Source: Candidatus Poribacteria bacterium
GTDB taxonomy: Bacteria; Poribacteria; WGA-4E; PCPOR2b
Direction: 5' to 3'
Length of the DNA stretch: 64,000 nt
Assembly: GCA_965215015.1 (NCBI GenBank)
Contig: OZ244042.1
Coordinates: forward strand, 4,256,001 to 4,320,000
Shown: in pieces, positions 1-64,000 of the stretch
Layout: each line of letters begins with the position of its first letter
Position numbering within the stretch: position 1 is the stretch's first letter
Position numbers and translations under genes: made by a program
The notes under the pieces: model-generated
The model's database searches: none
What the model saw: only the letters and a program-made list of their open reading frames with translations
What the model was told of the DNA's origin: nothing

Positions 1-1070
1 AGACGCAGGTTGAACTGCTCGCATTCCATTCGCACCCCTTTGAGGTAGAAGCCCGAGATCGCATCTTTGATCTCTTTCAGCCAGAGACAAGCCGTGTTGA
101 CGAGCTCTGTCAGATGAACTTTCTCATCGGGGAGGTTTTTGCAGATGCAGCACTATCGGTCATTCGCGATGCCCAGTTGAAGGTGAGGGAAATAGATTTA
201 ATCGGCTCACACGGGCAGACGGTCTATCACCTGCCCCCTCAAATAGACGCGCAGTACGTTCCATCAACATTGCAACTCGGTGAGCCGGCGGTCATTGCAC
301 ACCGTACAGGCATCCCGACGATAGCGAACTTCAGGGTTGCTGATCTCGCAGCGGGTGGACAGGGTGCACCGCTAGTGCCGTACGTTGATTTTCTGCTGTT
401 TCAGCAGGCGGATCGGACAGTTGCCCTGCAAAATATCGGGGGTATTTCCAATGTCACACTCATACCCGCGGGGGCATCGGGTTCCGATGTCCTTGCCGCC
501 GACACGGGGCCGGGGAACATGATTATCGATTCAGTTATGGAAATTCTCTCAGATGGAAAGGAGATGTATGATAACGCGGGGCGGTTTGCTGCACAGGGGA
601 GCGTTTGTAAATCGCTGCTAGGAGAATGGCTGCAACACCCCTTCATCAGCGCAAGTCCCCCTAAGACAACAGGACGTGAAACGTTTGGTAGGCAATTTGC
701 ACATCAGTCACTACAGCAAACACAAGATCAGGACGTGGATGCCGCAGACTTGGTTGCCACCTTGACAGCGTTTACGGCACAAAGCATCTTTGACTACTAT
801 CGTAGGTTCCTATTCCCCCACTATTCCGTCGATGAAGTCTATATCAGCGGGGGAGGCAGTCATAATCTCACCTTAATGCGACACCTGAAGACACTGTTCC
901 AACCAATCCCGCTCCTGCCCATTGATTCCATCGGTTTCTCAAGCGATGCAAAGGAAGCGGTTGCCTTTGCTGTTCTCGCCAACGAAGCGATTCATGGGCA
1001 TCCGACGAACCTGCCACAGGTCACAGGGGCATCACAACCGATGGTTCTTGGAACATTTTCTCCCGCTTGA
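1..1070 (+). CDS. anmK: Anhydro-N-acetylmuramic acid kinase (5'-truncated by window edge)
   Basis: IGSHGQTVYH, DLAAGGQGAPLVP, NIGGISN, DTGPGN, PKTTGRE and AKEAVAFA motifs. The frame is open upstream of 114 to the window start. Confidence 0.95.
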   Translation, partial: TQVELLAFHSHPFEVEARDRIFDLFQPETSRVDELCQMNFLIGEVFADAALSVIRDAQLKVREIDLIGSHGQTVYHLPPQIDAQYVPSTLQLGEPAVIAHRTGIPTIANFRVADLAAGGQGAPLVPYVDFLLFQQADRTVALQNIGGISNVTLIPAGASGSDVLAADTGPGNMIIDSVMEILSDGKEMYDNAGRFAAQGSVCKSLLGEWLQHPFISASPPKTTGRETFGRQFAHQSLQQTQDQDVDAADLVATLTAFTAQSIFDYYRRFLFPHYSVDEVYISGGGSHNLTLMRHLKTLFQPIPLLPIDSIGFSSDAKEAVAFAVLANEAIHGHPTNLPQVTGASQPMVLGTFSPA

Positions 1071-1310
1071 AGTCGTAAGACCGACAGCAAAGAACCCGAG
1101 TTTTTTTTTCGGAAAAACTCGGGTTCTCTTCGTGCTTTGCACGTTCTTTTTCAGTGAGCCCCGTAGATCGGGCTTCCTAGCCCGACTGTACCAGTTCTAA
1201 CCTATACATTTCCAGACAAATCTGAGATGCAAGGGTGGGGATGGAAGTTCATTCTTCCAATCTTCCAACCTATACAATGTATGCTTATCAAAATTCTTAA
1301 CTACTGTCCT

Positions 1311-2204
1311 TTAACCTCTACCGGGGAAAGTCAGTTCAGCAACGCCAGATTTATCTAACTCTCCTTTGTCAAGTTCAATCATTCTGTCATACTGATTCTT
1401 GGTCGCTTCGGCGAGTGGGAGGTTCAATCCAGCAGCGTTAGCGAGATCAAGCGCGATTCCCGAATCCTTCGACGCATGTGCTGCAGAGAAGTAACATTCA
1501 TGATCTCGATTCTCCATATCTTCGCCATCGGTCTCTAGGACGCGCGAGTTTGCTCCGGTTTGGGCGAACACTTCTTGCAGCATCCCCAAATCCAACCCAA
1601 GTGCAGCACCAAGTCCAAGCCCTTCCGCCAAGCCTGCGGTATTGATGTTCATCACCATATTCACAAGGGCTTTAACTTGGGCAGCGCGTCCCGCTTCACC
1701 GATGTAGCGGAGAGAGACGCTCATTGAATCAAGAATCGGTTTGGCGTCGTTGAAGATGTCCTCTTTCCCACCGCACATCAGATACAGCGTGCCTTCTCGT
1801 GCTTGGGTGATACTGCTCGCCATGCAGCCCTCAAGGCTCGATGCACTGTGCTTCTCTACTAACTGTTCGACATCCACATGTACCTGCGGCGAGATTGTCG
1901 CACAATTGATAAATGTCGTTCCGCTCGCATCTTTAAGCAGGCTATCATCCGCATCTTCTGAGAAGATCTGCCGCATCGCATTGTCGTCCGTAACAACGGT
2001 GATGATGTAATCCGCAAGTTCCGTCACTCGTGCTAGCTGATCCGTTGCCTCTGCACCAATCTCTTCGCCGAGCGATGTCGCACGCTCTCCATTTACATCG
2101 TAAACAGAGACAACCGAAAATCCTTCATCATTCAAGTGGCGTGCAATGTTTGCTCCCATCCTGCCCACGCCCACAACGCCGATTTTGTAATCTGAGTTTG
2201 CCAT
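1311..2204 (-). CDS. NAD(P)-dependent beta-hydroxyacid dehydrogenase (3-hydroxyisobutyrate/6PGD-like)
   Basis: N-terminal GVGRMG Rossmann motif and family-typical catalytic K-x2-N-x3-N region; 297 aa. Confidence 0.85.
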   Translation of the reverse strand: MANSDYKIGVVGVGRMGANIARHLNDEGFSVVSVYDVNGERATSLGEEIGAEATDQLARVTELADYIITVVTDDNAMRQIFSEDADDSLLKDASGTTFINCATISPQVHVDVEQLVEKHSASSLEGCMASSITQAREGTLYLMCGGKEDIFNDAKPILDSMSVSLRYIGEAGRAAQVKALVNMVMNINTAGLAEGLGLGAALGLDLGMLQEVFAQTGANSRVLETDGEDMENRDHECYFSAAHASKDSGIALDLANAAGLNLPLAEATKNQYDRMIELDKGELDKSGVAELTFPGRG

Positions 2205-2579
2205 GTTTTCCTCCTATCGTTTCAATTTGACTGAAAATGTTGAAGATAACTCCTAGCCTTTAGGATTGGGTACTAACAGTTAGCGTGAAACGCGGATTTA
2301 CGTTCCTCACTTCTACTGAATTTACTGTTAGTGTAATCACAAATTTTGCCATCTGGCACTCTTATAATATTTCTGTCCAATTTTGGAGTCATGGTTTCTT
2401 CCTTAATGTATCGTGCACTTTTGTCTGCTAACGAAAAAGTTCAGTTGCGATGGGGTTTATTCAAAGCCGCAATCCGGCGGTCTCCTATAAGGGTGGGTAT
2501 TGTCAAAACCAACCCCTTGTCCTCTTGAAAAAGTTTAGCGCAGTTTCACAAGCAATTACATCGAAAAAAGAAAGACTGA

Positions 2580-3842
2580 CTATGTCCGCAGCTGCCCATT
2601 CCCGTAGACAATGTACTTATAGCTCGTCAACCCCTCAAGCCCCATGGGACCCCGGCAGTGCAGCTTTTGTGTGCTGATACCGACCTCCGCACCGAGCCCA
2701 AACTCATAACCGTCGGTAAAACAGGTGCTCGCATTGACATAAACCGCCGCAGAATCAACCTCCTTGAGGAAGCGTTGCGCGGTAGTATAATTCTCCGTCA
2801 CAATAGTATCCGAGTGGTGTGAGCCGTAGGTTTCGATATGATCCACCGCTGCATCGAAGTCCGCGACAATCCGGATCGATAGGATATAGTCGAGGTATTC
2901 TGTCGTCCAATCTTCCTCGGTGGCGGGGGACAGGTCTGGACATATCGTCCGCGTCTTTTCACATCCGCGGAGTTCCACTTCTTCAGCGGCGAACTTTTCG
3001 CACATTGACGGGAGAAAATTCGGCGCAATTTTTTCGTGGACGAGCAGGGTTTCCATTGCGTTACAGACAGCGACTTTGTAACCGCTCTTTGCGTTGATAC
3101 AGATCTCCTCTGCCATTTTAATATCGGCTGCCTGATCCACATAGACGTGACAGATTCCGTCCGCGTGCCCGAGCACCGGCACCTCCGACTGTTTCATAAG
3201 GTAACGGACTAATTCATAACTTCCGCGCGGCACAATAAGGTCAATCAGGTCAGGCAGCCCAATCATTTCATAGACAGCCTGCCGATCGGTAATATTCACA
3301 AACTGGATGGCTCCCGGTATCCCCTCTCTTTCGGCAGTCTCACCCAAGATGCTGGCAAGTGCCGTGTTAGAGTGAATCGCCTCCGACCCGCCGCGTAAGA
3401 TTACGCCGTTGCCCGACTTGATACATAAGGCAGAGACTTCGACGGTGACATCTGGGCGCGATTCATAGATGACGCCAACCACTCCAATCGGAACACTCAC
3501 GCGCCCTATTTGCAGCCCGTTGGGGCGCTCCCGGATATGCGAGACCTCTCCGATTGGATCGGGCAAAGCGGCAACCTGCCTCAAATTATCTGCCATCCGT
3601 TCAATTTTCTTCTCATCTAACGCTAGTCGCTGCATCAGCGGCTCGGCAAGCTCCGTTTTTCGCCCTTCCTCCAAATCAATCTGATTAGCTTCTCGAATCT
3701 TGTCCTTGAATTTTAAGATACTATCCGCCATCGCCAGCAGTGCCCCGTTACGCACGTCAACAGAAGTTTTGGACAATCTGCGCTTGGCGGCTTTGGCGAC
3801 TTGGGCTTTTGAATGGATCATCTCCTGAATTGTTTGGCTCAT
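2580..3842 (-). CDS. proA: Glutamate-5-semialdehyde dehydrogenase
   Basis: VIYESRP, ILRGGSEA, VCNAMETLL, NASTCFTDG and GISTQKLHCRGPMGL motifs. Confidence 0.96.
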   Translation of the reverse strand: MSQTIQEMIHSKAQVAKAAKRRLSKTSVDVRNGALLAMADSILKFKDKIREANQIDLEEGRKTELAEPLMQRLALDEKKIERMADNLRQVAALPDPIGEVSHIRERPNGLQIGRVSVPIGVVGVIYESRPDVTVEVSALCIKSGNGVILRGGSEAIHSNTALASILGETAEREGIPGAIQFVNITDRQAVYEMIGLPDLIDLIVPRGSYELVRYLMKQSEVPVLGHADGICHVYVDQAADIKMAEEICINAKSGYKVAVCNAMETLLVHEKIAPNFLPSMCEKFAAEEVELRGCEKTRTICPDLSPATEEDWTTEYLDYILSIRIVADFDAAVDHIETYGSHHSDTIVTENYTTAQRFLKEVDSAAVYVNASTCFTDGYEFGLGAEVGISTQKLHCRGPMGLEGLTSYKYIVYGNGQLRT

Positions 3843-3854
3843 GAATTTTTCCCC

Positions 3855-4388
3855 TTATTGAGCTTTTAGTAGTTTTTGGAGTTCAGCAATGAGTGCCGCA
3901 AGAATTGGTTCAGACTTAGGGATTCCGTATAGTACATACCCACTAGCAATGAGTATAATAATTGTAAAAATAATCTGCGCCCTCACGTTCCAATCATTCA
4001 AAAATCTTTTCTACTGTTTTTGTTCCGCCTCAAAACATTTATCATGATTACAATCATTCTTAAGGCATAATTTAGCATCAATTTCGCTCTTATAATTATC
4101 AGCTTCCCTTTTGTCTCTATCGTTAGCACTCCATAGACCATACAGCCAAAGAACATACCAAAGCCATACGATTAAGTATATAATCAAGGACCAGGGTGGC
4201 AATTCGATCTTACCGGCAAGAAAACCAGTTATTATGACAACTCCGCTCCAGAATGTCAGAACAAAACGCCATTCAATATCCCTGCGTTTATTCCATCGCT
4301 CTATCTGAATTTTATACATTTCAATAAGTTGGCCGATCCGCTGGCTGTTTTTGTCAATAGATTGTTCGTTTTCACTGGGCATAAGCAC
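3855..4388 (-). pseudogene. Small membrane protein with an internal TAG (probable nonsense allele)
   Basis: ORF 4388-4011 has two hydrophobic helices. After TAG (4013-4011) the same frame stays open for 51 codons with another hydrophobic helix and ends at TAA 3857-3855, next to the proA RBS. Confidence 0.55.
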
Positions 4389-4397
4389 ACCTTTTGT

Positions 4398-4865
4398 CTA
4401 GCTAGCGAACAAAAATCCCAGCCAAACGCCCACACCGATTAAAACGATTGCTATGCCAATAACAGCTAGCACGAGTTTCCACGTCAAAATATTTGGTACT
4501 CCTTCCTGACCTGCTTCCCAGAATACCTGTCCACCTTCCTCTTCAGTATTTTCCGCTATGGGAGTTGCTTCAGCTGGCGATTGGGAAGTTTCCGATCCAT
4601 CTCCAACGTTTTGCGTGGGATCGGTTGGGGACGTTTGTCCCTCGGAGTGCGATTCTGATTGAACGCTCGAATCATCTTGGCTCCTTCCTTCGCTAGCTGT
4701 TTCTGTCGGTTCGGAAGATTCCACAGGTGCTGTTTGATTATCGGATTTCTCTGCTGTTTCTTCCTCAGAGTCTTGTGATGCCAACTGTTTTCCCGACCAC
4801 ATCGCCTGACGTTGCGCTTTATATTTTTCCTGCAACGCCTGTTTTTCTTTTTCACTCAGCTGCAC
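4398..4865 (-). CDS. Hypothetical protein: acidic low-complexity linker with C-terminal TM anchor
   Basis: S/E/T-rich middle region and C-terminal LVLAVIGIAIVLIGVGVWLGFLF; AGGAGG upstream of the GTG start. Confidence 0.75.
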   Translation of the reverse strand: MQLSEKEKQALQEKYKAQRQAMWSGKQLASQDSEEETAEKSDNQTAPVESSEPTETASEGRSQDDSSVQSESHSEGQTSPTDPTQNVGDGSETSQSPAEATPIAENTEEEGGQVFWEAGQEGVPNILTWKLVLAVIGIAIVLIGVGVWLGFLFAS

Positions 4866-4903
4866 AACAATTACCTCCTGAGAAAAATTTACTCTATTCC
4901 CCG

Positions 4904-5287
4904 TTATTCGTCGGAGATTTGCTCAATTTTAACAACGGTTCCACTTTTAACCTGTCTGAATGCCTTAGGCTCACCAATTAGCTTGCCGACGACGTTAACC
5001 GGACTCGCAGGACGAATCTCCGCCCCTTGACTCATCGGGGTGGGGCCAAAGAAAATACAGAACGCTGTGCCGGGAGGCCAATAGGCGAGCTCACCCAATT
5101 CCACCACCTCTTGTGCGTTGTCTACCTCCGCTTCCACAGGGATGGAAAAGTAGATTTCGTCACCCCATGTACTGCCACGCGCCTCAATCGGCAGCGCATC
5201 CCAAATCTGCTGTGCCGTTTGCGATAGATTCAGCTCAGCGTCCATGACAATGGGTGCAGCGGTGATTCGTATCCGCCTCTGTGACAT
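4904..5287 (-). CDS. Cyclophilin-like fold protein (DUF369/TM1367 type)
   Basis: WGDEIYF and GELAYWPPGTAFCIFFGPTP motifs. Start moved to the ATG at 5287, which has GGAGG upstream. Confidence 0.85.
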   Translation of the reverse strand: MSQRRIRITAAPIVMDAELNLSQTAQQIWDALPIEARGSTWGDEIYFSIPVEAEVDNAQEVVELGELAYWPPGTAFCIFFGPTPMSQGAEIRPASPVNVVGKLIGEPKAFRQVKSGTVVKIEQISDE

Positions 5288-5601
5288 AATAGTCCTCCAT
5301 GATGGGATAGGGTGAAATCTTATTTGATATTGACTTACAGGATACTTTTTGCGATAATAACCTTGGGGGCGAGTTGGTGAGACTGTCGTTTCCAGCTCGT
5401 TCAAGAGTTCGTTCATGACCCCATGAAAATTGTTTTTTTTACCTTTCATACATCATGTTTCACCCTCGGTCTTTAATTGGAGAGCGTATCAACAGTTGCA
5501 AACTAGCACCATTGGTTAATAGGTATCCAGCAAGATTCTATTCTATCATAAGCCTTTAGGGATTCTCAAGACAAAAAATAGTTCATACGGGAGGAAACAT
5601 C

Positions 5602-6336
5602 ATGCGGCTGAAGGACCGTGTTGCAATTATAACAGGCGGTGGACAAGGAATTGGTCGGGCAACCTGCCTGCTGCTTGCAAAAGAAGGTGCGAATATCGTT
5701 ATTGCGGAACATAACCCGGGGACGGCTGAAGCTGTCGGTAAGGAGGTTAAGGTACTCGGTGTGCAGTGTCTCGTCATCCAAACCGATGTCTCGGATGGCG
5801 ATTCAGTCCGCTCAATGGTGAATCAAACGATTGACGCTTTTGGACGAATCGATATTCTCGTGAATAACGCAGGTATCTTTAGTTACACACAAATCGAGGC
5901 GTGCACCGAAGAGGAATGGGACAGAATAATGGCAGTCAACCTCAAAGGACCGTTCCTCTGCTCACAGGCAGTCATCGATACAATGAAAAAACAGAAGTCC
6001 GGCAGGATTATCAGCCTCGGCTCCTTGGCCGGTCAGGTCGGCGGCCTAGTTGCATCTGCGCCGTATTCTGCATCTAAAGCGGGTGTTATGTGTCTTACGA
6101 AATCTCTAGCGCGCGCCCTCGGACCGCACAATATCACTGTCAACGCAATAGCTCCCGGCGTCGCCGCAACGGATATGACGACGAACCATCCCGATTTGAC
6201 CGCACAGATGGTGCTCGGCCGGGTTGCTGAACCGGTCGAGGTTGCCAACGCCATCCTGTTTTTGGCGTCCGACGAAGGCTCGTACGTGACAGGTTTCACG
6301 CTAAATGTGAACGGCGGGATGTTTATGTCATCTTGA
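5602..6336 (+). CDS. Short-chain dehydrogenase/reductase (FabG-like)
   Basis: TGGGQGIG, NNAG and YSASK motifs. Confidence 0.93.
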   Translation: MRLKDRVAIITGGGQGIGRATCLLLAKEGANIVIAEHNPGTAEAVGKEVKVLGVQCLVIQTDVSDGDSVRSMVNQTIDAFGRIDILVNNAGIFSYTQIEACTEEEWDRIMAVNLKGPFLCSQAVIDTMKKQKSGRIISLGSLAGQVGGLVASAPYSASKAGVMCLTKSLARALGPHNITVNAIAPGVAATDMTTNHPDLTAQMVLGRVAEPVEVANAILFLASDEGSYVTGFTLNVNGGMFMSS

Positions 6337-6342
6337 AAGATC

Positions 6343-6371
6343 TTGAAAATCAACGACGTTTCTGATACAAT
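6343..6371 (+). promoter_or_regulatory. Sigma70-type promoter for dapL
   Basis: TTGAAA-17 nt-TACAAT with an extended -10 TG. Confidence 0.55.
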
Positions 6372-6420
6372 GCCGCCAGTTTAAGAGATGGTATTTTAAC
6401 TTTAGATATGAGGAGAAAAG

Positions 6421-7590
6421 ATGCAGATTGCAAATAGACTCAAGAGGATTCCACCCTACCTGTTCATCGAATTACGGAACAAAATTAACCAAGCAATCGC
6501 CGATGGCATTGATGTCATCAGCTTGGGAATTGGCGACCCCGTTGAGCCAACCCCGCAACCGGTGATCGACGAACTCTGCCGCACTGCGGCTGACGCGGCA
6601 AACCATCGTTACCCGACGGACGAAGAGAAGGGGATGTTTGCATTTCGGAAGGAAGTTGCCGATTGGTATGCTGGCCGGTACAGCGTTGCACTGGATCCAG
6701 AGACTGAGGTGCTTGGGTTAATCGGATCTAAGGAGGGCTGCCATCATTTCATCCTCGCTGTTGTGAATCCCGGGGAGATAGTTTTGATGACGGATCCGGG
6801 CTATCCCGCATATCGTGCAAGTATCTTCATGGCTGAAGGTGAGCCTTACAACGTTCCGATCATGGGGGAAAACGACTTTCTACCCAGGCTCGCCGATATT
6901 CCGTCGGACGTCGCCAACCGGGCAACAGCGATGTTCCTGAACTACCCCAACAATCCGACAGGAGCGACCGCAACGCCTAAGTTTTTTGTGGAAGTCGTTG
7001 AATTTGCCAAAAATTACGACATCGCTGTGTGCCACGATAATCCGTACAGCGAGATAGTCTTTGAAGGCGAAGAACCTTTGAGCTTTCTTTCGACACCGGG
7101 AGCGAAGGATGTTGGCGTTGAACTCAATTCCCTGTCTAAACCGTTCAACATGACAGGATGGCGAATTGGGATGGCGATGGGGAATGCGGAATTAATCTCG
7201 GGGATGGCAAAGGTGAAAGGGAATACCGATTCGGGAATTTTCAATGCGATTCAATATGCCGGAATTACGGCTTTGACGGAATGCCGGTATAATATTGAGA
7301 AAATGATACCCATCTACACCCGCCGCCGTGAAAGAGTACTCAACACTTTTAAGGAACTCGGTTGGGATAACTATGATGCACCCAAGGGAACATTTTATCT
7401 CTGGCTGCCGACCCCTGATGGGATGAGCTCTGTAGATTTCGCAACGTTAATGTTTGAAAAAGCAGCGGTTGTGATTGCGCCGGGGGCATCTTACGGTGAG
7501 TATGGCGAAGGATATTTTCGACTGGTCTTAACCGTGCCAGATGACCGATTGGACGAGGCACTGGATCGGATAAAAAAAGCACTGAGCTGA
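6421..7590 (+). CDS. dapL: LL-diaminopimelate aminotransferase (PLP class I/II)
   Basis: PPYLF, SLGIGDP, LIGSKEG, NYPNNPTG and SLSKPFNMTGWRIG motifs. Confidence 0.8.
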   Translation: MQIANRLKRIPPYLFIELRNKINQAIADGIDVISLGIGDPVEPTPQPVIDELCRTAADAANHRYPTDEEKGMFAFRKEVADWYAGRYSVALDPETEVLGLIGSKEGCHHFILAVVNPGEIVLMTDPGYPAYRASIFMAEGEPYNVPIMGENDFLPRLADIPSDVANRATAMFLNYPNNPTGATATPKFFVEVVEFAKNYDIAVCHDNPYSEIVFEGEEPLSFLSTPGAKDVGVELNSLSKPFNMTGWRIGMAMGNAELISGMAKVKGNTDSGIFNAIQYAGITALTECRYNIEKMIPIYTRRRERVLNTFKELGWDNYDAPKGTFYLWLPTPDGMSSVDFATLMFEKAAVVIAPGASYGEYGEGYFRLVLTVPDDRLDEALDRIKKALS

Positions 7591-7691
7591 TAAGACCGTA
7601 ACAGGATGTTCCTGTCTATTATCTTGAGGAGCGTTTGAAAGGAGAAGAAAAACAGAGGGTGGGTAATATCAAGTCTGTATTATGACGTGCC

Positions 7692-8342
7692 CTATCTCCT
7701 CAACTCTTGGGCGGCATCAGTTTTAAGGACTTTATAGCTACATATCGAATCCCCGGTGGGCATGTGGCATTCTCGCTCAACCGGGACATCAAGTAGCCGC
7801 TGCAACAGTGATAATTCGAGCTGGCAAAGTTGAGGATACTTTTTTGCGATGGATTCAAGGGCACAGTTGTGTTCTTTGAGGATGTAGGCATTTGGTGTTT
7901 CCGCGATCTCGACCTGATAGCCTTCTTCATCCAAAAACGCAGCAAGTACTTTAATCTTTTCAGCTAAACTCTTACCTGCGATAGCGTTGAGACACATCGC
8001 GATCTTCGCTTCCATCTGATATTCAAGAAGCTGGTTGACCTTTTCTGCGCCATCAATCACCACCAAGGCATCCAAAGTACCCAGCGCAAACCGCGGGTAA
8101 TCATTTGGAAATAGACTCTCCTTTGCCTCCGAGGTAAGTTTATATATGTAGACAGGTCTACCTCTGCTAATTTTTTCGCGATAGTGTTGAATATAGCCTT
8201 CCCGTTCCAAGATAGACAGATGCTGACGCACTGTCATGGAATGGAGGTCTAATTCCTTGGCAATTTCACCGGCTGTCATACCGTTGTTTTTTTTCAAAAG
8301 TTCGACGATTGCGCCGCGTGTGTCTTTGGGTACTGATTTCAT
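7692..8342 (-). CDS. SufR-like HTH transcriptional regulator with Cys-containing C-terminal domain
   Basis: N-terminal wHTH (MTVRQHLSILE..GRPVYIY) and C-terminal HNC-x12-C-x2-E...C-x8-C, like SufR-family Fe-S sensors. Confidence 0.8.
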   Translation of the reverse strand: MKSVPKDTRGAIVELLKKNNGMTAGEIAKELDLHSMTVRQHLSILEREGYIQHYREKISRGRPVYIYKLTSEAKESLFPNDYPRFALGTLDALVVIDGAEKVNQLLEYQMEAKIAMCLNAIAGKSLAEKIKVLAAFLDEEGYQVEIAETPNAYILKEHNCALESIAKKYPQLCQLELSLLQRLLDVPVERECHMPTGDSICSYKVLKTDAAQELRR

Positions 8343-8479
8343 CGTTTCACCTTCCCCGTTTTGGTAGCGAACACGCCTTAACTCCCGCTCATTCCTATTT
8401 TCCCCAAGATTCCTTGATTAGACAAAGATTAGACAAAAATGTTAACTACTGAACCTTTTGCCGGTATAATGCTGCTGAA

Positions 8480-8566
8480 ATTATATCAGAAAAATAACAC
8501 ATTTACAAGTCAAAATATGTTTTTTAAGTTATTTACTTGACAAAACATAAAATATCGTGTTACTAT
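8480..8566. promoter_or_regulatory. Back-to-back sigma70 promoters with a central inverted repeat
   Basis: Minus strand: TTGTAA (8508-8503)-17-TATAAT (8485-8480). Plus strand: TTGACA (8537-8542)-18-TACTAT (8561-8566). Inverted repeat TATGTTTT...AAAACATA at 8516-8549. Confidence 0.65.
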
Positions 8567-8634
8567 TCCATCAATTCGATGCTAAACCTTGTTACAATAA
8601 GGTAGTTTAACAACTTTTTAGGAGAGCGAGGGAG

Positions 8635-9621
8635 ATGACAACAAGGGCAAATGAAACGGTCGGCGGAACGTTCAACCGAGACCTTGTTGAAGAGCCGATC
8701 AAAGGTACGGAGAGATATGAAGGCGACGCCGAGTGGGCAACACCGTCAGAGGAGGATGCGTCAATGCTGCATATTGATGCGTTAAGCACCTGGTTGCAGA
8801 CGGTTTCACAGCACGGGCTATTGTCTAGGGAGCAAGAGATAGAGCTTGCCAAGCGAATTGAACAGAATGATGAGAGTGCACGCGATGAGTTGGTCCAAGC
8901 GAATCTACGCTTAGTGGTTTCAGTCGCGATGAAGTATCAAGGGCATAATGTCCCCCTTGAAGATCTCATCCAAGAGGGAAATATTGGGTTGATGCGAGCA
9001 GCGAGTAAATTCGACTATCGGAAGGGATTTAAGTTTAGCACCTACGCCATTTGGTGGATTCGGCAGGCGATAATGAGGACGCTCGATAATTGTTCGCGCT
9101 CAATCCGGCTGCCCTCTTATGTCGTTGCGAAGGCGAGCAAATTTGATTCCGCTTATGCACACCTCAGTCAAGCCCTCCATCGTGAACCAACGATTGAGGA
9201 ACTATCGGAAGTGCTTGAGTTGACCGCTAAACAGATTGAAGATCTTTTGGTACTCAATTCCGGTACAGTATCGCTTGAGTTGCCGCTCAACGACGAAAAG
9301 AATGCAGCCACCTTGAGCGATCTGATCGAAGACCCCCAATCGAACCCAGAAGCCGGTCCGATTGCGGATTTGGTTAAAAGAGACTTAGTAGACACGCTCC
9401 TCAGTAAATTGAAAGCGAGAGAGCGGGAAGTGATTAAGATGCGCTATGGTCTTGAAGATGGTGAAGAAAAGACTTTGCGTGAAATTGGGGAGAAGATGGA
9501 GGTTACACGGGAACGGATTCGACAACTGGAGATTAAGGCACTAGCTCGTATAAAACGTCTGTACGACGAAGCGGGCGAACTTCAAATTCCGAAGGACGCG
9601 CCGAGCTGTCCGGCTGCGTAG
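8635..9621 (+). CDS. Alternative sigma-70 factor (RpoD-related, no region 1.1)
   Basis: ANLRLVVSVA, DLIQEGNIGLMRA, GFKFSTYAIWWIRQAI and VTRERIRQLE motifs; 328 aa. Confidence 0.93.
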   Translation: MTTRANETVGGTFNRDLVEEPIKGTERYEGDAEWATPSEEDASMLHIDALSTWLQTVSQHGLLSREQEIELAKRIEQNDESARDELVQANLRLVVSVAMKYQGHNVPLEDLIQEGNIGLMRAASKFDYRKGFKFSTYAIWWIRQAIMRTLDNCSRSIRLPSYVVAKASKFDSAYAHLSQALHREPTIEELSEVLELTAKQIEDLLVLNSGTVSLELPLNDEKNAATLSDLIEDPQSNPEAGPIADLVKRDLVDTLLSKLKAREREVIKMRYGLEDGEEKTLREIGEKMEVTRERIRQLEIKALARIKRLYDEAGELQIPKDAPSCPAA

Positions 9622-9646
9622 CATCCGCCAACACTAAGGAGACACA

Positions 9647-10279
9647 ATGAAGAATCTACTAAATAAATTAAAACCGAAACAACCCCAAACTGTAGAGGGT
9701 TCCGCACTGCTTACGGTTACTGAAGCCGCCAAGCAAAAGATTCAAGCGGTGATCGAAGACCAAGGGATGGAAGTTGAGGGGCTGCGCATCAGCATCAATG
9801 GACGCTCCGCATCAGCGTTTGAGTATGGGCTTGGGCTTGAAGTTGAACCTGCCCCCAATGATATCGTGGTTGACTGTGACGAATTTCAGGTTTTTATCAA
9901 TCCGGAAAGTGCTGAAAACCTAAAAGGGGCAACCGTCGATTACGTGGAAGACCTAAATTCGAGCGGTTTCAAGATTGATAACCCGAACGCACCGACATGG
10001 GATAATCCCAAAGCGCAAGCTATTCAACAGCTCATTGACGAGCGAATCAATCCTGCGGTCGCATCGCACGGTGGACACATCGATCTACTGGATGTTACAG
10101 ACGATTCCATCTACATCCACATGGGGGGCGGCTGCCAAGGGTGTGGCATGGCAAATGTCACCTTGAAGCACGGAATTGAGGGGATGATTCAAGAACATTT
10201 CCCCGAAATTAGGAATATTATTGATACCACCGACCACGCCGCCGGTGCAAACCCCTACTACCAACCGAGCAAGGGTTAA
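9647..10279 (+). CDS. nfuA: Fe-S cluster carrier NfuA (degenerate A-type domain plus Nfu domain)
   Basis: IscA-like N-domain lacking the conserved Cys (GATVDYVE..GFKIDNPN); INPAVASHGG and GGCQGC in the Nfu domain. Confidence 0.9.
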   Translation: MKNLLNKLKPKQPQTVEGSALLTVTEAAKQKIQAVIEDQGMEVEGLRISINGRSASAFEYGLGLEVEPAPNDIVVDCDEFQVFINPESAENLKGATVDYVEDLNSSGFKIDNPNAPTWDNPKAQAIQQLIDERINPAVASHGGHIDLLDVTDDSIYIHMGGGCQGCGMANVTLKHGIEGMIQEHFPEIRNIIDTTDHAAGANPYYQPSKG

Positions 10280-10287
10280 AAGCGAAA

Positions 10288-10378
10288 GGGGCATGTCAAA
10301 AGAAAGTGCTAAACGCTAGGAGTCCCCGAGTTTTTGCCAAAAACTCGGGGACTGTTGCACTATTTCTGAACATGAGCC
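10288..10378. mobile_element. MITE-like element, family 2 (ends GGCTCATGTCAAAAGAAAGTGC-like), with internal palindrome
   Basis: Imperfect terminal inverted repeats enclose the perfect hairpin AGTCCCCGAGTTTTT-GCC-AAAAACTCGGGGACT (10321-10353). Related copies lie at ~1093-1161, 32402-32578 and 33890-33964. Confidence 0.6.
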
Positions 10379-10397
10379 AATCGAAAAAGTAAAGTTG

Positions 10398-11906
10398 ATG
10401 ATGAAACATCCGGGAGCAATAGTACTCATTTCTTGTTACGAACTAGGGCATCAGCCGATCGGTCTTGCCTCCCCACTTGGGTTTCTTGAGCGCGCTGGAT
10501 ATGCGCCGAATGTGATGGACATTGCTGTTGAAACCCTAGATGTGGAAAAAGCTGCCCGTGCAGAGTTTGTTGGGATTTGCGTGCCGATGCACACCGCCCT
10601 CCGTCTAGGTGTCCATGTTGCAACCCGCCTCCGCAAAATTAACCCTACCTGCCATATCTGCTTCTACGGTCTCTATGCGTCACTGAACGCTGAATACCTG
10701 CTCAAACGTCACGCCGATTCAGTCATCGGGGGTGAATATGAGAAGCCATTGCTCGAATTGGTTGAGTCCTTTGCAAGTGGGAGTCGTATTGAGATACCAG
10801 GTGTCCTCCGAAGTGAGAGTGCCAAATTACTTCAGGATAACCCGCAATCCAGCCCCTTCCTGAGGCCTTCGCACTCTAGGGTAAGTGTGTATAAACCGCG
10901 CAGCAATCCGTCCAGCGAACCCCTCCCTGTACCGAGCCGGAAGCGGCTTCCGTTACTCGATAGATATGCACGCCTCGAACAAAATGGCGTAGCTCACCTG
11001 GCCGGTTATGTAGAGGCAAGCCGCGGATGCAAACACCTCTGTTTCCACTGCCCCATCCCTCCGGTGTATGAGGGCAACTTTTCCGTCGTGCCGCAAGAGG
11101 TTGTACTGGAGGATATTCGGGCTCAAGTTGATGCCGGTGCGGCTCACATCACATTCGGCGATCCTGATTTCCTTAACGGTCCCAAGCACGCGCTTAGGAT
11201 TGTTCAAGCCATGCACGAGGCGTTTCCGAACCTGACCTTTGACTGCACAACTAAAATTGAGCATCTCCTGAAGCACCGTTCTATCCTGCCTGAACTCCGC
11301 GACTGTGGCTGCATTTTTATTGTTTCCGCTGTTGAGTCGCTCAACGACACAGTACTTGAGAACCTCCAGAAAGGACATACACGCGCCGACGTTTTTGCTG
11401 TCATCGATCTTTTGAAAGAGGTTGGGATTGCGCTGCGCCCCTCGCTCGTTCCGTTCACGCCGTGGGAGACTCTCGATAGCTATCTGTATATCCTCAATTC
11501 CGTTGAAAGCAAAGAACTAATTGATTACATCGATCCCGTGCAGTACACGATTCGGTTGCTTATTCCGCCCGGTTCTTCCCTGCTACCCCAACTATCCATT
11601 CAACCCTACCTTGGAGCACTCAATCAGGAATCCTTCACCTACCGTTGGACACACCCCGATTCACGCATGGATGAACTCCACAAAGCAGTCAGTGTCACTG
11701 TAGAGAGCACATCACAGATTGGTGAGGATGCGTTTGTAACCTTTCATCGAGTGCGTAGCCTTGCGTATTCTGCAATCGGTAGAAAGGAATCTCCCATAGC
11801 GTTCCCACTAGATTTTGAATCTGACCGAAAACGACCGCCACGCCTGACTGAAGATTGGTTCTGCTGAGCGGAACCAACGCAGGGTCAGTTGGACTCGCTC
11901 AACTAA
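10398..11906 (+). CDS. B12-binding radical SAM selenoprotein (CUAEP-tail type); UGA 11865-11867 read as Sec
   Basis: CKHLCFHC cluster motif and an N-terminal cobalamin-binding-like domain. WFC-TGA-AEPTQGQLDSLN-TAA matches the CUAEP/CCAEP tail family, and a SECIS-like hairpin follows the UGA. Confidence 0.85.
11866..11900 (+). promoter_or_regulatory. Bacterial SECIS-like stem-loop
   Basis: GAGCG-gaa-CCAAC-gcagggtca-GTTGG-act-CGCTC at and immediately 3' of the in-frame UGA. Confidence 0.7.
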
Positions 11907-11912
11907 TGCGAT

Positions 11913-13202
11913 TTACACCATTAACTTCTCAATCTCATCAATTGTTTTCGGTACGGCCTCCGTTAGAACTTCGCAGCCGGACTCGGTGATTAGAATATTG
12001 TCCTCAATCCGTACTCCAATCCCCAGATACTCTGGTGGGACGTTTTCGCTGTCAGGAGCAATGTAGAGTCCCGGCTCGACAGTCATCACCATTCCCGGTT
12101 GGAAGGTTTTGTACTCCTCCCTTTCCCGTGTCTTCGCCACATCGTGAACCTCTACCCCTAGCATGTGCCCGACACTGTGCATGTAAAACCTTCGATGTTC
12201 CTGTTCCTCAATCAGCTCTTCCTTCTCTCCGACCAATAGCCCCAGTTTTAGCATCGCTTCAGTCAACATCTCCACTGCATTCTGAACGGGATCCCCAATC
12301 GAAACGCCGGGACCAATGCTTTCGATAATTTCACACTGGACATTGAGGACTGATTGGTAGACGGCACATTGCGCCTCCGTAAACTTCCCATTCGCAGGGA
12401 ATGTTCGGGTTATGTCACCACAATAGTATTGGTATTCACATCCCGCATCAATGAGTACCAAATCCCCATCTCCGATTTGGCAGTCGTTCGCCGTATAGTG
12501 CAGCGTCGTTGCATTTGCGCCCTTTGCTACAATCGTGAGGAATGCGGGACCTGTGCCGCCGTTTTTCCGATAAATTGAGTCTATTAGACTTTCCAATTCA
12601 TATTCGTACATGCCGGGGCGAACCGTCTGCATCGCTGCTGTATGTGCTTCAACACTGATGTCTACCGCTTTGCGAATCCGCCCGAGTTCCGTTTCATCTT
12701 TGAAGAGACGCATCTCGGCAAGGATGTGGGTGGGGTCAATTAAGACGGCCGGTCCCGTTCCTTCGCGCAAACGATGGCGTCTATATCCCTTGAGGAGTTC
12801 AATAATTTTTTGATTAAAGGCTTCGTCCGCGCCGAATCCGTAGTAGAGCCGCTCCGCTTTCCCAATATATTCAGAGATCTTTTCGTCAAACTCCTCAATG
12901 GGATAGGCTTCATCGGCACCGAAGCGTTCTTTTGCGCCCTCGACGCCGGCGCGCTTGCCTGTCCATACCTCCTGTTCAGGGGCGCGGGGACGCACGAATA
13001 AAACATACTGGTGCTCAGGGTGATCAGGGGCGATTACGCAAACCGACTCCGGCTCCTCGAAGCCGGTTAAATAGTAGAAATTAGCGTCCTGACGGTATCT
13101 ATATTCGGTCGAGTGTGTACGCATCGCCGGCAACGCGCTTGGAAAGATTGCAACACCTCCCACTATTTTTTCCATAAATGTTTTGCGTCTGTTTTCGTGC
13201 AT
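11913..13202 (-). CDS. pepP: Xaa-Pro aminopeptidase
   Basis: YRQDANFYYLTGF, DAGCE..GDITRTFP, HSVGHMLG, TVEPGLY and GVRIED motifs. Confidence 0.93.
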   Translation of the reverse strand: MHENRRKTFMEKIVGGVAIFPSALPAMRTHSTEYRYRQDANFYYLTGFEEPESVCVIAPDHPEHQYVLFVRPRAPEQEVWTGKRAGVEGAKERFGADEAYPIEEFDEKISEYIGKAERLYYGFGADEAFNQKIIELLKGYRRHRLREGTGPAVLIDPTHILAEMRLFKDETELGRIRKAVDISVEAHTAAMQTVRPGMYEYELESLIDSIYRKNGGTGPAFLTIVAKGANATTLHYTANDCQIGDGDLVLIDAGCEYQYYCGDITRTFPANGKFTEAQCAVYQSVLNVQCEIIESIGPGVSIGDPVQNAVEMLTEAMLKLGLLVGEKEELIEEQEHRRFYMHSVGHMLGVEVHDVAKTREREEYKTFQPGMVMTVEPGLYIAPDSENVPPEYLGIGVRIEDNILITESGCEVLTEAVPKTIDEIEKLMV

Positions 13203-13493
13203 ACTTGCTTTCTCCTTCTATCGATAACTATGATTAAGATTGATTGACATTATAGCACAACCCTCCAAGGGGTCGAATGAAAAAGAAAATGCAAAGATAG
13301 AAAACGGGAAAACAAGGGAAGAATCTTATCTCGTTTCCTTTTCTGTTTACTTCAGTGTCTTTTAACCCGAGTTACCATTTATTCAAAATCCATCAATTTT
13401 CCATTCAACCTGAAGAGTGCTGCTTTTCGCCCCAGAGGAAGGCAATGTGTATAGTGCGAACCGTTTTTATTTGGCCTATACTACATCTTTGCG

Positions 13494-13522
13494 TTGAAGG
13501 TTTTCGCTAGATTTGCTATAAT
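13494..13522 (+). promoter_or_regulatory. Sigma70-type promoter
   Basis: TTGAAG-17-TATAAT with an extended -10 TG, 27 nt upstream of the start codon. Confidence 0.55.
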
Positions 13523-13549
13523 GACCAAAAAAGGAGCGAAGGCTGGAGC

Positions 13550-14113
13550 ATGAAAATCTATACCAAAACTGGAGACACCGGTGAGACGAGACTTTACGGC
13601 GGGATAAGAGTTCCTAAAGACGCGATGCGCGTTGAGGCTTTCGGAACGGTTGATGAACTCAACGCCTGCATCGGGTTCGTGAGATCACAAATTCAGGACG
13701 AGGAACTCAACGCTATTCTTCATCGTACCCAAAACGAACTCTTTGATATCGGGGCAGATCTCGCAACGCTGGACGCACATCCGAAAACGGCGAGTCTCAG
13801 AATCCCACCAACCCTGAGGACAGAATTAGAAAGAGAGATTGACAGGTTGGAAGACCAACTCCCACCGTTGAAAAATTTTATTCTACCCGGTGGTTCGACC
13901 GGGGGTGCAGCAGTTCACCTTGCCCGAACCGTTTGCCGTCGTGCCGAGCGGTGTGTTGTCAGTCTCGCTAAGGCAGAAGTGGTGAATCCAGAGGTGCTTA
14001 TTTACCTGAACCGGCTATCCGATCTGCTATTCATGCTTGCCCGATTAGTCAATCACCGGTCCGGTGTACCGGAGCCGCTTTGGGAGTCACAAACGGGACG
14101 CACAAAATCTTAA
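13550..14113 (+). CDS. ATP:cob(I)alamin adenosyltransferase (PduO type)
   Basis: KIYTKTGDTGET, GTVDELNA, FILPGG, RTVCRRAER and YLNRLSDLLF motifs. Confidence 0.95.
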   Translation: MKIYTKTGDTGETRLYGGIRVPKDAMRVEAFGTVDELNACIGFVRSQIQDEELNAILHRTQNELFDIGADLATLDAHPKTASLRIPPTLRTELEREIDRLEDQLPPLKNFILPGGSTGGAAVHLARTVCRRAERCVVSLAKAEVVNPEVLIYLNRLSDLLFMLARLVNHRSGVPEPLWESQTGRTKS

Positions 14114-14302
14114 TAACCTTTGACGGAAGTTGGCGAGGAGATCGTTTCCACATCGTTTAGGAGCTCATTGGTTCAGGAGGGCATGTATGAACTAATGGAA
14201 CTAATGAACCAGTAGTTTTCACATTTCACTCACGGTTTGGATATTCTTAACCGATTAATCTTCAACTCCAAACTAAACTCATAACCTGATTAAGGAGCAA
14301 AC

Positions 14303-15439
14303 ATGAATAACTCCAAAATAGATCGTATTGAATGCGTACCGCTTATTGGCACACGTCCCCGAGAAGCGGGGTGTAATTCACGCTTGCAGGTACACGGACT
14401 GCATGTCAGACCTCCCATTGCGCGTATCACTACCAATGACGGTGCGACCGGTTTCGGTCTATCGCGTACGTCTGAGGAGGATGCCGCAGCACTCGTTGGT
14501 GCTCCTTTGAGCGAGGCGTTCGATCTGGAAAATGGTGTCAGTGAACGCTTCCGCGCGCTCGAATACCCACTATGGGATCTCGCTGGAAAACTTGCAGGCA
14601 AGCCGGTGTATGAAATACTCGGTGGGGAACCCGATGCGGATGGCGTTTTCCGCGCACGCTGTTACGATACGTCGCTATACATTGACGACCTGCATCTAGC
14701 AGATGACAACGAAGCCGCTACACTCATTGCCTCCGAAGCGTTAGAAGGAAAAGCGCGGGGACACAAAGCATACAAAATTAAGGTCGGGCGTGGTGCGATG
14801 CACATGCCGCTCCAGCAGGGAACACATCGCGACATCTTGGTGATTCGCGCTGTCCGGAATGCTGTCGGCCCCGATGCCACAATCCTGATTGATGCCAATA
14901 ACGGCTACAATCTGAACCTGACCAAGCAGGTGTTGGGTGAAACCGCTGAGGCAAAGGTGTATTGGATGGAGGAGGCTTTCCACGAGGATGGCAGCTTCTA
15001 CGCCAATCTGAAGGAGTGGCTCAATTCGGAGGGTATAGGGACGAAGATCGCTGATGGAGAGGGCGGTGCTTCGCTCAACCTGCTCCAGTGGGCGGAGGAG
15101 GGGTTAGTCGATATTATCCAGTACGACATCTTCCATCCCGGTTTCTCCCGTTGGCTGGAGCTGGGACCTCAACTCGACGAATGGAACGTCGGCTCCGCAC
15201 CCCATCATTACGGCGGGCATTACGGCAACTATGTGTCGTGCCACCTTTCTGCGGCAATCCAAGGGTTTGAGTTTGTCGAATGGGACGAAGCCGACACCCC
15301 CGGCTTGGACGGCTCCGGGTATTCAATCTCTGATGGTCTAGTCAACGTCCCCAAATCGCCCGGTTTCGGTCTCAATCTGGACGAGGAAATCTATGCCCGC
15401 GCCGTCAAAGAGAATGGGTTTGATGTTCGGGCGGCGTGA
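14303..15439 (+). CDS. Enolase-superfamily enzyme (mandelate racemase-like)
   Basis: LWDLAGK, KIKVG, IDANNG, WMEE and IADGE motifs. Confidence 0.88.
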   Translation: MNNSKIDRIECVPLIGTRPREAGCNSRLQVHGLHVRPPIARITTNDGATGFGLSRTSEEDAAALVGAPLSEAFDLENGVSERFRALEYPLWDLAGKLAGKPVYEILGGEPDADGVFRARCYDTSLYIDDLHLADDNEAATLIASEALEGKARGHKAYKIKVGRGAMHMPLQQGTHRDILVIRAVRNAVGPDATILIDANNGYNLNLTKQVLGETAEAKVYWMEEAFHEDGSFYANLKEWLNSEGIGTKIADGEGGASLNLLQWAEEGLVDIIQYDIFHPGFSRWLELGPQLDEWNVGSAPHHYGGHYGNYVSCHLSAAIQGFEFVEWDEADTPGLDGSGYSISDGLVNVPKSPGFGLNLDEEIYARAVKENGFDVRAA

Positions 15440-15589
15440 TGTGTCATGTGAAAAAAGCAATGAGCGGCATTTCTAGTAGGGAACGCCAATTTGCATTCCC
15501 TACTAGTCTGCCGGCAGGTAGATAGAAGATTCAAAAATGTCACAACACTACTTAGTCTCCAAGGAAATTACCGTTGTGTAGGACAAAAC

Positions 15590-16315
15590 ATGAACACACC
15601 AGACCAATCCGAGTCCAAAAACGATTTAAATGCGGTTTTTGAAAAGATTCAAGAGATAGCAGCAAAATCAGACGATGGTGATTATATCTACCGCGGCGAA
15701 CCTAAACACTATCCAAAAGTCTCCTCAAGCCTTTGGCGTGAATGCAGGAAAACATTAAGTACGGAACAATTTAATATACAGGCTATCCAAGATCAAATGT
15801 TGGAGATGGTTAAAGGCTACACCCGCTATACCCCCGAAACAGACGCCTTTGAAATCTTAACCGAACTCCAACACTACGGCGGTCAAACCAACTTGATCGA
15901 CTTTACGACCGATTCTTTGATAGCCCTCTTCTTCGCCTGCGATGGCTCTCCTAAGACCCGCGGTAGGGTCATCTTGTTTCAAAAAACTGAAGAGAAAACC
16001 CAAAAATACGGAGTCAAGGAACCTCGGAATCCACAAACCCGTGTCATGGCACAGAAAAGTATATTCGTTCAACCACCCAAGGGCTTTATTGAACCTAAAC
16101 AATACAAAACAATCACGATCGCAAAAAGCTTTAAACAACCTATGCTAGACTATCTGCGCAAGCACCACGGCATATCTACTAGAACTATCTACAACGACCT
16201 TCATGGATTTATCAGAAATCAGAGCCTCCATCAGGAGACATATATAGCATTTTATAAAGGGGCGATGCAGCCGCGCGAGGCCGATTTAGGTTTTGATCAG
16301 ATGGATTCCCATTAA
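15590..16315 (+). CDS. FRG-domain protein
   Basis: YIYRGE, LQHYGGQTNLIDFT, ALFFAC and RVMAQKSIF motifs. Confidence 0.88.
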   Translation: MNTPDQSESKNDLNAVFEKIQEIAAKSDDGDYIYRGEPKHYPKVSSSLWRECRKTLSTEQFNIQAIQDQMLEMVKGYTRYTPETDAFEILTELQHYGGQTNLIDFTTDSLIALFFACDGSPKTRGRVILFQKTEEKTQKYGVKEPRNPQTRVMAQKSIFVQPPKGFIEPKQYKTITIAKSFKQPMLDYLRKHHGISTRTIYNDLHGFIRNQSLHQETYIAFYKGAMQPREADLGFDQMDSH

Positions 16316-16334
16316 CACAACGGAGGATTAAAGA

Positions 16335-17228
16335 ATGGGGACACAACCAACCCAGACGCATTATGATGAGGCAATCAAGCACTATACCCAAGCAATTGAA
16401 TTGAAGCCTGATTTTGCAATAGCCTATAACAATCGCGGTATAACTTATTGTGATAAAGGTAAGATTGACTGTGCCATCGCAGATTTTAACAAAGCAATTC
16501 AACTGCAACCGGATTATGCCAGAGCCTATAACAATCGCGGACTTGCTTACCACCATAAAGGAAATTACGATCGGGCAATTGAGGACTTAAACACTGCGAT
16601 AAAATTGGACCCCCAGCTTGCTGAAGCTTATAATAGTCGTGGGCTTGCCTACCGCAACAAAGGCGAGTTGGAGCGCGCCATTCAAGATTATAACAGAGCC
16701 ATAGAACTAAAACCCGATTTTGTCGAGCCCTATAACAATCGTGGGGTAGCTTACGGTAGTAAAGACAATTATGACCAAGCGATTGCAGACTTAAATACTG
16801 CGATAGAACTGAATCCCCAACTTGCTATACCGTATAGCAATCGTGGTCTATTTTACGGTCAAAAGGATGATTATGACCGCGCTTTTGAAGACTTTGATAC
16901 AGCGATGGAGCTGAAACCCAATTATGCCGGCACCTATATCAATCGTGGGTTGACATACTACAAAAAAGGTGAGATTAACTGCGCTATCAAAAACTATACC
17001 CGAGCGATAGAACTGAATTCTCAACTTTCCGTGTCCTATAGCAATCGTGGTGAGGCATGGTTACGTCTGGAAAAATGGGATAAAGCCAGAAAAGATTTGA
17101 CGACCGCCAAGGACATGGGAGAGGATATTATTGCGGCATTTTGTGATAGTCACGAAAGTGTTGCGAACTTTGAGCGAAAATATAAGGTTAAGCTACCGGA
17201 CGACATCGCCGATATGCTGAGGCCCTAA
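16335..17228 (+). CDS. Tetratricopeptide-repeat protein
   Basis: About 7 tandem 34-aa repeats (AYNNRG..Y...G.YD.AI.D...AI.L.P); GGAGG RBS. Confidence 0.92.
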   Translation: MGTQPTQTHYDEAIKHYTQAIELKPDFAIAYNNRGITYCDKGKIDCAIADFNKAIQLQPDYARAYNNRGLAYHHKGNYDRAIEDLNTAIKLDPQLAEAYNSRGLAYRNKGELERAIQDYNRAIELKPDFVEPYNNRGVAYGSKDNYDQAIADLNTAIELNPQLAIPYSNRGLFYGQKDDYDRAFEDFDTAMELKPNYAGTYINRGLTYYKKGEINCAIKNYTRAIELNSQLSVSYSNRGEAWLRLEKWDKARKDLTTAKDMGEDIIAAFCDSHESVANFERKYKVKLPDDIADMLRP

Positions 17229-17414
17229 AGGCTGCTCGTAAACCACTGCAACATGCCCGGAAAGGATTTTGTGATAAAAGGAAAGATTGCCGAAACTCAC
17301 CATAATCGGAAGCAGGGATTCACTATGAAACGCTTCAGCGTTGCCTTTGTGGTTATCCTATCTTCAGAGTTTCAACTCATACCCACTCACTCTATCTACC
17401 CCTACCAAAAAAAC

Positions 17415-17443
17415 TTGCAACAACAAATCGGATCAGGTATAAT
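17415..17443 (+). promoter_or_regulatory. Sigma70-type promoter for the 17510-20103 operon
   Basis: TTGCAA-17-TATAAT. Confidence 0.55.
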
Positions 17444-17509
17444 CAGATGCTAAGGACACAGGCAGCACAAAATCCTTAAATAGGTTATACCTGAAAAGGA
17501 GCCGTCCGC

Positions 17510-17953
17510 ATGTATTCAGGCCAAAATAGCAAACTTGGGTTGCGAATCCTAATCTGCTGTATAGTGACCCTAATGGCAACCGTTTCTCCCGCGCGAGCCG
17601 TCGATCGGTCGCGTGTGCTGACGCTTGGGTTGTTCGCGTCTGGCGTTGCCCTGAAATTCGGAAGTGCCTTCGTTGCCACTTCGGCACAGGACACCTACGA
17701 CCAATACCTATCCAGCGGCATCCAAGCGGACATCACAAAGCATCGAGAGGACTACAGGAGCAAGCGCGACCTAAGCGTTGGGATGTCCCGAACAGGCATT
17801 GGATTTGTTGGGCTTGCAGTACTAATCTCGGTTTTTGACCAATTGGATGTTATCTCCGAATCATCTGCCTCCCGTTCAGTCCGGTTAAGCCTTAAGCCAA
17901 GTTACAATCCACGGACAGGCGAAGCTGCCCTCACCCTTCAACGGAAATTCTGA
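17510..17953 (+). CDS. Exported/membrane hypothetical protein
   Basis: Signal-like N-terminus, two hydrophobic segments, C-terminal beta-like tail ending in F. Confidence 0.7.
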   Translation: MYSGQNSKLGLRILICCIVTLMATVSPARAVDRSRVLTLGLFASGVALKFGSAFVATSAQDTYDQYLSSGIQADITKHREDYRSKRDLSVGMSRTGIGFVGLAVLISVFDQLDVISESSASRSVRLSLKPSYNPRTGEAALTLQRKF

Positions 17954-17957
17954 AGCC

Positions 17958-19085
17958 ATGATACCATCTCCGTTTCGATCGCTAGCTATTTTTATACTCC
18001 TCATTGCAGCGGGGTTCTCCACAGGCTGTACCAATAATGAGGATTTCTCCAACCCGCTCGACCCCCAAAACCTGCGTACCGCCGGCTCACCGGTCGGCCT
18101 AGAGCTCCTCCCGGGCGATGAGCAGGTGATTGTTTCGTGGGAAGACAGTGGCCACGAAGGAATTATTGGGTATCGAATTTATCGGCGATTCACCGGCGAT
18201 GCGGATTCCACGTTTGAGTTTGTTGGGGAGGTACTTGGGGAAAGTGGTGAGCCTCCAGCGACAGAGTTTGTTGATACGCAGGACCTTAAAAACGACCAAT
18301 TTGATGAATTCAGCGGGGCGCGTCACCGTTATATCTATCGAATTTCCTATATTGATGCAAACGGAGTGGAAGTCCCCGATCCGAATGCGCCCCCGACTGA
18401 GGACGAAGAACCACGCCGAATGTGGCAAACAGCCAGTGCAACACCGAGCGTTGCCCCACCTATCCCTAATGTCATTGTTGGCGATGATCTGGATGACCTG
18501 ACGGTTAAACTTTTCTGGCAGGACTATCAGGTACCCAACGACTTTGAGACCTTTCGTGTGATCGTGTCCCAACAAAGTTTGAGCGGTGAATTCTTACCAT
18601 TTCGCCTCCGTGCCGAGCTCCCGAAAGAGCAGCCGTACTTTTTTGATAAGGAATTTGATCGGGATAACCTCACCAAAATTTACCGTGTCATTGCTGTTGA
18701 CCGGTTTGGCGTTGAAGGGGTAAAAGTGATTCAAGCTGCTTCTCCTAACCTACCACCGGCACCGCCGCAAAATGTTCGATTAGCTTTTAACCTTCGAGGG
18801 ACTCGGTATGATGCACACATCTCTTGGTCAAAGAACAGAGAACCGGACGTTGCCGGTTATCTAATCTACGCCACGAAAGAAGCTGGAGGCAATCTTGTTG
18901 TCGGGAAAGATTTGATTCCCCGACGGAGAACGGATGCGAAAGATACGAGAATAACATTGACCGGTGAAGAGTTTATTTTAGACAAGCAAGACCTTGTTCC
19001 CCGGCGATACTTTATCACAGCGTTTGATAATACGCCTCAACGCGATGGCACTCGGGACGAAAGCGGGATGGTTGAGGCACGGTAA
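17958..19085 (+). CDS. Lipoprotein with fibronectin type III-like repeats
   Basis: Lipobox FSTGC and NPLDP; repeated V.VSW/GYRIYR, YRVIAVD and PPAPPQNV...W..N.E.DVAGY patterns. Confidence 0.75.
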   Translation: MIPSPFRSLAIFILLIAAGFSTGCTNNEDFSNPLDPQNLRTAGSPVGLELLPGDEQVIVSWEDSGHEGIIGYRIYRRFTGDADSTFEFVGEVLGESGEPPATEFVDTQDLKNDQFDEFSGARHRYIYRISYIDANGVEVPDPNAPPTEDEEPRRMWQTASATPSVAPPIPNVIVGDDLDDLTVKLFWQDYQVPNDFETFRVIVSQQSLSGEFLPFRLRAELPKEQPYFFDKEFDRDNLTKIYRVIAVDRFGVEGVKVIQAASPNLPPAPPQNVRLAFNLRGTRYDAHISWSKNREPDVAGYLIYATKEAGGNLVVGKDLIPRRRTDAKDTRITLTGEEFILDKQDLVPRRYFITAFDNTPQRDGTRDESGMVEAR

Positions 19086-19107
19086 ATACAGATTTACAAG
19101 GATAGAT

Positions 19108-20103
19108 ATGCACCTTTTTCAAATAACACAACAGCGAATTTTATTGGTTCTCTTCGTTTTTTTACTAGGCACCGGAACACCTCTCTTTGCACAAAGCCCC
19201 CCGGCGACACAGCTCGGTGTGATGCAAACCGCTGATACCTTGGGTAAAGGTGGCTATGTAACATCTTGGGGGATGTTTCAAATCGATAGAAAAAAAATTG
19301 ACACAGCCCCCAAACAACCACAACGCGTGATTATTGGCAATTTTGAGGGATTACATAATGTCGAATTTGATGTTAACACCTTCTTGATACCTGCTCAATT
19401 GATCTACGGCATTGGCGAACGATTGGATCTCCTCCTAGGAGCGACCTTCTCGACCGGCGGCACACACAAGATTGTTCCCGATTTTTATCGGATTGGTGAT
19501 ACCTATGACGCAGAGCAATCACTTGACCCAACGCGAGATCGACGGGTGTATAATCAATCCATCTTTGACCTTGTTGTCGGATTGAAATACAATATCAAGC
19601 CAGACCTACAGGACGGTTTGCCCAGTATATCAATTGGCGGCGACGCACAAGTCGGATTTACCGCCGACGATCAGCTTAACTCCGACAAAGAGTTTCTGGA
19701 CCCTTCACCGGCGGATAGCTTTCCATTTACGGGCATTAACACCTATCTGGTGGGGACACAGAGGTTTGGTCAGTTTATGCGGATGCATGCAGGTGTCGGA
19801 AGTTATCTCTCGTCCAAATCCCTCAAAACATCGGATTCATTTCTGTTGTTCTGGCAGCTTGGGACTGAATTTGCATTCTCTGATAACTTTTGGCTTGTAG
19901 GTGACTTCTCACGAAAGCGTGCCTTCAGCGGCATCACCATCAACGACCTAATCAGCATCGGTTTTCGATACAAACTTTCTGATACAGCAGCGTTTAATAT
20001 CGGCTATGTTACCGAGCCGGGCTTTCAATTTTATCTCACGGTTGGTGGCGGTAAGGGAAGTGCTGTTGTACCAGAAGGCGGCGGAGATGATTTATTGTTT
20101 TAG
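19108..20103 (+). CDS. Putative outer-membrane beta-barrel protein
   Basis: Signal peptide, TADTL motif, alternating amphipathic strands, C-terminal F. Confidence 0.65.
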   Translation: MHLFQITQQRILLVLFVFLLGTGTPLFAQSPPATQLGVMQTADTLGKGGYVTSWGMFQIDRKKIDTAPKQPQRVIIGNFEGLHNVEFDVNTFLIPAQLIYGIGERLDLLLGATFSTGGTHKIVPDFYRIGDTYDAEQSLDPTRDRRVYNQSIFDLVVGLKYNIKPDLQDGLPSISIGGDAQVGFTADDQLNSDKEFLDPSPADSFPFTGINTYLVGTQRFGQFMRMHAGVGSYLSSKSLKTSDSFLLFWQLGTEFAFSDNFWLVGDFSRKRAFSGITINDLISIGFRYKLSDTAAFNIGYVTEPGFQFYLTVGGGKGSAVVPEGGGDDLLF

Positions 20104-20218
20104 CCAGAATGAGGAAATCACAGAGACTATTTAACTCATGCCGTGGAGGGACTGTATCCCCCCACTTAAGTTCCGGTGGGCTGAATAAGCTCGTGCTAAC
20201 GGTTCAAAGGAGAGGACA

Positions 20219-21334
20219 ATGCCAATGTTATTCAAATTCTGGTTTCGTCGGTTGCGCCGTGCAAGCCGTAACCGTCACATTCGGCGCATTACAGTAGCGG
20301 GACTCATCGTTCTGGGTTCCATCATCCTCAATTCCGTATGTTTCTACTTCTTTGAAAAATCAGCGAAAGCGGATCTTACACTTTGGGATTCTTTCTGGTG
20401 CAGTTTTACGACCATAACGACTGTCGGCTATGGGGACTACTCCGCAGCAACGCTCGGCGGACGGATTGCAACGATGGTTTTGCTATATGGGGTTGGACTG
20501 GCTTCGTTCCCCTATGTGATTACTCAAATTGTGGACACAAGCGTGGAAAGGCACAACGATCGACGGCACGGATTCATTGATTGCCGTGATCTTGTTGAGG
20601 ATCATATTATCATCGTCAACTATCCCTCCGAATTGAAGGTCTCCGCAATTATAGAGCAGCTTTCGTCGGATGTAATCACAGCACACAAGCCCCTCGTTAT
20701 CTTGGCGGATAATATCGATGAGTTGCACTTCAACCGTTCCGATGTTTACTTTGTGCGGGGTGGCCCATTACAGGAAGATTCATGGAAAAGGGCAAACATT
20801 GAGATGGCATACGCCGCGCTCATCCTCGCGCCACGGATTGAAGAACACGCGGCTGATGCAATTACAGCCTCGACGGTTTCACTCATTGAAACACTCCAAC
20901 CGAAGGTTCGGACCATAGCCGAATGCACCAGTATCCAACACTTGGCTGTCTTCCGATCTTTCCGATGTGATGCTGTGATTCCCACGAATAATATTGCCGC
21001 AAAAGTATTAGCGCAAGAGGTACGCGATCGTGGGCTTGCTCATGCAGTCCGAGAATTGTTGACCGAAGCACAAGGGAGTGAGTTGTATAGTGAAACCATT
21101 GATATTGATGGAATAAACTTTGGCAATCTGCAATCCTTACTTCTGAAACTGAAAGCGGAAGTTATTCTGATTGGCATCCTCAGAGACAACCAGCACATGA
21201 TTAACCCGTCGTTAGACCTCCAGATTCAGCGGACGGACCGATTAATCCTTATTGGCAATCGTCGTAGCGATTGGGAGCAAATCCATAACCAGTTGTTAAG
21301 TGTCAGAGGTAATTTGACGCAAGTTGCTAGATAG
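20219..21334 (+). CDS. Potassium channel (2TM pore plus RCK domains)
   Basis: TTVGYGD selectivity filter followed by HIIIV RCK-type domains. Confidence 0.93.
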   Translation: MPMLFKFWFRRLRRASRNRHIRRITVAGLIVLGSIILNSVCFYFFEKSAKADLTLWDSFWCSFTTITTVGYGDYSAATLGGRIATMVLLYGVGLASFPYVITQIVDTSVERHNDRRHGFIDCRDLVEDHIIIVNYPSELKVSAIIEQLSSDVITAHKPLVILADNIDELHFNRSDVYFVRGGPLQEDSWKRANIEMAYAALILAPRIEEHAADAITASTVSLIETLQPKVRTIAECTSIQHLAVFRSFRCDAVIPTNNIAAKVLAQEVRDRGLAHAVRELLTEAQGSELYSETIDIDGINFGNLQSLLLKLKAEVILIGILRDNQHMINPSLDLQIQRTDRLILIGNRRSDWEQIHNQLLSVRGNLTQVAR

Positions 21335-21553
21335 CCTGTTGCACAAGCAGTGATTCATCAATCTATCGTGTATCACTCCAATGCGACATAGATCATCCCA
21401 CTGAGGTTTAAGCAAGTCGCGATTCGGAGATCGCCTGACAGATTAGGAAACTGGTCCCACTGGAAACCGTGTACGTTGTTTGCAGGAGGGAGTTCCGATT
21501 CCCGACTCTTACATCAGTTTCTTTGCACGATTTCTTAACATGAGCCGAAATCG

Positions 21554-22033
21554 CTATGACCCCGGCCGAAAAAACGTTACCAGACAACCGCCGATTGCTG
21601 CTAACACGATGCCGAGGACAAACTGCCAACGTAAAGCCCCCCAGCCTCCTGCAGGCGGATGTAACGCTGTCGCCACCAGTGCGTTGACAATCGGTGCGCC
21701 GGCGAAAACGATGGACATAACCACAGGGGGGGTGCCTTTTGCTCCAAATGCTAAGAGGACGCCGAACGCCCCCACCGCACCCACAAGTCCCGCCAGCGTT
21801 GACCAGACTAACCCCTTCGCCGGAAAACTCCATTGTGCACCGTTGACCACCAACATAATCGCCGATCCGATGACCGCTGTCAATAGATAGGCAATCCCAA
21901 CGAAGAGAAACGCTTTATACCGTCCATGCACCGGATCACTCATAGATATCTGTCCCGTATGCAGAAAGACACCGTAGAGTCCCCACGATGCAACAGTCAT
22001 AAGTGCAAATATTAACCAAGTCATACGCATCAA
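21554..22033 (-). CDS. Small multi-TM membrane protein (DMT/EamA-like)
   Basis: About 5 Gly/Ala-rich hydrophobic helices; WGLYG motif. Confidence 0.7.
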   Translation of the reverse strand: MMRMTWLIFALMTVASWGLYGVFLHTGQISMSDPVHGRYKAFLFVGIAYLLTAVIGSAIMLVVNGAQWSFPAKGLVWSTLAGLVGAVGAFGVLLAFGAKGTPPVVMSIVFAGAPIVNALVATALHPPAGGWGALRWQFVLGIVLAAIGGCLVTFFRPGS

Positions 22034-22043
22034 AATCCTCCTA

Positions 22044-23333
22044 TCAGCGGATATACTTTTGATAAATAGCCAGAGTTGCTTCTGCCATCACATCATCGCT
22101 AAATCTGCGATGTACTGCTTCCTTGCCTTGCTGCCCTAATTGTTCTCGGTAGCCTCGATCACCCATGAGTTGAAATATCCCTTCCGCAATAGCGTTGGGT
22201 GATTCGGTGTCTACCAATATGCCCCCACCGGTCGCTGCTACCAATTCGGGGAAGGTGCCGTGGCGTGGTTGAACGACTGGAACGCTATTGGCAAGTGCCT
22301 CTAAAATGAAAAGCCCCTTTGGCTCTTTATATGTGGTCGGTACAGATAAGACATGGAGACTGTTGAGGAAGTCAATTTTTTGGCGACGATCGACTTCGCC
22401 CCAATAGTCAAAGGCTTCTGACAAGCCCCACGCATCGATCTGTTTGACCAGCTGCTCGAGATACGGCTCATCTTTTTTTCCGAGGTAACCGGCGACCTTG
22501 AGTTGAACGTTATCCGATCCGACCCTATCTGTCAAGCGGTAAAACGCATCAACCAACAGATGCAGTCCTTTCTCAGGACAGATGCGGGCTAAATACCCGA
22601 TAACAAAGGGGCTTTCATCGAGCTCCTTTTGATGGACCCCGTGATTGCTCAAATTCAAACCGAGAGGCACCACATCAATTTTGTTCGTTGGAATGTCCAG
22701 ATACTCAGCCATGAAGTCAGCATAGTATTGGCAGGGGGCGATATACCCATCTACCTCAGAGGCCCGCGCTTGCAGTAGTTTCAAGGCTTGTGATTTGTAA
22801 GGTTCGCTGAGGTCTTCGAGAAAAATATCCTCCCCCTGGAGGGCGCAGAGAATTGGAACTCCTAACGCTTTCTGCATCTCCCTGGCGAATCCCACGAACA
22901 TGGAATTGGTGAGTTGAACCAGATCGGGTTGATAGGAATCTTTCAGCCATTTGACCAGTTTTGCCAGTTCCTTTTTCTGCTGTCCTTCTTCTCCCTGAAG
23001 CACCGAGACAGTAAGGGCGCCGAGGTCTTGTGCACTAGTAGACGCACTGAAACGGGATAATCCGTTCAGCAGCGAGGGAGTATCGAATAACCGATCAAAC
23101 ATCCAAGGGGTATAGCGGAATAACGCTGACTTCTGCTGGAGATATACATTAATTCCGCCATAAAAAATGCGATTCATGCTAACATCGGCTTCGTCGGTAC
23201 GGATGGGCGTGTAGGTTGGAATCAAGGCAACGTCGTGCCCCTTCCTTTGCAACACCGCGGCAAGCGTATTATCATGAATACAGGTGCCACAGTACATGCC
23301 TGCGGCCCCTGCGGCGATATAGGCAATTTTCAT
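22044..23333 (-). CDS. Glycosyltransferase family 4 with N-terminal CxxC
   Basis: GYLARICPEKG and EPKGLFILEALA (E-x7-E); MYCGTC at the N-terminus. Confidence 0.9.
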   Translation of the reverse strand: MKIAYIAAGAAGMYCGTCIHDNTLAAVLQRKGHDVALIPTYTPIRTDEADVSMNRIFYGGINVYLQQKSALFRYTPWMFDRLFDTPSLLNGLSRFSASTSAQDLGALTVSVLQGEEGQQKKELAKLVKWLKDSYQPDLVQLTNSMFVGFAREMQKALGVPILCALQGEDIFLEDLSEPYKSQALKLLQARASEVDGYIAPCQYYADFMAEYLDIPTNKIDVVPLGLNLSNHGVHQKELDESPFVIGYLARICPEKGLHLLVDAFYRLTDRVGSDNVQLKVAGYLGKKDEPYLEQLVKQIDAWGLSEAFDYWGEVDRRQKIDFLNSLHVLSVPTTYKEPKGLFILEALANSVPVVQPRHGTFPELVAATGGGILVDTESPNAIAEGIFQLMGDRGYREQLGQQGKEAVHRRFSDDVMAEATLAIYQKYIR

Positions 23334-23563
23334 GATGCGTCAAACATAGAATGTAAAACGTGAAACAGAAATGGATTCCTGAACTTATTTGTAGGTTCCC
23401 CTCGTTCTGGACTGCCAGGTCCAGAGCAATTTTTGGATATGTTAATTCAACGGAGATGTGGAAGATTTTTAGCAACTTGTGAACCTATTTTCTCCGCTGC
23501 TAATGGGAAAAATTTCTAAATTGCAGTTGGATCTAGCAATCTACTTAGTTTGCCCTCCGAGGT

Positions 23564-24376
23564 TCATGGGAGTAAGGCTTCGACGATTGCCAGGAGCTCG
23601 GCTTTCTCGCCGTTAGCGATATCTTCAGATAGGCGAGCAGCAGCAATAGGGAGCTCCCAACGAGCAACCGCTTTACGTGAAACTGACCGTATCTGCGTAT
23701 AACGTTCCAGATAAGCCTGATAGAATAGATGCCGCATCTCGGCAATTTTTTGGCGACGTGGCTCACTTGTGCCAGGCGGTAATACACTGCCTCGAAGGAT
23801 TAAGATTGTGCGAGCAACATCCGCCAACGGGGTTCCTTGGGCGGCGTCCACCCAATCAATAATAACAGGTCCCTCAACCGTTAGCAAGATGTTATCTGGA
23901 TGAAAGTCACCGTGGCAGATAGCATTGTCATCCTGAAACTGATTCAGATTGGTCAAGATGGCTGCTTTCGTCTCTTCGGTTAATGCCGCTGCGTTTTGAA
24001 TTTTACGCTGTATCAGTTGTCGCTGCAAAGGCAGCTTGGATGCAGTGCGCGTGTGCATGTCAACCTGCAATTCTGCTAGGAGATGCGCGTATGAGATGAG
24101 TTTCTGAGGATTAGCGAGTATATCTTCTAGCATGGTTACGCCGTGAACCCTCTCAAAAATGACACCTTGACGGTTTTCAATGATGATGGTATCAATAACG
24201 GCTGGCGTATTCAGGCCAGCACCATGCGCGATAGAGGCCCGGGCGGCTTCCTGCTCGGCTTCGCCAAGTGGATAGCCGTCTCGGTACAATTTGAGAATTT
24301 TATCCTTATCCCAGTCGAAGATTTCGGCGGTTCCTCCTTCGGCAATGCGTGGATGCTTGATCATAGATAACTTCAT
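23564..24376 (-). CDS. APH/choline-kinase-like phosphotransferase
   Basis: CHGDFHPDN and IIDW motifs. Confidence 0.88.
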   Translation of the reverse strand: MKLSMIKHPRIAEGGTAEIFDWDKDKILKLYRDGYPLGEAEQEAARASIAHGAGLNTPAVIDTIIIENRQGVIFERVHGVTMLEDILANPQKLISYAHLLAELQVDMHTRTASKLPLQRQLIQRKIQNAAALTEETKAAILTNLNQFQDDNAICHGDFHPDNILLTVEGPVIIDWVDAAQGTPLADVARTILILRGSVLPPGTSEPRRQKIAEMRHLFYQAYLERYTQIRSVSRKAVARWELPIAAARLSEDIANGEKAELLAIVEALLP

Positions 24377-24614
24377 CTCTTTGTCGCAACCTATTTAATG
24401 ATTCCCAGACATTCATACGTGCTATCTGGTGATGTATCCTAATTTCTTTGCCAGCTTTTCAGATGTAGAGCTACCGGTATCGCTACACTCTCCAATACTA
24501 AGAGGGAAATGTGAAAACAATTTATTCCTTGGTTCATGAGCGAATTAATGAACCGAGGAGCTCTTGAACAATGTGGAATCGTCTCCCTCACCAACTCGCA
24601 CCAAAGGTTCTATA

Positions 24615-26636
24615 TCATCTCTCCCTGTTTGGCACGGAAATTCTTGAACGCCAGTTAAAAAAAACGATAGCTGCAACGGTGATAAATGCGACTAGCTGTC
24701 CCCAGCCGGAATGGGTAAAAAAGAAAAGCGTGGCGGCGGCAAGTAACCCCACCCGTTTCCACAAATTAAGCGGTGCGAACCAGTGACCGGAAACACTTGC
24801 AGCCAGTGCAACAGTTCCCAAAACAGCGATTAGAACACTTACCGTGATAGCGAGCAAACCGGCGGTGCCTCCACCTGAGGGTAACAGTAACAACTCCGGC
24901 CTCAAGACAAAGGCGTAAGGGAGCGCAAATCCGACCAACGCAAATCGAAATGCAGCAACCCCTGTTTGCATGATACCAGCACCTGCAATGGCTGCCGCCG
25001 TATACGCTGCCAAAGCGACCGGCGGCGTCACCATCGCCATCATGCCAAAATAAAAGATAAAGAGATGGACAGCAAGTGGAACCAATCCTAAATCGCTCAA
25101 TACCGGTCCAACCAATGTCGCCATGAGCAGGTAACACACCGATGATGGCAATCCCATCCCAAGGATGATTGTCGAAACCATCAAGAGGCTAAGTGCAAGG
25201 AGGCGACTGTTTTCCGCAAGGGGTAAAAGGGCTCCCGGTAGTTTCGAGCCAATCCCTGTCAAAGTAACCACACCGAGGATTAGTCCCACGCAAGAAGCCG
25301 CCGCAATCAACGAAACGCCTCCATGTGCTGCCTTTTCCATCGCTTCCAACATTCGACGCATCCCAACCCAAATCTGTCTAGTGAGAAGCAGGAGTGTGTT
25401 TCTAATTAGCGTTCCGATGGACGAAACATCACTGCGGATAACCTGTTTGATAATATCCCAAACCCCACGAATGCCTACCAAGATCAGGATGGTAAGCAAA
25501 CTGAGGCTGACCGCTCGAAATGGCGTATAACCAAGCAGCAAAAAGAGGGTAAGCGTGGTAAACGCCACCAAAAAGACAAATCCTTCTATCCCGGTCTGCG
25601 ACTGAGGGGTTTCAGTCGCGCTTTCTTGGGGAACTTCGGCTGATGCCCCCACCCGCTTGGCATAAAAATGGACAATCAAGAGAAGTGCAGTATAATAAAG
25701 AGCCGCAGGGATTAGGGCAGCCTTGATGATTTGCAGATAGGTCACTGCCGGCTCGACAATTTCCAGCATCATGTAAGCACCCGCACCCATGATTGGCGGG
25801 ACCAATGCCCCACCTGAACTCGCCGCGGCTTCTATACCTCCAGCAACTGCCGGTCTGAACCCGGAACTTCGCATCATTGGGATGGTGAAGGTGCCGGTGG
25901 TGGCAGTATTGGCGACAGCACTGCCAGAAAGCGAGCCCATTGCTCCGCTGCTGACAACGGCAACCTTGGCGGGACCGCCAACGCTCGCACGAAACAAACG
26001 TCTTGCAAAATTGATGATGTAGCCGGTGGATCCTGTTTTCTCCAGTAATGCTCCAAATAGAACAAAGAGGAACACGTAGGTAAACATGACCTTCAAGGCA
26101 ATGCCAAACACCCCTTGGCTGTGTAGAAAGGTCTGGCTGACAATGCGTTCCCAAGAATAACCTCTGTGTGGAAATAGCCAATCGGGCATCGATTGACCGA
26201 AAGCGGCATACGCCAAAAAAGCCAGGGAGAGGACACAAAGGGTCAGGCCGATAGCGCGTCGCGTCGCTTCCAAGACAAGGAGTAGCCCCAATAACCCAAT
26301 GACATAATCCGTGGTAGTTCCCATCCCCGCCCGATCCCCAAGCCGTTGACCGTCAATCCAAAACCGTTTGAAAACGGGTTCCGTTTGAATGAGGATATAA
26401 CCAAAGCCAATCACCGCCGCGAAAGCAAAAACAAAATCTAGGATCTGGAATACAATATATCCTTCAAGCCGACGGTGAATGGGATATTTGAGGAAAACGA
26501 GGACTAAGCCTAACATGGCGAAAATCGCCAGTTGGGCTTGGGGTGAGAGTTGGGGATAGTTGACCTCCGCCAGGATAAATACACTGAGAAGGGCGGCGCA
26601 CGTCCGAAAGAGGATTTGCCGAATATGTTGAAGCAT
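24615..26636 (-). CDS. TRAP transporter fused permease (4TM/12TM, TAXI type)
   Basis: GGPAKVAV, SGSAVAN, PPIMGAGAY, LGMGLP and VTPPVALAAY motifs. Confidence 0.92.
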   Translation of the reverse strand: MLQHIRQILFRTCAALLSVFILAEVNYPQLSPQAQLAIFAMLGLVLVFLKYPIHRRLEGYIVFQILDFVFAFAAVIGFGYILIQTEPVFKRFWIDGQRLGDRAGMGTTTDYVIGLLGLLLVLEATRRAIGLTLCVLSLAFLAYAAFGQSMPDWLFPHRGYSWERIVSQTFLHSQGVFGIALKVMFTYVFLFVLFGALLEKTGSTGYIINFARRLFRASVGGPAKVAVVSSGAMGSLSGSAVANTATTGTFTIPMMRSSGFRPAVAGGIEAAASSGGALVPPIMGAGAYMMLEIVEPAVTYLQIIKAALIPAALYYTALLLIVHFYAKRVGASAEVPQESATETPQSQTGIEGFVFLVAFTTLTLFLLLGYTPFRAVSLSLLTILILVGIRGVWDIIKQVIRSDVSSIGTLIRNTLLLLTRQIWVGMRRMLEAMEKAAHGGVSLIAAASCVGLILGVVTLTGIGSKLPGALLPLAENSRLLALSLLMVSTIILGMGLPSSVCYLLMATLVGPVLSDLGLVPLAVHLFIFYFGMMAMVTPPVALAAYTAAAIAGAGIMQTGVAAFRFALVGFALPYAFVLRPELLLLPSGGGTAGLLAITVSVLIAVLGTVALAASVSGHWFAPLNLWKRVGLLAAATLFFFTHSGWGQLVAFITVAAIVFFNWRSRISVPNRER

Positions 26637-26669
26637 AATGGTGAAATGAGGAGCGGGTATCGTAATCTA

Positions 26670-27416
26670 CTAAAGAGGACGGATCCAAATATTACGGTAT
26701 CGGACAGGATCGCCATGGTCTTGGAGCATCAACGGGCCTCGAGCGGGATGCGGCTCGTCATACGAGGGTGCTCGTCTGTGACCTGTTGGGCCCATAGCTG
26801 CTCGGTGGTTTTGCACCAATACACCGTTGTGGACCACAGTGATATAGGCTGGACTGACCAGTTTCTGTCCGCCAAAACGGGGTGCTGTGAAGAAAATGTC
26901 GTATGCCTGCCATTCGCCGGGCTTACGGCAGGCGTTGACCAACGGCGGATACTGTCCATAAACTGCGGCTGTGATTCCATCTGCATAGGTCGGATTGTCG
27001 TAACCGTCAAGTACCTGAATCTCGTAGTTGCCCATCAGAAATACACCACTATTGCTACGTCCCTGACTATCACCCTTGACCTCTGCCGGCACAACCCATT
27101 CAAGGTGCAGTTGACAGTTGTCAAAGTGTTCCTTGGTCTCGATGTTGCCGGTGCGAGTGACTTCCATATAACCGTTTTCGACCTTCCACTCGGCTTCCCC
27201 ATCGCGCCCGGTCCACTTTGACAGATCACTGCCATCAAAGAGAACGGTTGCGTCCGATGGCGGTTGCCCTGGTGTTTCTTGCGAACTTTCAGTGCCGGGG
27301 GTGATAATTCGTGGTTGAGGTCGTGTTCCATCGTGCACCCGCCATTCTGAACCCGGTATTATCGGTGTGTCGTCATAACCGGTGGGAGCCTTGTTTGCCG
27401 GTGATTGTTGTGCCAT
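26670..27416 (-). CDS. DUF1080 (3-keto-disaccharide hydrolase-like) protein
   Basis: LFDGSDL, QLHLEW, NSGVF, YEIQVLD, LQDHG and YRNIWIR motifs. Confidence 0.9.
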   Translation of the reverse strand: MAQQSPANKAPTGYDDTPIIPGSEWRVHDGTRPQPRIITPGTESSQETPGQPPSDATVLFDGSDLSKWTGRDGEAEWKVENGYMEVTRTGNIETKEHFDNCQLHLEWVVPAEVKGDSQGRSNSGVFLMGNYEIQVLDGYDNPTYADGITAAVYGQYPPLVNACRKPGEWQAYDIFFTAPRFGGQKLVSPAYITVVHNGVLVQNHRAAMGPTGHRRAPSYDEPHPARGPLMLQDHGDPVRYRNIWIRPL

Positions 27417-27481
27417 AGTTAAATCTCCTCATATGGTATATATCAGTTTCAAACCTATTTCATCATTGTTCCTTACTCTTC

Positions 27482-28537
27482 TCAACCTCGCGATTGCTGT
27501 ACCCACATATCAAGCTGCCGTAGTGCTGGCTCCGATTTTTCCCACATCGCGCGTTTAATCGGAGAGTGGACTTTGATGTAGCTAGCGAAATTTGAACGTT
27601 GCGCTCGAAATGCTTCCTTGAAGGCGATCACTCCAACATTGTCAGGGGGCGATGCCCCAAAATCAACCCACTTATAGCCCGCTTCACACGCCCATTTAAT
27701 AATATAATGCACAAGTGCGTTATTAGGACGATATTCCCAGAATTCAGGGACAGAAGCACCGACCCACAAAGCTACGGTGCGATTGAAATGGAGGTAAAGC
27801 AGTCCAGCAATGATTAATCCACTATACTTGGCAATTGCAAGCTGTAAGATGTTGCTCCGTAAGAGAGACTTGAGCAAGAGCAACGGTTTAGGAGTTTCTC
27901 GTAAACGTCTCTGCGTAGTAAGATAAATTTCATAAAAAGACTCGAGATCACTGATACTATTTGTGTTGTAAACCGTCACCTCGGTTCTTGCTGCCTTCCT
28001 AATCGCCCCGCGCACCTGTCTATTGTAAGCTGCCCAAATAAGATCATAATCTGAATGGATTTCCAACAGATGCGTAAAGCGGTCCTCATGCTTCTGATAC
28101 CCTGCTGCAATCAGCTTTTGTCCGTAAAGTTGTGTCTGACTCGGTGACAGAGTAAAGACCGTTTCACATAGATTCCCTTCCTCCACGAATGGATCTAACT
28201 GTGTATTAATATTTCTGAGCAGGAGATCGAAATCCACTGCTGACTCACGGTTGAGTTGGATTCCCCCAAACAGATTCCAAGGCATCGAATGCAGCATTTT
28301 AATCCCGCGAATCGGCTGAAATACGAAAGCAGGCAGCCCACCAATTATAGTATCGTTCTCGTTAATCAAAAAATAAAGGGGCGTTAACTGCTTAAATGTA
28401 TTTGCCAATGCTTCGCGCCACGCAATCGAATGAAATGGAAGGCTATCCGGACACGCTTTGAGAGTTTCCTCCCACCAGCCTGCGTTTTCGTGATTTAGTA
28501 GTTCAAGTGAATACATAACACTGCTAGCATCAATCAT
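27482..28537 (-). CDS. FemAB-like double-GNAT protein
   Basis: PFHSIAW, VRGAIRKA, PNNALV, VDFGAS..GVIAFK motifs. Confidence 0.85.
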   Translation of the reverse strand: MIDASSVMYSLELLNHENAGWWEETLKACPDSLPFHSIAWREALANTFKQLTPLYFLINENDTIIGGLPAFVFQPIRGIKMLHSMPWNLFGGIQLNRESAVDFDLLLRNINTQLDPFVEEGNLCETVFTLSPSQTQLYGQKLIAAGYQKHEDRFTHLLEIHSDYDLIWAAYNRQVRGAIRKAARTEVTVYNTNSISDLESFYEIYLTTQRRLRETPKPLLLLKSLLRSNILQLAIAKYSGLIIAGLLYLHFNRTVALWVGASVPEFWEYRPNNALVHYIIKWACEAGYKWVDFGASPPDNVGVIAFKEAFRAQRSNFASYIKVHSPIKRAMWEKSEPALRQLDMWVQQSRG

Positions 28538-28964
28538 CGGTAATACGCGATCAAGGAATTAGTTGATTCCACCTTGTTTATACCTAATGTGAGAGACTCT
28601 GACGACAATGCCTGCAGCTTTTAATGTAGTCAAGGAGGCATACTGCCGAGCTGACAGCGGATAAGCCGAGGTTACCTCAGCCAAAGCCCTCGCATCAATT
28701 TATGCCCATTTGTTTCATTTTGAACTATCATCTGATATAGTAACCTGCTTTACATTTTTGGCGAAACGTATAACTCATTATATCTGAAATCACTAGATTT
28801 CGCAAGTGTTCTATCGTGTAAATACAGGGCAATTAGCATATGATAATGGCAATGTACTCGTAGCCACAGAGGCTACCCTCGATTCATCGGAAATCTGCGT
28901 TCTACCAACTTTTACCTTGTTATTAGGCTTGCCGTGTGATAAGATGAGAGAATCACATATAGGT

Positions 28965-29229
28965 AAGAGTTACGCACTTGAGTTTGTAGTAGCACAATTC
29001 ATTGTGCCTCTTTAAGGGAGTCGGCATACGCTGTATGCCGACTCCCTTCCCCCCGCAAGCAGGAGGAGGGCACGTGGAGCGGGCCTACTACTGTCGGATG
29101 AATCGCAGTTGCCCAATGAATCGGGCGGCGTGAGTCGTATAGATAGATACCAACACTGTCGAGTGACACACCCAGTATTTGATGGATCGCCGCCCTACGA
29201 GGGTTTGAACGTTCAACTGCATCAGTCCT
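28965..29229. mobile_element. MITE-like element, family 1, copy A
   Basis: Ends AAGAGTTACGCA...TGCATCAGTCCT; homologous over most of its length to the reverse complement of 62081-62323. Confidence 0.75.
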
Positions 29230-29264
29230 AATTAGAAAAAAACCAGCCAATTGAGGGATGGGTC

Positions 29265-29939
29265 ATGGCAAAACGCAACGGGTTTTCAAAACTGGCAAAA
29301 TTGCTAATTCGTTACCCCACCCAGGGGCAAAGAGAAAAGCTGAAGCAGCTTTTACTACAAAACTACACACAAGAAAATCTTATCGAGTACTTAACGCACG
29401 AAGTCGGTCCAACACGACAGGCGGCGGCTTATGCGCTCGGTATAATTGGCAACATGGAGGTAGTCTCCCCGTTAGTGAAGGCCCTTCAACACAGCGATCC
29501 AGATATGCGTTCCAATGCAGAACAGGCGTTATGGGCAATCTGGTTCCGCTCAGGCGAGCAATCCGTTGATGATATGCTCCAAAAAGGTGCCGAACATATT
29601 AAAACAGAACGGTATGCAGAAGCAGTTAACCTCTTGACAGAAGTCACCCAGATAGCTCCCGAATTCGCCGAAGGATATAACCAAAGAGCAATCGCATATT
29701 TTATGCTGGAAGAGTGGGAGCAGTCCATCGATGATTGCAAAAAGGCGGTTACGCTCAATCCGGTCCATTTTGGCGCGTTTGCGGGGATGGGGCAATGCTA
29801 TCTACGGCTCGGAAATCTGCAAGAAGCACTAGAGGCTTTCCAGCAATCATTAGAGATTCATCCAGGCCTCTATGGTGTCGGACATACGATTTTACAAATT
29901 CAGGATGCGTTGCAAGAGCAAGTTAGACAGAGGCGTTAG
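29265..29939 (+). CDS. HEAT-repeat plus TPR protein
   Basis: RQAAAYALG/ALWAIW HEAT-like part, then 3 TPRs (PEFAEGYNQRA, HFGAFAGMG). Confidence 0.85.
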   Translation: MAKRNGFSKLAKLLIRYPTQGQREKLKQLLLQNYTQENLIEYLTHEVGPTRQAAAYALGIIGNMEVVSPLVKALQHSDPDMRSNAEQALWAIWFRSGEQSVDDMLQKGAEHIKTERYAEAVNLLTEVTQIAPEFAEGYNQRAIAYFMLEEWEQSIDDCKKAVTLNPVHFGAFAGMGQCYLRLGNLQEALEAFQQSLEIHPGLYGVGHTILQIQDALQEQVRQRR

Positions 29940-29947
29940 AAAATGAA

Positions 29948-30742
29948 ATGCGCCATATACGCCGCTTTGAAAATCCAATCCTCAGTCGAGTGATACGCCA
30001 ACGGTGGAAATTCAGCAAGATTTGTTTTGCCCTCATTGTACAGAGCGTTCTATTGCTGGTCATCTGTCAACTCCTATTTCTCGCAAAGCTAGGGCAGTTC
30101 ATAGATCTCATTTTCTTGTCTGAAGCTCTACTCGTCCTGATTGTTGCGCCATATCTGGCATGCAGCACACTCAATAAACATTTTGCACCTCTCCTATCAA
30201 GTGATCTTTTCCAATTGAGTCGAATCAACCCCCGATGGGTTTCGGTGAGCATCATACTGGGCAGCCAAATTTACACCTTCTGCTTCCTTGGGCTCACAAC
30301 CCTTGTCCTTACAATTCTCATACCATCAATCAGCGACGTAACCTATCTTGAAATGGTTCAACTGCAGCTGGTTTTTGGAATTTACGTCATTGTGGCTGCC
30401 TCGGTTGGCGGATTGTGGTGGCGCGTTTTTCGCCACGAAATCTTTGCAACAGAAGCGACATATCTAGGATGGAGCCTCCTAATCGGTGGTGTGTTTCTGC
30501 TGTCACCGTTAGACCGTTATCTGGAAAATCTCGAACCCATCATCCCACCGTTTCTGCATCTCAATCCACTAATTGCTGTGTGTCACTTACTTGAACTCGA
30601 TGTGTTTAGAACACCACACTTATACGAACTAACACCGATCCCATCATACCTATTTGTCTACCCGTCATGGTATATTATTTGCGGCTGGCAAATACTGATT
30701 GGAATCTGTTGCGGTGCATTGGCATGGTGGAAGTGTGTCTGA
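29948..30742 (+). CDS. Multi-TM membrane protein (ABC-2 permease-like)
   Basis: About 6 hydrophobic helices and a LNPL motif. Confidence 0.65.
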   Translation: MRHIRRFENPILSRVIRQRWKFSKICFALIVQSVLLLVICQLLFLAKLGQFIDLIFLSEALLVLIVAPYLACSTLNKHFAPLLSSDLFQLSRINPRWVSVSIILGSQIYTFCFLGLTTLVLTILIPSISDVTYLEMVQLQLVFGIYVIVAASVGGLWWRVFRHEIFATEATYLGWSLLIGGVFLLSPLDRYLENLEPIIPPFLHLNPLIAVCHLLELDVFRTPHLYELTPIPSYLFVYPSWYIICGWQILIGICCGALAWWKCV

Positions 30743-30768
30743 ATTTTTGGACTGCAGGAGTCTACACT

Positions 30769-32160
30769 TTGAACGAATCAAAATCCCACAAAGATCTGAT
30801 TATCAGTGTCTCCGGTGTTAGAGGAACGGTTGGCGAGGCATTGGATCCGAACCTATTAACTCGGTTTGCTGCCGCATTCGGAACGTTGGTTAAAGGGCAA
30901 ACCGTCGTGGTTGGAAGAGATACGCGGACATCAGGGCCGATGGTACATCATGCGGTCCTCGCCGGGCTCGTTGCGACTGGCTGCACAGTGATTGATGTGG
31001 GAGTTTGTCCAACACCGACAGCTTTGTTCATGTCAAAAGATTTAAATGCAGATGGGAGCCTTGTGATTACGGCAAGCCACAATCCGATTAATTGGAATGG
31101 CATCGAATTTGCGTCTGAATCCGGCAGACTCTTGAGTGAAGCAGAGCGCACCCGTCTGATGAGGATTTACGAGTCCGGGGATTTCAATCTAGTCCCTTGG
31201 GATCAACAGGGAACTGTCGAAATAATCGACACTGCTATTGATCAACATATCGCTGGTGTACTCAATTGCGATTGGGTTGTACGGAATCAAACACACTCCC
31301 AGGCATTAAAGGTAGTCATTGATTGCGGAAACGGTGCGGGCAGTGTGATTAGTCCTCGCTTGTTGAGGGCGTTGGGTTGTGAAGTCGTTGAACTGAGCTG
31401 CGTTCCCAATGGCTATTTTCCTCGGTCTGCAGAACCAACGCCAGACACGTTAGATCAACTTTGCGAAGTCGTCAAATCGGAAAGCGCAGCCCTCGGCTTC
31501 GCACATGACGGTGATGCAGACCGGCTGGTACTTGTCTCTGAGGAGGGGGTACCATTGAGCAGTGAATACACCTTCACCCTCGCAGCAGAATTTTTACTGA
31601 ATAAGCAAAAGGGAGATATTGTCGCTACTGTATCGACCACTCGTATGCTAGATGATGTAGCAGACCGGCACGGCGTAAAACTTTACCGGACGCCAGTAGG
31701 TGTTGGGTTCGTCGTCGAGAAGATGCGAGAAATAGGGGCAGTCATCGGCGGTGAAGGAACAGGCGGCGTGATTTACCCAGAACTTCAATACACGACCGAC
31801 GGGATTGCGTCCATAGCTGCAATTGTTCAACTTCTCGCTGAATCAAGTGCCTCAACGATCTCAGAGGTGGTCGCTTCCATCCCAAGTTATGCGATATGTA
31901 AGGAAAAGTTGGAAGTGCCCTCTCAACAAGTGGCTGATGCGGTGCTTCAACTTGCAATTGAAACTTATTCAGATGAGACACTCGATCTGGCTGATGGGAT
32001 AAAACGGGTTTGGGAAGACCGATGGGTCAATATTCGGAAGTCTGGCACAGAACCAGTTATTCGTGTTTTTAGCGAAGCACAGACCTCTGAAGAGGCGCAA
32101 GATCTTTGCGATTCAACGCTTGACACGCTAAAATCTTTGATAGAGCAGGTCTCCAACTAG
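30769..32160 (+). CDS. glmM: Phosphoglucosamine mutase / alpha-phosphohexomutase
   Basis: SGVRG, ITASHNP, DGDADR, GGEG and RKSGTEP motifs; TTG start after AGGAG. The glmM assignment rests on linkage to glmS. Confidence 0.8.
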   Translation: MNESKSHKDLIISVSGVRGTVGEALDPNLLTRFAAAFGTLVKGQTVVVGRDTRTSGPMVHHAVLAGLVATGCTVIDVGVCPTPTALFMSKDLNADGSLVITASHNPINWNGIEFASESGRLLSEAERTRLMRIYESGDFNLVPWDQQGTVEIIDTAIDQHIAGVLNCDWVVRNQTHSQALKVVIDCGNGAGSVISPRLLRALGCEVVELSCVPNGYFPRSAEPTPDTLDQLCEVVKSESAALGFAHDGDADRLVLVSEEGVPLSSEYTFTLAAEFLLNKQKGDIVATVSTTRMLDDVADRHGVKLYRTPVGVGFVVEKMREIGAVIGGEGTGGVIYPELQYTTDGIASIAAIVQLLAESSASTISEVVASIPSYAICKEKLEVPSQQVADAVLQLAIETYSDETLDLADGIKRVWEDRWVNIRKSGTEPVIRVFSEAQTSEEAQDLCDSTLDTLKSLIEQVSN

Positions 32161-32197
32161 AGTGTATAGATAGCTAGTGACACCCAATACCACTGCC

Positions 32198-32277
32198 GTA
32201 GGTCGGGCATCTTGCCCGACTCTACTGCCCGGTTTAATGCCGGCAGGAAGCCTGTAGGTCGAGATTCATATCTCGAC
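32198..32277. repeat. Pair of GTAG-type REP-like palindromes
   Basis: GTAGGTCGGGCATCTTGCCCGAC and GTAGGTCGAGATTCATATCTCGAC. Relatives at 1163, 15476, 35945, 37485, 37572 and 43651. Confidence 0.7.
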
Positions 32278-32401
32278 ACCCAAATGTCAACAGAACCTAA
32301 CTGCCAAATCCCCTTTCTTGATTGTAAGGAGTTCCACGCACCACGATTTTTCTTGAAACGCAAATGTACCCCCAGCGTCAATTTTAATAGATTCCTGTGT
32401 T

Positions 32402-32578
32402 GGCTCATGTTAAGAAAGCGTCCGTGCAACAGAAACCGTAGGAAACAACGATTGTTGTTCCTTACGGTTGTCTTTTTTGATTTTCGTAGATTAGGCTTTC
32501 TAGCCCAATAGCACCAATGAACAAATAGTTTTCACGTTTCACGCTTTTTGCGTTTTGTACTTTCTTCTGACATGAGCC
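32402..32578. mobile_element. MITE-like element, family 2
   Basis: Ends GGCTCATGTTAAGAAAG...CTTTCTTCTGACATGAGCC; GTAG palindromes inside. Confidence 0.6.
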
Positions 32579-32600
32579 CCTGTATTTATGGAGGTTTGTC

Positions 32601-33854
32601 ATGCTAGATGCACTAAAACTTGTCTGTATAGGTGGCGGTACAGGCTTATCTTCCCTATTAAGCGGAATTAGACAACACACAAGCAACAGACGCGCTGGTT
32701 CCGAAATTATTGATATGGATAATCTGGCAGCGATTGTTTCTGTGTCTGATGACGGCGGCAGCTCTGGGCGATTGGTTGAAGAGTTCGATGTGATTCCACC
32801 GGGTGACATTCGTAAGCTACTGGTCGCCCTATCCAATGACGACGAGTTGTTAGCCAAACTGTTTGAATATCGCTTTTCAAGTGACGGCGATCTTGGAGGA
32901 CATACAGTTGGAAATCTCCTCCTTATTGCGCTCACTGAGTTAAATAACGGTAGCTTCCCAAAAGCCATCCAAGAAGCGTCTACATTGCTCTCCACGCGAG
33001 GCAGGATTATACCGGTCAGCCTCGATGGAACTATACTGTGCGCTGAACTGGTTGATGGTGATGTTGTGTCCGGTGAGTCTAATATCCCGGGACGAGCCAA
33101 CGGAAAACCGATTGAGCGTATCTTTCTGAAACCGCGTGATAACGGCAAACAGCATCACGAACCTTATGAATGTGCTGCACACACGGAGGCTGTGGACACT
33201 ATCGCCAATGCAGATGTCATCATCATCGGTCCCGGAAGTTTATACACCAGCATTATGCCTAACCTTGTGATTAAGGAAATCGCCGAAACAATCCAAGCTT
33301 CGGATGCAATGAAAATCTATATCTGCAACGTGATGTCACAACCCGGCGAAACAGATGGATACTCTGTTACCGACCATGTCGAAGCCATTCTGGCTCACAC
33401 CCCCGGAATATCGTTAGATTATGTTGTCCTTAATAATCAGCCAGCACCGGAAAAAATTATCGAAAGATATAGACAGAAAGAACTTTCAGGTTTATTTGCA
33501 CAAATTAAGATGTACACGGAAGAAATGCTCTCCATACTTGAAACGAAACAGGTCGAAGATTTTGCCGGAGGGCAAACAATGGATTCCGTGTTACATTTCA
33601 CGGAGAATATCTCTCAGCTCACCAACGAGACGAAGCAGATGGCAGGACCAGCGAATGTACAAATCTTCTATAATCCGGCACGCGATAATCTCGGCGATAT
33701 GCGGATTGTAGAAGCGGAGCTCATACGCGATACCACTGAGGTCATTGACAGTGGTGGCCCACAAACCGTGATCCGCCACCATCCCGAAAAACTTGCACAA
33801 ACACTGGTCAAGGTACTGAGCGAACATCCAAAGTTACACGAATCCATTTCATAG
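32601..33854 (+). CDS. yvcK: YvcK/GlmR (CofD-like) family protein with C-terminal insertion
   Basis: GGGTGLS, DDGGSSGRL, PPGDIR, GHTVGNL, GPGSLYTS, NVMSQPGET and RHHPEKLA motifs. Confidence 0.9.
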   Translation: MLDALKLVCIGGGTGLSSLLSGIRQHTSNRRAGSEIIDMDNLAAIVSVSDDGGSSGRLVEEFDVIPPGDIRKLLVALSNDDELLAKLFEYRFSSDGDLGGHTVGNLLLIALTELNNGSFPKAIQEASTLLSTRGRIIPVSLDGTILCAELVDGDVVSGESNIPGRANGKPIERIFLKPRDNGKQHHEPYECAAHTEAVDTIANADVIIIGPGSLYTSIMPNLVIKEIAETIQASDAMKIYICNVMSQPGETDGYSVTDHVEAILAHTPGISLDYVVLNNQPAPEKIIERYRQKELSGLFAQIKMYTEEMLSILETKQVEDFAGGQTMDSVLHFTENISQLTNETKQMAGPANVQIFYNPARDNLGDMRIVEAELIRDTTEVIDSGGPQTVIRHHPEKLAQTLVKVLSEHPKLHESIS

Positions 33855-33997
33855 CGAAGGCACCCGTTTCTACCTCTACGCCATTAATGAACTAATCAAC
33901 TAATGAACTTATGTTTTTCACGTTTCACGCCCTTATCATTTAGCACTTGCTTTTGACATGAGTCAACCTGAATAAAGGAATTGAGAAAGGACAAACC

Positions 33998-35821
33998 ATG
34001 TGTGGGATTGTCGGATACATCGGAGATAAATACGCTGACTCTGTTTTGTGGACAGGATTGGAACGACTTCAGTACCGGGGATATGATTCAGCGGGTATGG
34101 CTGTCATCAGTGATGGTGAGTTAGATCTACGGAAGCGGTCGGGAAAACTGCGTGAACTAGACGAAAGCCTCCGTCAGAATCCGATGCGGGGTACAATTGG
34201 TATCGGGCATACTCGATGGGCGACACACGGGGAGCCGAACGAACGCAATGCCCATCCGCATACCGACGAGGGCAAAATCTTGGCGGTTGTACATAATGGA
34301 ATCATTGAAAACTATCTCCCACTCAAACGGGAGCTGCAAGGGCGAGGACACCTCTTTGAATCGGATACCGATACAGAAGTGCTGGCACACCTTGTTGAGG
34401 AAGCGACGGTGGAAGATTTCATCGATGCTGTTTGCAACGCACTACAGCGGGTGGACGGAACATTTTCAGCCGCTTTTATTCACCAACATTTTCCAGATTA
34501 CATTGTGGTTGCACGACGCGGCAGCCCGCTTATCTTGGGACTCGGAGAGGGAGAGAACTTCGTCGCCTCGGATGTGCCAGCGTTGCTGCCACACACCCAA
34601 CGGATGGTCTATCTTGAAGATGATGAGGTCGCGGTACTTACGCGGGAACAGGTCAAAGTTCAAACTATGGAGGGGCAGCAAGTTGAACCTCGCATCCATC
34701 AGCTTGGCTTGAGTCCTGACGTTGCTGATAAAGGCGATCATCGACACTTTATGCTCAAGGAGATTCGGGAGCAGCCAAATGTCTTACGACGCTTATACAA
34801 TATCTATGTCACCGATGAGATGGAGATTCATTTCGGGGAATTGGGATTGAACGATGAGTTTCTCGCCCGAGTGAATCGGATCGTTATCCAAGCGTGCGGC
34901 ACATCGTGGCACGCCGGGTTGATCGGTAAGTACCTGCTGGAACAGTATGCTTACATCCACACCGAAGTGGACATCTCCTCAGAATTTCGTTACCGTAACC
35001 CCGTTTTGGAGGGAGATACACTAGTCATCGCTATTTCCCAATCCGGTGAGACAGCTGATACGCTTGAGGGATTGCGTAAGGCAAAAAGCAAATTCATGCG
35101 CGTGTTAGCCTTATGCAACGAGATAAACAGCACCATTGCGCGGGAGGCAGATGCGGTCATCGAACTTCACGCCGGACTAGAGATTGGGGTCGCTTCTACT
35201 AAGGCCTACACCGCACAGATTGCAGTGCTTGGGCTACTTGCGACGTACCTCGGCAAGCTAAAGGGGATATTAACCTCGAAAGATATTCAGGAATTTCTCC
35301 AGAACCTTAAAAAGGCACCGGCCCTGATGGAGCGAGCCATCGAGTTGGAACAACTTTCTGCTTGTGCGGAGAAATATAGCGAGGTCGGGGCATTCATGTT
35401 TATTGGGCGAAGCTACAATTATCCCAACGCTTTGGAAGGGGCACTCAAACTTAAGGAAATCTCATACATCCATGCAGTAGGACATCCAGCGGGTGAATTA
35501 AAACACGGTCCCATCGCTCTGATTAACGAAGATGTGCCGGTCGTGTGCATCGCCACCAATAGCAGCATCTACCCTAAAATTGTGAGCACTATCCAAGAAA
35601 TTCGCGCCCGCGACGGAATTGTCATCGCTATTGCAACTGAGGGAAATATAGAAATCCAAGAGTATGCCCAAGAGGTGCTCTACATCCCAGATATTGCAGA
35701 GGAGCTTTCCCCATTACTTGTTGTCATCCCGCTCCAACTACTCGCCTACTACACCGCTGTACATCGAGGCTGCGATGTAGACCAACCTCGAAACCTCGCA
35801 AAAAGCGTCACCGTTGAGTAA
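33998..35821 (+). CDS. glmS: Glutamine--fructose-6-phosphate aminotransferase
   Basis: MCGIVG, GHTRWATHG, SQSGETAD and PRNLAKSVTVE motifs. Confidence 0.98.
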   Translation: MCGIVGYIGDKYADSVLWTGLERLQYRGYDSAGMAVISDGELDLRKRSGKLRELDESLRQNPMRGTIGIGHTRWATHGEPNERNAHPHTDEGKILAVVHNGIIENYLPLKRELQGRGHLFESDTDTEVLAHLVEEATVEDFIDAVCNALQRVDGTFSAAFIHQHFPDYIVVARRGSPLILGLGEGENFVASDVPALLPHTQRMVYLEDDEVAVLTREQVKVQTMEGQQVEPRIHQLGLSPDVADKGDHRHFMLKEIREQPNVLRRLYNIYVTDEMEIHFGELGLNDEFLARVNRIVIQACGTSWHAGLIGKYLLEQYAYIHTEVDISSEFRYRNPVLEGDTLVIAISQSGETADTLEGLRKAKSKFMRVLALCNEINSTIAREADAVIELHAGLEIGVASTKAYTAQIAVLGLLATYLGKLKGILTSKDIQEFLQNLKKAPALMERAIELEQLSACAEKYSEVGAFMFIGRSYNYPNALEGALKLKEISYIHAVGHPAGELKHGPIALINEDVPVVCIATNSSIYPKIVSTIQEIRARDGIVIAIATEGNIEIQEYAQEVLYIPDIAEELSPLLVVIPLQLLAYYTAVHRGCDVDQPRNLAKSVTVE

Positions 35822-36035
35822 TGTAGGTTGGGTTGAACGGTTAAAAGCAGATTTCTATCAAGCACAATAGACATCTACCTATCAACAACACCCGCTGAGA
35901 GATAGATAGGGTGAAACCCAACTGTAAAAGGACTCCAGTATTTTTTCGAGCTATGAATCTCGACCTACGGGTTGAGACCCATACCCGTGAATTACGTATG
36001 CTCACCCGACCTCGCGACAATCCGCTGGGACCGCT

Positions 36036-36434
36036 TTAGCGAAGGGCGTTCCACGGTGCTTCGTCGGCGACATCGACTAATTGATAGCCTTCATCACTGA
36101 CACACGGTCCCAAAATCGCAAGCAGCTTCGCAGGAGCGGAGGAGGTGTTGAACGAAGCGTGTACCACGTCAGCAGGTATAAACACCGAGTCGCCTGAGTT
36201 TAGCATCTGTTTTTCGTCCCGCAGCCACTGCTCTACTGTCCCTTCAATGACGTAAATCACCTCTTCCTGTTCCGGATGCTTGTGAAAGTTGTGTCCACCA
36301 CCGGGCGATAAGCTCACTTCGATGACCACCAAATCCTTCGCGTCTGTTGTTTCGGGACGACTCAACCACGCCAAAGCCCCCCAATCCAGTTGTTCGCGAT
36401 CTGCTTCCGCTGCAGGAATAAATTTTCCACTCAT
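36036..36434 (-). CDS. Cupin-domain protein
   Basis: HNFHKHPEQEEVIYVIEG and GDSVFIPADVVH motifs. Confidence 0.9.
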   Translation of the reverse strand: MSGKFIPAAEADREQLDWGALAWLSRPETTDAKDLVVIEVSLSPGGGHNFHKHPEQEEVIYVIEGTVEQWLRDEKQMLNSGDSVFIPADVVHASFNTSSAPAKLLAILGPCVSDEGYQLVDVADEAPWNALR

Positions 36435-36596
36435 AATTAATTTTTCCTTCAGATTATGTTAAAATAATGCGTGATACCTAATGTATAATAAGAGACGCTG
36501 ACTCTTATGTATTACACATTACGTATTATTCTACATTATAGCACTCTTACCGTATCCGTGTCTATAGTTTAATTACCAAAAGAAAGGAAGGTCCAC

Positions 36597-37400
36597 ATGA
36601 CCGATAACGAAAAATTTCTATTCGACCTTTGGGGTTACGTCGTGGTTGAGGATGTGCTTACACCGGACGAAGTGGCGTTGGCAAACGAAGCGGTTAACCG
36701 CCACACACATCTCATTGCTAACCGTGATCCAGGGTTATCCCACGGGTCTAACCAGTTGGAAGGGGCTACCGGCCGCGGCGAATTTCATCAAAATCCATTG
36801 ACCTTTGACCGACCGTGGTGCGAGCCGTTTCGACGGATGCTGACCCATCCGCGGGTTGTTGACATCTTCAACGAGATATTGGGACCTGGCTTTCGGCTAG
36901 ACCACGGTCCGGGGCTTATTCAGATGGTCAAGGGAACGGAAGGGCATTGGCTGCACGGTGGGATGACGTTCGATCCAAGCCAATATCACCGATTTGAGCA
37001 TGGGCGGATGCAATGTGGACTCTGTGTCGCTGCGTGGCAGCTGACGGAGGTCCGCGAAGGGGACGGTGGATTTGCATGTGTGCCGGGCAGCCACAAATCG
37101 AATTACCGTCCACCTCAACATGTTCTATCCACAGAGGATGGGATGGGTTGTATCCGACAGGTTGTCGCGGGGCCCGGTTCCGTTGTTATCTTCAACGAAG
37201 CACTAGTGCACGGCACACTCCCTTGGCAGCCCACTGACCGTGAACGTCGCTCGATCCTGTTCAAGTGCTCGCCCGGATTCCTATCGTGGGGTTCACCGCA
37301 CGCTGAATGCCCCATCCCCGATCCAACGCCGGAGGAATTGGCAATTTACGAACCGCCACACCGCACCGGACGCACCACGTTGGGTGAGGATAGTAATTGA
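36597..37400 (+). CDS. Phytanoyl-CoA dioxygenase (PhyH)-family protein
   Basis: FDLWGYVV, LHGG, VPGSHK and ALVHGT motifs. Confidence 0.88.
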   Translation: MTDNEKFLFDLWGYVVVEDVLTPDEVALANEAVNRHTHLIANRDPGLSHGSNQLEGATGRGEFHQNPLTFDRPWCEPFRRMLTHPRVVDIFNEILGPGFRLDHGPGLIQMVKGTEGHWLHGGMTFDPSQYHRFEHGRMQCGLCVAAWQLTEVREGDGGFACVPGSHKSNYRPPQHVLSTEDGMGCIRQVVAGPGSVVIFNEALVHGTLPWQPTDRERRSILFKCSPGFLSWGSPHAECPIPDPTPEELAIYEPPHRTGRTTLGEDSN

Positions 37401-37453
37401 ATGCGTGATACGTAATGCGTAAACGTTCAGGGATTCATTGGTTTATTAATTCT

Positions 37454-37616
37454 AGGATTTACGCAGTTGAATACTCGAAGCCTTGTAGTTCGGCGATGAA
37501 TCGCCGAACTACACAACTCCCGACGCCCGATGAATTGGGCAACGACAGTAAGAACTCCATTAAGGAGGCTCGTAGGGAACACCGATCGGTGCTCCCTACT
37601 GAAGTGCATAACTCTT
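37454..37616. mobile_element. MITE-like element, family 1, copy B
   Basis: Ends AGGATTTACGCA...TGCATAACTCTT; two GTAG...CTAC palindromes inside. Confidence 0.65.
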
Positions 37617-37833
37617 ATATCTATTGGGGTCAGATGTTTTTGTTACCTTGAGACTCTGCTTTGTTTTTCGCGAAGTTGTTTTGGTATTCTTCCGCTCTTC
37701 GAGAGTATCTGCGGGATATAGCCGTGAGCTTAGAGTAAGGCACGCCCCATATCAAAGTTAGCACCGAAAAACAGCACTGCAACGAGTACGGCGTCATAGC
37801 TTCGGCGTCGAGCATCTGAGTTTGTGAGGCCGT

Positions 37834-40401
37834 CTAAGTGCTTGGCACACAGATAAGCGCATTGAACAGCAACTTGAACGTTCCATACGTCTGCGCTCGA
37901 TGCTGTGGTCTGAAGCCGAAAAGGACAACCGAACCTTCGCCGTACCCCGCTGAAATCATACCAGCCGTCCCTGCTATCTGGTCTTCACCAACAAGCCATC
38001 CACTCTGTAAAACCTCTCTCTCAGGGTACTGGACGAGAATCTCGCATCTCTCATTAGAAAAAGAGGGTTGGATGCGGAAGGTGGGACCGCTCCAGAAGAA
38101 GATAAGTGCCTCGTGGGGCATACCGTAGGTGAGCCGATGTGTTGTGTCGATATTCGCGTGTAGAGTGGAGCCGGGGCAGAAGAATTCCTTCGCGGACTTA
38201 CCTGCGAGGACGTTTTGCACCGGCAAATCCAACTTCTCGATGGCGAAGTTACAGGCTTGGTTGAGTGTTACCAAAGTGCCGCCGCTTTCGACGAACACTT
38301 TTATCGCTTCGACACCTTCCTCACCGATTCCGCTTCGATACTCCGGTGGGGCAGGGTTTTCTCTAAGTCGATTCTCTACATTGTCGCCGATGATCAGGTC
38401 GGTGGAGTCATCGGGGAGTATGAGAACATCAATACGCTCGTTCAAATTGCCGGCTTTAATTTCTGCATCTCTCAATGTCTGGTACGGGAATCCGAACTGT
38501 TCCAAGACTAACCGCGTCCAACCTTCATCCATGTTACCGCCCCAGTATCGCTGGTACATGCCGATCCGCGCTCGCCGGACTTCACGCTGTTCCGTCTCCA
38601 ACGCCCCTTCAAGCGCGTAGAAGGTAACGCCACAATCATGGGCAATCTCTGTGAGTAGATTTTCAGACTCCGTGGCAGCCACAAACGCGCCCGCCGGAAA
38701 TTCTTCACTCCTCACCGATACCCTCTCGTGAAAACGTGTCACACGAACCCCCTGATCGAACAACCGATTGAGAGCTTTGAAACTGTCGTTGAGTCTACCG
38801 CTAAAAAGATAACCGATCTGTGAGGTGCCGACCACTCCTCCGACAAGGGGTTCGGGCTCCGTAACAGCCTCAAAACTTCCTCCGACATTCCCCTGTACCG
38901 GTACGGTATCAACCCCCATGAACTCCGTCATAGTGTCTGTTGCGGCATCATAGGGACGTTGAGGTGTCCCATCTGGTTGCCGCGTCCAAGCGTCGTCCGG
39001 ATATAGTGTCTGTCCCAGCAGCGTCTTAATGACCCCCATCTTCGGTTGATTGAGAGGGATGCAGTAGGTCCCCGCTGGGTAGTTTGACCCTTTGACGGTA
39101 AAATCTTGGACAGCTTTCTGGATGTCTATCCCCTGAACCAGCAGCTTATTAATTGTTCTTAGGACGGTCTGCGGATCGTGTTGATCCGGGCGGATGAGGT
39201 ATGCGGTAGGTGTGCCGGACGCGCCGAGTGCAGTCTGTCGCTTTGCCTTCAGATACGCATTCCGTAGAATCGTATCCTTATTCCGTGCCGCCATATCAAG
39301 TAGACCCCACGCCGAAATTCTTTGCTGCTCCACGATGTCGCGAACCCTCCACCAACCCCCTTCCCACGGATGGGGAAAGTTGGTCTGAGGTTTATAGTGC
39401 GGAAATGCTCTCAACGTGTTACCGCCCTCGTCTAGCTGTTGTTTCCTGTCATCCTCGCCCTTCAATTGGCTCTTGTGGATGTACATCGGGGTCGCCAACT
39501 TCGCATGTGCTGACTCCGTCAACATGCTGGCAATGTTGTGATAGTTCCCCATCCAGTGGAAACCGAGGTGGCTCCATGCCGGGAACAAGGAAGCATTGAG
39601 GACGCCAGTCTTACCCGCTTCCTCTAACTTATATGCCATGTGCGCCCCGTACCAGCTAATCTCCCGCCACACCAATGGATCGCCGTGCGGATGAAGCGGC
39701 TCTGAATAGGGACACACCCATAGGCGTGCTCCGTAGCAGCCCATCTCGTGATGGTCTTGGTAAGCGTGGGGTTGCCACTCTTTATACATGATCTGCGCCA
39801 TATATTGGGACTCAACCAGGTTAAACATGAAAGCGTCGCGATTGTTGTCATGCCCGGCATACTTGTGATACAACCACGGCGGCGTACTGCCTTCGTATTC
39901 CGTACCGAGGTATTCGTTGTACCAGTCGGTTACCATAATCTGCCCATCCGGGTTAAAGCACGGTACCATCAGCGAGATGACATTATCCAGAATGCGCGTC
40001 GCTTCTTCATCGGTCCGCGTGATCTGATCATAAGCCAACTCCGATACCATCTGCGTACTGCCAATCTCCGTCGCATGCAGCCCCATTGATTGGAGGATAA
40101 TCGCCTTCCCCTCACCTATGAACGAGTTTATGACCCTCTCCGATATCCCGCGTGGATCCTTAATCTGCGCGTTCACCTTGCGAAGATGTGCCAAATTCGC
40201 CAGATTCTCCGGTGAAGAGATAATCACAAGGAGAAACGGGTGTCCCTCTGTGGAGGGGCCCAGATCAATGACTTGAACCTTATCGCTCTGCTCCTCCAAT
40301 AACCGGAAGTAATCGACAATCTGATTCCACCGTGCCATCTTCCGATCGCTTCCAAGCTGGAAACCAAAAAATGCTTCGGGGGACATTATTTGTTGGTTCA
40401 T
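37834..40401 (-). CDS. M14 zinc carboxypeptidase with C-terminal GATase-like domain
   Basis: HATE, NPDG, DNNRD and DHHEMG motifs; 855 aa; no signal peptide. Confidence 0.88.
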   Translation of the reverse strand: MNQQIMSPEAFFGFQLGSDRKMARWNQIVDYFRLLEEQSDKVQVIDLGPSTEGHPFLLVIISSPENLANLAHLRKVNAQIKDPRGISERVINSFIGEGKAIILQSMGLHATEIGSTQMVSELAYDQITRTDEEATRILDNVISLMVPCFNPDGQIMVTDWYNEYLGTEYEGSTPPWLYHKYAGHDNNRDAFMFNLVESQYMAQIMYKEWQPHAYQDHHEMGCYGARLWVCPYSEPLHPHGDPLVWREISWYGAHMAYKLEEAGKTGVLNASLFPAWSHLGFHWMGNYHNIASMLTESAHAKLATPMYIHKSQLKGEDDRKQQLDEGGNTLRAFPHYKPQTNFPHPWEGGWWRVRDIVEQQRISAWGLLDMAARNKDTILRNAYLKAKRQTALGASGTPTAYLIRPDQHDPQTVLRTINKLLVQGIDIQKAVQDFTVKGSNYPAGTYCIPLNQPKMGVIKTLLGQTLYPDDAWTRQPDGTPQRPYDAATDTMTEFMGVDTVPVQGNVGGSFEAVTEPEPLVGGVVGTSQIGYLFSGRLNDSFKALNRLFDQGVRVTRFHERVSVRSEEFPAGAFVAATESENLLTEIAHDCGVTFYALEGALETEQREVRRARIGMYQRYWGGNMDEGWTRLVLEQFGFPYQTLRDAEIKAGNLNERIDVLILPDDSTDLIIGDNVENRLRENPAPPEYRSGIGEEGVEAIKVFVESGGTLVTLNQACNFAIEKLDLPVQNVLAGKSAKEFFCPGSTLHANIDTTHRLTYGMPHEALIFFWSGPTFRIQPSFSNERCEILVQYPEREVLQSGWLVGEDQIAGTAGMISAGYGEGSVVLFGFRPQHRAQTYGTFKLLFNALICVPST

Positions 40402-41062
40402 AGTTATCTCCTGATAAGTAACAGGTTTTCGTGATCTTTATATTCATACCATTGGAACGTGAATCCTTGCGTTTCGAGTTGGTTTTGGCAACGTTTTATA
40501 TCTTCACTAAACTAGAGCTGGGATAGGTCATTTCGCAAGAGCATTCCATAGCCAAGCGATTTATAATCGTAGTAGAATAAAAAACGGTAAGGATTGCTAT
40601 CTATATAAATACAATTCAAGAGAGAAAAGGACAGTCCGTAAGGTTTAAAAACAACCGTCCTTTTGACCAATTTCTTCATAGCTCTCTCAATTGATTTTAA
40701 CAAGGCTTGGCCGATTCCACGACGCTACTGGGAGGAAGAAACAGCTAAACCCGCTGTCCGCCTTCCCTATCATCTTCCGTTGTGCAACTATGGGCAAGCC
40801 CAACTAGCTAATTATGGTCAATTGCCACAAAGGAAGCATTGGAAAGGAAGGCTTTTGAATTGACAAGATGCGATAATCTGTCATTGGAGAACTTTTTCTC
40901 CCAAATTCCTTGCCCCACTTCGATAGCTGAATTCTATAGCGAAACCACATCTGAGATATGACATGTCTCAAATGGTACAGTCCTCATGTCTGGAAGTCTC
41001 CTTCACACTTTGCTAATAGCGGAAGAATTCCGTGGCTTAAACCGCTTTTCATATCTCACACT

Positions 41063-42232
41063 TTACCCAATCCCTAATTTCTCGTTAATCTCGCTCTGAT
41101 ACCCTTCCAAATCACAATTTTCAATCTCCGCCAACGTCACCGGGCGACCATGCCAACCGGACTCGTAGACCGCCATGCAGATCGCTTCGGATTTCATGCC
41201 CTCAATCCCATCAACCTCCGGCTTACCCCCGGTGGTGATAGCGTCTGCAAAATACTTGAGCTCTATGGCGACGGTGTCCTCAATACCACTTGGGAAGTAG
41301 TATTCGCGTTCATCATCGCTGATGTGCGCCAAAAATTCTTGGAGCAGCGCGTCGTTGTTTATGGTTTCACCACCACGAGGCGTGAGTCCCACCTCGAAGT
41401 CCAAACTACCTTCGCTACCATAAAGGGTTCTGCGACTGATGCCGTTCCCCGGTCCCGAACCGACCCATGTCCACTGCGCGGAGATACCTCTCTCAAATTT
41501 AATTGCGGAGATCATCGCATCCTCAACGTCAACATCGTAGCCGCCCTGCCGCGTTGCTGGGTCGTCATAACGGTAGGGTTCGTAAGCCTTATTGATCGCG
41601 TAAACCTCGACCGCCTCCGCGTCCAAAATAAAGCGCATGAGATCCGTAAAATGGACGCCACCATCAAGCACCCAACCGCCGCCGGCGTCCATCTTGAAAT
41701 TACGCCAACTCCATTTTCCCAAACCCTCGCCGACCTCTACCCAGAAAAACATCCGTGGATCACCAATCCGTCCTTGACGCACCGCCCATCGCCGCGCCCG
41801 CTGCACCCGGTCCAAACGATAATTTTCTGCGACAGACAGGATACGCCCGTTCTGATTCGCAGCGTCAAGGATGAGTTTACAGGCACGCATCGTGATACCG
41901 AGCGGCTTCTCGATGATGACGTGCATTCCCGCTTCCAACGCGATAACAGCAAGGGTGTGGTGGGCACTGTGGAGGGCACAGATGTCCACACAATTGAGGT
42001 CTGAATGCTTAGCGAGCATCTCTTCAACCTCCGTATAAACCGCCGGTTTTGTCCCTCCTTGAAATCCGTGTGCTTGGGTTGCCCGTTCTTCAGCACGGTT
42101 GGCATCAATGTCGCAGGCAGCGACAATGTCAAAGGATTTAATCTCGTTTAACCATAGCTCTTGATAGCCCCGCATGTGGGCACCGGACATACCTCCACAA
42201 CCAATTAATCCCATTTTGAGTCGATTTGGCAT
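41063..42232 (-). CDS. Gfo/Idh/MocA oxidoreductase
   Basis: IGCGGM, IEKP and GGGWVLDGGVH motifs. Confidence 0.92.
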   Translation of the reverse strand: MPNRLKMGLIGCGGMSGAHMRGYQELWLNEIKSFDIVAACDIDANRAEERATQAHGFQGGTKPAVYTEVEEMLAKHSDLNCVDICALHSAHHTLAVIALEAGMHVIIEKPLGITMRACKLILDAANQNGRILSVAENYRLDRVQRARRWAVRQGRIGDPRMFFWVEVGEGLGKWSWRNFKMDAGGGWVLDGGVHFTDLMRFILDAEAVEVYAINKAYEPYRYDDPATRQGGYDVDVEDAMISAIKFERGISAQWTWVGSGPGNGISRRTLYGSEGSLDFEVGLTPRGGETINNDALLQEFLAHISDDEREYYFPSGIEDTVAIELKYFADAITTGGKPEVDGIEGMKSEAICMAVYESGWHGRPVTLAEIENCDLEGYQSEINEKLGIG

Positions 42233-42356
42233 GATTTATCCTTTATTCATTTGGGAGTAAGTCGTTACTGGATTTGAAATGATACGTGATACGTAATGCG
42301 TAATAAGAAGTGTTGGTTCCTTACGTACTACACATTACGCAGAAAAAAACTGCGTA

Positions 42357-43589
42357 TCACGGACGGATTATTGTCCCATCTGCTAGTCTGACATTACCCC
42401 ACGACCAGTTGGAACGTGCGGGGTCTGTGATAGGATACTTCGCCGCCAATTCTTCGTCTATATCTATGCCGAGGCCTGGCTTGCCATTAGACCACATATA
42501 CCCGTTGCGGACTTCAGGGGTGCCCGGAAACACCTCTTTCAGTAGGTCGGTCTGGTAGGGCCCTGCCTCCTGTATACCAAAATTCCACACATTCAGGTCA
42601 AGCATGAGTTGGGCGGCGTGACCTACCGGAGAGACATCCGTGGGACCGTGCCAAGCAGTGCGGATATTGAAGGCTTCACAGAGTGCAGCCAACTTTCGCG
42701 CTGGTGTCAACCCACCGATTTGAGAGACGTGAACACGCATGAAATCGAGCAGTCGATCCTTGACCATCGGAATCATCTCGTGCGGGTTGTTGTATAGCTC
42801 ACCCATAGCAATCGGCGTACTTGTCTGCTCCCGCACCAACCGGAAGTAGTCGTTGTCCTCCGGCGCGAAAAGATCTTCCAAGAAAAAGAGTCTAAACGGT
42901 TCAAGCTCTTTTGCCAAACCGAGACCAATGATAGGCGGGAGACGCTCATGGACATCGTAGATAACCTCAACGTCCCAACCAAAAGTGGAGCGAAAATGTT
43001 CAAAGGCACGCACGATAGCGCGAACAGCTTTCACTGGGTCGTAGATACTGCCTCTCGATTCGGAAACCTTGTTTGTGATGACAGGTTTCTCGCTATGTGG
43101 TGTGTCGTCGGAAAAAAAGCGGTCTGCGCCCCCAAGTTTGAAGTAACGGAAATCATCTTCGATAAGTGCCCAGACATTTTCTTCATACTCTTTGAGGTCG
43201 TTTCCGCCTGGTACGATGTATACAGCAGCAGCCTCCCTTGATTTTCCGCCGAATAGGTCGTAAACGGGCATTCTCGCGACTTTGCCCTTGATGTCCCACA
43301 ATGCTTGGTCTACGCCGCTTATGGCATTGTTGAGGATAGGTCCATTCCGCCAGTAGGAGGACACATTGCACGACTGCCAGATGTCTTCGATGTCGGCCGG
43401 ATCCTTGCCGATGAGAAACGGACGGAGATAATCGTTGACAGCGGTTTCAACGACAAGGGCGCGTTGGGTAAAGGTCGCACAACCCAGGCCGTACAATTCC
43501 GGTTCGTTGGTCTCTATTTTGACCACATTGAGGTTCGCTGTCGGTTGGGTCACAATCACGCGAACATCACGAATCTTTAGGTTGCTCAT
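42357..43589 (-). CDS. Mannonate dehydratase/RspA-like enolase-superfamily enzyme
   Basis: GLGCATFTQR, YWRNGP, YDVHER, FFLED, MGE and AWHGP motifs. Confidence 0.88.
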   Translation of the reverse strand: MSNLKIRDVRVIVTQPTANLNVVKIETNEPELYGLGCATFTQRALVVETAVNDYLRPFLIGKDPADIEDIWQSCNVSSYWRNGPILNNAISGVDQALWDIKGKVARMPVYDLFGGKSREAAAVYIVPGGNDLKEYEENVWALIEDDFRYFKLGGADRFFSDDTPHSEKPVITNKVSESRGSIYDPVKAVRAIVRAFEHFRSTFGWDVEVIYDVHERLPPIIGLGLAKELEPFRLFFLEDLFAPEDNDYFRLVREQTSTPIAMGELYNNPHEMIPMVKDRLLDFMRVHVSQIGGLTPARKLAALCEAFNIRTAWHGPTDVSPVGHAAQLMLDLNVWNFGIQEAGPYQTDLLKEVFPGTPEVRNGYMWSNGKPGLGIDIDEELAAKYPITDPARSNWSWGNVRLADGTIIRP

Positions 43590-43720
43590 AGATTCTCCTT
43601 TAATCTACATCAACTCAAGTTACTGAGGTGTATGAAAATCCATCACACCCGTAAGTCGGGCATCTTGCCCTACCCAAAACTCTTTGGGATGACGGTTGGC
43701 AATTTGCGTTATATTATCTC

Positions 43721-44800
43721 TCACGTTTTAAGGGTGCCGCAGTAAGCACAAGCCAAAATTGGTGAGGGTCCGGCGATTGTCTCCGTCTCAGATCCCAAGT
43801 AAGGCTCATGATTGGTAACACAGTTGGGATTCTCACATGCCCGTTGATCCAATACTATCTCTCTCATCGGCGGTTGCGTCAAAGCCAACTGTTCAAGTCC
43901 CAACAAACTTGCGAGCAACGCCATCCGGATAGGTACGGCGTTTGCCGATTGGTCAAAATACGCCGCACGTACATCCTCATCTAACTCATAAGCCAATTCG
44001 TTGACACGCGGTAACGGGTGCATAATCATCGCATCGGGTTTAGCGTAATCCATTATTGCGACGTCCACAAGGTAGCTCCCCCGCGCATCCTCCGGAGAGA
44101 TATCCGGCGGCAAACGTTCTTCCTGAAGACGATTCACATAGATGACATCCAGCTCGCCAATTACTTCGCTGAGTTGATTCGCCTCAGCCGGTTCCTGACC
44201 GTAGAGATGTTTCAAACGGGTAGAGACCCATTCAGGCATCTGAAATCCTTCAGGCGAAATATGGAGGAGCTTCCCACCAAATCGTGCAACCCCCAGTGCG
44301 AGTGAATGCGCCGCCCGCCCGTATCGCAGATCGCCACAAATGCCGACCATCAGGCCTTCTATCTGGCCTTTCCGTTGCAGGATTGTGTATAAGTCTGTGA
44401 GTGCCTGTGTGGGATGCCTATGGCTGCCATCGCCGCCATTAATCACTGGGACATTGGAATAGCGAGCCATAACATGGGCGGCACCGGCCCAACTGTGACG
44501 CACAACAATCAGGTCTGAATAGTTAGTAACCATGCGGGCGGTATCCGCAATCGTTTCACCCTTTGCAACGGAAGCAGCATCGGGGTCTGCGAAGCCGAGG
44601 GCCCGTCCATCAAGCCGCCCTATCGCACTTTCAAAGGAGAGACGCGTCCGTGTGCTCGGTTCGTAAAAAAGTGTTGCCAATAGTTTGCCTTTACAGAAGC
44701 CGGACCATGTAGCCAGCTGCGTCCGCATCTGATCTGCGAGTCGAAAAATCTGTTCAATTTCAAAGTTGGATAAGTCATCAAGCGCGATGAGATGTCTCAT
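43721..44800 (-). CDS. pyrB: Aspartate carbamoyltransferase with fused PyrI-like Zn domain
   Basis: FYEPSTRTRLSFE, HPTQAL and HPLPR motifs; C-terminal CENPNC...CAYC. Confidence 0.9.
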   Translation of the reverse strand: MRHLIALDDLSNFEIEQIFRLADQMRTQLATWSGFCKGKLLATLFYEPSTRTRLSFESAIGRLDGRALGFADPDAASVAKGETIADTARMVTNYSDLIVVRHSWAGAAHVMARYSNVPVINGGDGSHRHPTQALTDLYTILQRKGQIEGLMVGICGDLRYGRAAHSLALGVARFGGKLLHISPEGFQMPEWVSTRLKHLYGQEPAEANQLSEVIGELDVIYVNRLQEERLPPDISPEDARGSYLVDVAIMDYAKPDAMIMHPLPRVNELAYELDEDVRAAYFDQSANAVPIRMALLASLLGLEQLALTQPPMREIVLDQRACENPNCVTNHEPYLGSETETIAGPSPILACAYCGTLKT

Positions 44801-44932
44801 AGGCTCCTTATTGATGATATTGAATCGGTTTATAGGTTAGTAGAATAACTCAAGTTGCTAGGTATTGAAAATCCATCGGTCCTCTGTTAAGGTTGAACCC
44901 CTTGACCTTTCACTCCAGTTGTAATGAACCAA

Positions 44933-45856
44933 TTACGTTTTCAGACTTCCCACCAATTCTGTGATTGAACGTATCCCATGCCGTTCTAGATATTCTTCGA
45001 TGCCGTCTATTACATCCAAAGAGGCACATGGATTGATGAAGTTTGCTGTCCCGACAGCAACAGCGGAAGCTCCCGCGATACAAAACTCGATAGCATCGTC
45101 GCCGGTCATGATGCCGCCCATGCCGATGATTGGAATGCTGACAGCATTATAGACCTGCCAGACCATGCACAAAGCGATCGGCTTGATTGCGGGCCCCGAA
45201 AGCCCTCCTGTCACGTTGGCAAGCTGTGGCCGACGGGTGTTGATGTTAATCGCCATGCCTAGAGCGGTGTTAATCACGGAAAGCCCATCGGCACCGGCGC
45301 CCTCCGCAGCACGGGCAATGACGGTAATATCTGTGACGTTTGGCGAGAGTTTAACCAGTAGCGGTAGGCTAGTTTTCTCTCTAACACCTTTAACGAGCTC
45401 ATCGGTCAACTTTGGGTCAACACCAAAACTCATCCCACCACAATGGAGATTTGGGCAGGAGATGTTGAGTTCGATTGCCGCAACTCCATCGGCAGCGTCC
45501 AACTTTTCTGTGACCTCCAAATACTCTTCCACCTGCTCACCGCAGATGTTGACAATGACGGGAACATCAAAGTTGCGGAGGTAAGGCAGCTTTTTATCGA
45601 TAAACCCCTCCACGCCAACATTTTGCAGCCCGATTGCGTTGAGCATACCCGACGGCGTTTCAAAGATTCGTGGCATCGAATTTCCCGCCCACGGCACATT
45701 GGTAATGCCTTTGACAACGACCGCACCAAGCCGGTTCAAGTCAACGAAGTCCACGTACTCACTGCCATAACCAAAAGTCCCCGATGCTGTCATGACAGGG
45801 TTTTTCATCTGGATGCCGGCGATATTAACTTCAAGTGAAGGCTGAATGTCACTCAT
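44933..45856 (-). CDS. pyrD: Dihydroorotate dehydrogenase class 1B, catalytic subunit
   Basis: [27 protein letters not shown] and GGLSG motifs. Confidence 0.95.
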
Positions 45857-45866
45857 TTTTCCACCC

Positions 45867-46208
45867 TCATTCCGCATATAGGGCATCTGTTTTGGCAGCC
45901 ATAATGAAATCGTTCCGATGCAGCCCTCTGATTTTATGCGTCCACCATGTGACAGTCACCCTTCCCCATTCGGTCAAGAGCGCGGGATGGTGTCCTTCCT
46001 CCTCCGCCAGCTCTCCCACACGGTTTGTAAATGCTAATGCCTGTGCAAAACCATCAAATCGGAAAAGACGTTCCAACCGCTTAATTTTATCGCGCTCAAT
46101 CAATTCCCATTCGGAAACTTGCGGGTAATATTCTGCAATCTCTGCCTCAGTAACCTTTGGTGCGTCCCGACGGCAGGCAACACATTTCATCCCTGTTAAC
46201 CCTTCCAT
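45867..46208 (-). CDS. phhB: Pterin-4-alpha-carbinolamine dehydratase
   Basis: AEEEGHHP and [19 protein letters not shown] motifs. Confidence 0.93.
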
Positions 46209-46385
46209 GATTAATCTCCTTTTAAATTAAATTCTGTTGACATTTGATAAATTGAATCAATCCAGATGCACTTGAAATGATTTCAGGCAACCGCCCCGGC
46301 AGTTGGCGAACTGTTCGGCGATTCCAGCATCCCCTTTGGCAGCAGCCAAATGTCAACGCGCTCTCCCCTTTTTAGGGTTCACGCT

Positions 46386-47189
46386 TCACCAAATAATATC
46401 CTCAGCGTTAAACACAGGTCCCTCGGTACAAACCCGTTGATATTCAAATCCGCCTCCCGGTATTTGCACTTTGCAGACGCAACCGAGGCAGACCCCCAGC
46501 GCGCACCCCATCCGATTCTCCATCGCCAATTGTGTGGGAATACGATAATCCCGCGCAATTTTTGTAACGGCATATAACATCCCATCGGGGCCACAAGCGT
46601 AGATGATAGGATTTTGCAGATCATGGGTTTCTAGGATATACGTAAGCAGCTCGGTGACAAATCCATGATGTCCTACACTGCCATCATCCGTTGCAATATG
46701 TGTCTCCACACCAATTGCTTTTAAATCCTCTACACTTAACAAGCGCAACTGGTTCATCGATCCGACCAAGCCAAGCGTGCGCGCCTCCGCATTTCGTAAT
46801 GCAATGGCAAGCAGCATCAACGATGCTATTCCTGCACCACCCCCAACGATTATGGCGGGACTAGGAACTGGCGGAATCTCGAAGGTGTTTCCAAGCGGTC
46901 CCAGCACACGGATCGAATCGCCCCACTTTAAGCTGGACAACACAGTTGTTCCCTCACCAATGAGCTGGTAGAGCATGGTGATCTGATTACCTTCAACCGT
47001 GTAGATTGTAAACGGACGGCGAAGGAGTAATCCACTACCTTGTGGGATGAGAACGTGGATGAACTGTCCGGGGAGTGCACTCGCAGCAATCTCCGGGCAC
47101 GAACAACGCAATAGATAATGGTTTTCGGCAACCAGCTCATTAGAGATGACTTCTGTAGAAAGGTCAAATTTTTTAGCGGGAGTCAGCAT
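46386..47189 (-). CDS. pyrK: Dihydroorotate dehydrogenase electron-transfer subunit
   Basis: PGQF, LRRPF, GPLGN, CGP and MGCALGVCLGC...CTEGPVF motifs. The start may instead be 47213. Confidence 0.92.
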   Translation of the reverse strand: MLTPAKKFDLSTEVISNELVAENHYLLRCSCPEIAASALPGQFIHVLIPQGSGLLLRRPFTIYTVEGNQITMLYQLIGEGTTVLSSLKWGDSIRVLGPLGNTFEIPPVPSPAIIVGGGAGIASLMLLAIALRNAEARTLGLVGSMNQLRLLSVEDLKAIGVETHIATDDGSVGHHGFVTELLTYILETHDLQNPIIYACGPDGMLYAVTKIARDYRIPTQLAMENRMGCALGVCLGCVCKVQIPGGGFEYQRVCTEGPVFNAEDIIW

Positions 47190-48037
47190 CGGATTTATGT
47201 CACTGCAAGTCAAACGTGGAGGTTCTTTACATTTTCAGAGGGAGTTCCCCCATCAAGCCCGAAGAACATTGATAATTTTACCCTGTTTTAAAAATAAACG
47301 CAACCGTTTTCCCGAATCACTAAAAATAACGCAAGTAGCTAGTTATTAGGAAGTGTTGCGAACCGCACTGGGAGTCAATCCCCGCTCGAAGTGGATTGAC
47401 AAATCCACTGCACAAAATACCTAACACGATGGGGCGACAATCCTGGCTTAATCCGCCCGGAACATTGCGCTATGGTCCGGGGACTTATGGCTTGGGTATG
47501 CGTACTCAAGTCTTAGACTCTCGGCGAAGTCGGATCCGAGCGGATTTGACAACCAGCAGCTTAAGTTAAAAATCTGCAAAGAGATTTCCGGTAACGTAGA
47601 AATTTTGTTGTATTTTTGCGAAATCGTGCTATAATCTTTGGCGGCTACCATTATAATTCGAGGTGCCGCCTTACTCGGGAAGGAATAGGCAACAACCTGA
47701 GTTATTATAGCAGTTTGATTATCAAAAATCCTTTAGGATTGGCTTTTCTTGGTTTCAAAAACATTTGGGTGTATAATTGACCTATAGCCATACCTCCTGC
47801 CGAAAAACGGTTATCAGGGGTAAAAACCGAGGCGGCTTTCTGATACTGGGACAGCAGTGTGTTGTAGGCGGTATGGCTGTCCAAATAAATCGGGACGAAT
47901 GGGCAGGGCATTGTTCATTGCAGTAACGGATGTCAAACGGGCTTCGGATCGCTACCCGTGTTGATAGGACAATTCGACACCTAAAGGAACGGGTAGGATT
48001 TAGGTGTGGGAGTATATCAAAAAGGAAGGAGAAACAG

Positions 48038-48739
48038 ATGGGTAGAAAGATTGAACAGTTATTTCGTGCACCTTACGGTGTACCCAACGGCTTGCAAGCG
48101 ACAGATGAGGGGTTGTGGATCGCGGACCAAATCACCGATCGGGTGGCGTTGGTGGAGATTACCGAAGCCTCGGATTATGGAGTGACCAAACTTATCCGGG
48201 ATATTCCGAGTGATTGCTCTAACACCAGCGGCATGGCTTATGGCGGTGAGGCGCTCTGGTTAGCGGCGAATGGCCCTGGAGACAGGTGGCGTCCAGCACG
48301 ACCAAACGACGCAAAACCGGGGATGGGAGAAATCATTAAGACCGATCCGCACACCGGAGAATGCCTCGGTCGGTATCCGATACCGGATGGCGGTGGCACG
48401 CACGGTGTGGAATACGATCATTACGAAGAGGGGTATCTCTGGGTCGAAACGCTGAAAAACCAGATTATGCATAAAGTGCGGATTTCAGATTGGTCTGTTC
48501 AGCACTCGATTCCGTTACCGTACGGACGGGGACACGGTGTCGTACGGGTGGAGGACGGCATTTGGGTCGTGCACACCTCCGACCGGGTAATCGTCAAACT
48601 CGATTTGGACAATGGTGCAGAACTAGATCGGATCGAGGTGCCGGAGGACGCCCCTGAGCCGCATGGTCTGTCAATCTACGGGGATGATTTCCTCTACTGC
48701 GACGCCACATCTGGATGGATAACGAAGGTTTCAGTATAA
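48038..48739 (+). CDS. Small beta-propeller-like hypothetical protein
   Basis: Repeated P.G/HG + LW.. blades; AAGGAG RBS before the ATG at 48038. Confidence 0.75.
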   Translation: MGRKIEQLFRAPYGVPNGLQATDEGLWIADQITDRVALVEITEASDYGVTKLIRDIPSDCSNTSGMAYGGEALWLAANGPGDRWRPARPNDAKPGMGEIIKTDPHTGECLGRYPIPDGGGTHGVEYDHYEEGYLWVETLKNQIMHKVRISDWSVQHSIPLPYGRGHGVVRVEDGIWVVHTSDRVIVKLDLDNGAELDRIEVPEDAPEPHGLSIYGDDFLYCDATSGWITKVSV

Positions 48740-49248
48740 ACGGGACGAGTCAAGGCGTATATCCAAAGGTACGGGTTAGAAAACAACTCCTGACCTTTTT
48801 CTAAAATGACCGGTGCCTTGAGGCCCTTCCCATCCGGGAGCTTGATGAACTGTGCCCCCATCTCATCCGCGGACCACGACCGATCCGGTATTTCCTGCAG
48901 CGGATTTGGGGTTATCAAGATCGCGGCGTGTGGGGCCCCAGTCGTATTTTTGCCACCACTTCTGGTGAGAGTATCTGCACCTCCACCCGCTTTTTTAGTG
49001 CGGCAGGGACCTCATCCGCGGTTACCAGGAAAGGAATTTTCCATCCGCGGCAGGCTTGCGATTGCGGCTGGCCTATACTCAAGGGGTAAGACATCTTTAT
49101 CAAGAGATCGTTCAAATGCCACCGCTCTCAATATAAATTCCTCAGACCCCACACGGTTTTTATAAACTCGATACCCGACATAGCAGACTGAAAGCAATAC
49201 AATACAACCGACTGTCATGATACTAGGCAGATGCCGATGTCTAAACAT
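48740..49248 (-). pseudogene. Degraded gene for an N-terminally anchored hypothetical protein
   Basis: GGAGG RBS, TM-like N-terminus, early TGA (49014-49012) and protein-like segments spread across frames. Confidence 0.4.
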
Positions 49249-49691
49249 GCTATCCCCTCCTTCTCAATCAGTTATTATTGGTACTGCAACCCGAATACGA
49301 GCAAAGCCCTGTCGAGAAAGTAACTCTGGCCCGGCTGTTTGGGTTGGTATTGCTATACTGGTTCGACCCTTGTAAATTCCGGTTCATGTGGTAATAGATC
49401 TCAGTATTCCAGCCCTGAACCTCCCACCGCGTGCCCTTTATCACGCGCGCGATAATAACAGGTATCCCACGTTACCTCTGTAGTGAGCTTGCTACTGCTG
49501 AGCACCTCTATTCTTTCGGAGTTCCGCGTCATTTGGATAGGGATTGATAACCGATTATGACTATAGACATCATACACCTGAAAAACAGCATACTACCCAA
49601 CTACGGCTGCCAACATTCCGCTAATAAAAAACATTACTTTGAAACGTCGTGAAGCCAACATCATTCATCCACCTTGAAAAGTTATTGGAAT

Positions 49692-49819
49692 AGGACTTAC
49701 GCAAAATGAATAGACATAATGGGTGAAACAGAGTAGAATGAGCGGCATGGCGGAAAATATGACTCAACCCACTCGATTCCTATCAGTATCTGCTCAGCAG
49801 TTCCCTCAACTATACCTGA
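49692..49819 (+). mobile_element. IS end with frameshifted transposase N-terminal remnant (IS701-like)
   Basis: AGGACTTACGCA terminus, then MTQPTRF/(frameshift)/YQYLLSSSLNYT-stop, resembling recalled TRxDYCQYLLSSQINYT transposase starts. Confidence 0.5.
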
Positions 49820-50032
49820 GGGGTGCTCACAATAATTGTTTGAATCGCGGATTCAGCAGAGCCTGTTTGAAAAGTCGTTTAATTCAGCAAACTTCTCGAT
49901 GATTTTATTTGTATCCAGATTGACAATTCCAATGCGGTTCGACTATCAAACGCGGAATCGTGCCAGCCGGCAAGAAGTAGGGTTATCTAACGTCATGCGA
50001 GAATTTCCTATCCCTGTCCCGTCTTGCTGCTT

Positions 50033-51157
50033 TTATTTCCCTTCTTGAGGTACTCCCCACGCTTCCCCAGAAAACGTTACGTTTGTAGCTACTGTGGAAG
50101 TTAGAATAAACGATTGACCCCCAGTAATTGGGTTGTCCCCATCATCACCTACTCTGCCGATTGTTTTGAACTGACCGTCATCCTCAACGATAATGGCAAC
50201 AATTATAGGCACGGCAAGCAATAAATTGCTTACTGAATATGAGGGAAAAAGAGGTTTTCGGGGGATGCCTATGAAACTCGTTCCACTATGTATATGGACT
50301 GAAGAATCAAGTGCCTCTCCCGTCAATCGTAGGGTCATCGCATTATTCATAAAAGCAATAACCCCTTCATAACTTCGCAAACTCCTGTCTGCAGTCCTAT
50401 CCCCGAAATAGTTCTCCCAGCTTTGGGTATCGTGATCGAAGGCCCTGAGATAGCTGACTTCTGTCAGCACATCGTACAAGTCCCCTAGGGTTTCAATGCT
50501 GATTGCTTGTCCGTCAACAGATTTGACCTTTAAGGGGATATGAATGAAATTCATGCCTTCATGGACAGTCAGGTCGAAATGAAACTGTAATGCGGTGGTC
50601 GTCCCGGCAAGGGCCCGGCTCCCTCCGAGACCATTGGTGACATCCCTAAGTTCGTCATGGTCCTCATCGTGGTAGTCATTGTGGTCATGGTCGTAGTCCT
50701 CATCATCCTCGTAGTCGTCGTTGTGGTCATGGTCGTGGTCCTCATCATCATCCTCGTAGTCGTCATTGTGGTCATGGTCGTAGTCCTCATCATCATCCTC
50801 GTAGTCGTCATCACGATCTTGTGCACTCTGGCTATACATGTTGTAATCCGGCTTTTGGGCTGTTGGGTAAATCACTACCCTGTTGCTAGAACCACTTAGA
50901 CTAGAGTTAATCGCTCCATCTTCACCGGAGTTGTGCTGCTCTAATGTATCCTTTTCAGGGGCTTTCGTGTTACCGGTTTTCTTTAGATGTTCATCGTCAA
51001 GAGTGTCCAAACCAACATCGTAGGTCAAGGGGTTATGGGGCTCACTTTCCTCATTTATATCTAGACGATCCGATCCTCGGTGTTTGATTGCACAACCTAT
51101 CACTATAAACAGCAGACATGTTGTAATACTTAGATATTTGTTTAATCTTGTAGACAC
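50033..51157 (-). CDS. Lipoprotein with His/Asp tandem repeats and C-terminal beta-rich domain
   Basis: Lipobox IVIGC; about 3.5 copies of DDYEDDDED(Y/H)DHDHN. Confidence 0.75.
   Translation of the reverse strand: MSTRLNKYLSITTCLLFIVIGCAIKHRGSDRLDINEESEPHNPLTYDVGLDTLDDEHLKKTGNTKAPEKDTLEQHNSGEDGAINSSLSGSSNRVVIYPTAQKPDYNMYSQSAQDRDDDYEDDDEDYDHDHNDDYEDDDEDHDHDHNDDYEDDEDYDHDHNDYHDEDHDELRDVTNGLGGSRALAGTTTALQFHFDLTVHEGMNFIHIPLKVKSVDGQAISIETLGDLYDVLTEVSYLRAFDHDTQSWENYFGDRTADRSLRSYEGVIAFMNNAMTLRLTGEALDSSVHIHSGTSFIGIPRKPLFPSYSVSNLLLAVPIIVAIIVEDDGQFKTIGRVGDDGDNPITGGQSFILTSTVATNVTFSGEAWGVPQEGK
50652..50811 (-). repeat. In-frame 42-45 bp tandem repeat encoding a D/H/E/Y-rich tract
   Basis: Direct repeats of the type tcattgtggtcatggtcgtagtcctcatcatcatcctcgtagtcg. 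Confidence 0.85.
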
Positions 51158-51231
51158 TAGCTATTTCCTCCTATTAGCTGCTTCGTATTCCACCTGTAAA
51201 AAACATGAAAAAGAAGCATATTTGATAAAGC

Positions 51232-51735
51232 TCAGTTGTTTTTAGCACCTTCATTGATCCAATCAATGATAAGTTGCATCTGGGCTTCCTCCAAAGGAGG
51301 CCCATTAGGGGGCATCTTGCCTTCAACAATCTGTTCCACCAACTCGCTCTCTTTTGCATCGCCTACAATAATGACCGCGCCATCTTCTCCACCCACTTTG
51401 AGGGTTTTATAGGTACGGAGATCTATACCGTCTGGTCCCCCAGCGACATGGCAGCCTACAAAGGCACATCGGTTCGTAAGGATAGGCAAGATATCTGCGT
51501 TAAAAGAGGGACTCGGTCTGCCGGCATCCGCGGGGTTGTCAAATATAACACCGAGACCATTGGCGACAGCCCTAAGTTCGTCATGGTCCTCATCGTGGTC
51601 GTCATGATCGTGGTCATCATCGTGATAGTCATCATCGTAGCCATGGTCGTCATACTCGTCACCACAACCGATCAACCCAACCGAAATCAGTAATGTAATT
51701 AAAAATAAAATTTTAGCAATATGTAATAGTTTCAA
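51232..51735 (-). CDS. His/Asp-rich lipoprotein with Planctomycete-type cytochrome c domain
   Basis: Lipobox LIGC; FNADILPIL..RCAFVGCH (CX4CH), MPP distal Met and WINEGA motifs. Confidence 0.8.
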   Translation of the reverse strand: MKLLHIAKILFLITLLISVGLIGCGDEYDDHGYDDDYHDDDHDHDDHDEDHDELRAVANGLGVIFDNPADAGRPSPSFNADILPILTNRCAFVGCHVAGGPDGIDLRTYKTLKVGGEDGAVIIVGDAKESELVEQIVEGKMPPNGPPLEEAQMQLIIDWINEGAKNN

Positions 51736-51749
51736 ACTTGAACCTCCTT

Positions 51750-51969
51750 AGGAGTTACGCTCTTGAGCTTGTCGTAACACTATTCAACGTAGCCGCCCGC
51801 GGGATCGGGCGTTGAGCGGCAGGTTCACCGGCGATGAATCGTCGAGGATACCATGACTTTAGCACATGAGAATACCAGACACCGTTCGCCACACGATTGG
51901 CTCAATCCGCCCGGAACATTGCGCGCCCTTTTCTGGTATTGGCTTCGAGGGTTCAACCGCGTAAGTCCT
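51750..51969. mobile_element. MITE-like element, family 1, copy C, with 8-bp target-site duplication
   Basis: Ends AGGAGTTACGC...GCGTAAGTCCT, flanked by ACCTCCTT at 51742-51749 and 51970-51977. Confidence 0.85.
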
Positions 51970-52089
51970 ACCTCCTTTAAGTGCTCGTATATCAATTATT
52001 GTGAATTCGCCGTTTTGAATATCCATATTCCCCTTTACAGGGGTTAGGCAATACCAATCAATCCAGTTAAGGTAGCGAACATAATGACC

Positions 52090-52581
52090 TTAATGATGGT
52101 CGCTTTCCTCCACTTCTTTGATTGGGAGCACGGAATTGCTTTCCGATCGAATTTCTGAATGACGTATCTTCCCTCCCAAATCTGCTGTCCATGCCATCAA
52201 TCCACAGACGACGATTGAAAGTATCAAACCTGCGATAACAAATCTTTTTGGAATCGTATCGGCGAGCCGATAATGCCACAGTACCCCTAGGGCGGCAACG
52301 CCTAAGATACCAACAGCAATAAAGGCAACCAATGCAGATTCTTCATGTTCCTCAATAATTGGTTCCTCCACACCGGGCAAATGCTCAACGATTTCTTCCG
52401 CAGGTTCACCGGTGAAATAAACCGGCACGGTCGCCACGGCAATAATGACGAAAATGCCGAGACTCACGCGCTTTATTGCTTCATTTTTCTTTACCATGCC
52501 AAAAACCAGCAATAAAGTACCAAACACTGTGCCTAAAACCGGGATGTGATTAATCAAAAGATGTAGATGCGCCCAATTCAT
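52090..52581 (-). CDS. DUF2231-like membrane protein
   Basis: HLLINHIP, TGEPAEE, EEHEE and GGKIRH motifs; 4 TM segments. Confidence 0.75.
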   Translation of the reverse strand: MNWAHLHLLINHIPVLGTVFGTLLLVFGMVKKNEAIKRVSLGIFVIIAVATVPVYFTGEPAEEIVEHLPGVEEPIIEEHEESALVAFIAVGILGVAALGVLWHYRLADTIPKRFVIAGLILSIVVCGLMAWTADLGGKIRHSEIRSESNSVLPIKEVEESDHH

Positions 52582-52761
52582 GAGATTTACCTCCCAAGTT
52601 AGATTTGATAGGAGGGCAAATGCCCCTCAATGAAAACTCCATTTCAATATCAATTGTGTTCGATCTGACTAGGATATGTAATAATTCTTGATCGGAATGT
52701 AATTGAGGGACAGATAGGTGTGTGCAAAACTCATTGAAGCAATCTTCTCAACTTCGGATAA

Positions 52762-55080
52762 TTAGAATCGGCTATCGAGGCTGACAATCAGGTTGAACCC
52801 CGGTGCGTTGATGCCGGAGCCGTGCTCACGATACCGTTTATCAAGCAGGTTCTCAAGCGCGAGGGTGAGTCGGTTATACTGAGTCACCTGGAAACCGCCG
52901 CGTAGGTTAAGCGTCATCCAACCCGGTGAGCCCTGCCCAATCGCTGCACCGTTGGAATCAAATTCGACTTCGCCTGTATCACGGGTAGTTCCTGGAATCC
53001 GTGGATCCCGGATATCGCTCCGATTTAACCGTCTCTGCTCAGTTGCACCACGGACGAAGAATTCCGCCCAAAATCGCTGAGCAGGTGGCTCCCAACGAAT
53101 ACCGACCATGCCGTTGAGGGGTGGTTCGCGACGAATCCGTTCCTCCCACGGCTTGTCGGGATCGGGTGCTGCGCCGTTGATGACCAGTACCTTTCCACGC
53201 GTGAACATCGCATTACCGTAGAGTGATAAACCGCTTTGAATCGGAATCGGAACCATCCCAGCAAACTCAACACCTTGGATTTGCACTTCATCCACATTGT
53301 CGAAGACATAGACATCAACCCCCGGATTATTTTGCTGGATTTCCTGAATCAGGCTTGGCAGCGACTGCCCAGCGTAAGCATCTTCGACCGGAACACGGGT
53401 GACCAGATCGCTGACGCGACCATGAAAAAGGGTCAGTGAACCGATAAACTGCGGATAACGCGCCTTGAACCCGCCCTCCGCTGTCCATCCTCTCTCCGAT
53501 TTGAGGTCGGGCGAAGGAGAATCAATCCCTTCATTGGTAACCTCAACGGCAGTCGTATCGTTCAAGGAAGGCGCACGAAAAGATGTGGCGAAATTGCCGA
53601 CAACGTTCAACCCGTTGGTAACGCTTGCGACTAAACCTGTGCTGTAGGTCAAAGCACTGCCAGATTCGTTAAAATCGCCAAACTGATCGGAGCGCACTGA
53701 GAGGTCTGCATTCGTATTGTAAAGTGTAAATCGCCCACCGAGCGTCAGCTCGAGGCGTTCGTGTAGTTCGATTTCGTCCTGAACGTAGAGATTCGCGTCC
53801 CAGAATTGCGAGCCGTCAATAAATCTGCCTTTTGTGTCGTCTACCTTTTCAGTGCGAGTCGTGATGTCGGTTTTAATTGTTTGGCTCGAAAGGGTATCGA
53901 GATAGAATTCACCACCTGCGACGACACGCTGCCTCGGCAGAGATGAATTCACCGCCTGTGCGCTGAACCCTAATGTGTTGACGGTATCGAACCGTTCCCG
54001 ACGTTCTGTTGCATCGCGTTGGATTTCATTTCGCCCTTCCTTCTGACGATGAAATGAAGTGGTGAATTGGAGTTGATCAATCGCTAAGTTTTCCGGTTTG
54101 GAGAGGTAGGTAGCGTAGAATAAATCTCGGTCTTGCGGTTGAAAGAAAAACTCATCATAGTCACGCGGTGCAATCTTGTCATAGCGCGGGGTTTGCGGTT
54201 GTCGCCAGAGTTGGTAAGCAAGGTTGACTGTACTAGTATCTGTGAGTTTGTAAGAGAGTTTGGCGTCGCCATCGTAGGCGTTCCATCCGAGGGGGGCTTC
54301 GGAATCGATTAGCCAGCGGTCGGGAAGATCTTTAGGGGGACCATCAGAGACTTCTACCCCCTCTGGCTTGTCAGTGACAATCTCAAATTTACGGTTCGCG
54401 TAGTGTAGGTCGTAACCGTTGCCCGGATTGATGTTACCGAACCATCGCGCGGACGCGCCGACCGAAAATCCGAGTTGTTTTTGACTTCCGACCACCTCAA
54501 GTCGTCCGAGCCGTTCTGAACTCCCCGAAGCGAATCGGGTGAAGGCACGAGATTGAATATTCCACTTTTCTGTTGCGTTATCGAGAATGGTGTCCTTAGT
54601 GAACATGCTGATGACTCCTCCCATTGCACCACTACCGTATAACATCGATCCCGCCCCGCGTAACACTTCAACCCGGTCAAGGCTGGCTGGACTGATTGTC
54701 GCCAAATACTGATTGGGACCGGAGCGGAAGGTAGAGTTGTTGAGTCGGACACCATCAATTGCAAGAAAGGCTTGATAGCCGGTAAGTCCACGCAGCAGGG
54801 GTGAACCTTGTCCAACTGTTGTTTGCTGTGCCCAGACACCCTCTGTTTCACGCAGGATTCGGGGTGTCGTTGGGGCATTCATACGCTCGATTTGCTCTCG
54901 GTTGATGATGGATACCGCGTTTGGCGTGCGAAAGGTATCTTTCTCGACGCGGGTTATGACGGTAACTTCCCCCAGTTCAACAATCGAGGATTCTGTCCCA
55001 TCTCCTTGGGAATAAGCGAGGTTAATGCTCATAAGAAAAACACTCAAACATATCCATAGTTGTTTTCGTCGAACTTTCAT
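52762..55080 (-). CDS. TonB-dependent outer-membrane receptor
   Basis: Plug domain (GQGSPLLRG, RVEVLRGAGSMLYGSGAMGGVI), FRAP, ENLLDKRY and terminal F; GGAGG before the ATG at 55080. Confidence 0.95.
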   Translation of the reverse strand: MKVRRKQLWICLSVFLMSINLAYSQGDGTESSIVELGEVTVITRVEKDTFRTPNAVSIINREQIERMNAPTTPRILRETEGVWAQQTTVGQGSPLLRGLTGYQAFLAIDGVRLNNSTFRSGPNQYLATISPASLDRVEVLRGAGSMLYGSGAMGGVISMFTKDTILDNATEKWNIQSRAFTRFASGSSERLGRLEVVGSQKQLGFSVGASARWFGNINPGNGYDLHYANRKFEIVTDKPEGVEVSDGPPKDLPDRWLIDSEAPLGWNAYDGDAKLSYKLTDTSTVNLAYQLWRQPQTPRYDKIAPRDYDEFFFQPQDRDLFYATYLSKPENLAIDQLQFTTSFHRQKEGRNEIQRDATERRERFDTVNTLGFSAQAVNSSLPRQRVVAGGEFYLDTLSSQTIKTDITTRTEKVDDTKGRFIDGSQFWDANLYVQDEIELHERLELTLGGRFTLYNTNADLSVRSDQFGDFNESGSALTYSTGLVASVTNGLNVVGNFATSFRAPSLNDTTAVEVTNEGIDSPSPDLKSERGWTAEGGFKARYPQFIGSLTLFHGRVSDLVTRVPVEDAYAGQSLPSLIQEIQQNNPGVDVYVFDNVDEVQIQGVEFAGMVPIPIQSGLSLYGNAMFTRGKVLVINGAAPDPDKPWEERIRREPPLNGMVGIRWEPPAQRFWAEFFVRGATEQRRLNRSDIRDPRIPGTTRDTGEVEFDSNGAAIGQGSPGWMTLNLRGGFQVTQYNRLTLALENLLDKRYREHGSGINAPGFNLIVSLDSRF

Positions 55081-55245
55081 AAGGTTCCTCCTATTTTGAA
55101 TAACTCTTAGATTATTGAATTTCTGGGCCCATGTGCTGGCTAAGGGAGCAATTTTTGCGCCAAAGGCATTTAGGTGAGAGTTTACGTCTATATGATGCGA
55201 ATCCCTGACCGATTTTGTCCAACGGGAAGTCCCTCGTTGTTCAAC

Positions 55246-55287
55246 TTCTGAACGGTTGTGTTTACCTTTTGAACAGTTGTGTTTACC
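55246..55287. repeat. 21-bp tandem direct repeat between divergent genes
   Basis: TTCTGAACGGTTGTGTTTACC / TTTTGAACAGTTGTGTTTACC (19/21 identical). Confidence 0.8.
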
Positions 55288-55488
55288 ATAGAAGTGCAAG
55301 TCAATTGGAGTTATAATGACAAAGGTTATAAGTTACTATTAATTTCTTTGCGTTTCCGAAAAAATAATACGTAAGCCGTAATGCGTTAAAACCGTGTCTG
55401 CGATACCAAATTAAGTTGACAGACTTCCCAACTTGATGGCACAATAACTACAAAACCATTTTTAGGTGAAAGGAAGGCTGTAAAAATA

Positions 55489-58400
55489 ATGAAGCGAGCA
55501 GGTCTGCACAGGGTGCCAACCGTTGTATGTAACCTGTTGTTGCTACTACTCTTTATAGTAGGGGGTTGCACGACGTTGGCTCCTGATAATCCCAATGTGC
55601 CGTTGGGGGATTTCCATTCAGATTCGCGCCCTGAAAAGACGTGGCGGGTGGAACCGAGGCTCGTTAGTAACGAGGTAAACTGTATTGCTGCTGACACGCA
55701 CAATGTATGGTTTGCAACGCAAGCCGGTGTTTCGCGTTGGGATCGAGACCAAGACCGGTGGCTCCACTATACGATGGAAGACGGGTTGTCCAACGATGCG
55801 GTAAACGCTGTCGCAATCGATGGACAATGGGTCTGGTTCGCCACGGAGGAAGGGGTAAGCCGCTATGACAGGCAGACGAACACCTTTTCGACTTACCGCA
55901 CCATTGATGGGTTAGCGAGTGATCGGGTGTCGTCCATTGCAGTGGACGGGAACTATGTTTGGTTTGGAACATCTGACGGATTAAACCGTTATGACAAAAC
56001 CATTGACAGTTGGGCGGTGCGTACCCGTAAGGATGGTCTAGTCAGCAAGGTAATTACAACAATTGCGGTCGAACCGGAGTATGTGTGGGTCGGTACCGAT
56101 AGGGAGATAAATCCGGATCCCCATGGCTGGGAGGATGACCCTCGGTTTAGTAAAGGTGGGGTAAGTCGATATCATCGGGACACCGATTCTTGGAATAACT
56201 ATAAAAAATCGGATGGCTTGATAGACAACGAAATCGCTACTATTGCAGTAGACGAGAATAGTGTTTGGTTTGGAACACAGGATGAGGGTGTTAGTCAATA
56301 CAATCAAGTTGACCAAGCCTTCATCAAGACGTTTACGAAAACTGATCTGCTCAAAAGCAATATGATCACCTCTATCCGCGCGGATGGATTCCAAGTATGG
56401 TTCGGTACTGCTAATGCCGGTGTGCATCGTTTCATCAAGCCGGTCAATACTTGGGTGAATTATACTAAAGCGGACGGACTGGCAAGCAATCATGTAAGTT
56501 GGATTACGACACAAGGCAATGATGTCTGGTTTGCGAGCAAAGAGGATGGAGTGAGCCGCTTTGACAAGCTAACCGGTGAGTGGACGCTCTACAAACAAGC
56601 CGATTTTCTCGCGGATAACGATGTCAGGGGGATAACGCGTGATGTGGATGGCAACCTCTGGCTAGCGACCGTATCGGGAATTTCAATTTACAACCCCTCC
56701 ACGCGCAGCTGGGAAAGCGTCTCTACAGAAGATGGGCTGCCGACCCCCTATGTGACAACAATAGATGTTGTGTCTCCATCGCCTGAATCGGAGCAAAGCG
56801 ACGTGATCGAAATTTCGACCGGCGGCATGACCAGCGCGCAGGTCTGGATCGGTACAGACCGAGGGCTTGGCACACGACCGCGCTTGGGGGGCGAGTGGGC
56901 GTTTTATTCTCCTCCCCGATCGCAAACCCAAGGAGAGGCTTTTGTGACAGCACTCGCTGCCGATGGGGATATACTCTGGCTCGGCACCAGTTTGGGCCCC
57001 GCCATGTATAACAGGACTTCTCAAGAGTGGACACAACTTGAGACGCCGGAAACTCACTCAAATACACTGGTGTCGTCTGTCCTTGTTCGCGATGGGTTGG
57101 TCTGGTTCGGTGGTGCGGAGGGGGTTTGGCGGTATTCAATTACAGATAAAAAGATGTATCATGCTGCCGAAGGGCTTCCTGACACCTACGTTAATGTGCT
57201 GCTTTCCGTTGAGGACACCTTTTGGGCAGGGACGCGCCAAGGACTTGCACGATATGACGCTGCTCAGGGGCGTTGGATAGCGATGCCGTTTAACGGCCAG
57301 TTGCCTGTTTCCAATGTTACCGCGCTTGATTTCCGAGCCGGGATTCTCTGGATAGGTACGCCACAGGGACTGGGAAGCTATAGGATTGCTTCTGATGCTT
57401 GGAGCCTTATCCCAAATGTGTCGTATAACGTTCGCGACATCTTGGGTGGTGGGGCCGAAACACTTTGGTTAGCAACATCGGTCGGTCTTGTCGAATATCA
57501 CACTTCAGATGGAAGGAGAGTGCTACATCAATCGCGTCCGGTGCGGGAACCGGGTCTTGAAACAAAGGTCTCAAATATCAAATTTGATGGGAATTACATC
57601 TGGTTCAATAACTGGGCTTCTTCACCAAACGGTGGGATTTTACGGTTTCATCGTCCCACGGGAACGTGGCAGCGTTTTACGCGCTTAGATATTCTCCAGT
57701 CTACTCAGAAAAAGGCGATGACCACAGTACGTTGGAGCTATGTGGATACAGACGCAGTCTGGTTTACCACAGACTATGGGGTTCTCCGGTACGATAAAAT
57801 GGCGGATACGTGGCAACATTTTACGATAGAAAATGGTCTCTCTACGAACGATGCGGACAAGATTGCTGTGAGTCAATACAGTGTCTGGGTGATCCCAATG
57901 ATCGGTGTCGAATTGAGCCATTATAGTAAAAAGACTGAAAAATGGAATGTGATTGCTCCCGGCAAAGAGATACAGATTGAACGATTGAACGCGTTAGCAG
58001 TTGATGGACCGGAGGTCTGGTTTGGTTCGGGTCGTGGACTGCACCGTTACAATGAATTTACCGGTGAATGGAGTGATTTCACGCCGAGAGATGGACTGGC
58101 GGGCAGGGGTGCCGAGTGGATTACCGCAGATGAGGATTTCATCTGGGTGGCACGCTCCGAGTGGGACAGGGACAGTAACCGTCCATTGTCACGATATAAT
58201 AAAAAGACGAAGAAGTGGGACACATTTTCAACGAGTGACGTGCTTGCCTCAAATACCATTAGACGAATTATTGCCACAAAGGATGATGTGTGGATACTCT
58301 ACAGACCTTGGAATAAGAAGGGGGTCACACGATACGATAGGCGCACCGGAGAGTGGACAACGATTAAGTCGGGGCAGGGGACGCTTGAGCTCGCTACGGA

Positions 58401-59637
58401 CGACGATTACCTCTGGTTAGCCGTACCTAACAATGGGCTCAGGCGATTTCACTTTGCATCAGGTACTTGGACGGTGTTTAAAGATCTCAAAGGGATGCTG
58501 CATAACCATGTGGATGAGTATGGGCTTGCTGTTGATGAAAAATATGTATGGGTCGGGACGTTGCGCGGGCTTGCTCGTTATGACAAGCAGAAGGAAGCGT
58601 GGACTTCCTTCACAGCGAGGCCAACCCTTTCTGGACGTACTATCCGGACGGTGGATACGGATGAGCGTTTCGTCTGGGTCGGCACCGATAATGGTTTGTC
58701 TCGTTATGATAAAGAATTGGGTACCTGGAAGCAGTATCAACAGGAGGGTGGTTCCGAGGAGATAGCCACCCACGGTGGCCATTGGCACCGATGGAGGCCC
58801 AAGAGGCGAGACACACTTTCTGATAATTCGGTCAGTTCAATCGTGGTTGATGATCAGTACGTCTGGGTCGGCACCCGAGATGGGGCGAACCGGTTTGATA
58901 AACTCGCCCTGCGCTGGGATCAGTACAAAACCGAGCATGGGTTGCCTGCCAATAATGTGACTTCTGTCAGCAACGATGGCAATAACATTTGGGTTGGCAC
59001 CAACTCCGGGATTGGCAAATATCCCCGAACCGCGGATGACCTCAACGCTTGGATCGCTTACACTTCCGGCACAGAGATTCAGCCGGCATCTGTCTCCAAG
59101 GAGTTTGCAGAGTCGTTGGTTACGGATGAGATCTGGTGTATCGCTAGCAGTAAGAAAAATGTTTGGGTTGGCACGCGACGCGGGGTGAGCAAATACGACA
59201 TCGGTAAGGATACGTGGAAGACTATCACAGCAGAAGATGGTTTAGCGAGCGATGAGATTAGTTGTATCGCCATTGACGGGGAGCGGGTCTGGTTTGGAAC
59301 CGATCGAGGGGTGACCGTCTACAATGATGAGACAGAGGTTTGGACTTCCTATACACAACGAGATGGCCTTGCTAGTAACAAGGTGACCTCGATTGATGTT
59401 GATGGCACAGAGGTGTGGATCGGGACATACAATGCAGGGGTGAGTCGTTTTGACCCGTCATCGAATAGCTGGTTGAGGTACACCCGAGAGGATGGCTTGG
59501 CGCATAACGGTATCCTCTCTATATCAATAGGAGATAGTTACGTGTGGTTCGGGACCTATCGTGGCTTAAGCCGTTTTGATAAATACACAGGAATCTGGAC
59601 AACCTTCACAGAGTCCTACGGCCCCGAGGATCTTTGA
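55489..59637 (+). CDS. Giant beta-propeller-repeat lipoprotein (Reg_prop-like blades)
   Basis: Lipobox IVGGC; many DGL...V..IA.DG..VWFGT..G.SRYD....W repeats over 1382 aa. Confidence 0.88.
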   Translation: MKRAGLHRVPTVVCNLLLLLLFIVGGCTTLAPDNPNVPLGDFHSDSRPEKTWRVEPRLVSNEVNCIAADTHNVWFATQAGVSRWDRDQDRWLHYTMEDGLSNDAVNAVAIDGQWVWFATEEGVSRYDRQTNTFSTYRTIDGLASDRVSSIAVDGNYVWFGTSDGLNRYDKTIDSWAVRTRKDGLVSKVITTIAVEPEYVWVGTDREINPDPHGWEDDPRFSKGGVSRYHRDTDSWNNYKKSDGLIDNEIATIAVDENSVWFGTQDEGVSQYNQVDQAFIKTFTKTDLLKSNMITSIRADGFQVWFGTANAGVHRFIKPVNTWVNYTKADGLASNHVSWITTQGNDVWFASKEDGVSRFDKLTGEWTLYKQADFLADNDVRGITRDVDGNLWLATVSGISIYNPSTRSWESVSTEDGLPTPYVTTIDVVSPSPESEQSDVIEISTGGMTSAQVWIGTDRGLGTRPRLGGEWAFYSPPRSQTQGEAFVTALAADGDILWLGTSLGPAMYNRTSQEWTQLETPETHSNTLVSSVLVRDGLVWFGGAEGVWRYSITDKKMYHAAEGLPDTYVNVLLSVEDTFWAGTRQGLARYDAAQGRWIAMPFNGQLPVSNVTALDFRAGILWIGTPQGLGSYRIASDAWSLIPNVSYNVRDILGGGAETLWLATSVGLVEYHTSDGRRVLHQSRPVREPGLETKVSNIKFDGNYIWFNNWASSPNGGILRFHRPTGTWQRFTRLDILQSTQKKAMTTVRWSYVDTDAVWFTTDYGVLRYDKMADTWQHFTIENGLSTNDADKIAVSQYSVWVIPMIGVELSHYSKKTEKWNVIAPGKEIQIERLNALAVDGPEVWFGSGRGLHRYNEFTGEWSDFTPRDGLAGRGAEWITADEDFIWVARSEWDRDSNRPLSRYNKKTKKWDTFSTSDVLASNTIRRIIATKDDVWILYRPWNKKGVTRYDRRTGEWTTIKSGQGTLELATDDDYLWLAVPNNGLRRFHFASGTWTVFKDLKGMLHNHVDEYGLAVDEKYVWVGTLRGLARYDKQKEAWTSFTARPTLSGRTIRTVDTDERFVWVGTDNGLSRYDKELGTWKQYQQEGGSEEIATHGGHWHRWRPKRRDTLSDNSVSSIVVDDQYVWVGTRDGANRFDKLALRWDQYKTEHGLPANNVTSVSNDGNNIWVGTNSGIGKYPRTADDLNAWIAYTSGTEIQPASVSKEFAESLVTDEIWCIASSKKNVWVGTRRGVSKYDIGKDTWKTITAEDGLASDEISCIAIDGERVWFGTDRGVTVYNDETEVWTSYTQRDGLASNKVTSIDVDGTEVWIGTYNAGVSRFDPSSNSWLRYTREDGLAHNGILSISIGDSYVWFGTYRGLSRFDKYTGIWTTFTESYGPEDL

Positions 59638-59764
59638 AGTGAAAAAATCGAGAGCTGTGCTTATGGGTATTTGATTTATCTTTTACGATTACAGGCAGGA
59701 GGGCCTTCTTCTCAACAACTTACTTCATGCAAACTCTCTGTAAGCTAAAGGAGAATTCATCCGA

Positions 59765-62038
59765 ATGTTTTCAAATCCAGTACAACAATCTGGATCTGCC
59801 CTCGGCAGTGCTGCTTCGCATTCCCAAGATGGGCATGGCTTCGGCACCGCCCCCGTTTTCCTCACCTCAATCTGTACGATTCTCGGCGCGATTTTGTTCT
59901 TGCGATTCGGTTACGCTGTTGCACACGTTGGGCTATGGGGCAGCTTAGCAATCATTGCCCTTGGGCATTTGGTGACCATTCCTACGGTGCTGGCGGTATC
60001 CGAGATTGCAACGAACCGCCGCGTGGCAGGCGGCGGCGCGTACTACATTGTCAGCCGTTCCTTTGGCCCAACCATCGGCGGCACGATCGGGATTACCCTC
60101 TATCTTTCCCAAGCGATTTCAATTGCCTTCTATATGGTTGCGTTTTCAGAGGCTCTGGCACCCGTCTATGAATGGGTGGCTGCCACGTACGCGTTGAAAC
60201 TTGACTACCGCTGGGTGAGTCTTACTGGTACGCTCCTCCTTATCGCACTGATGCTAACTAAAGGTGCCAATCTGGGGGTGTGGGCTCTATGGGTGGTCAG
60301 TGCAATTATAGCAGTCTCAATCGGTGCTTTCTTTTTGGGGGAAGCTCCCGAAAACATACGGCCCGATGGGTTGAACATCATAGCGCGCATCGAAGGTGGG
60401 GACAGTTTCGGCACAGTCTTCGCAACCTGTTTCCCCGCCTTTACAGGCATGATTGCGGGCCTTGGACTATCTGGTGACCTGAAGAATCCTCGGAGGAGTA
60501 TACCTCTTGGCACGATTGGTGCGACGATTGCAGGTATGATCATATACGTGCTCGTTGCGATCAAGCTTGCCCAGAGTGCTAAACCTGAGGCACTCGCTGA
60601 GGATCAGTTTCTCATGGCTCAAATTGCCCTGTGGGGACCGGCAATCTACATTGGGTTGGGCGCAGCTGCCCTCTCCTCTGCCCTCGGCTCAATCTTAGTT
60701 GCTCCCAGAACGCTCCAGATGCTTGGTCGTGATGATGTCCTACCGTTCTCACAATTGAACCGCCTGATGGAAAAAGGTATAGGACAAACACAGGAGCCGG
60801 TGGTTGCAACCTGCGTGTCAGGGCTGATTGCGATCGTATTCGTGGTAGTTGGCGATGTGGACTTTATCGCCCGAATTCTTACCATGTTCTTCATTGTGAC
60901 ATACGGCGTCCTCTGTGCGGTGTCATTCCTCGAGCACTTCGCAGGCAATCCGTCCTATCGTCCCACGTTTCATTCTCGCTGGTATTTGTCGCTGGTTGGC
61001 ACTGTGATGTGTGGCTTGATGATGATTCAGATAAACGTGGTGTACGCGTTCCTCTCGATTTTTCTGATGGTGGTAATCTACCTTGGACTCCGCCACAGCC
61101 ACAAGGGGCAGCGGGACTTGACAGCGATCTTCCAAGGGACGATGTTCCAGCTAACCCGGTGGCTGCAAATCACCCTACAAAAGAATCGTGTTATCTCACC
61201 CGAAGGTGGATGGCGCCCATCGATCGTCGCGGTGACTCAATTCGGTGAACGTCGGCTTGGCCATTTCGATCTACTCCGCTGGATTTGCCATCGACACGGG
61301 TTTGGGCACTTCATCCAGTTCTTCCACGGCGATTACTCGTTTCTTGACGAAATTGACACGCGCCTCCATGTTGAGGAGCTGATTCAACGGACAGAGGTCA
61401 GCAGAGCAGGCATCTTTGTCGATACCCTGATTTGTCCGACATTCCAACTTGCTATCGCGCAGACGCTACAGATGCCAGGGATTTCCGGCTTGCCAAATAA
61501 TTCTATTCTTTTTGAATTCGATCGAGAAAATCCGGAGGAGATCAACGAAGTTGGGCAAGGTGCTCGCCTCGCTGCGAATTCGATGTTCAATGTCCTGATC
61601 TTGCGATCGACGAAGTACCGGTTCGGCTACCGGGCTTCGATCCATGTATGGGTGACAGAAGAAAACTTGGCAAACGCTCCCATGATGCTATTACTCGCGT
61701 ATATCATTGTGGGACATCCGGAATGGAAACGTGCTGAGATTCAACTCTTTGCGTGCTTCGACTCTAGCGACGCTGAGCGTGAGGCAAACAGACTTTCGGT
61801 GTGGATGAAGGAAGGGCGGCTGCCAATTTCAGCACAGAACGTGACTTCTGTGTCGTGCAGCAACGGAGAAGCTTTAGAGGAAGAGGTGTCGCACTACTCC
61901 TCTCAGGCTGACTTGGTGATTGCAGGCTTAGTAACGGAGAATCTCGAACCGGAGGCAGTGCCCCAAGCCCTGCGGCATTACAGGGCGGCGAACGATGTGC
62001 TATTCGTTCATTCAATTGAGTGGATCGCGATTGATTAG
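59765..62038 (+). CDS. Cation-chloride cotransporter (SLC12)-like APC transporter
   Basis: ILGAILFLR, IATN, GGAYYIVSRSFG, FPAFTG, SGDLKNP..SIPLGT and a WRP C-terminal domain. Confidence 0.88.
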   Translation: MFSNPVQQSGSALGSAASHSQDGHGFGTAPVFLTSICTILGAILFLRFGYAVAHVGLWGSLAIIALGHLVTIPTVLAVSEIATNRRVAGGGAYYIVSRSFGPTIGGTIGITLYLSQAISIAFYMVAFSEALAPVYEWVAATYALKLDYRWVSLTGTLLLIALMLTKGANLGVWALWVVSAIIAVSIGAFFLGEAPENIRPDGLNIIARIEGGDSFGTVFATCFPAFTGMIAGLGLSGDLKNPRRSIPLGTIGATIAGMIIYVLVAIKLAQSAKPEALAEDQFLMAQIALWGPAIYIGLGAAALSSALGSILVAPRTLQMLGRDDVLPFSQLNRLMEKGIGQTQEPVVATCVSGLIAIVFVVVGDVDFIARILTMFFIVTYGVLCAVSFLEHFAGNPSYRPTFHSRWYLSLVGTVMCGLMMIQINVVYAFLSIFLMVVIYLGLRHSHKGQRDLTAIFQGTMFQLTRWLQITLQKNRVISPEGGWRPSIVAVTQFGERRLGHFDLLRWICHRHGFGHFIQFFHGDYSFLDEIDTRLHVEELIQRTEVSRAGIFVDTLICPTFQLAIAQTLQMPGISGLPNNSILFEFDRENPEEINEVGQGARLAANSMFNVLILRSTKYRFGYRASIHVWVTEENLANAPMMLLLAYIIVGHPEWKRAEIQLFACFDSSDAEREANRLSVWMKEGRLPISAQNVTSVSCSNGEALEEEVSHYSSQADLVIAGLVTENLEPEAVPQALRHYRAANDVLFVHSIEWIAID

Positions 62039-62080
62039 ATGGAGATCTTGCAGAGCTAGGAATTATTTTTTTTATGGCTT

Positions 62081-62323
62081 AGGACTTACGCAGTTGAAGG
62101 TTCAAACCCTCGTAGTTCAGTGATGAATCACCGGACCATACGACTCACGACGTCCGATAAATCGGGCAACTACGATTCAGCCGACAGTCGTAGGTACGCT
62201 CCGCGTGCTGTCCCCCTCGAATCCCCCGCAAGCAGGGGGAAGGGGGGCAGCATACGGCGTATGCCTACTCCCTTAAAGGGGCGGATTGAATTGCGTTATT
62301 ACAAACTCAAGTGCGTAACCCCT
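62081..62323. mobile_element. MITE-like element, family 1, copy D
   Basis: Ends AGGACTTACGCA...TGCGTAACCCCT; flanks TATGGCTT/AACGGCTA (5/8 match). Confidence 0.8.
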
Positions 62324-62481
62324 AACGGCTAAACGATGTACGAAAATGTGTGTTTGTAAGGGTAGGTTTCCCGCGTAGTGTTTATCCCCCATTGTATCAC
62401 AAATAGTTTGAATAACTGTAGTGATACGTTCAATATGGGATAATATTCTGGCAGCACAATACATGCGAAAGGATATAAACT

Positions 62482-63018
62482 GTGCAAGAGCAGGTAATAC
62501 TCGTTGACCGTATGGGCAGGGAAATCGGCACTGAAGAAAAGCTAAAAGCACATCGTGAGGGTAAACTGCATCGTGCATTTTCGATTTTCATTTTCAACGC
62601 TGTAGGGGAATTGCTGCTCCAGAAACGGGCGGAGACAAAATATCACTCGGGTGGCTTGTGGACCAATACTTGCTGCAGCCATCCGCGTCCTGGTGAAAGT
62701 CATTATTACGCGGCGAGACGGCGGCTCAATGAGGAAATGGGTTTTGAGTGTGAATTGACTGGACTTTTCAGTTTTATCTATCATACCAAACTGGAGAATA
62801 ACCTATTTGAACACGAATTAGACCGTGTCTTTGTTGGATACTATGACGGTCAACCAGTGCCCAATCCTGACGAAGTTGATGATTGGAGATGGATGAGCAT
62901 CAACAGGTTGGACCGAGATATTGGAGAAAACCCCAATCATTATACGTACTGGTTCAAGTTGATACTTAATCGTGTCGTCAAACAATACGAGAAAATCAGT
63001 TGTCACGATGAAATCTAA
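62482..63018 (+). CDS. idi: Isopentenyl-diphosphate delta-isomerase, type 1
   Basis: KLKAH, LHRAFS, WTNTCCSHP, EHE and YTYWF motifs. Confidence 0.95.
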   Translation: MQEQVILVDRMGREIGTEEKLKAHREGKLHRAFSIFIFNAVGELLLQKRAETKYHSGGLWTNTCCSHPRPGESHYYAARRRLNEEMGFECELTGLFSFIYHTKLENNLFEHELDRVFVGYYDGQPVPNPDEVDDWRWMSINRLDRDIGENPNHYTYWFKLILNRVVKQYEKISCHDEI

Positions 63019-63261
63019 TGAATTCGTTCAGGTAAATTTCATAGGTGCGATACTCGGTGATGAAGGCACGTGTGGATAAAGCAAAGATGAAAGCTGCCAT
63101 CACACAGCTATCGTCCGCCAACACGGAAGTGTATGAACGTTTCTTGAAATATGCAGAGCAGATACACTTCCTGAAAGCCAAAATCTTTACGTTCAGACCG
63201 ATTCATGAATTCAAGAAACTAATTCTAAAAGATTTCAGTATTTGCAAAGGGGAAAAGGACA

Positions 63262-64000
63262 ATGGGTTGGCGTGTTGTAGAGCATTTTACGATTTACCGG
63301 GAAGAGGGCTGGTACGGTGCCCATCCCAACGTAGTGCGTACCCCCAGCGGGGATCTGTTAGTTCTATTTCATCGTTCACCATACGTGGGATATTCCCACC
63401 ACAGTCATCCGTTATTTGATGTCCGCGCCTGTCGCTCGGAGGATGAAGGGCGGACTTGGGGTAAACAGCACTTTATTACCGCCGATCCGTTGGGGGGTGT
63501 GCTTGACTTCGGCACCCATACTCTTGTAGATGGGAGTATCTTCCTGCACGCTTCCAATGTTGTGTTAGTTCCTCAAGATGAGGAGCGTGAGAGTGGGGAA
63601 TGGGTCGCTCACGCGGGCATCCCCTTTTGGGTGCGTTCCTACGATAATGGACGGACATGGACCGAGCCGGTGCGTTTCCCACCCGTGCCCGATGCCGTGT
63701 GGGGACATCCCGCGTCTCATTCGGGAATCGCCCGGAGCGGATTGATACGGATGCCGCACGGGCGTTTACTCCTACCGAGCAAGGCGACCGACCACCCTGA
63801 CGGTGCAATGCCTTTCTTTGGCATGTTGCGGGTGTCGAGGGACATGGGGGAGACGTGGGAGTATGGCGGCCGGATTGCGGAAGATCCCGTTGCACACTTC
63901 AGTGAGCCAGCGATCCATCTCACCCCCAGTGGACGGATTATCGTTCTCTTTCGGTGCCATCCTGGACCTGGTGCAGCTAGCCAGGAGGTCTGCTTGGCGT
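63262..64000 (+). CDS. Asp-box (BNR) sialidase-like protein, 3'-truncated by window edge
   Basis: Not in the ORF track because it has no stop. MGWRVVEHF... with Asp-boxes SEDEGRTW, SYDNGRTW and SRDMGETW; AAGGA RBS. Confidence 0.85.
   Translation, partial: MGWRVVEHFTIYREEGWYGAHPNVVRTPSGDLLVLFHRSPYVGYSHHSHPLFDVRACRSEDEGRTWGKQHFITADPLGGVLDFGTHTLVDGSIFLHASNVVLVPQDEERESGEWVAHAGIPFWVRSYDNGRTWTEPVRFPPVPDAVWGHPASHSGIARSGLIRMPHGRLLLPSKATDHPDGAMPFFGMLRVSRDMGETWEYGGRIAEDPVAHFSEPAIHLTPSGRIIVLFRCHPGPGAASQEVCLA

Follow-up and report, generated by a model that had tools for sequence, protein, structure and literature searches.

Gene content of the locus

The locus analysed here lies in the 5.94-Mb genome of a Candidatus Poribacteria sponge symbiont, at positions 7692-11906 of the window (the whole stretch of DNA analysed, 64,000 nucleotides), and carries the following features.

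7692-8342, minus strand: SufR-family (COG2345-type) regulator, paralog A, 216 aa (ORF and Pfam/NCBIfam matches)
8480-8508, minus strand: regulator promoter-like site, TTGTAA, 17-nt spacer, TATAAT, with TG ahead of the −10 (consensus scan)
8520-8546, no strand: candidate SufR-type operator, an A/T-flanked imperfect palindromic box (pattern scan and conservation)
8537-8566, plus strand: sigma–nfuA promoter-like site, TTGACA, 18-nt spacer, TACTAT, with TG ahead of the −10 (consensus scan)
8635-9621, plus strand: alternative, group-2-like sigma-70 factor, 328 aa (ORF and profile matches)
9647-10279, plus strand: NfuA-type Fe-S carrier, 210 aa (PF01521 and PF01106)
10291-10383, no strand: dispersed palindromic MITE/REP-like element, boundaries approximate (fold and repeat matches)
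10395-11906, plus strand: CUAEP-tail radical SAM (rSAM) selenoprotein (NF040546 match, translation and tail conservation)
11882-11896, plus strand: SECIS-like hairpin, 5-bp stem and 5-nt loop (RNAalifold, 14 Sec-type orthologues)

The layout given in an earlier note on this DNA stands: all four genes are present, sigma and nfuA are separated by 25 nt (9622-9646), the 115-nt gap between nfuA and the rSAM gene (10280-10394) is largely filled by a repeat, and the regulator is divergent from sigma–nfuA. The promoter-like sites of the two transcription units lie back to back.

The regulator has an ArsR-type winged helix–turn–helix domain (Pfam matches) and is matched over its full length by the SufR_cyano model TIGR02702, at 113.1 bits and hence below the 178.8 cut-off. 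Mycobacterial (Mtb) SufR is characterized by an R-x-H recognition helix, a GRP AT-hook and a cluster-ligand set of three Cys and one Glu (bioRxiv 10.64898/2025.12.26.696629). Here, RQH at residues 39-41 corresponds to the recognition-helix R-R/x-H motif of the SufR-like family (found in 20/20 aligned paralogs), RGRP at residues 60-63 to the GRP AT-hook in the wing, and the putative [4Fe-4S] ligands C160-X12-C173-X2-E176-X24-C201 have the spacing of C179, C192, E195 and C220 in Mtb SufR. Of 39 close homologues, 38 have the complete motif set, as do all 20 A and B paralogs. The SufR-likeness claimed for the protein is thus well founded, and from these observed motifs we infer cluster binding and DNA binding: the regulator is probably a dimeric repressor that carries a [4Fe-4S] cluster and recognises A/T tracts through its AT-hook. 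It is the sole SufR-like match in the genome, and the sole family member in this genus; searches of the source genome for an Rrf2/IscR gene, and for Fe-S regulator families other than the SufR-like one, found none.

The sigma factor has regions 1.2, 2, 3 and 4 and lacks region 1.1 (profile matches). It is one of four RpoD-like genes, of which only C1:1938677 scores above the RpoD cut-off; the two are 35% identical, with the stretches read as regions 2.4 and 4.2 kept. Regions 1.2 to 4, a separate primary sigma and conserved −10/−35 reading regions mark it as similar to the group 2 (primary-like, non-essential) sigma-70 factors. The NfuA-like protein joins a degenerate A-type N-domain with a single Cys (PF01521, residues 22-115) to an Nfu C-domain with CQGC (PF01106, residues 126-191), and scores 124.6 bits against the proteobacterial equivalog TIGR03341, under its cut-off of 269.

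The synteny that the note had proposed as a check holds for one junction and in part for the other. Sigma lies directly upstream of nfuA in 79/80 poribacterial loci, and sigma–nfuA is an operon conserved in nearly all those examined. Regulator–sigma synteny holds at family level only: the divergent regulator is full-length in just 26/80 loci, with relics in addition, while other families gave a degraded copy or none. When loci were centred on the regulator, 14 of 32 showed it opposite sigma–nfuA; these represent every one of the 7 genera sampled in the source genome's family and, from family f4, G031 and G049. In the remaining 18 the regulator gene is paralog B or a more distant copy. Only paralog B is left in families f2 and f3, where the search for paralog A gave a decayed gene or nothing. 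Paralog B has the recognition helix and AT-hook in common with paralog A and scores 137-143 bits against SufR_cyano TIGR02702, compared with 113-116 for paralog A (all below the cut-off), paralog A being the more diverged of the two; in related lineages paralog B is paired with a NapG-like polyferredoxin.

The radical SAM selenoprotein and the gap before it

The rSAM ORF (10395-11867, although the true start may be the ATG at 10398 or 10401) ends at a TGA (11865-11867) and continues in frame beyond it to the TAA at 11904-11906. In 8/8 poribacterial orthologues first examined the TGA stays in frame and a conserved AEPT..QL tail comes after it; the SECIS-like hairpin starts 15 nt past the end of the UGA codon and has changes on both sides in 3 of its 5 pairs; and the genome encodes selA, selB, selD and tRNA-Sec. 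Together these bear out the claimed selenoprotein. In 20 orthologues from other phyla the Sec position is Cys in 12, TGA in 6 and unreadable in 2.

By its model scores the protein belongs to a family already named, the NF040546 CUAEP-tail selenoproteins, relatives of ArsL: it scores 685.3 bits with NF040546 (cut-off 500) and 313.7 bits with the ArsL model NF040542, short of that model's 450. Like other members of NF040546, which has been called uncharacterised (Haft preprint 10.1101/2022.07.06.499078), it has a CxxxCxxC-type cluster motif (CKHLCFHC) and the C-(U/C)-A-E-P tail, here W-F-C-U-A-E-P. Its overall architecture is also that of ArsL, in which As(III) is held by a Cys-rich tail for aminocarboxypropyl radical transfer (10.1101/2024.02.01.577332), but its own tail differs from RCCLKC, and no ars genes were found among annotated rSAM neighbours. 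The B12-binding assignment was the weakest point of the original description, PF02310 scoring 31.9 bits against a cut-off of 32.1; the word cobalamin is absent from the ArsL preprint (10.1101/2024.02.01.577332).

The gap between nfuA and the rSAM gene folds as one long hairpin (−42.4 kcal/mol, z −5.64, 0/200 shuffles as good), and parts of it recur at 48 genomic places, five shuffled queries giving 0 matches. At this position the congeners G001, G003 and G018 have no such element. The element is MITE/REP-like, as had been claimed: it is short and palindromic, has no coding content and occurs in many copies scattered over the genome. Repeat matches cover ~93 of the 115 nt, which leaves ~22 nt, close to the ~27 first given.

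These data bear on whether the rSAM gene is functionally part of the locus. It may instead have landed beside nfuA in some lineages, driven by a promoter of its own and functionally unconnected with the sensor, sigma factor and NfuA, a view to which we give a little less than even odds. It follows nfuA in only 19/80 poribacterial loci and sits elsewhere in other poribacteria; nor is there a fixed 'native' gap, the distance ranging from 54 to 2510 bp in 19 relatives, and the gap containing a mobile repeat in the source genome and an additional 246-aa ORF in 11 relatives; and its phyletic distribution matches exactly that of an unlinked ATP-grasp ligase, both being present in the same 45/61 genomes. 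On the other side, the gene recurs by Fe-S carrier genes in several phyla, with an Nfu-domain gene in 6/20 non-poribacterial loci (once inside a suf operon) and an A-type carrier gene 0.5-3.4 kb away in 11/11 f3 genomes, and the scan of the region found no terminator-like site between nfuA and the rSAM gene. The rSAM gene is a lineage-specific downstream neighbour, and we argue against it as the core member of the module that it had been taken for; a selenium-stress role, also proposed, found no support. The protein is probably an Fe-S carrier client and, judging from its co-occurrence, probably paired in function with the ATP-grasp amino-acid ligase.

Back-to-back promoter-like sites and the A/T-flanked box

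The −35 hexamers lie at 8503-8508 (minus strand) for the regulator and 8537-8542 (plus strand) for sigma. In all loci that have the regulator, its promoter-like stretch is conserved too; the promoter-like site of sigma hardly varies within the order, even in genomes that lack the regulator. The box, consisting of a T6 tract, a core and an A4 tract, overlaps the −35 of the sigma promoter.

We consider it unlikely that this is an inherited neighbourhood without shared control, in which a conserved 95-bp core would hold two strong, near-consensus promoters and an A/T-rich UP-like element, the box would be bound by RNA polymerase alpha or another factor, and the SufR-like protein would regulate itself only, or other targets. 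In its favour, both promoters do have near-consensus hexamers, promoter-like sites in the region are not enriched (5 found, against a mean of 4.9 in shuffles), and the right half of the 95-bp core is conserved in genomes that lost the regulator. The position of the box also differs between promoters, its centre being at about −42 at sigma and further upstream at moaA, shifted by ~11 bp in this genus; this phasing would also fit an activator, and the box itself could be a UP-like element or another factor's site.

The distribution of the box, however, argues for a more specific role. A strict pattern finds it at 2 places in 5.94 Mb, the sigma promoter and C1:3901473-3901490 upstream of moaA-suf, both of them Fe-S-related promoters and not promoters generally, a uniqueness that is partly circular because the pattern was written after both sites were seen. 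A looser pattern, applied to ~0.8 Mb of relatives' loci, matches at 19 sigma and 7 moaA promoters and at a single further site. Elsewhere, loose matches fall in coding sequence or adjoin unrelated genes. The box is conserved in relatives at both the sigma and the moaA promoters, and in family f3 both boxes have the same core change (read by eye) and the box is palindromic on both strands. Known SufR sites are palindromes between A/T tracts, with CAAC-N6-GTTG and ACACT-N5-TGTGA as published examples (bioRxiv 10.64898/2025.12.26.696629); the box matches this layout, while its sequence differs from both. Furthermore, searches of the genome turned up no Fe-S regulator of another family.

The second box lies upstream of a distant operon, moaA-sufCBD-sufSU, with sufCBD…SU at C1:3894069-3900230 and the regulator at ~C1:4263700, ~365 kb apart. 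In 3 congeners just ~50 bp separate moaA from sufC, so that moaA-suf has the look of a single operon. Beside the regulator, the 32 loci centred on it in relatives yielded only weak sufC-like matches to Suf proteins (25-28% identity, 2 loci). The suggestion that the suf promoter be checked for the same operator has turned up a candidate. As to the inference that the Fe-S sensor here controls a dedicated sigma factor, the sensor gene is indeed not beside suf, but with a candidate box upstream of moaA-suf the sensor is probably still tied to suf. The data suggest that suf, sigma–nfuA and the sensor's own gene form a single SufR-type regulon, in which sigma–nfuA looks like an added branch, given the matching box ahead of moaA-suf.

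Families f2 and f3 have also retained the box and the sigma promoter, and the box is therefore not dependent on paralog A; control of sigma–nfuA by paralog A is something that we infer rather than observe, because both elements persist in lineages without it. Paralog B, whose own promoter is without the box, could stand in for paralog A there.

A proposed Fe-S homeostasis unit

Taking the observed synteny and box together with the regulator motifs, we suggest, with a probability of about 0.5, that the locus is a conserved poribacterial Fe-S homeostasis unit composed of a SufR-family sensor, a sigma–nfuA operon and a box common with moaA-suf. The cluster-bound sensor would most likely bind the box overlapping the −35 of the sigma promoter, and would also occupy its counterpart ahead of the distant moaA-sufCBD-sufSU. 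A shortage of clusters, or damage to them, would release the sensor from the DNA, and the suf operon, sigma–nfuA and probably the regulator's own gene would be de-repressed together, the sigma factor then relaying the signal to further promoters. Both the direction of control and the existence of a sigma regulon are suppositions of this scheme, and its fullest form, a SufR-family sensor atop a sigma cascade with one operator type at suf and sigma–nfuA, is put forward tentatively.

The closest relatives of this arrangement are the SufR systems of cyanobacteria and actinobacteria, with which it has in common the R-x-H winged HTH, the GRP AT-hook, the C-X12-C-X2-E-X24-C ligand set, a divergent and probably autoregulated promoter, and a candidate palindrome-between-A/T-tracts operator that also occurs at the suf promoter. 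Unlike SufR, the poribacterial protein falls below the TIGR02702 cut-off and lies ~365 kb from suf, its neighbour being a sigma–nfuA operon; the first gene of the suf operon is moaA, and related lineages have a second paralog with a NapG-like polyferredoxin. We consider it distinctly improbable that the regulator is a specialised paralog that senses O2, NO or redox state and controls sigma–nfuA only, suf being regulated otherwise, in the manner of ArnR of Corynebacterium glutamicum, a SufR-like COG2345 protein with a [4Fe-4S] cluster and non-suf targets in a family that takes in other non-suf regulators and has several paralogs in many species (bioRxiv 10.64898/2025.12.26.696629): its divergence from SufR_cyano and lack of linkage to suf would fit, but it is the only family member in this genus, the moaA-suf promoter has the same box, and its fourth ligand is Glu as in SufR and not His as in ArnR. 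ArnR controls nitrate respiration genes; those linked to the poribacterial regulator serve Fe-S biogenesis.

In E. coli, IscR represses the assembly machinery and the carrier nfuA from unlinked promoters, through type-1 sites at isc, erpA and nfuA (PMC8593673). The proposed poribacterial regulon would likewise place assembly machinery and nfuA under Fe-S-sensing control from unlinked promoters. The regulators differ, IscR being of the Rrf2 family absent from our searches of the source genome, and so do the carrier operons: no sigma factor has been described in those controlled by IscR, whereas the poribacterial nfuA operon has one.

Finally, if the proposed scheme is true, cluster loss would call up the assembly machinery together with a stress-proof carrier and, to reprogram further genes, a dedicated sigma factor, and the poribacterial regulator would be the first known Fe-S sensor to act through its own sigma factor.

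A SufR-family sensor beside a conserved sigma–nfuA pair

Our comparison of this locus with related poribacterial genomes points to an enlarged SufR regulon, which would take in the suf genes, the gene of the sensor itself and the sigma–nfuA pair. Four genes lie where the earlier note had placed them in the source genome, a single contig (C1) of 5.94 Mb, and their coordinates confirm the 25-nt gap between the sigma gene and nfuA:

7692–8342, − strand: regulator, 216 aa, ArsR-type winged HTH with a SufR_cyano match
8635–9621, + strand: sigma factor, 328 aa, with regions 1.2, 2, 3 and 4
9647–10279, + strand: nfuA, 210 aa, A-type domain plus NifU-like domain, starting 25 nt past the end of the sigma gene
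10395–11867, + strand: radical SAM (rSAM) ORF, closed by a TGA stop, with an in-frame extension to TAA at 11904–11906

The family labels given to these genes agree with the family searches, except that the B12 label of the rSAM protein is borderline (PF02310, 31.9 bits against a cut-off of 32.1). The regulator matches TIGR02702 (SufR_cyano) end to end with 113.1 bits, under the cut-off of 178.8, and the rSAM protein, when read through its TGA, scores 685.3 bits (cut-off 500) with NF040546, ‘CUAEP/CCAEP-tail radical SAM (seleno)protein’, and 313.7 bits with the ArsL model.

According to a cryo-EM preprint on Mtb SufR (bioRxiv 10.64898/2025.12.26.696629), the COG2345 family is marked by R-R-H in the recognition helix, a GRP AT-hook in the wing and the cluster ligands C179, C192, E195 and C220 (Mtb numbering). 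The regulator studied here has RQH at residues 39–41, RGRP at 60–63 and C160-X12-C173-X2-E176-X24-C201, a ligand spacing identical to that of Mtb SufR; all three features are kept in 38 of 39 close homologues and in all 20 sequences of the paralog set. A protein homologue search gave 39 matches, to close relatives only, one of them named suf operon repressor by JGI, and a sequence search of the PDB returned generic wHTH proteins and no SufR structure. A contig of the Firmicute Paenibacillus oceani (L113) encodes a protein with which the regulator shares 37% identity. Within the window's genome the regulator is the only SufR-like gene, and a search there for an Rrf2/IscR gene found none. The sigma gene is one of four RpoD-like genes in the genome, among which only C1:1938677 lies above the RpoD cut-off; since the protein is 35% identical to this primary sigma factor and keeps the conserved stretches that we take to read the −10 and −35 elements, we class it by sequence as a group-2-like alternative sigma factor.

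A regulator homologue is present in 60 of the 61 related genomes, in the form of two paralogs. Paralog A, to which the window's regulator belongs (50–100% identity), is always divergent from sigma–nfuA, an arrangement found in 14 of 32 regulator-centred loci; these 14 represent each of the seven genera that were sampled from the window's family, together with G031 and G049, two genomes of another family, f4. Paralog B (37–47% identical to the window's regulator) scores higher on the SufR model than paralog A, with 137–143 bits, and directly adjoins a NapG-like polyferredoxin gene in 18 of 19 loci, the ferredoxin gene lying about 3 kb off in the remaining one (G044). The window's genus has paralog A only, the families f2 and f3 have paralog B, and f4 has both in one cluster around nfuA–sigma (L049, L052). 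The pairing of paralog B with a NapG/MauM-like polyferredoxin recurs across Poribacteria (L043, L054, L056 and other paralog B loci), and the window's genome, without paralog B, retains the polyferredoxin gene (C1:5468899–5469501).

The sigma–nfuA pair is far more widely conserved than paralog A. Of 18 loci centred on nfuA in f2, f3 and f4, 16 have the sigma gene upstream of it, and the pair was found in 79 of 80 poribacterial loci (a set that overlaps the genomes of the regulator- and nfuA-centred loci), the sole exception being an insertion of about 2 kb. The neighbourhood described earlier holds for sigma–nfuA and, at the level of the family, for regulator–sigma; a full-length divergent regulator is present in only 26 of the 80 loci and an rSAM gene downstream of nfuA in only 19. 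Within f3, only a stub of paralog A is left in G033, G042 has a shortened copy and G030 an interrupted one, and beside the sigma gene of G045, G051, G036, G057 and G053 it was not found.

A box shared by the sigma and moaA promoters

Some 95 bp between the regulator and sigma genes (approximately 8478–8570) form a core that hardly varies across the lineages from the window's genus to f4, whose regulator protein shares only about 50% identity with the window's. The core holds two promoter-like sites standing back to back, and a candidate operator:

8508–8480, − strand: promoter-like site, TTGTAA-N17-TATAAT
8537–8566, + strand: promoter-like site, TTGACA-N18-TACTAT
8520–8546: box of 27 bp, an A/T-flanked imperfect palindrome, between and over the two promoter-like sites

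The same box occurs upstream of moaA, the identity of which as MoaA is given by 389.9 bits against a cut-off of 284. A strict box pattern, composed after both sites had been seen, has just two matches in all 5.94 Mb of the genome, one at the sigma promoter and the other at that of moaA (C1:3901473–3901490); this uniqueness rests on pattern searches, the box itself being too short for BLAST, by which no second copy of the 98-bp intergenic core was found in the genome. In about 0.8 Mb of relatives' loci, a looser pattern, which passes over certain diverged sites, among them G024 and the sigma promoters of f2, found 19 sigma promoters, 7 moaA promoters and 1 other place. Looser matches elsewhere in the window's genome, within a gene or beside a phosphodiesterase or TonB-dependent receptor gene, look like chance. 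The moaA box of f3 matches on both strands and is therefore a true palindrome, and by eye the sigma and moaA boxes of f3 have a core change in common relative to the window's family. The SufR preprint reports a palindrome between A/T tracts as essential for binding (bioRxiv 10.64898/2025.12.26.696629); the box shares this layout with published SufR sites but differs from them in sequence.

In 17 of the 21 loci looked at, moaA lies 5′ of sufC, the window's own genome included (G000:C1:3900231–3901490, outside the window). Since only about 50 bp separate moaA from sufC in three congeners, moaA and suf probably form one operon. In the window's genome the distance is 138 bp and includes an inverted repeat immediately 5′ of sufC; this repeat was considered as an operator and rejected, the congeners having only about 50 bp there, and it resembles an insert. 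A partial copy of the MITE-like repeat of the nfuA–rSAM gap lies just upstream of the moaA promoter (C1:3901498–3901573).

The earlier proposal is right in that a SufR-like sensor is coupled to sigma–nfuA and does not sit next to suf: the divergent synteny is real, and about 365 kb separate the regulator from the suf genes (sufC, sufB, sufD, a glutaredoxin-like gene, sufS and sufU, in this order). A sensor detached from suf is not what the evidence indicates, the same box standing at moaA–suf.

The box is centred near −42 in the sigma promoter; in that of moaA it abuts the −35 element in most lineages and is about 11 bp further upstream in the window's genus. By analogy with known SufR proteins, the overlap with −35 suggests repression, and the helical phasing would fit activation as well. 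Where paralog A is gone, box and sigma promoter are both retained; the recognition helix and AT-hook of paralog B are near-identical to those of paralog A, and paralog B's own promoter is without the box. Insertions of about 1–1.4 kb are present between the regulator and sigma genes of two relatives. In G008 (L037:9650–11300) the insertion separates the sigma promoter from the start codon of its gene, and in G031 (L049:8790–9900) it separates the regulator's promoter from the box.

The radical SAM selenoprotein and its neighbours

That the rSAM gene encodes a selenoprotein is borne out. The TGA is followed by a conserved AEPT..QL peptide in all 8 poribacterial orthologues first examined and likewise in further loci, and 14 Sec-type sequences, drawn from several phyla, conserve a 5-bp hairpin (11882–11896), with both-side changes in three pairs to which codon constraints may contribute. 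The genome has selA, selB, selD and a tRNA-Sec gene next to selAB; selD (G000:C1:3518779–3519699, outside the window) itself carries an in-frame TGA, so that selenophosphate synthetase is probably a selenoprotein too. Outside Poribacteria, the Sec position is TGA in 6 of 20 loci, Cys in 12 and unreadable in 2. A ‘selenium stress’ role is without support. The extended rSAM frame ends 6 bp from the stop codon of a convergent Xaa-Pro aminopeptidase gene (11913–13202, − strand), and positions 11904–11915 leave hardly any space for terminators between the two genes.

The 115 nt between nfuA and rSAM fold as a single long hairpin (−42.4 kcal/mol, z −5.64). The exact 31-nt hairpin at the centre of this gap has a single near copy in the rest of the genome, and a tolerant search found parts of the element at 48 genomic places and none with five shuffled queries, so the earlier description of a mostly MITE-like insert is fair. 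The element is absent at this site in three congeners, and among the 19 relatives with rSAM downstream the gap ranges from 54 to 2510 bp; it is a zone of flux. In 11 of these 19 (L194:4742–5482 and 10 other loci of the genus) the gap contains an ORF of 246 aa, fast-evolving and hydrophobic at its N-terminus, which is 35–77% identical among genomes whose NfuA is 86–91% identical to the window's, is split in two genomes and has no copy in the window's genome.

The rSAM family is already named (NF040546). One preprint calls it uncharacterized and sees in its CU motif a hint of heavy-metal-atom contact (10.1101/2022.07.06.499078), and for its relative ArsL another describes a Cys-rich tail that holds As(III), to which the enzyme transfers the aminocarboxypropyl radical of SAM (10.1101/2024.02.01.577332). 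The family is present in 45 of 61 poribacterial genomes, often away from nfuA, the gene lying elsewhere in the genome in G022, G023, G025 and G028. Fe–S carrier genes recur near it: an Nfu-domain gene in 6 of 20 loci of other phyla, one of them reading sufD–sufS–sufU–rSAM–nfu, and a 117-aa A-type carrier gene at 0.5–3.4 kb in 11 of 11 f3 genomes. An ATP-grasp L-amino-acid-ligase gene (PF13535 plus LAL_C2, with weak matches to the BacD and DdaF models) is near rSAM in 9 of the 20 loci of other phyla (L168–L188), and three Nitrospira loci have a DUF169 gene between the two. The window's genome has a ligase orthologue, 62% identical and unlinked to rSAM (G000:C1:2574049–2575272). Ligase and rSAM are found in an identical set of 45 poribacterial genomes out of 61, none being discordant, a count that overstates independent events because related genomes are not independent.

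The association with the ligase suggests that the two enzymes form a pathway whose product is an unusual amino acid or dipeptide. Considering both the ligase co-occurrence and the carrier neighbours, the rSAM protein is best seen as part of such a pathway alongside Fe–S carriers, and as peripheral to the sensor–sigma unit, of which it is no core member.

Significance for SufR-type regulation in Poribacteria

A late-2025 preprint argues that the SufR family is wide and that its regulation extends further, and ArnR is the sole non-suf example it names (bioRxiv 10.64898/2025.12.26.696629). In the main texts of the open literature searched, we found no account of a sigma factor paired with a SufR-type regulator and no paper that connects Poribacteria with SufR or NfuA; the family lists in the supplements of the SufR and ArsL preprints might already include poribacterial or CUAEP-type members.

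For the CUAEP-tail selenoprotein there are now two clues to function: an ATP-grasp ligase as obligate partner, and Fe–S carrier genes that recur as neighbours. In the locus itself, an uncultured phylum of sponge symbionts provides a concrete and conserved case in which an alternative sigma factor and NfuA are linked to a SufR-type sensor, with the 27-bp box as a defined candidate operator; if this reading is true, Fe–S status could be relayed via a sigma factor.

Follow-up and report, generated by a model that had tools for sequence, protein, structure and literature searches.

Gene content of the locus

The window (the whole stretch of Candidatus Poribacteria DNA analysed, 64 kb long) carries on its forward strand a radical SAM gene which, when the UGA codon near its end is read as selenocysteine (Sec), continues into a CUAEP tail and approaches a convergent pepP gene. 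The features of this locus are summarized in Table 1. The order of sigma factor and nfuA genes upstream of the radical SAM gene is also found in a Latescibacterota locus (L001). As the SufR-like gene is divergent from the sigma-70 and nfuA genes (7692-10279), its product could place the locus under the control of Fe-S status. Transcription of nfuA and of the radical SAM gene may be uncoupled by the palindrome that separates them; its 11-nt core CCCGAGTTTTT also occurs at the intergenic positions 1095-1123, and the palindrome with this core may be a terminator acting in both directions or one copy of a dispersed repeat. A promoter and terminator scan of the window gave hits at chance level only, and Rfam and ARAGORN searches of the 64 kb gave no match and no tRNA, respectively.

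Table 1. Positions of the features at the radical SAM locus in the window (SECIS numbering counts the U of the UGA as +1)
Feature	Position	Strand	Remarks
SufR-like HTH regulator, divergent	7692..8342	-	TIGR02702 113 bits (cut-off 178.8); in 1/79 other loci
Sigma-70 family factor	8635..9621	+	also in 2/79 other loci
NfuA-type Fe-S carrier (A-type + NifU domains)	9647..10279	+	directly upstream; recurring partner class
Perfect 15-bp palindromic hairpin	10321..10353	.	between nfuA and the radical SAM gene
Predicted CUAEP-tail radical SAM selenoprotein ORF	10395..11906	+	503 aa from TTG 10395; NF040546 685.3 bits
His66 of the PMHTA motif, N-terminal B12-binding-like domain	10590..10592	+	conserved in the CUAEP family; Phe in ArsL
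Radical SAM CX3CX2C motif, C212-K-H-L-C216-F-H-C219	11028..11051	+	invariant in alignment A1
Predicted Cys490-Sec491 dipeptide (TGC TGA)	11862..11867	+	UGA opposite Cys codons in 49/119 family loci
Read-through tail AEPTQGQLDSLN and true TAA stop	11868..11906	+	reading TGA as Sec
Putative SECIS minihelix (+15..+34)	11879..11898	+	core pairs +18..+22/+28..+32 (about 11882-11896); covariation
Convergent Xaa-Pro aminopeptidase (pepP)	11913..13202	-	stop 6 bp from TAA; in 0/79 other loci

Farther away in the window, short dispersed intergenic repeats of families D5 (37453-37546 and 62080-62173), D6 (36467, 37401, 42282 and 55367) and D8 (47444 and 51898) were observed. His/Asp-rich repeats at 50625-50811 and 51551-51650 lie in two adjacent predicted lipoproteins next to a gene labelled by inspection as TonB-receptor-like, and possibly serve in metal capture.

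Reading frame and family assignment

With the TGA at 11865-11867 read as Sec, positions 11850-11906 (codons GAA GAT TGG TTC TGC TGA GCG GAA CCA ... AAC TAA) are translated into EDWFC-U-AEPTQGQLDSLN-stop, the stop being the TAA at 11904-11906; under translation table 11 the plus-strand ORF ends at the TGA. The database version of the protein (P0002) has 488 aa, as expected if translation began at ATG 10401 and stopped at the UGA. Against NF040546, the NCBIfam family of radical SAM proteins with the CUAEP/CCAEP tail, the read-through protein scored 685.3 bits (cut-off 500) and is thus a member; the next family was ArsL (NF040542; 313.7 bits, cut-off 450), and all others reached at most 44 bits. 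The shortened protein scored 664.6 bits on the same family HMM, and because read-through brings 20.7 extra bits, the homology past the UGA is beyond chance. The first-pass annotation had proposed that the ORF reads through into a C-U-A-E-P tail, that it belongs to a family named for this tail and that its extended end lies 6 bp from the convergent pepP stop. The codons, the HMM gain and the homologs with a Cys codon (see below) uphold the read-through, the NF040546 match over the cut-off agrees with the family name, and the TAA at 11904-11906 and the ORF end at 11913 give the distance. Judging from these comparisons of sequences, we regard the recoding of this UGA as Sec as nearly certain.

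The named homologs nearest to the protein are from Candidatus Poribacteria (82%, 72% and 70% identity), and the family as a whole ranges over at least 11 phyla, clustering by phylum on the tree. Among the best 120 homologs, 97 (one of them the protein of the window itself) end exactly at W[FY]C, 21 have WFCC-AEP and two are otherwise; among the closest 85, the end is WFC in 83 and CC occurs in none. When 150 representatives from clustering at 50% were considered, 47 had CC, 38 ended at the Cys and 65 (fragments or ArsL-type proteins) had neither. The radical SAM domain PF04055 was detected with 51.7 bits, and the cysteine motif follows the family pattern CxHxCxHC, of which the His/His form is found in 239 of 270 homologs. 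The AlphaFold model (pLDDT 93.1) has an ordered tail (91 for residues 481-490 and 88 for residues 491-500). The matches in the ESM Atlas were only the CUAEP family itself and unnamed ATP-grasp clusters, and searches of the PDB by sequence and by fold found no ArsL or CUAEP structure.

No established reaction for the family was found in the literature, in agreement with the first-pass annotation, which knew of none. The sole relevant paper found for CUAEP, CCAEP or NF040546 (bioRxiv 2022.07.06.499078) describes the family, in its available text, as uncharacterised CU-motif selenoproteins and ties CU motifs to heavy metals. Selenocysteine is thus already known at the family level, and its recoding here is ordinary rather than new biology.

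Sec/Cys interchange and the SECIS element

We scanned the DNA of GTDB genomes for E-x-W-[FY]-C-[Cys or UGA]-A-E-P and obtained at least 120 loci, from which one chance match (L030) was dropped; among the matches listed, the 119 family loci have TGA in 70 and a Cys codon (TGY) in 49. The post-UGA tails of the 70 UGA loci are 10-25 residues long, most commonly 11. Because the pattern demanded AEP, the scan is circular for these three residues; it fixes nothing beyond +11 (the U of the UGA being +1), so that the bases past +11 are unselected. The first-pass annotation had suggested looking for Cys at the UGA position and counted on a conserved AEP after it, and both were found: Cys codons in the 49 loci, and CC followed by AEP in the 21 proteins among the best 120 homologs. 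In addition, tblastn independently retrieved the cultured strain Thermomicrobium roseum DSM 5159, whose gene has UGA-AEP together with the same stem and whose annotated end is the UGA.

A tree of 68 family proteins (the window and those 67 flanked loci, out of 79, whose frame stays open for 420 codons or more) and five ArsL rows required 15 switches between Sec and Cys, of which 13 were forced by supported branches. On this finished tree the SECIS element tracks the codon (13 independent pairs, 8.8 agreeing versus 0.5 opposite, median p = 0.012); the same test on a quick tree was non-significant (8 pairs, median p = 0.0625). In the Cys-codon loci L043, L077 and L078 most of the SECIS stem is kept, which fits a recent loss of Sec.

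A SECIS-like hairpin directly after the UGA had also been reported in the first-pass annotation. A stable hairpin is indeed present: the 42 nt from the UGA fold with -16.2 kcal/mol (z = -3.0; 2 of 200 shuffles equally good), and it is the most stable 45-nt fold behind any TGA-ended ORF of at least 150 aa in the window. Its lowest-energy two-stem fold, however, showed no covariation among the 71 UGA genes (0.108 versus 0.106 in shuffled alignments, 163 of 500 as high) and was rejected as the SECIS element; since the annotation gave no base pairing, which fold it meant cannot be told. The stem +17..+22/+28..+33, on the other hand, covaries in the same 71 genes (0.565 versus 0.252 shuffled, 0 of 500 as high), with 95 double-sided changes as against 39.7 after shuffling (none of 500 shuffles reached this number), and it surpasses all slid registers. 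RNAalifold recovered the same +17..+33 helix unaided, with a consensus of -8.62 kcal/mol for the alignment. The pairs 22-28, 21-29, 20-30, 19-31, 18-32 and 17-33 are formed in 70, 54, 61, 68, 67 and 55 of the 70 UGA loci and in 29, 15, 15, 21, 22 and 18 of the 49 Cys loci, respectively. The conserved stem is mostly gone from the Cys-codon relatives: G+24 is present in 70/70 versus 34/49 loci, the five core pairs together with G+24 in 50/70 versus 2/49, and folding after the codon is stronger in the UGA genes (median -13.7 versus -9.6 kcal/mol at similar GC).

In the window the minihelix has all five core pairs and a loop AGUUG at 11887-11891 (family loop AGUUN) with the invariant G+24 at 11888, and its loop, stem and distance agree with the consensus bacterial SECIS model, as given in the available text of PMC13188914 (a loop of 3-9 nt with G in position 1 or 2, a stem of 4-16 bp, and the loop 16-37 nt past the UGA). 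It resembles this consensus in its apical loop of 5 nt, whose positions 2 and 3 are G and U, in its upper stem of 5-7 bp and in the position of the loop 19 nt after the UGA, and differs in lacking a conserved lower stem (the pairs past +17/+33 show no enrichment) and in its marginal energy (-7.3 kcal/mol in context and -5.9 alone, against a model threshold of -7.5). The five-pair test was passed by 8 of the 2337 TGAs in the window and was rejected as a proof by itself; the SECIS pattern hence has weight only when joined to the family comparison. With the first 12-14 nt constrained to be single-stranded, as by a ribosome, the sequence of the window folded into the conserved stem. The functional SECIS element is thus probably the small apical stem and not the long hairpin: the ribosome would cover the first 12-14 nt, the small stem with G+24 in its loop would form, and SelB would be recruited, giving the C-terminus a Cys-Sec pair in place of the Cys-Cys of relatives.

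That the UGA is a true stop, or that Sec decoding has been lost, with WFC as the end of the protein and the tail as a relic, would agree with the 83 of 85 closest database homologs ending there and with the weakness of the isolated minihelix, which competes with a more stable fold. We consider this very improbable, as the window retains AEPTxGQ together with the five core SECIS pairs and the element decays in the Cys relatives. Moreover, Sec-containing hydrogenases are reported from Poribacteria in the accessible part of PMC13582414, and selA and selB are described as common in sponge-symbiont bins in that of PMC5649159.

Conserved neighbouring genes

The flanks of 79 family loci (of at least 120 scanned), 48 of them wide on both sides, were analysed by Pfam searches of the 251 nearest codon-scored ORFs and by tblastn. 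A single family of ATP-grasp L-amino-acid ligases adjoins the radical SAM gene in 51 of the 79 loci (36 of the 48 wide ones) from at least seven phyla, on the same strand in 47 loci and within 800 nt in 48. The ligases have the domains ATP-grasp_4, LAL_C2 and ATPgrasp_N, are 43-56% identical to one another and share motifs of their own, DKPDPLxGPxFEE and R-x-I-G-G-L-C, the latter with a Cys that is invariant in 213 of 213 sequences; no NCBIfam family reached its cut-off on the ligases of the CUAEP loci. The closest solved relative is BL00235 (PDB 3VOT; E = 2e-37), followed by BacD (E = 1e-16), both with the common domains; according to the available text of PMC6920838, BL00235 makes Met-Gly and Met-Met. 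No ligase gene was found in the 64-kb window by tblastn. Poribacteria do carry the ligase family (P0374 and P0428), and the putative ligase of the genome of the window (P0472) probably lies elsewhere on the same contig as the radical SAM gene. Six further pairs of enzyme and ligase, apparently from shared genomes, suggest co-occurrence without adjacency.

YggX, a presumed Fe-S helper in cluster upkeep, is encoded in 28 of the 79 loci, and an Nfu, NfuA or A-type carrier in 20 (one partial, at a contig edge); YggX and a carrier of the latter kind occur together in none. In Dictyobacter arantiisoli (L014), which has a natural Cys-Cys version of the enzyme, yggX immediately precedes the radical SAM gene. 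All 48 of these neighbours are within 3.8 kb of the radical SAM gene, and the outer flanks have none. Because only 2-3 of the 5-6 exchanges between YggX and Nfu on the tree are forced, this exclusivity is partly taxonomic. The genes for pepP, PduO, the sigma-70 factor and the SufR-like regulator, present in 0, 0, 2 and 1 of the 79 loci, were rejected as conserved partners.

Two less frequent neighbours were also observed. DUF169 (COG2043) is encoded in eight of the 79 loci (L002, L012, L017, L020, L022, L025, L052 and L055), seven of which have the Cys version, and in some loci it lies between the enzyme and ligase genes. An ArsC-like selenoprotein gene (NF041106-like, HRxG-U-xTC) runs convergently towards the radical SAM gene at L009:202-~560 and L075:~9620-9956; it is a second UGA gene there, and it ends at the SECIS element of the radical SAM gene.

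From this observed association of genes we infer that the radical SAM enzyme and a dedicated ligase likely act in one pathway, in which an Fe-S helper would keep the cluster loaded. The cassette of ligase and YggX or Nfu, the register of the SECIS element and the 15 Sec/Cys switches are additions here to what was known of the family. No prior notice of such a ligase/Fe-S cassette at CUAEP loci was found in a search of preprint main texts and of papers outside most subscription journals.

Comparison with ArsL

The first-pass annotation had compared the tail with the Cys-rich tail of ArsL, a comparison that our results support: no characterised family is nearer than ArsL (313.7 bits versus 44 for the next), and its tail Cys residues bind arsenic. 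The further suggestion that the Cys-Sec tail could bind a metalloid or metal is less well supported, the tail lacking the third Cys of ArsL and ars genes not recurring at the CUAEP loci. The closeness to ArsL is one of scores, ArsL being the only outgroup in the tree. The two enzymes are 32-37% identical over about 430 residues, with the same two-domain layout and with 62 of 90 highly conserved columns in common, and the CC of the ArsL tail aligns with the C-U of CUAEP across a gap of about 45 residues. They are set apart by these extra residues before the tail, by the third Cys of the ArsL tail RCCLKC (CCxxC), where the CUAEP tail has Pro, and by His66, His218 and His328, which are specific to the CUAEP family and different in ArsL. 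The CUAEP protein also remains below the ArsL cut-off (NF040542, 313.7 versus 450 bits), and a 100/100 branch splits ArsL from the CUAEP family.

ArsL cleaves SAM to methylthioadenosine (MTA) and a 3-amino-3-carboxypropyl (ACP) radical, its tail being needed for the product and not for cleavage (bioRxiv 2024.02.01.577332). The available text of a later study describes As bound via all three tail Cys residues, an Fe-ACP species and an in vitro turnover below 1 (bioRxiv 2026.04.29.721666). ACP cleavage is rare, and in the literature consulted ArsL is the only CX3CX2C enzyme for which it is reported.

In the ArsL plasmid loci examined (L122, L123, L125 and L126, four of 43 matching records), an ATP-grasp gene and ars genes were present in 4/4. 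The CUAEP loci, unlike this ars operon context, have no recurring ars genes. Ten ArsL-cluster genes used as queries against the 79 CUAEP loci and the window gave one weak methyltransferase match (E = 4e-5), although these Bacillota queries may miss distant forms. Among the 251 adjacent ORFs, Pfam detected no ArsR, Acr3 or ArsB, and only ArsC (PF03960), weakly, in two small selenoproteins.

Orthology between the ligases of ArsL clusters and those of CUAEP loci was rejected in view of their identity of 20-30%, and an unrelated Pantoea ligase is nearer to the CUAEP ligases than the ArsL-cluster ligases are; the pairing of radical SAM enzyme and ligase is therefore a parallel. The ArsL-cluster ligases of the four loci are one family (31-54% identical), each preceded by a small protein, which is CMD-annotated in two loci and ends with CCK or CCS in the two that were translated. 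The ligases beside ArsL suggest aminoacylated products of the arsinothricin type. Neither aminoacylated arsinothricins nor a pairing of ArsL with ATP-grasp enzymes was found in the literature among the matches listed; the available text of PMC8552651 contains neither "grasp" nor "ligase", and that of PMC13149037 has nothing on ArsL-ligase pairing.

Proposed pathway and its alternatives

The reading that we put first joins the recoding and the shared ligase pathway with an ArsL-like transfer of ACP to a trivalent arsenical, and to all these layers jointly we give a probability of roughly 35%, the chemistry being argued by homology. The Fe-S helper, which is NfuA at this locus and YggX in different lineages, would keep the oxygen-labile [4Fe-4S] cluster loaded; such upkeep by NfuA would accord with its roles in Fe-S maintenance, as presented in the consulted part of PMC8593673. 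The radical SAM enzyme would cleave SAM to methylthioadenosine and an ACP unit, as in ArsL, and the Cys-Sec tail would hold the soft atom that accepts ACP, most likely that of a trivalent arsenical. On chemical grounds, with two tail ligands against the three of ArsL, methylarsenite would fit and ArsM would be dispensable. The ATP-grasp ligase would then link the methionine-shaped product to another amino acid, and the tethered atom could pass to the invariant Cys in the active loop of the ligase. We rank the arsenical highest since the closest characterised enzyme, the tail and the ligase occurring in parallel each argue for it. Homology to ArsL is no proof of ACP chemistry over 5'-deoxyadenosyl (5'-dA) cleavage, and literature searches for YggX with arsenic gave nothing relevant among the matches listed.

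The neighbourhood, with no recurring ars genes and with YggX or an Nfu/A-type carrier in 48 of the 79 loci, fits better with an acceptor other than an arsenical, namely sulfur or selenium on the Cys-Sec tail (a persulfide or selenylsulfide, possibly from Nfu-type clusters), with the same ACP transfer and ligation. The product would then be a dipeptide thiol of the homocysteine type that protects or repairs Fe-S proteins, a job shared by YggX, Nfu and aconitase. Aconitase is indeed encoded in 12 of the 79 loci, but nine of these belong to one Acidobacteriota clade, so that this linkage is mostly that of the clade. The spread over at least 11 phyla and the clustering by phylum look like housekeeping, and the available text of PMC8593673 states that Fe-S maintenance involves a genetic overlap between Nfu and low-molecular-weight thiols, and that the sacrificial cluster of lipoyl synthase is restored by NfuA. 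Nevertheless, simple maturation accounts for Fe-S carriers encoded next to a radical SAM gene, a radical route from SAM to homocysteine would presumably be costly, and the literature searched yielded neither such a reaction nor such a thiol. We regard a sulfur or selenium acceptor as less likely than an arsenical, though as a close rival to it.

Also to be weighed is a cobalamin-dependent or canonical 5'-dA enzyme (a methylase or a rearrangement, acting on an amino acid or on the dipeptide of the ligase), in which Cys-Sec would be a redox relay or would bind a metal, with His66 possibly turned towards the corrin. Over the whole length, the fold corresponds to that of AprD4, OxsB, MgmA, TsrM and CysS (VIA Z 26.4, 24.1, 24.0, 23.9 and 23.3; rmsd 3.5-4.2 A over 364-433 aligned residues), and like the CUAEP enzyme AprD4, OxsB, MgmA, TsrM, TokK and CysS have a Rossmann-like N-terminal domain and a radical SAM barrel. 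In addition, PF02310 (B12-binding) is just under its cut-off in the protein of the window (31.8 versus 32.1 bits), the PMHTA His66 is conserved here and not in ArsL, and in the window the radical SAM gene has a PduO-type gene at a distance of two genes. These structural relatives are, however, only 13-18% identical (AprD4, OxsB, MgmA and TsrM 16-17%), compared with 32-37% for ArsL; they have no Cys-Sec tail in the aligned stretches, and their substrates are apparently unrelated. ArsL itself has the same N-terminal domain, and its assays, as far as described in the available texts of bioRxiv 2024.02.01.577332 and bioRxiv 2026.04.29.721666, list no cobalamin. PduO, moreover, is beside none of the 79 other loci. 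Such an enzyme seems unlikely to us.

Implications for the family

The recoding amounts to a correction of annotation, as the tail is missing from the 85 closest database proteins. The value of the finding is rather a clue to a pathway: a partner enzyme, a candidate chemistry and cultured hosts for an uncharacterised family. We tentatively propose, while doubting it more than we credit it, that NF040546 and the ligase form a widespread and unrecognised two-enzyme pathway, mostly of uncultured bacteria, in which a carbon-metalloid or carbon-chalcogen bond would be made on ACP and the product handed over to the ligase Cys, giving an unknown dipeptide, with YggX and NfuA as interchangeable keepers of the cluster. 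If this is true, YggX would gain a defined client and with it a testable role, and the family would represent a selenoenzyme for carbon-metalloid bonds and the source of an unknown dipeptide across at least 11 phyla.
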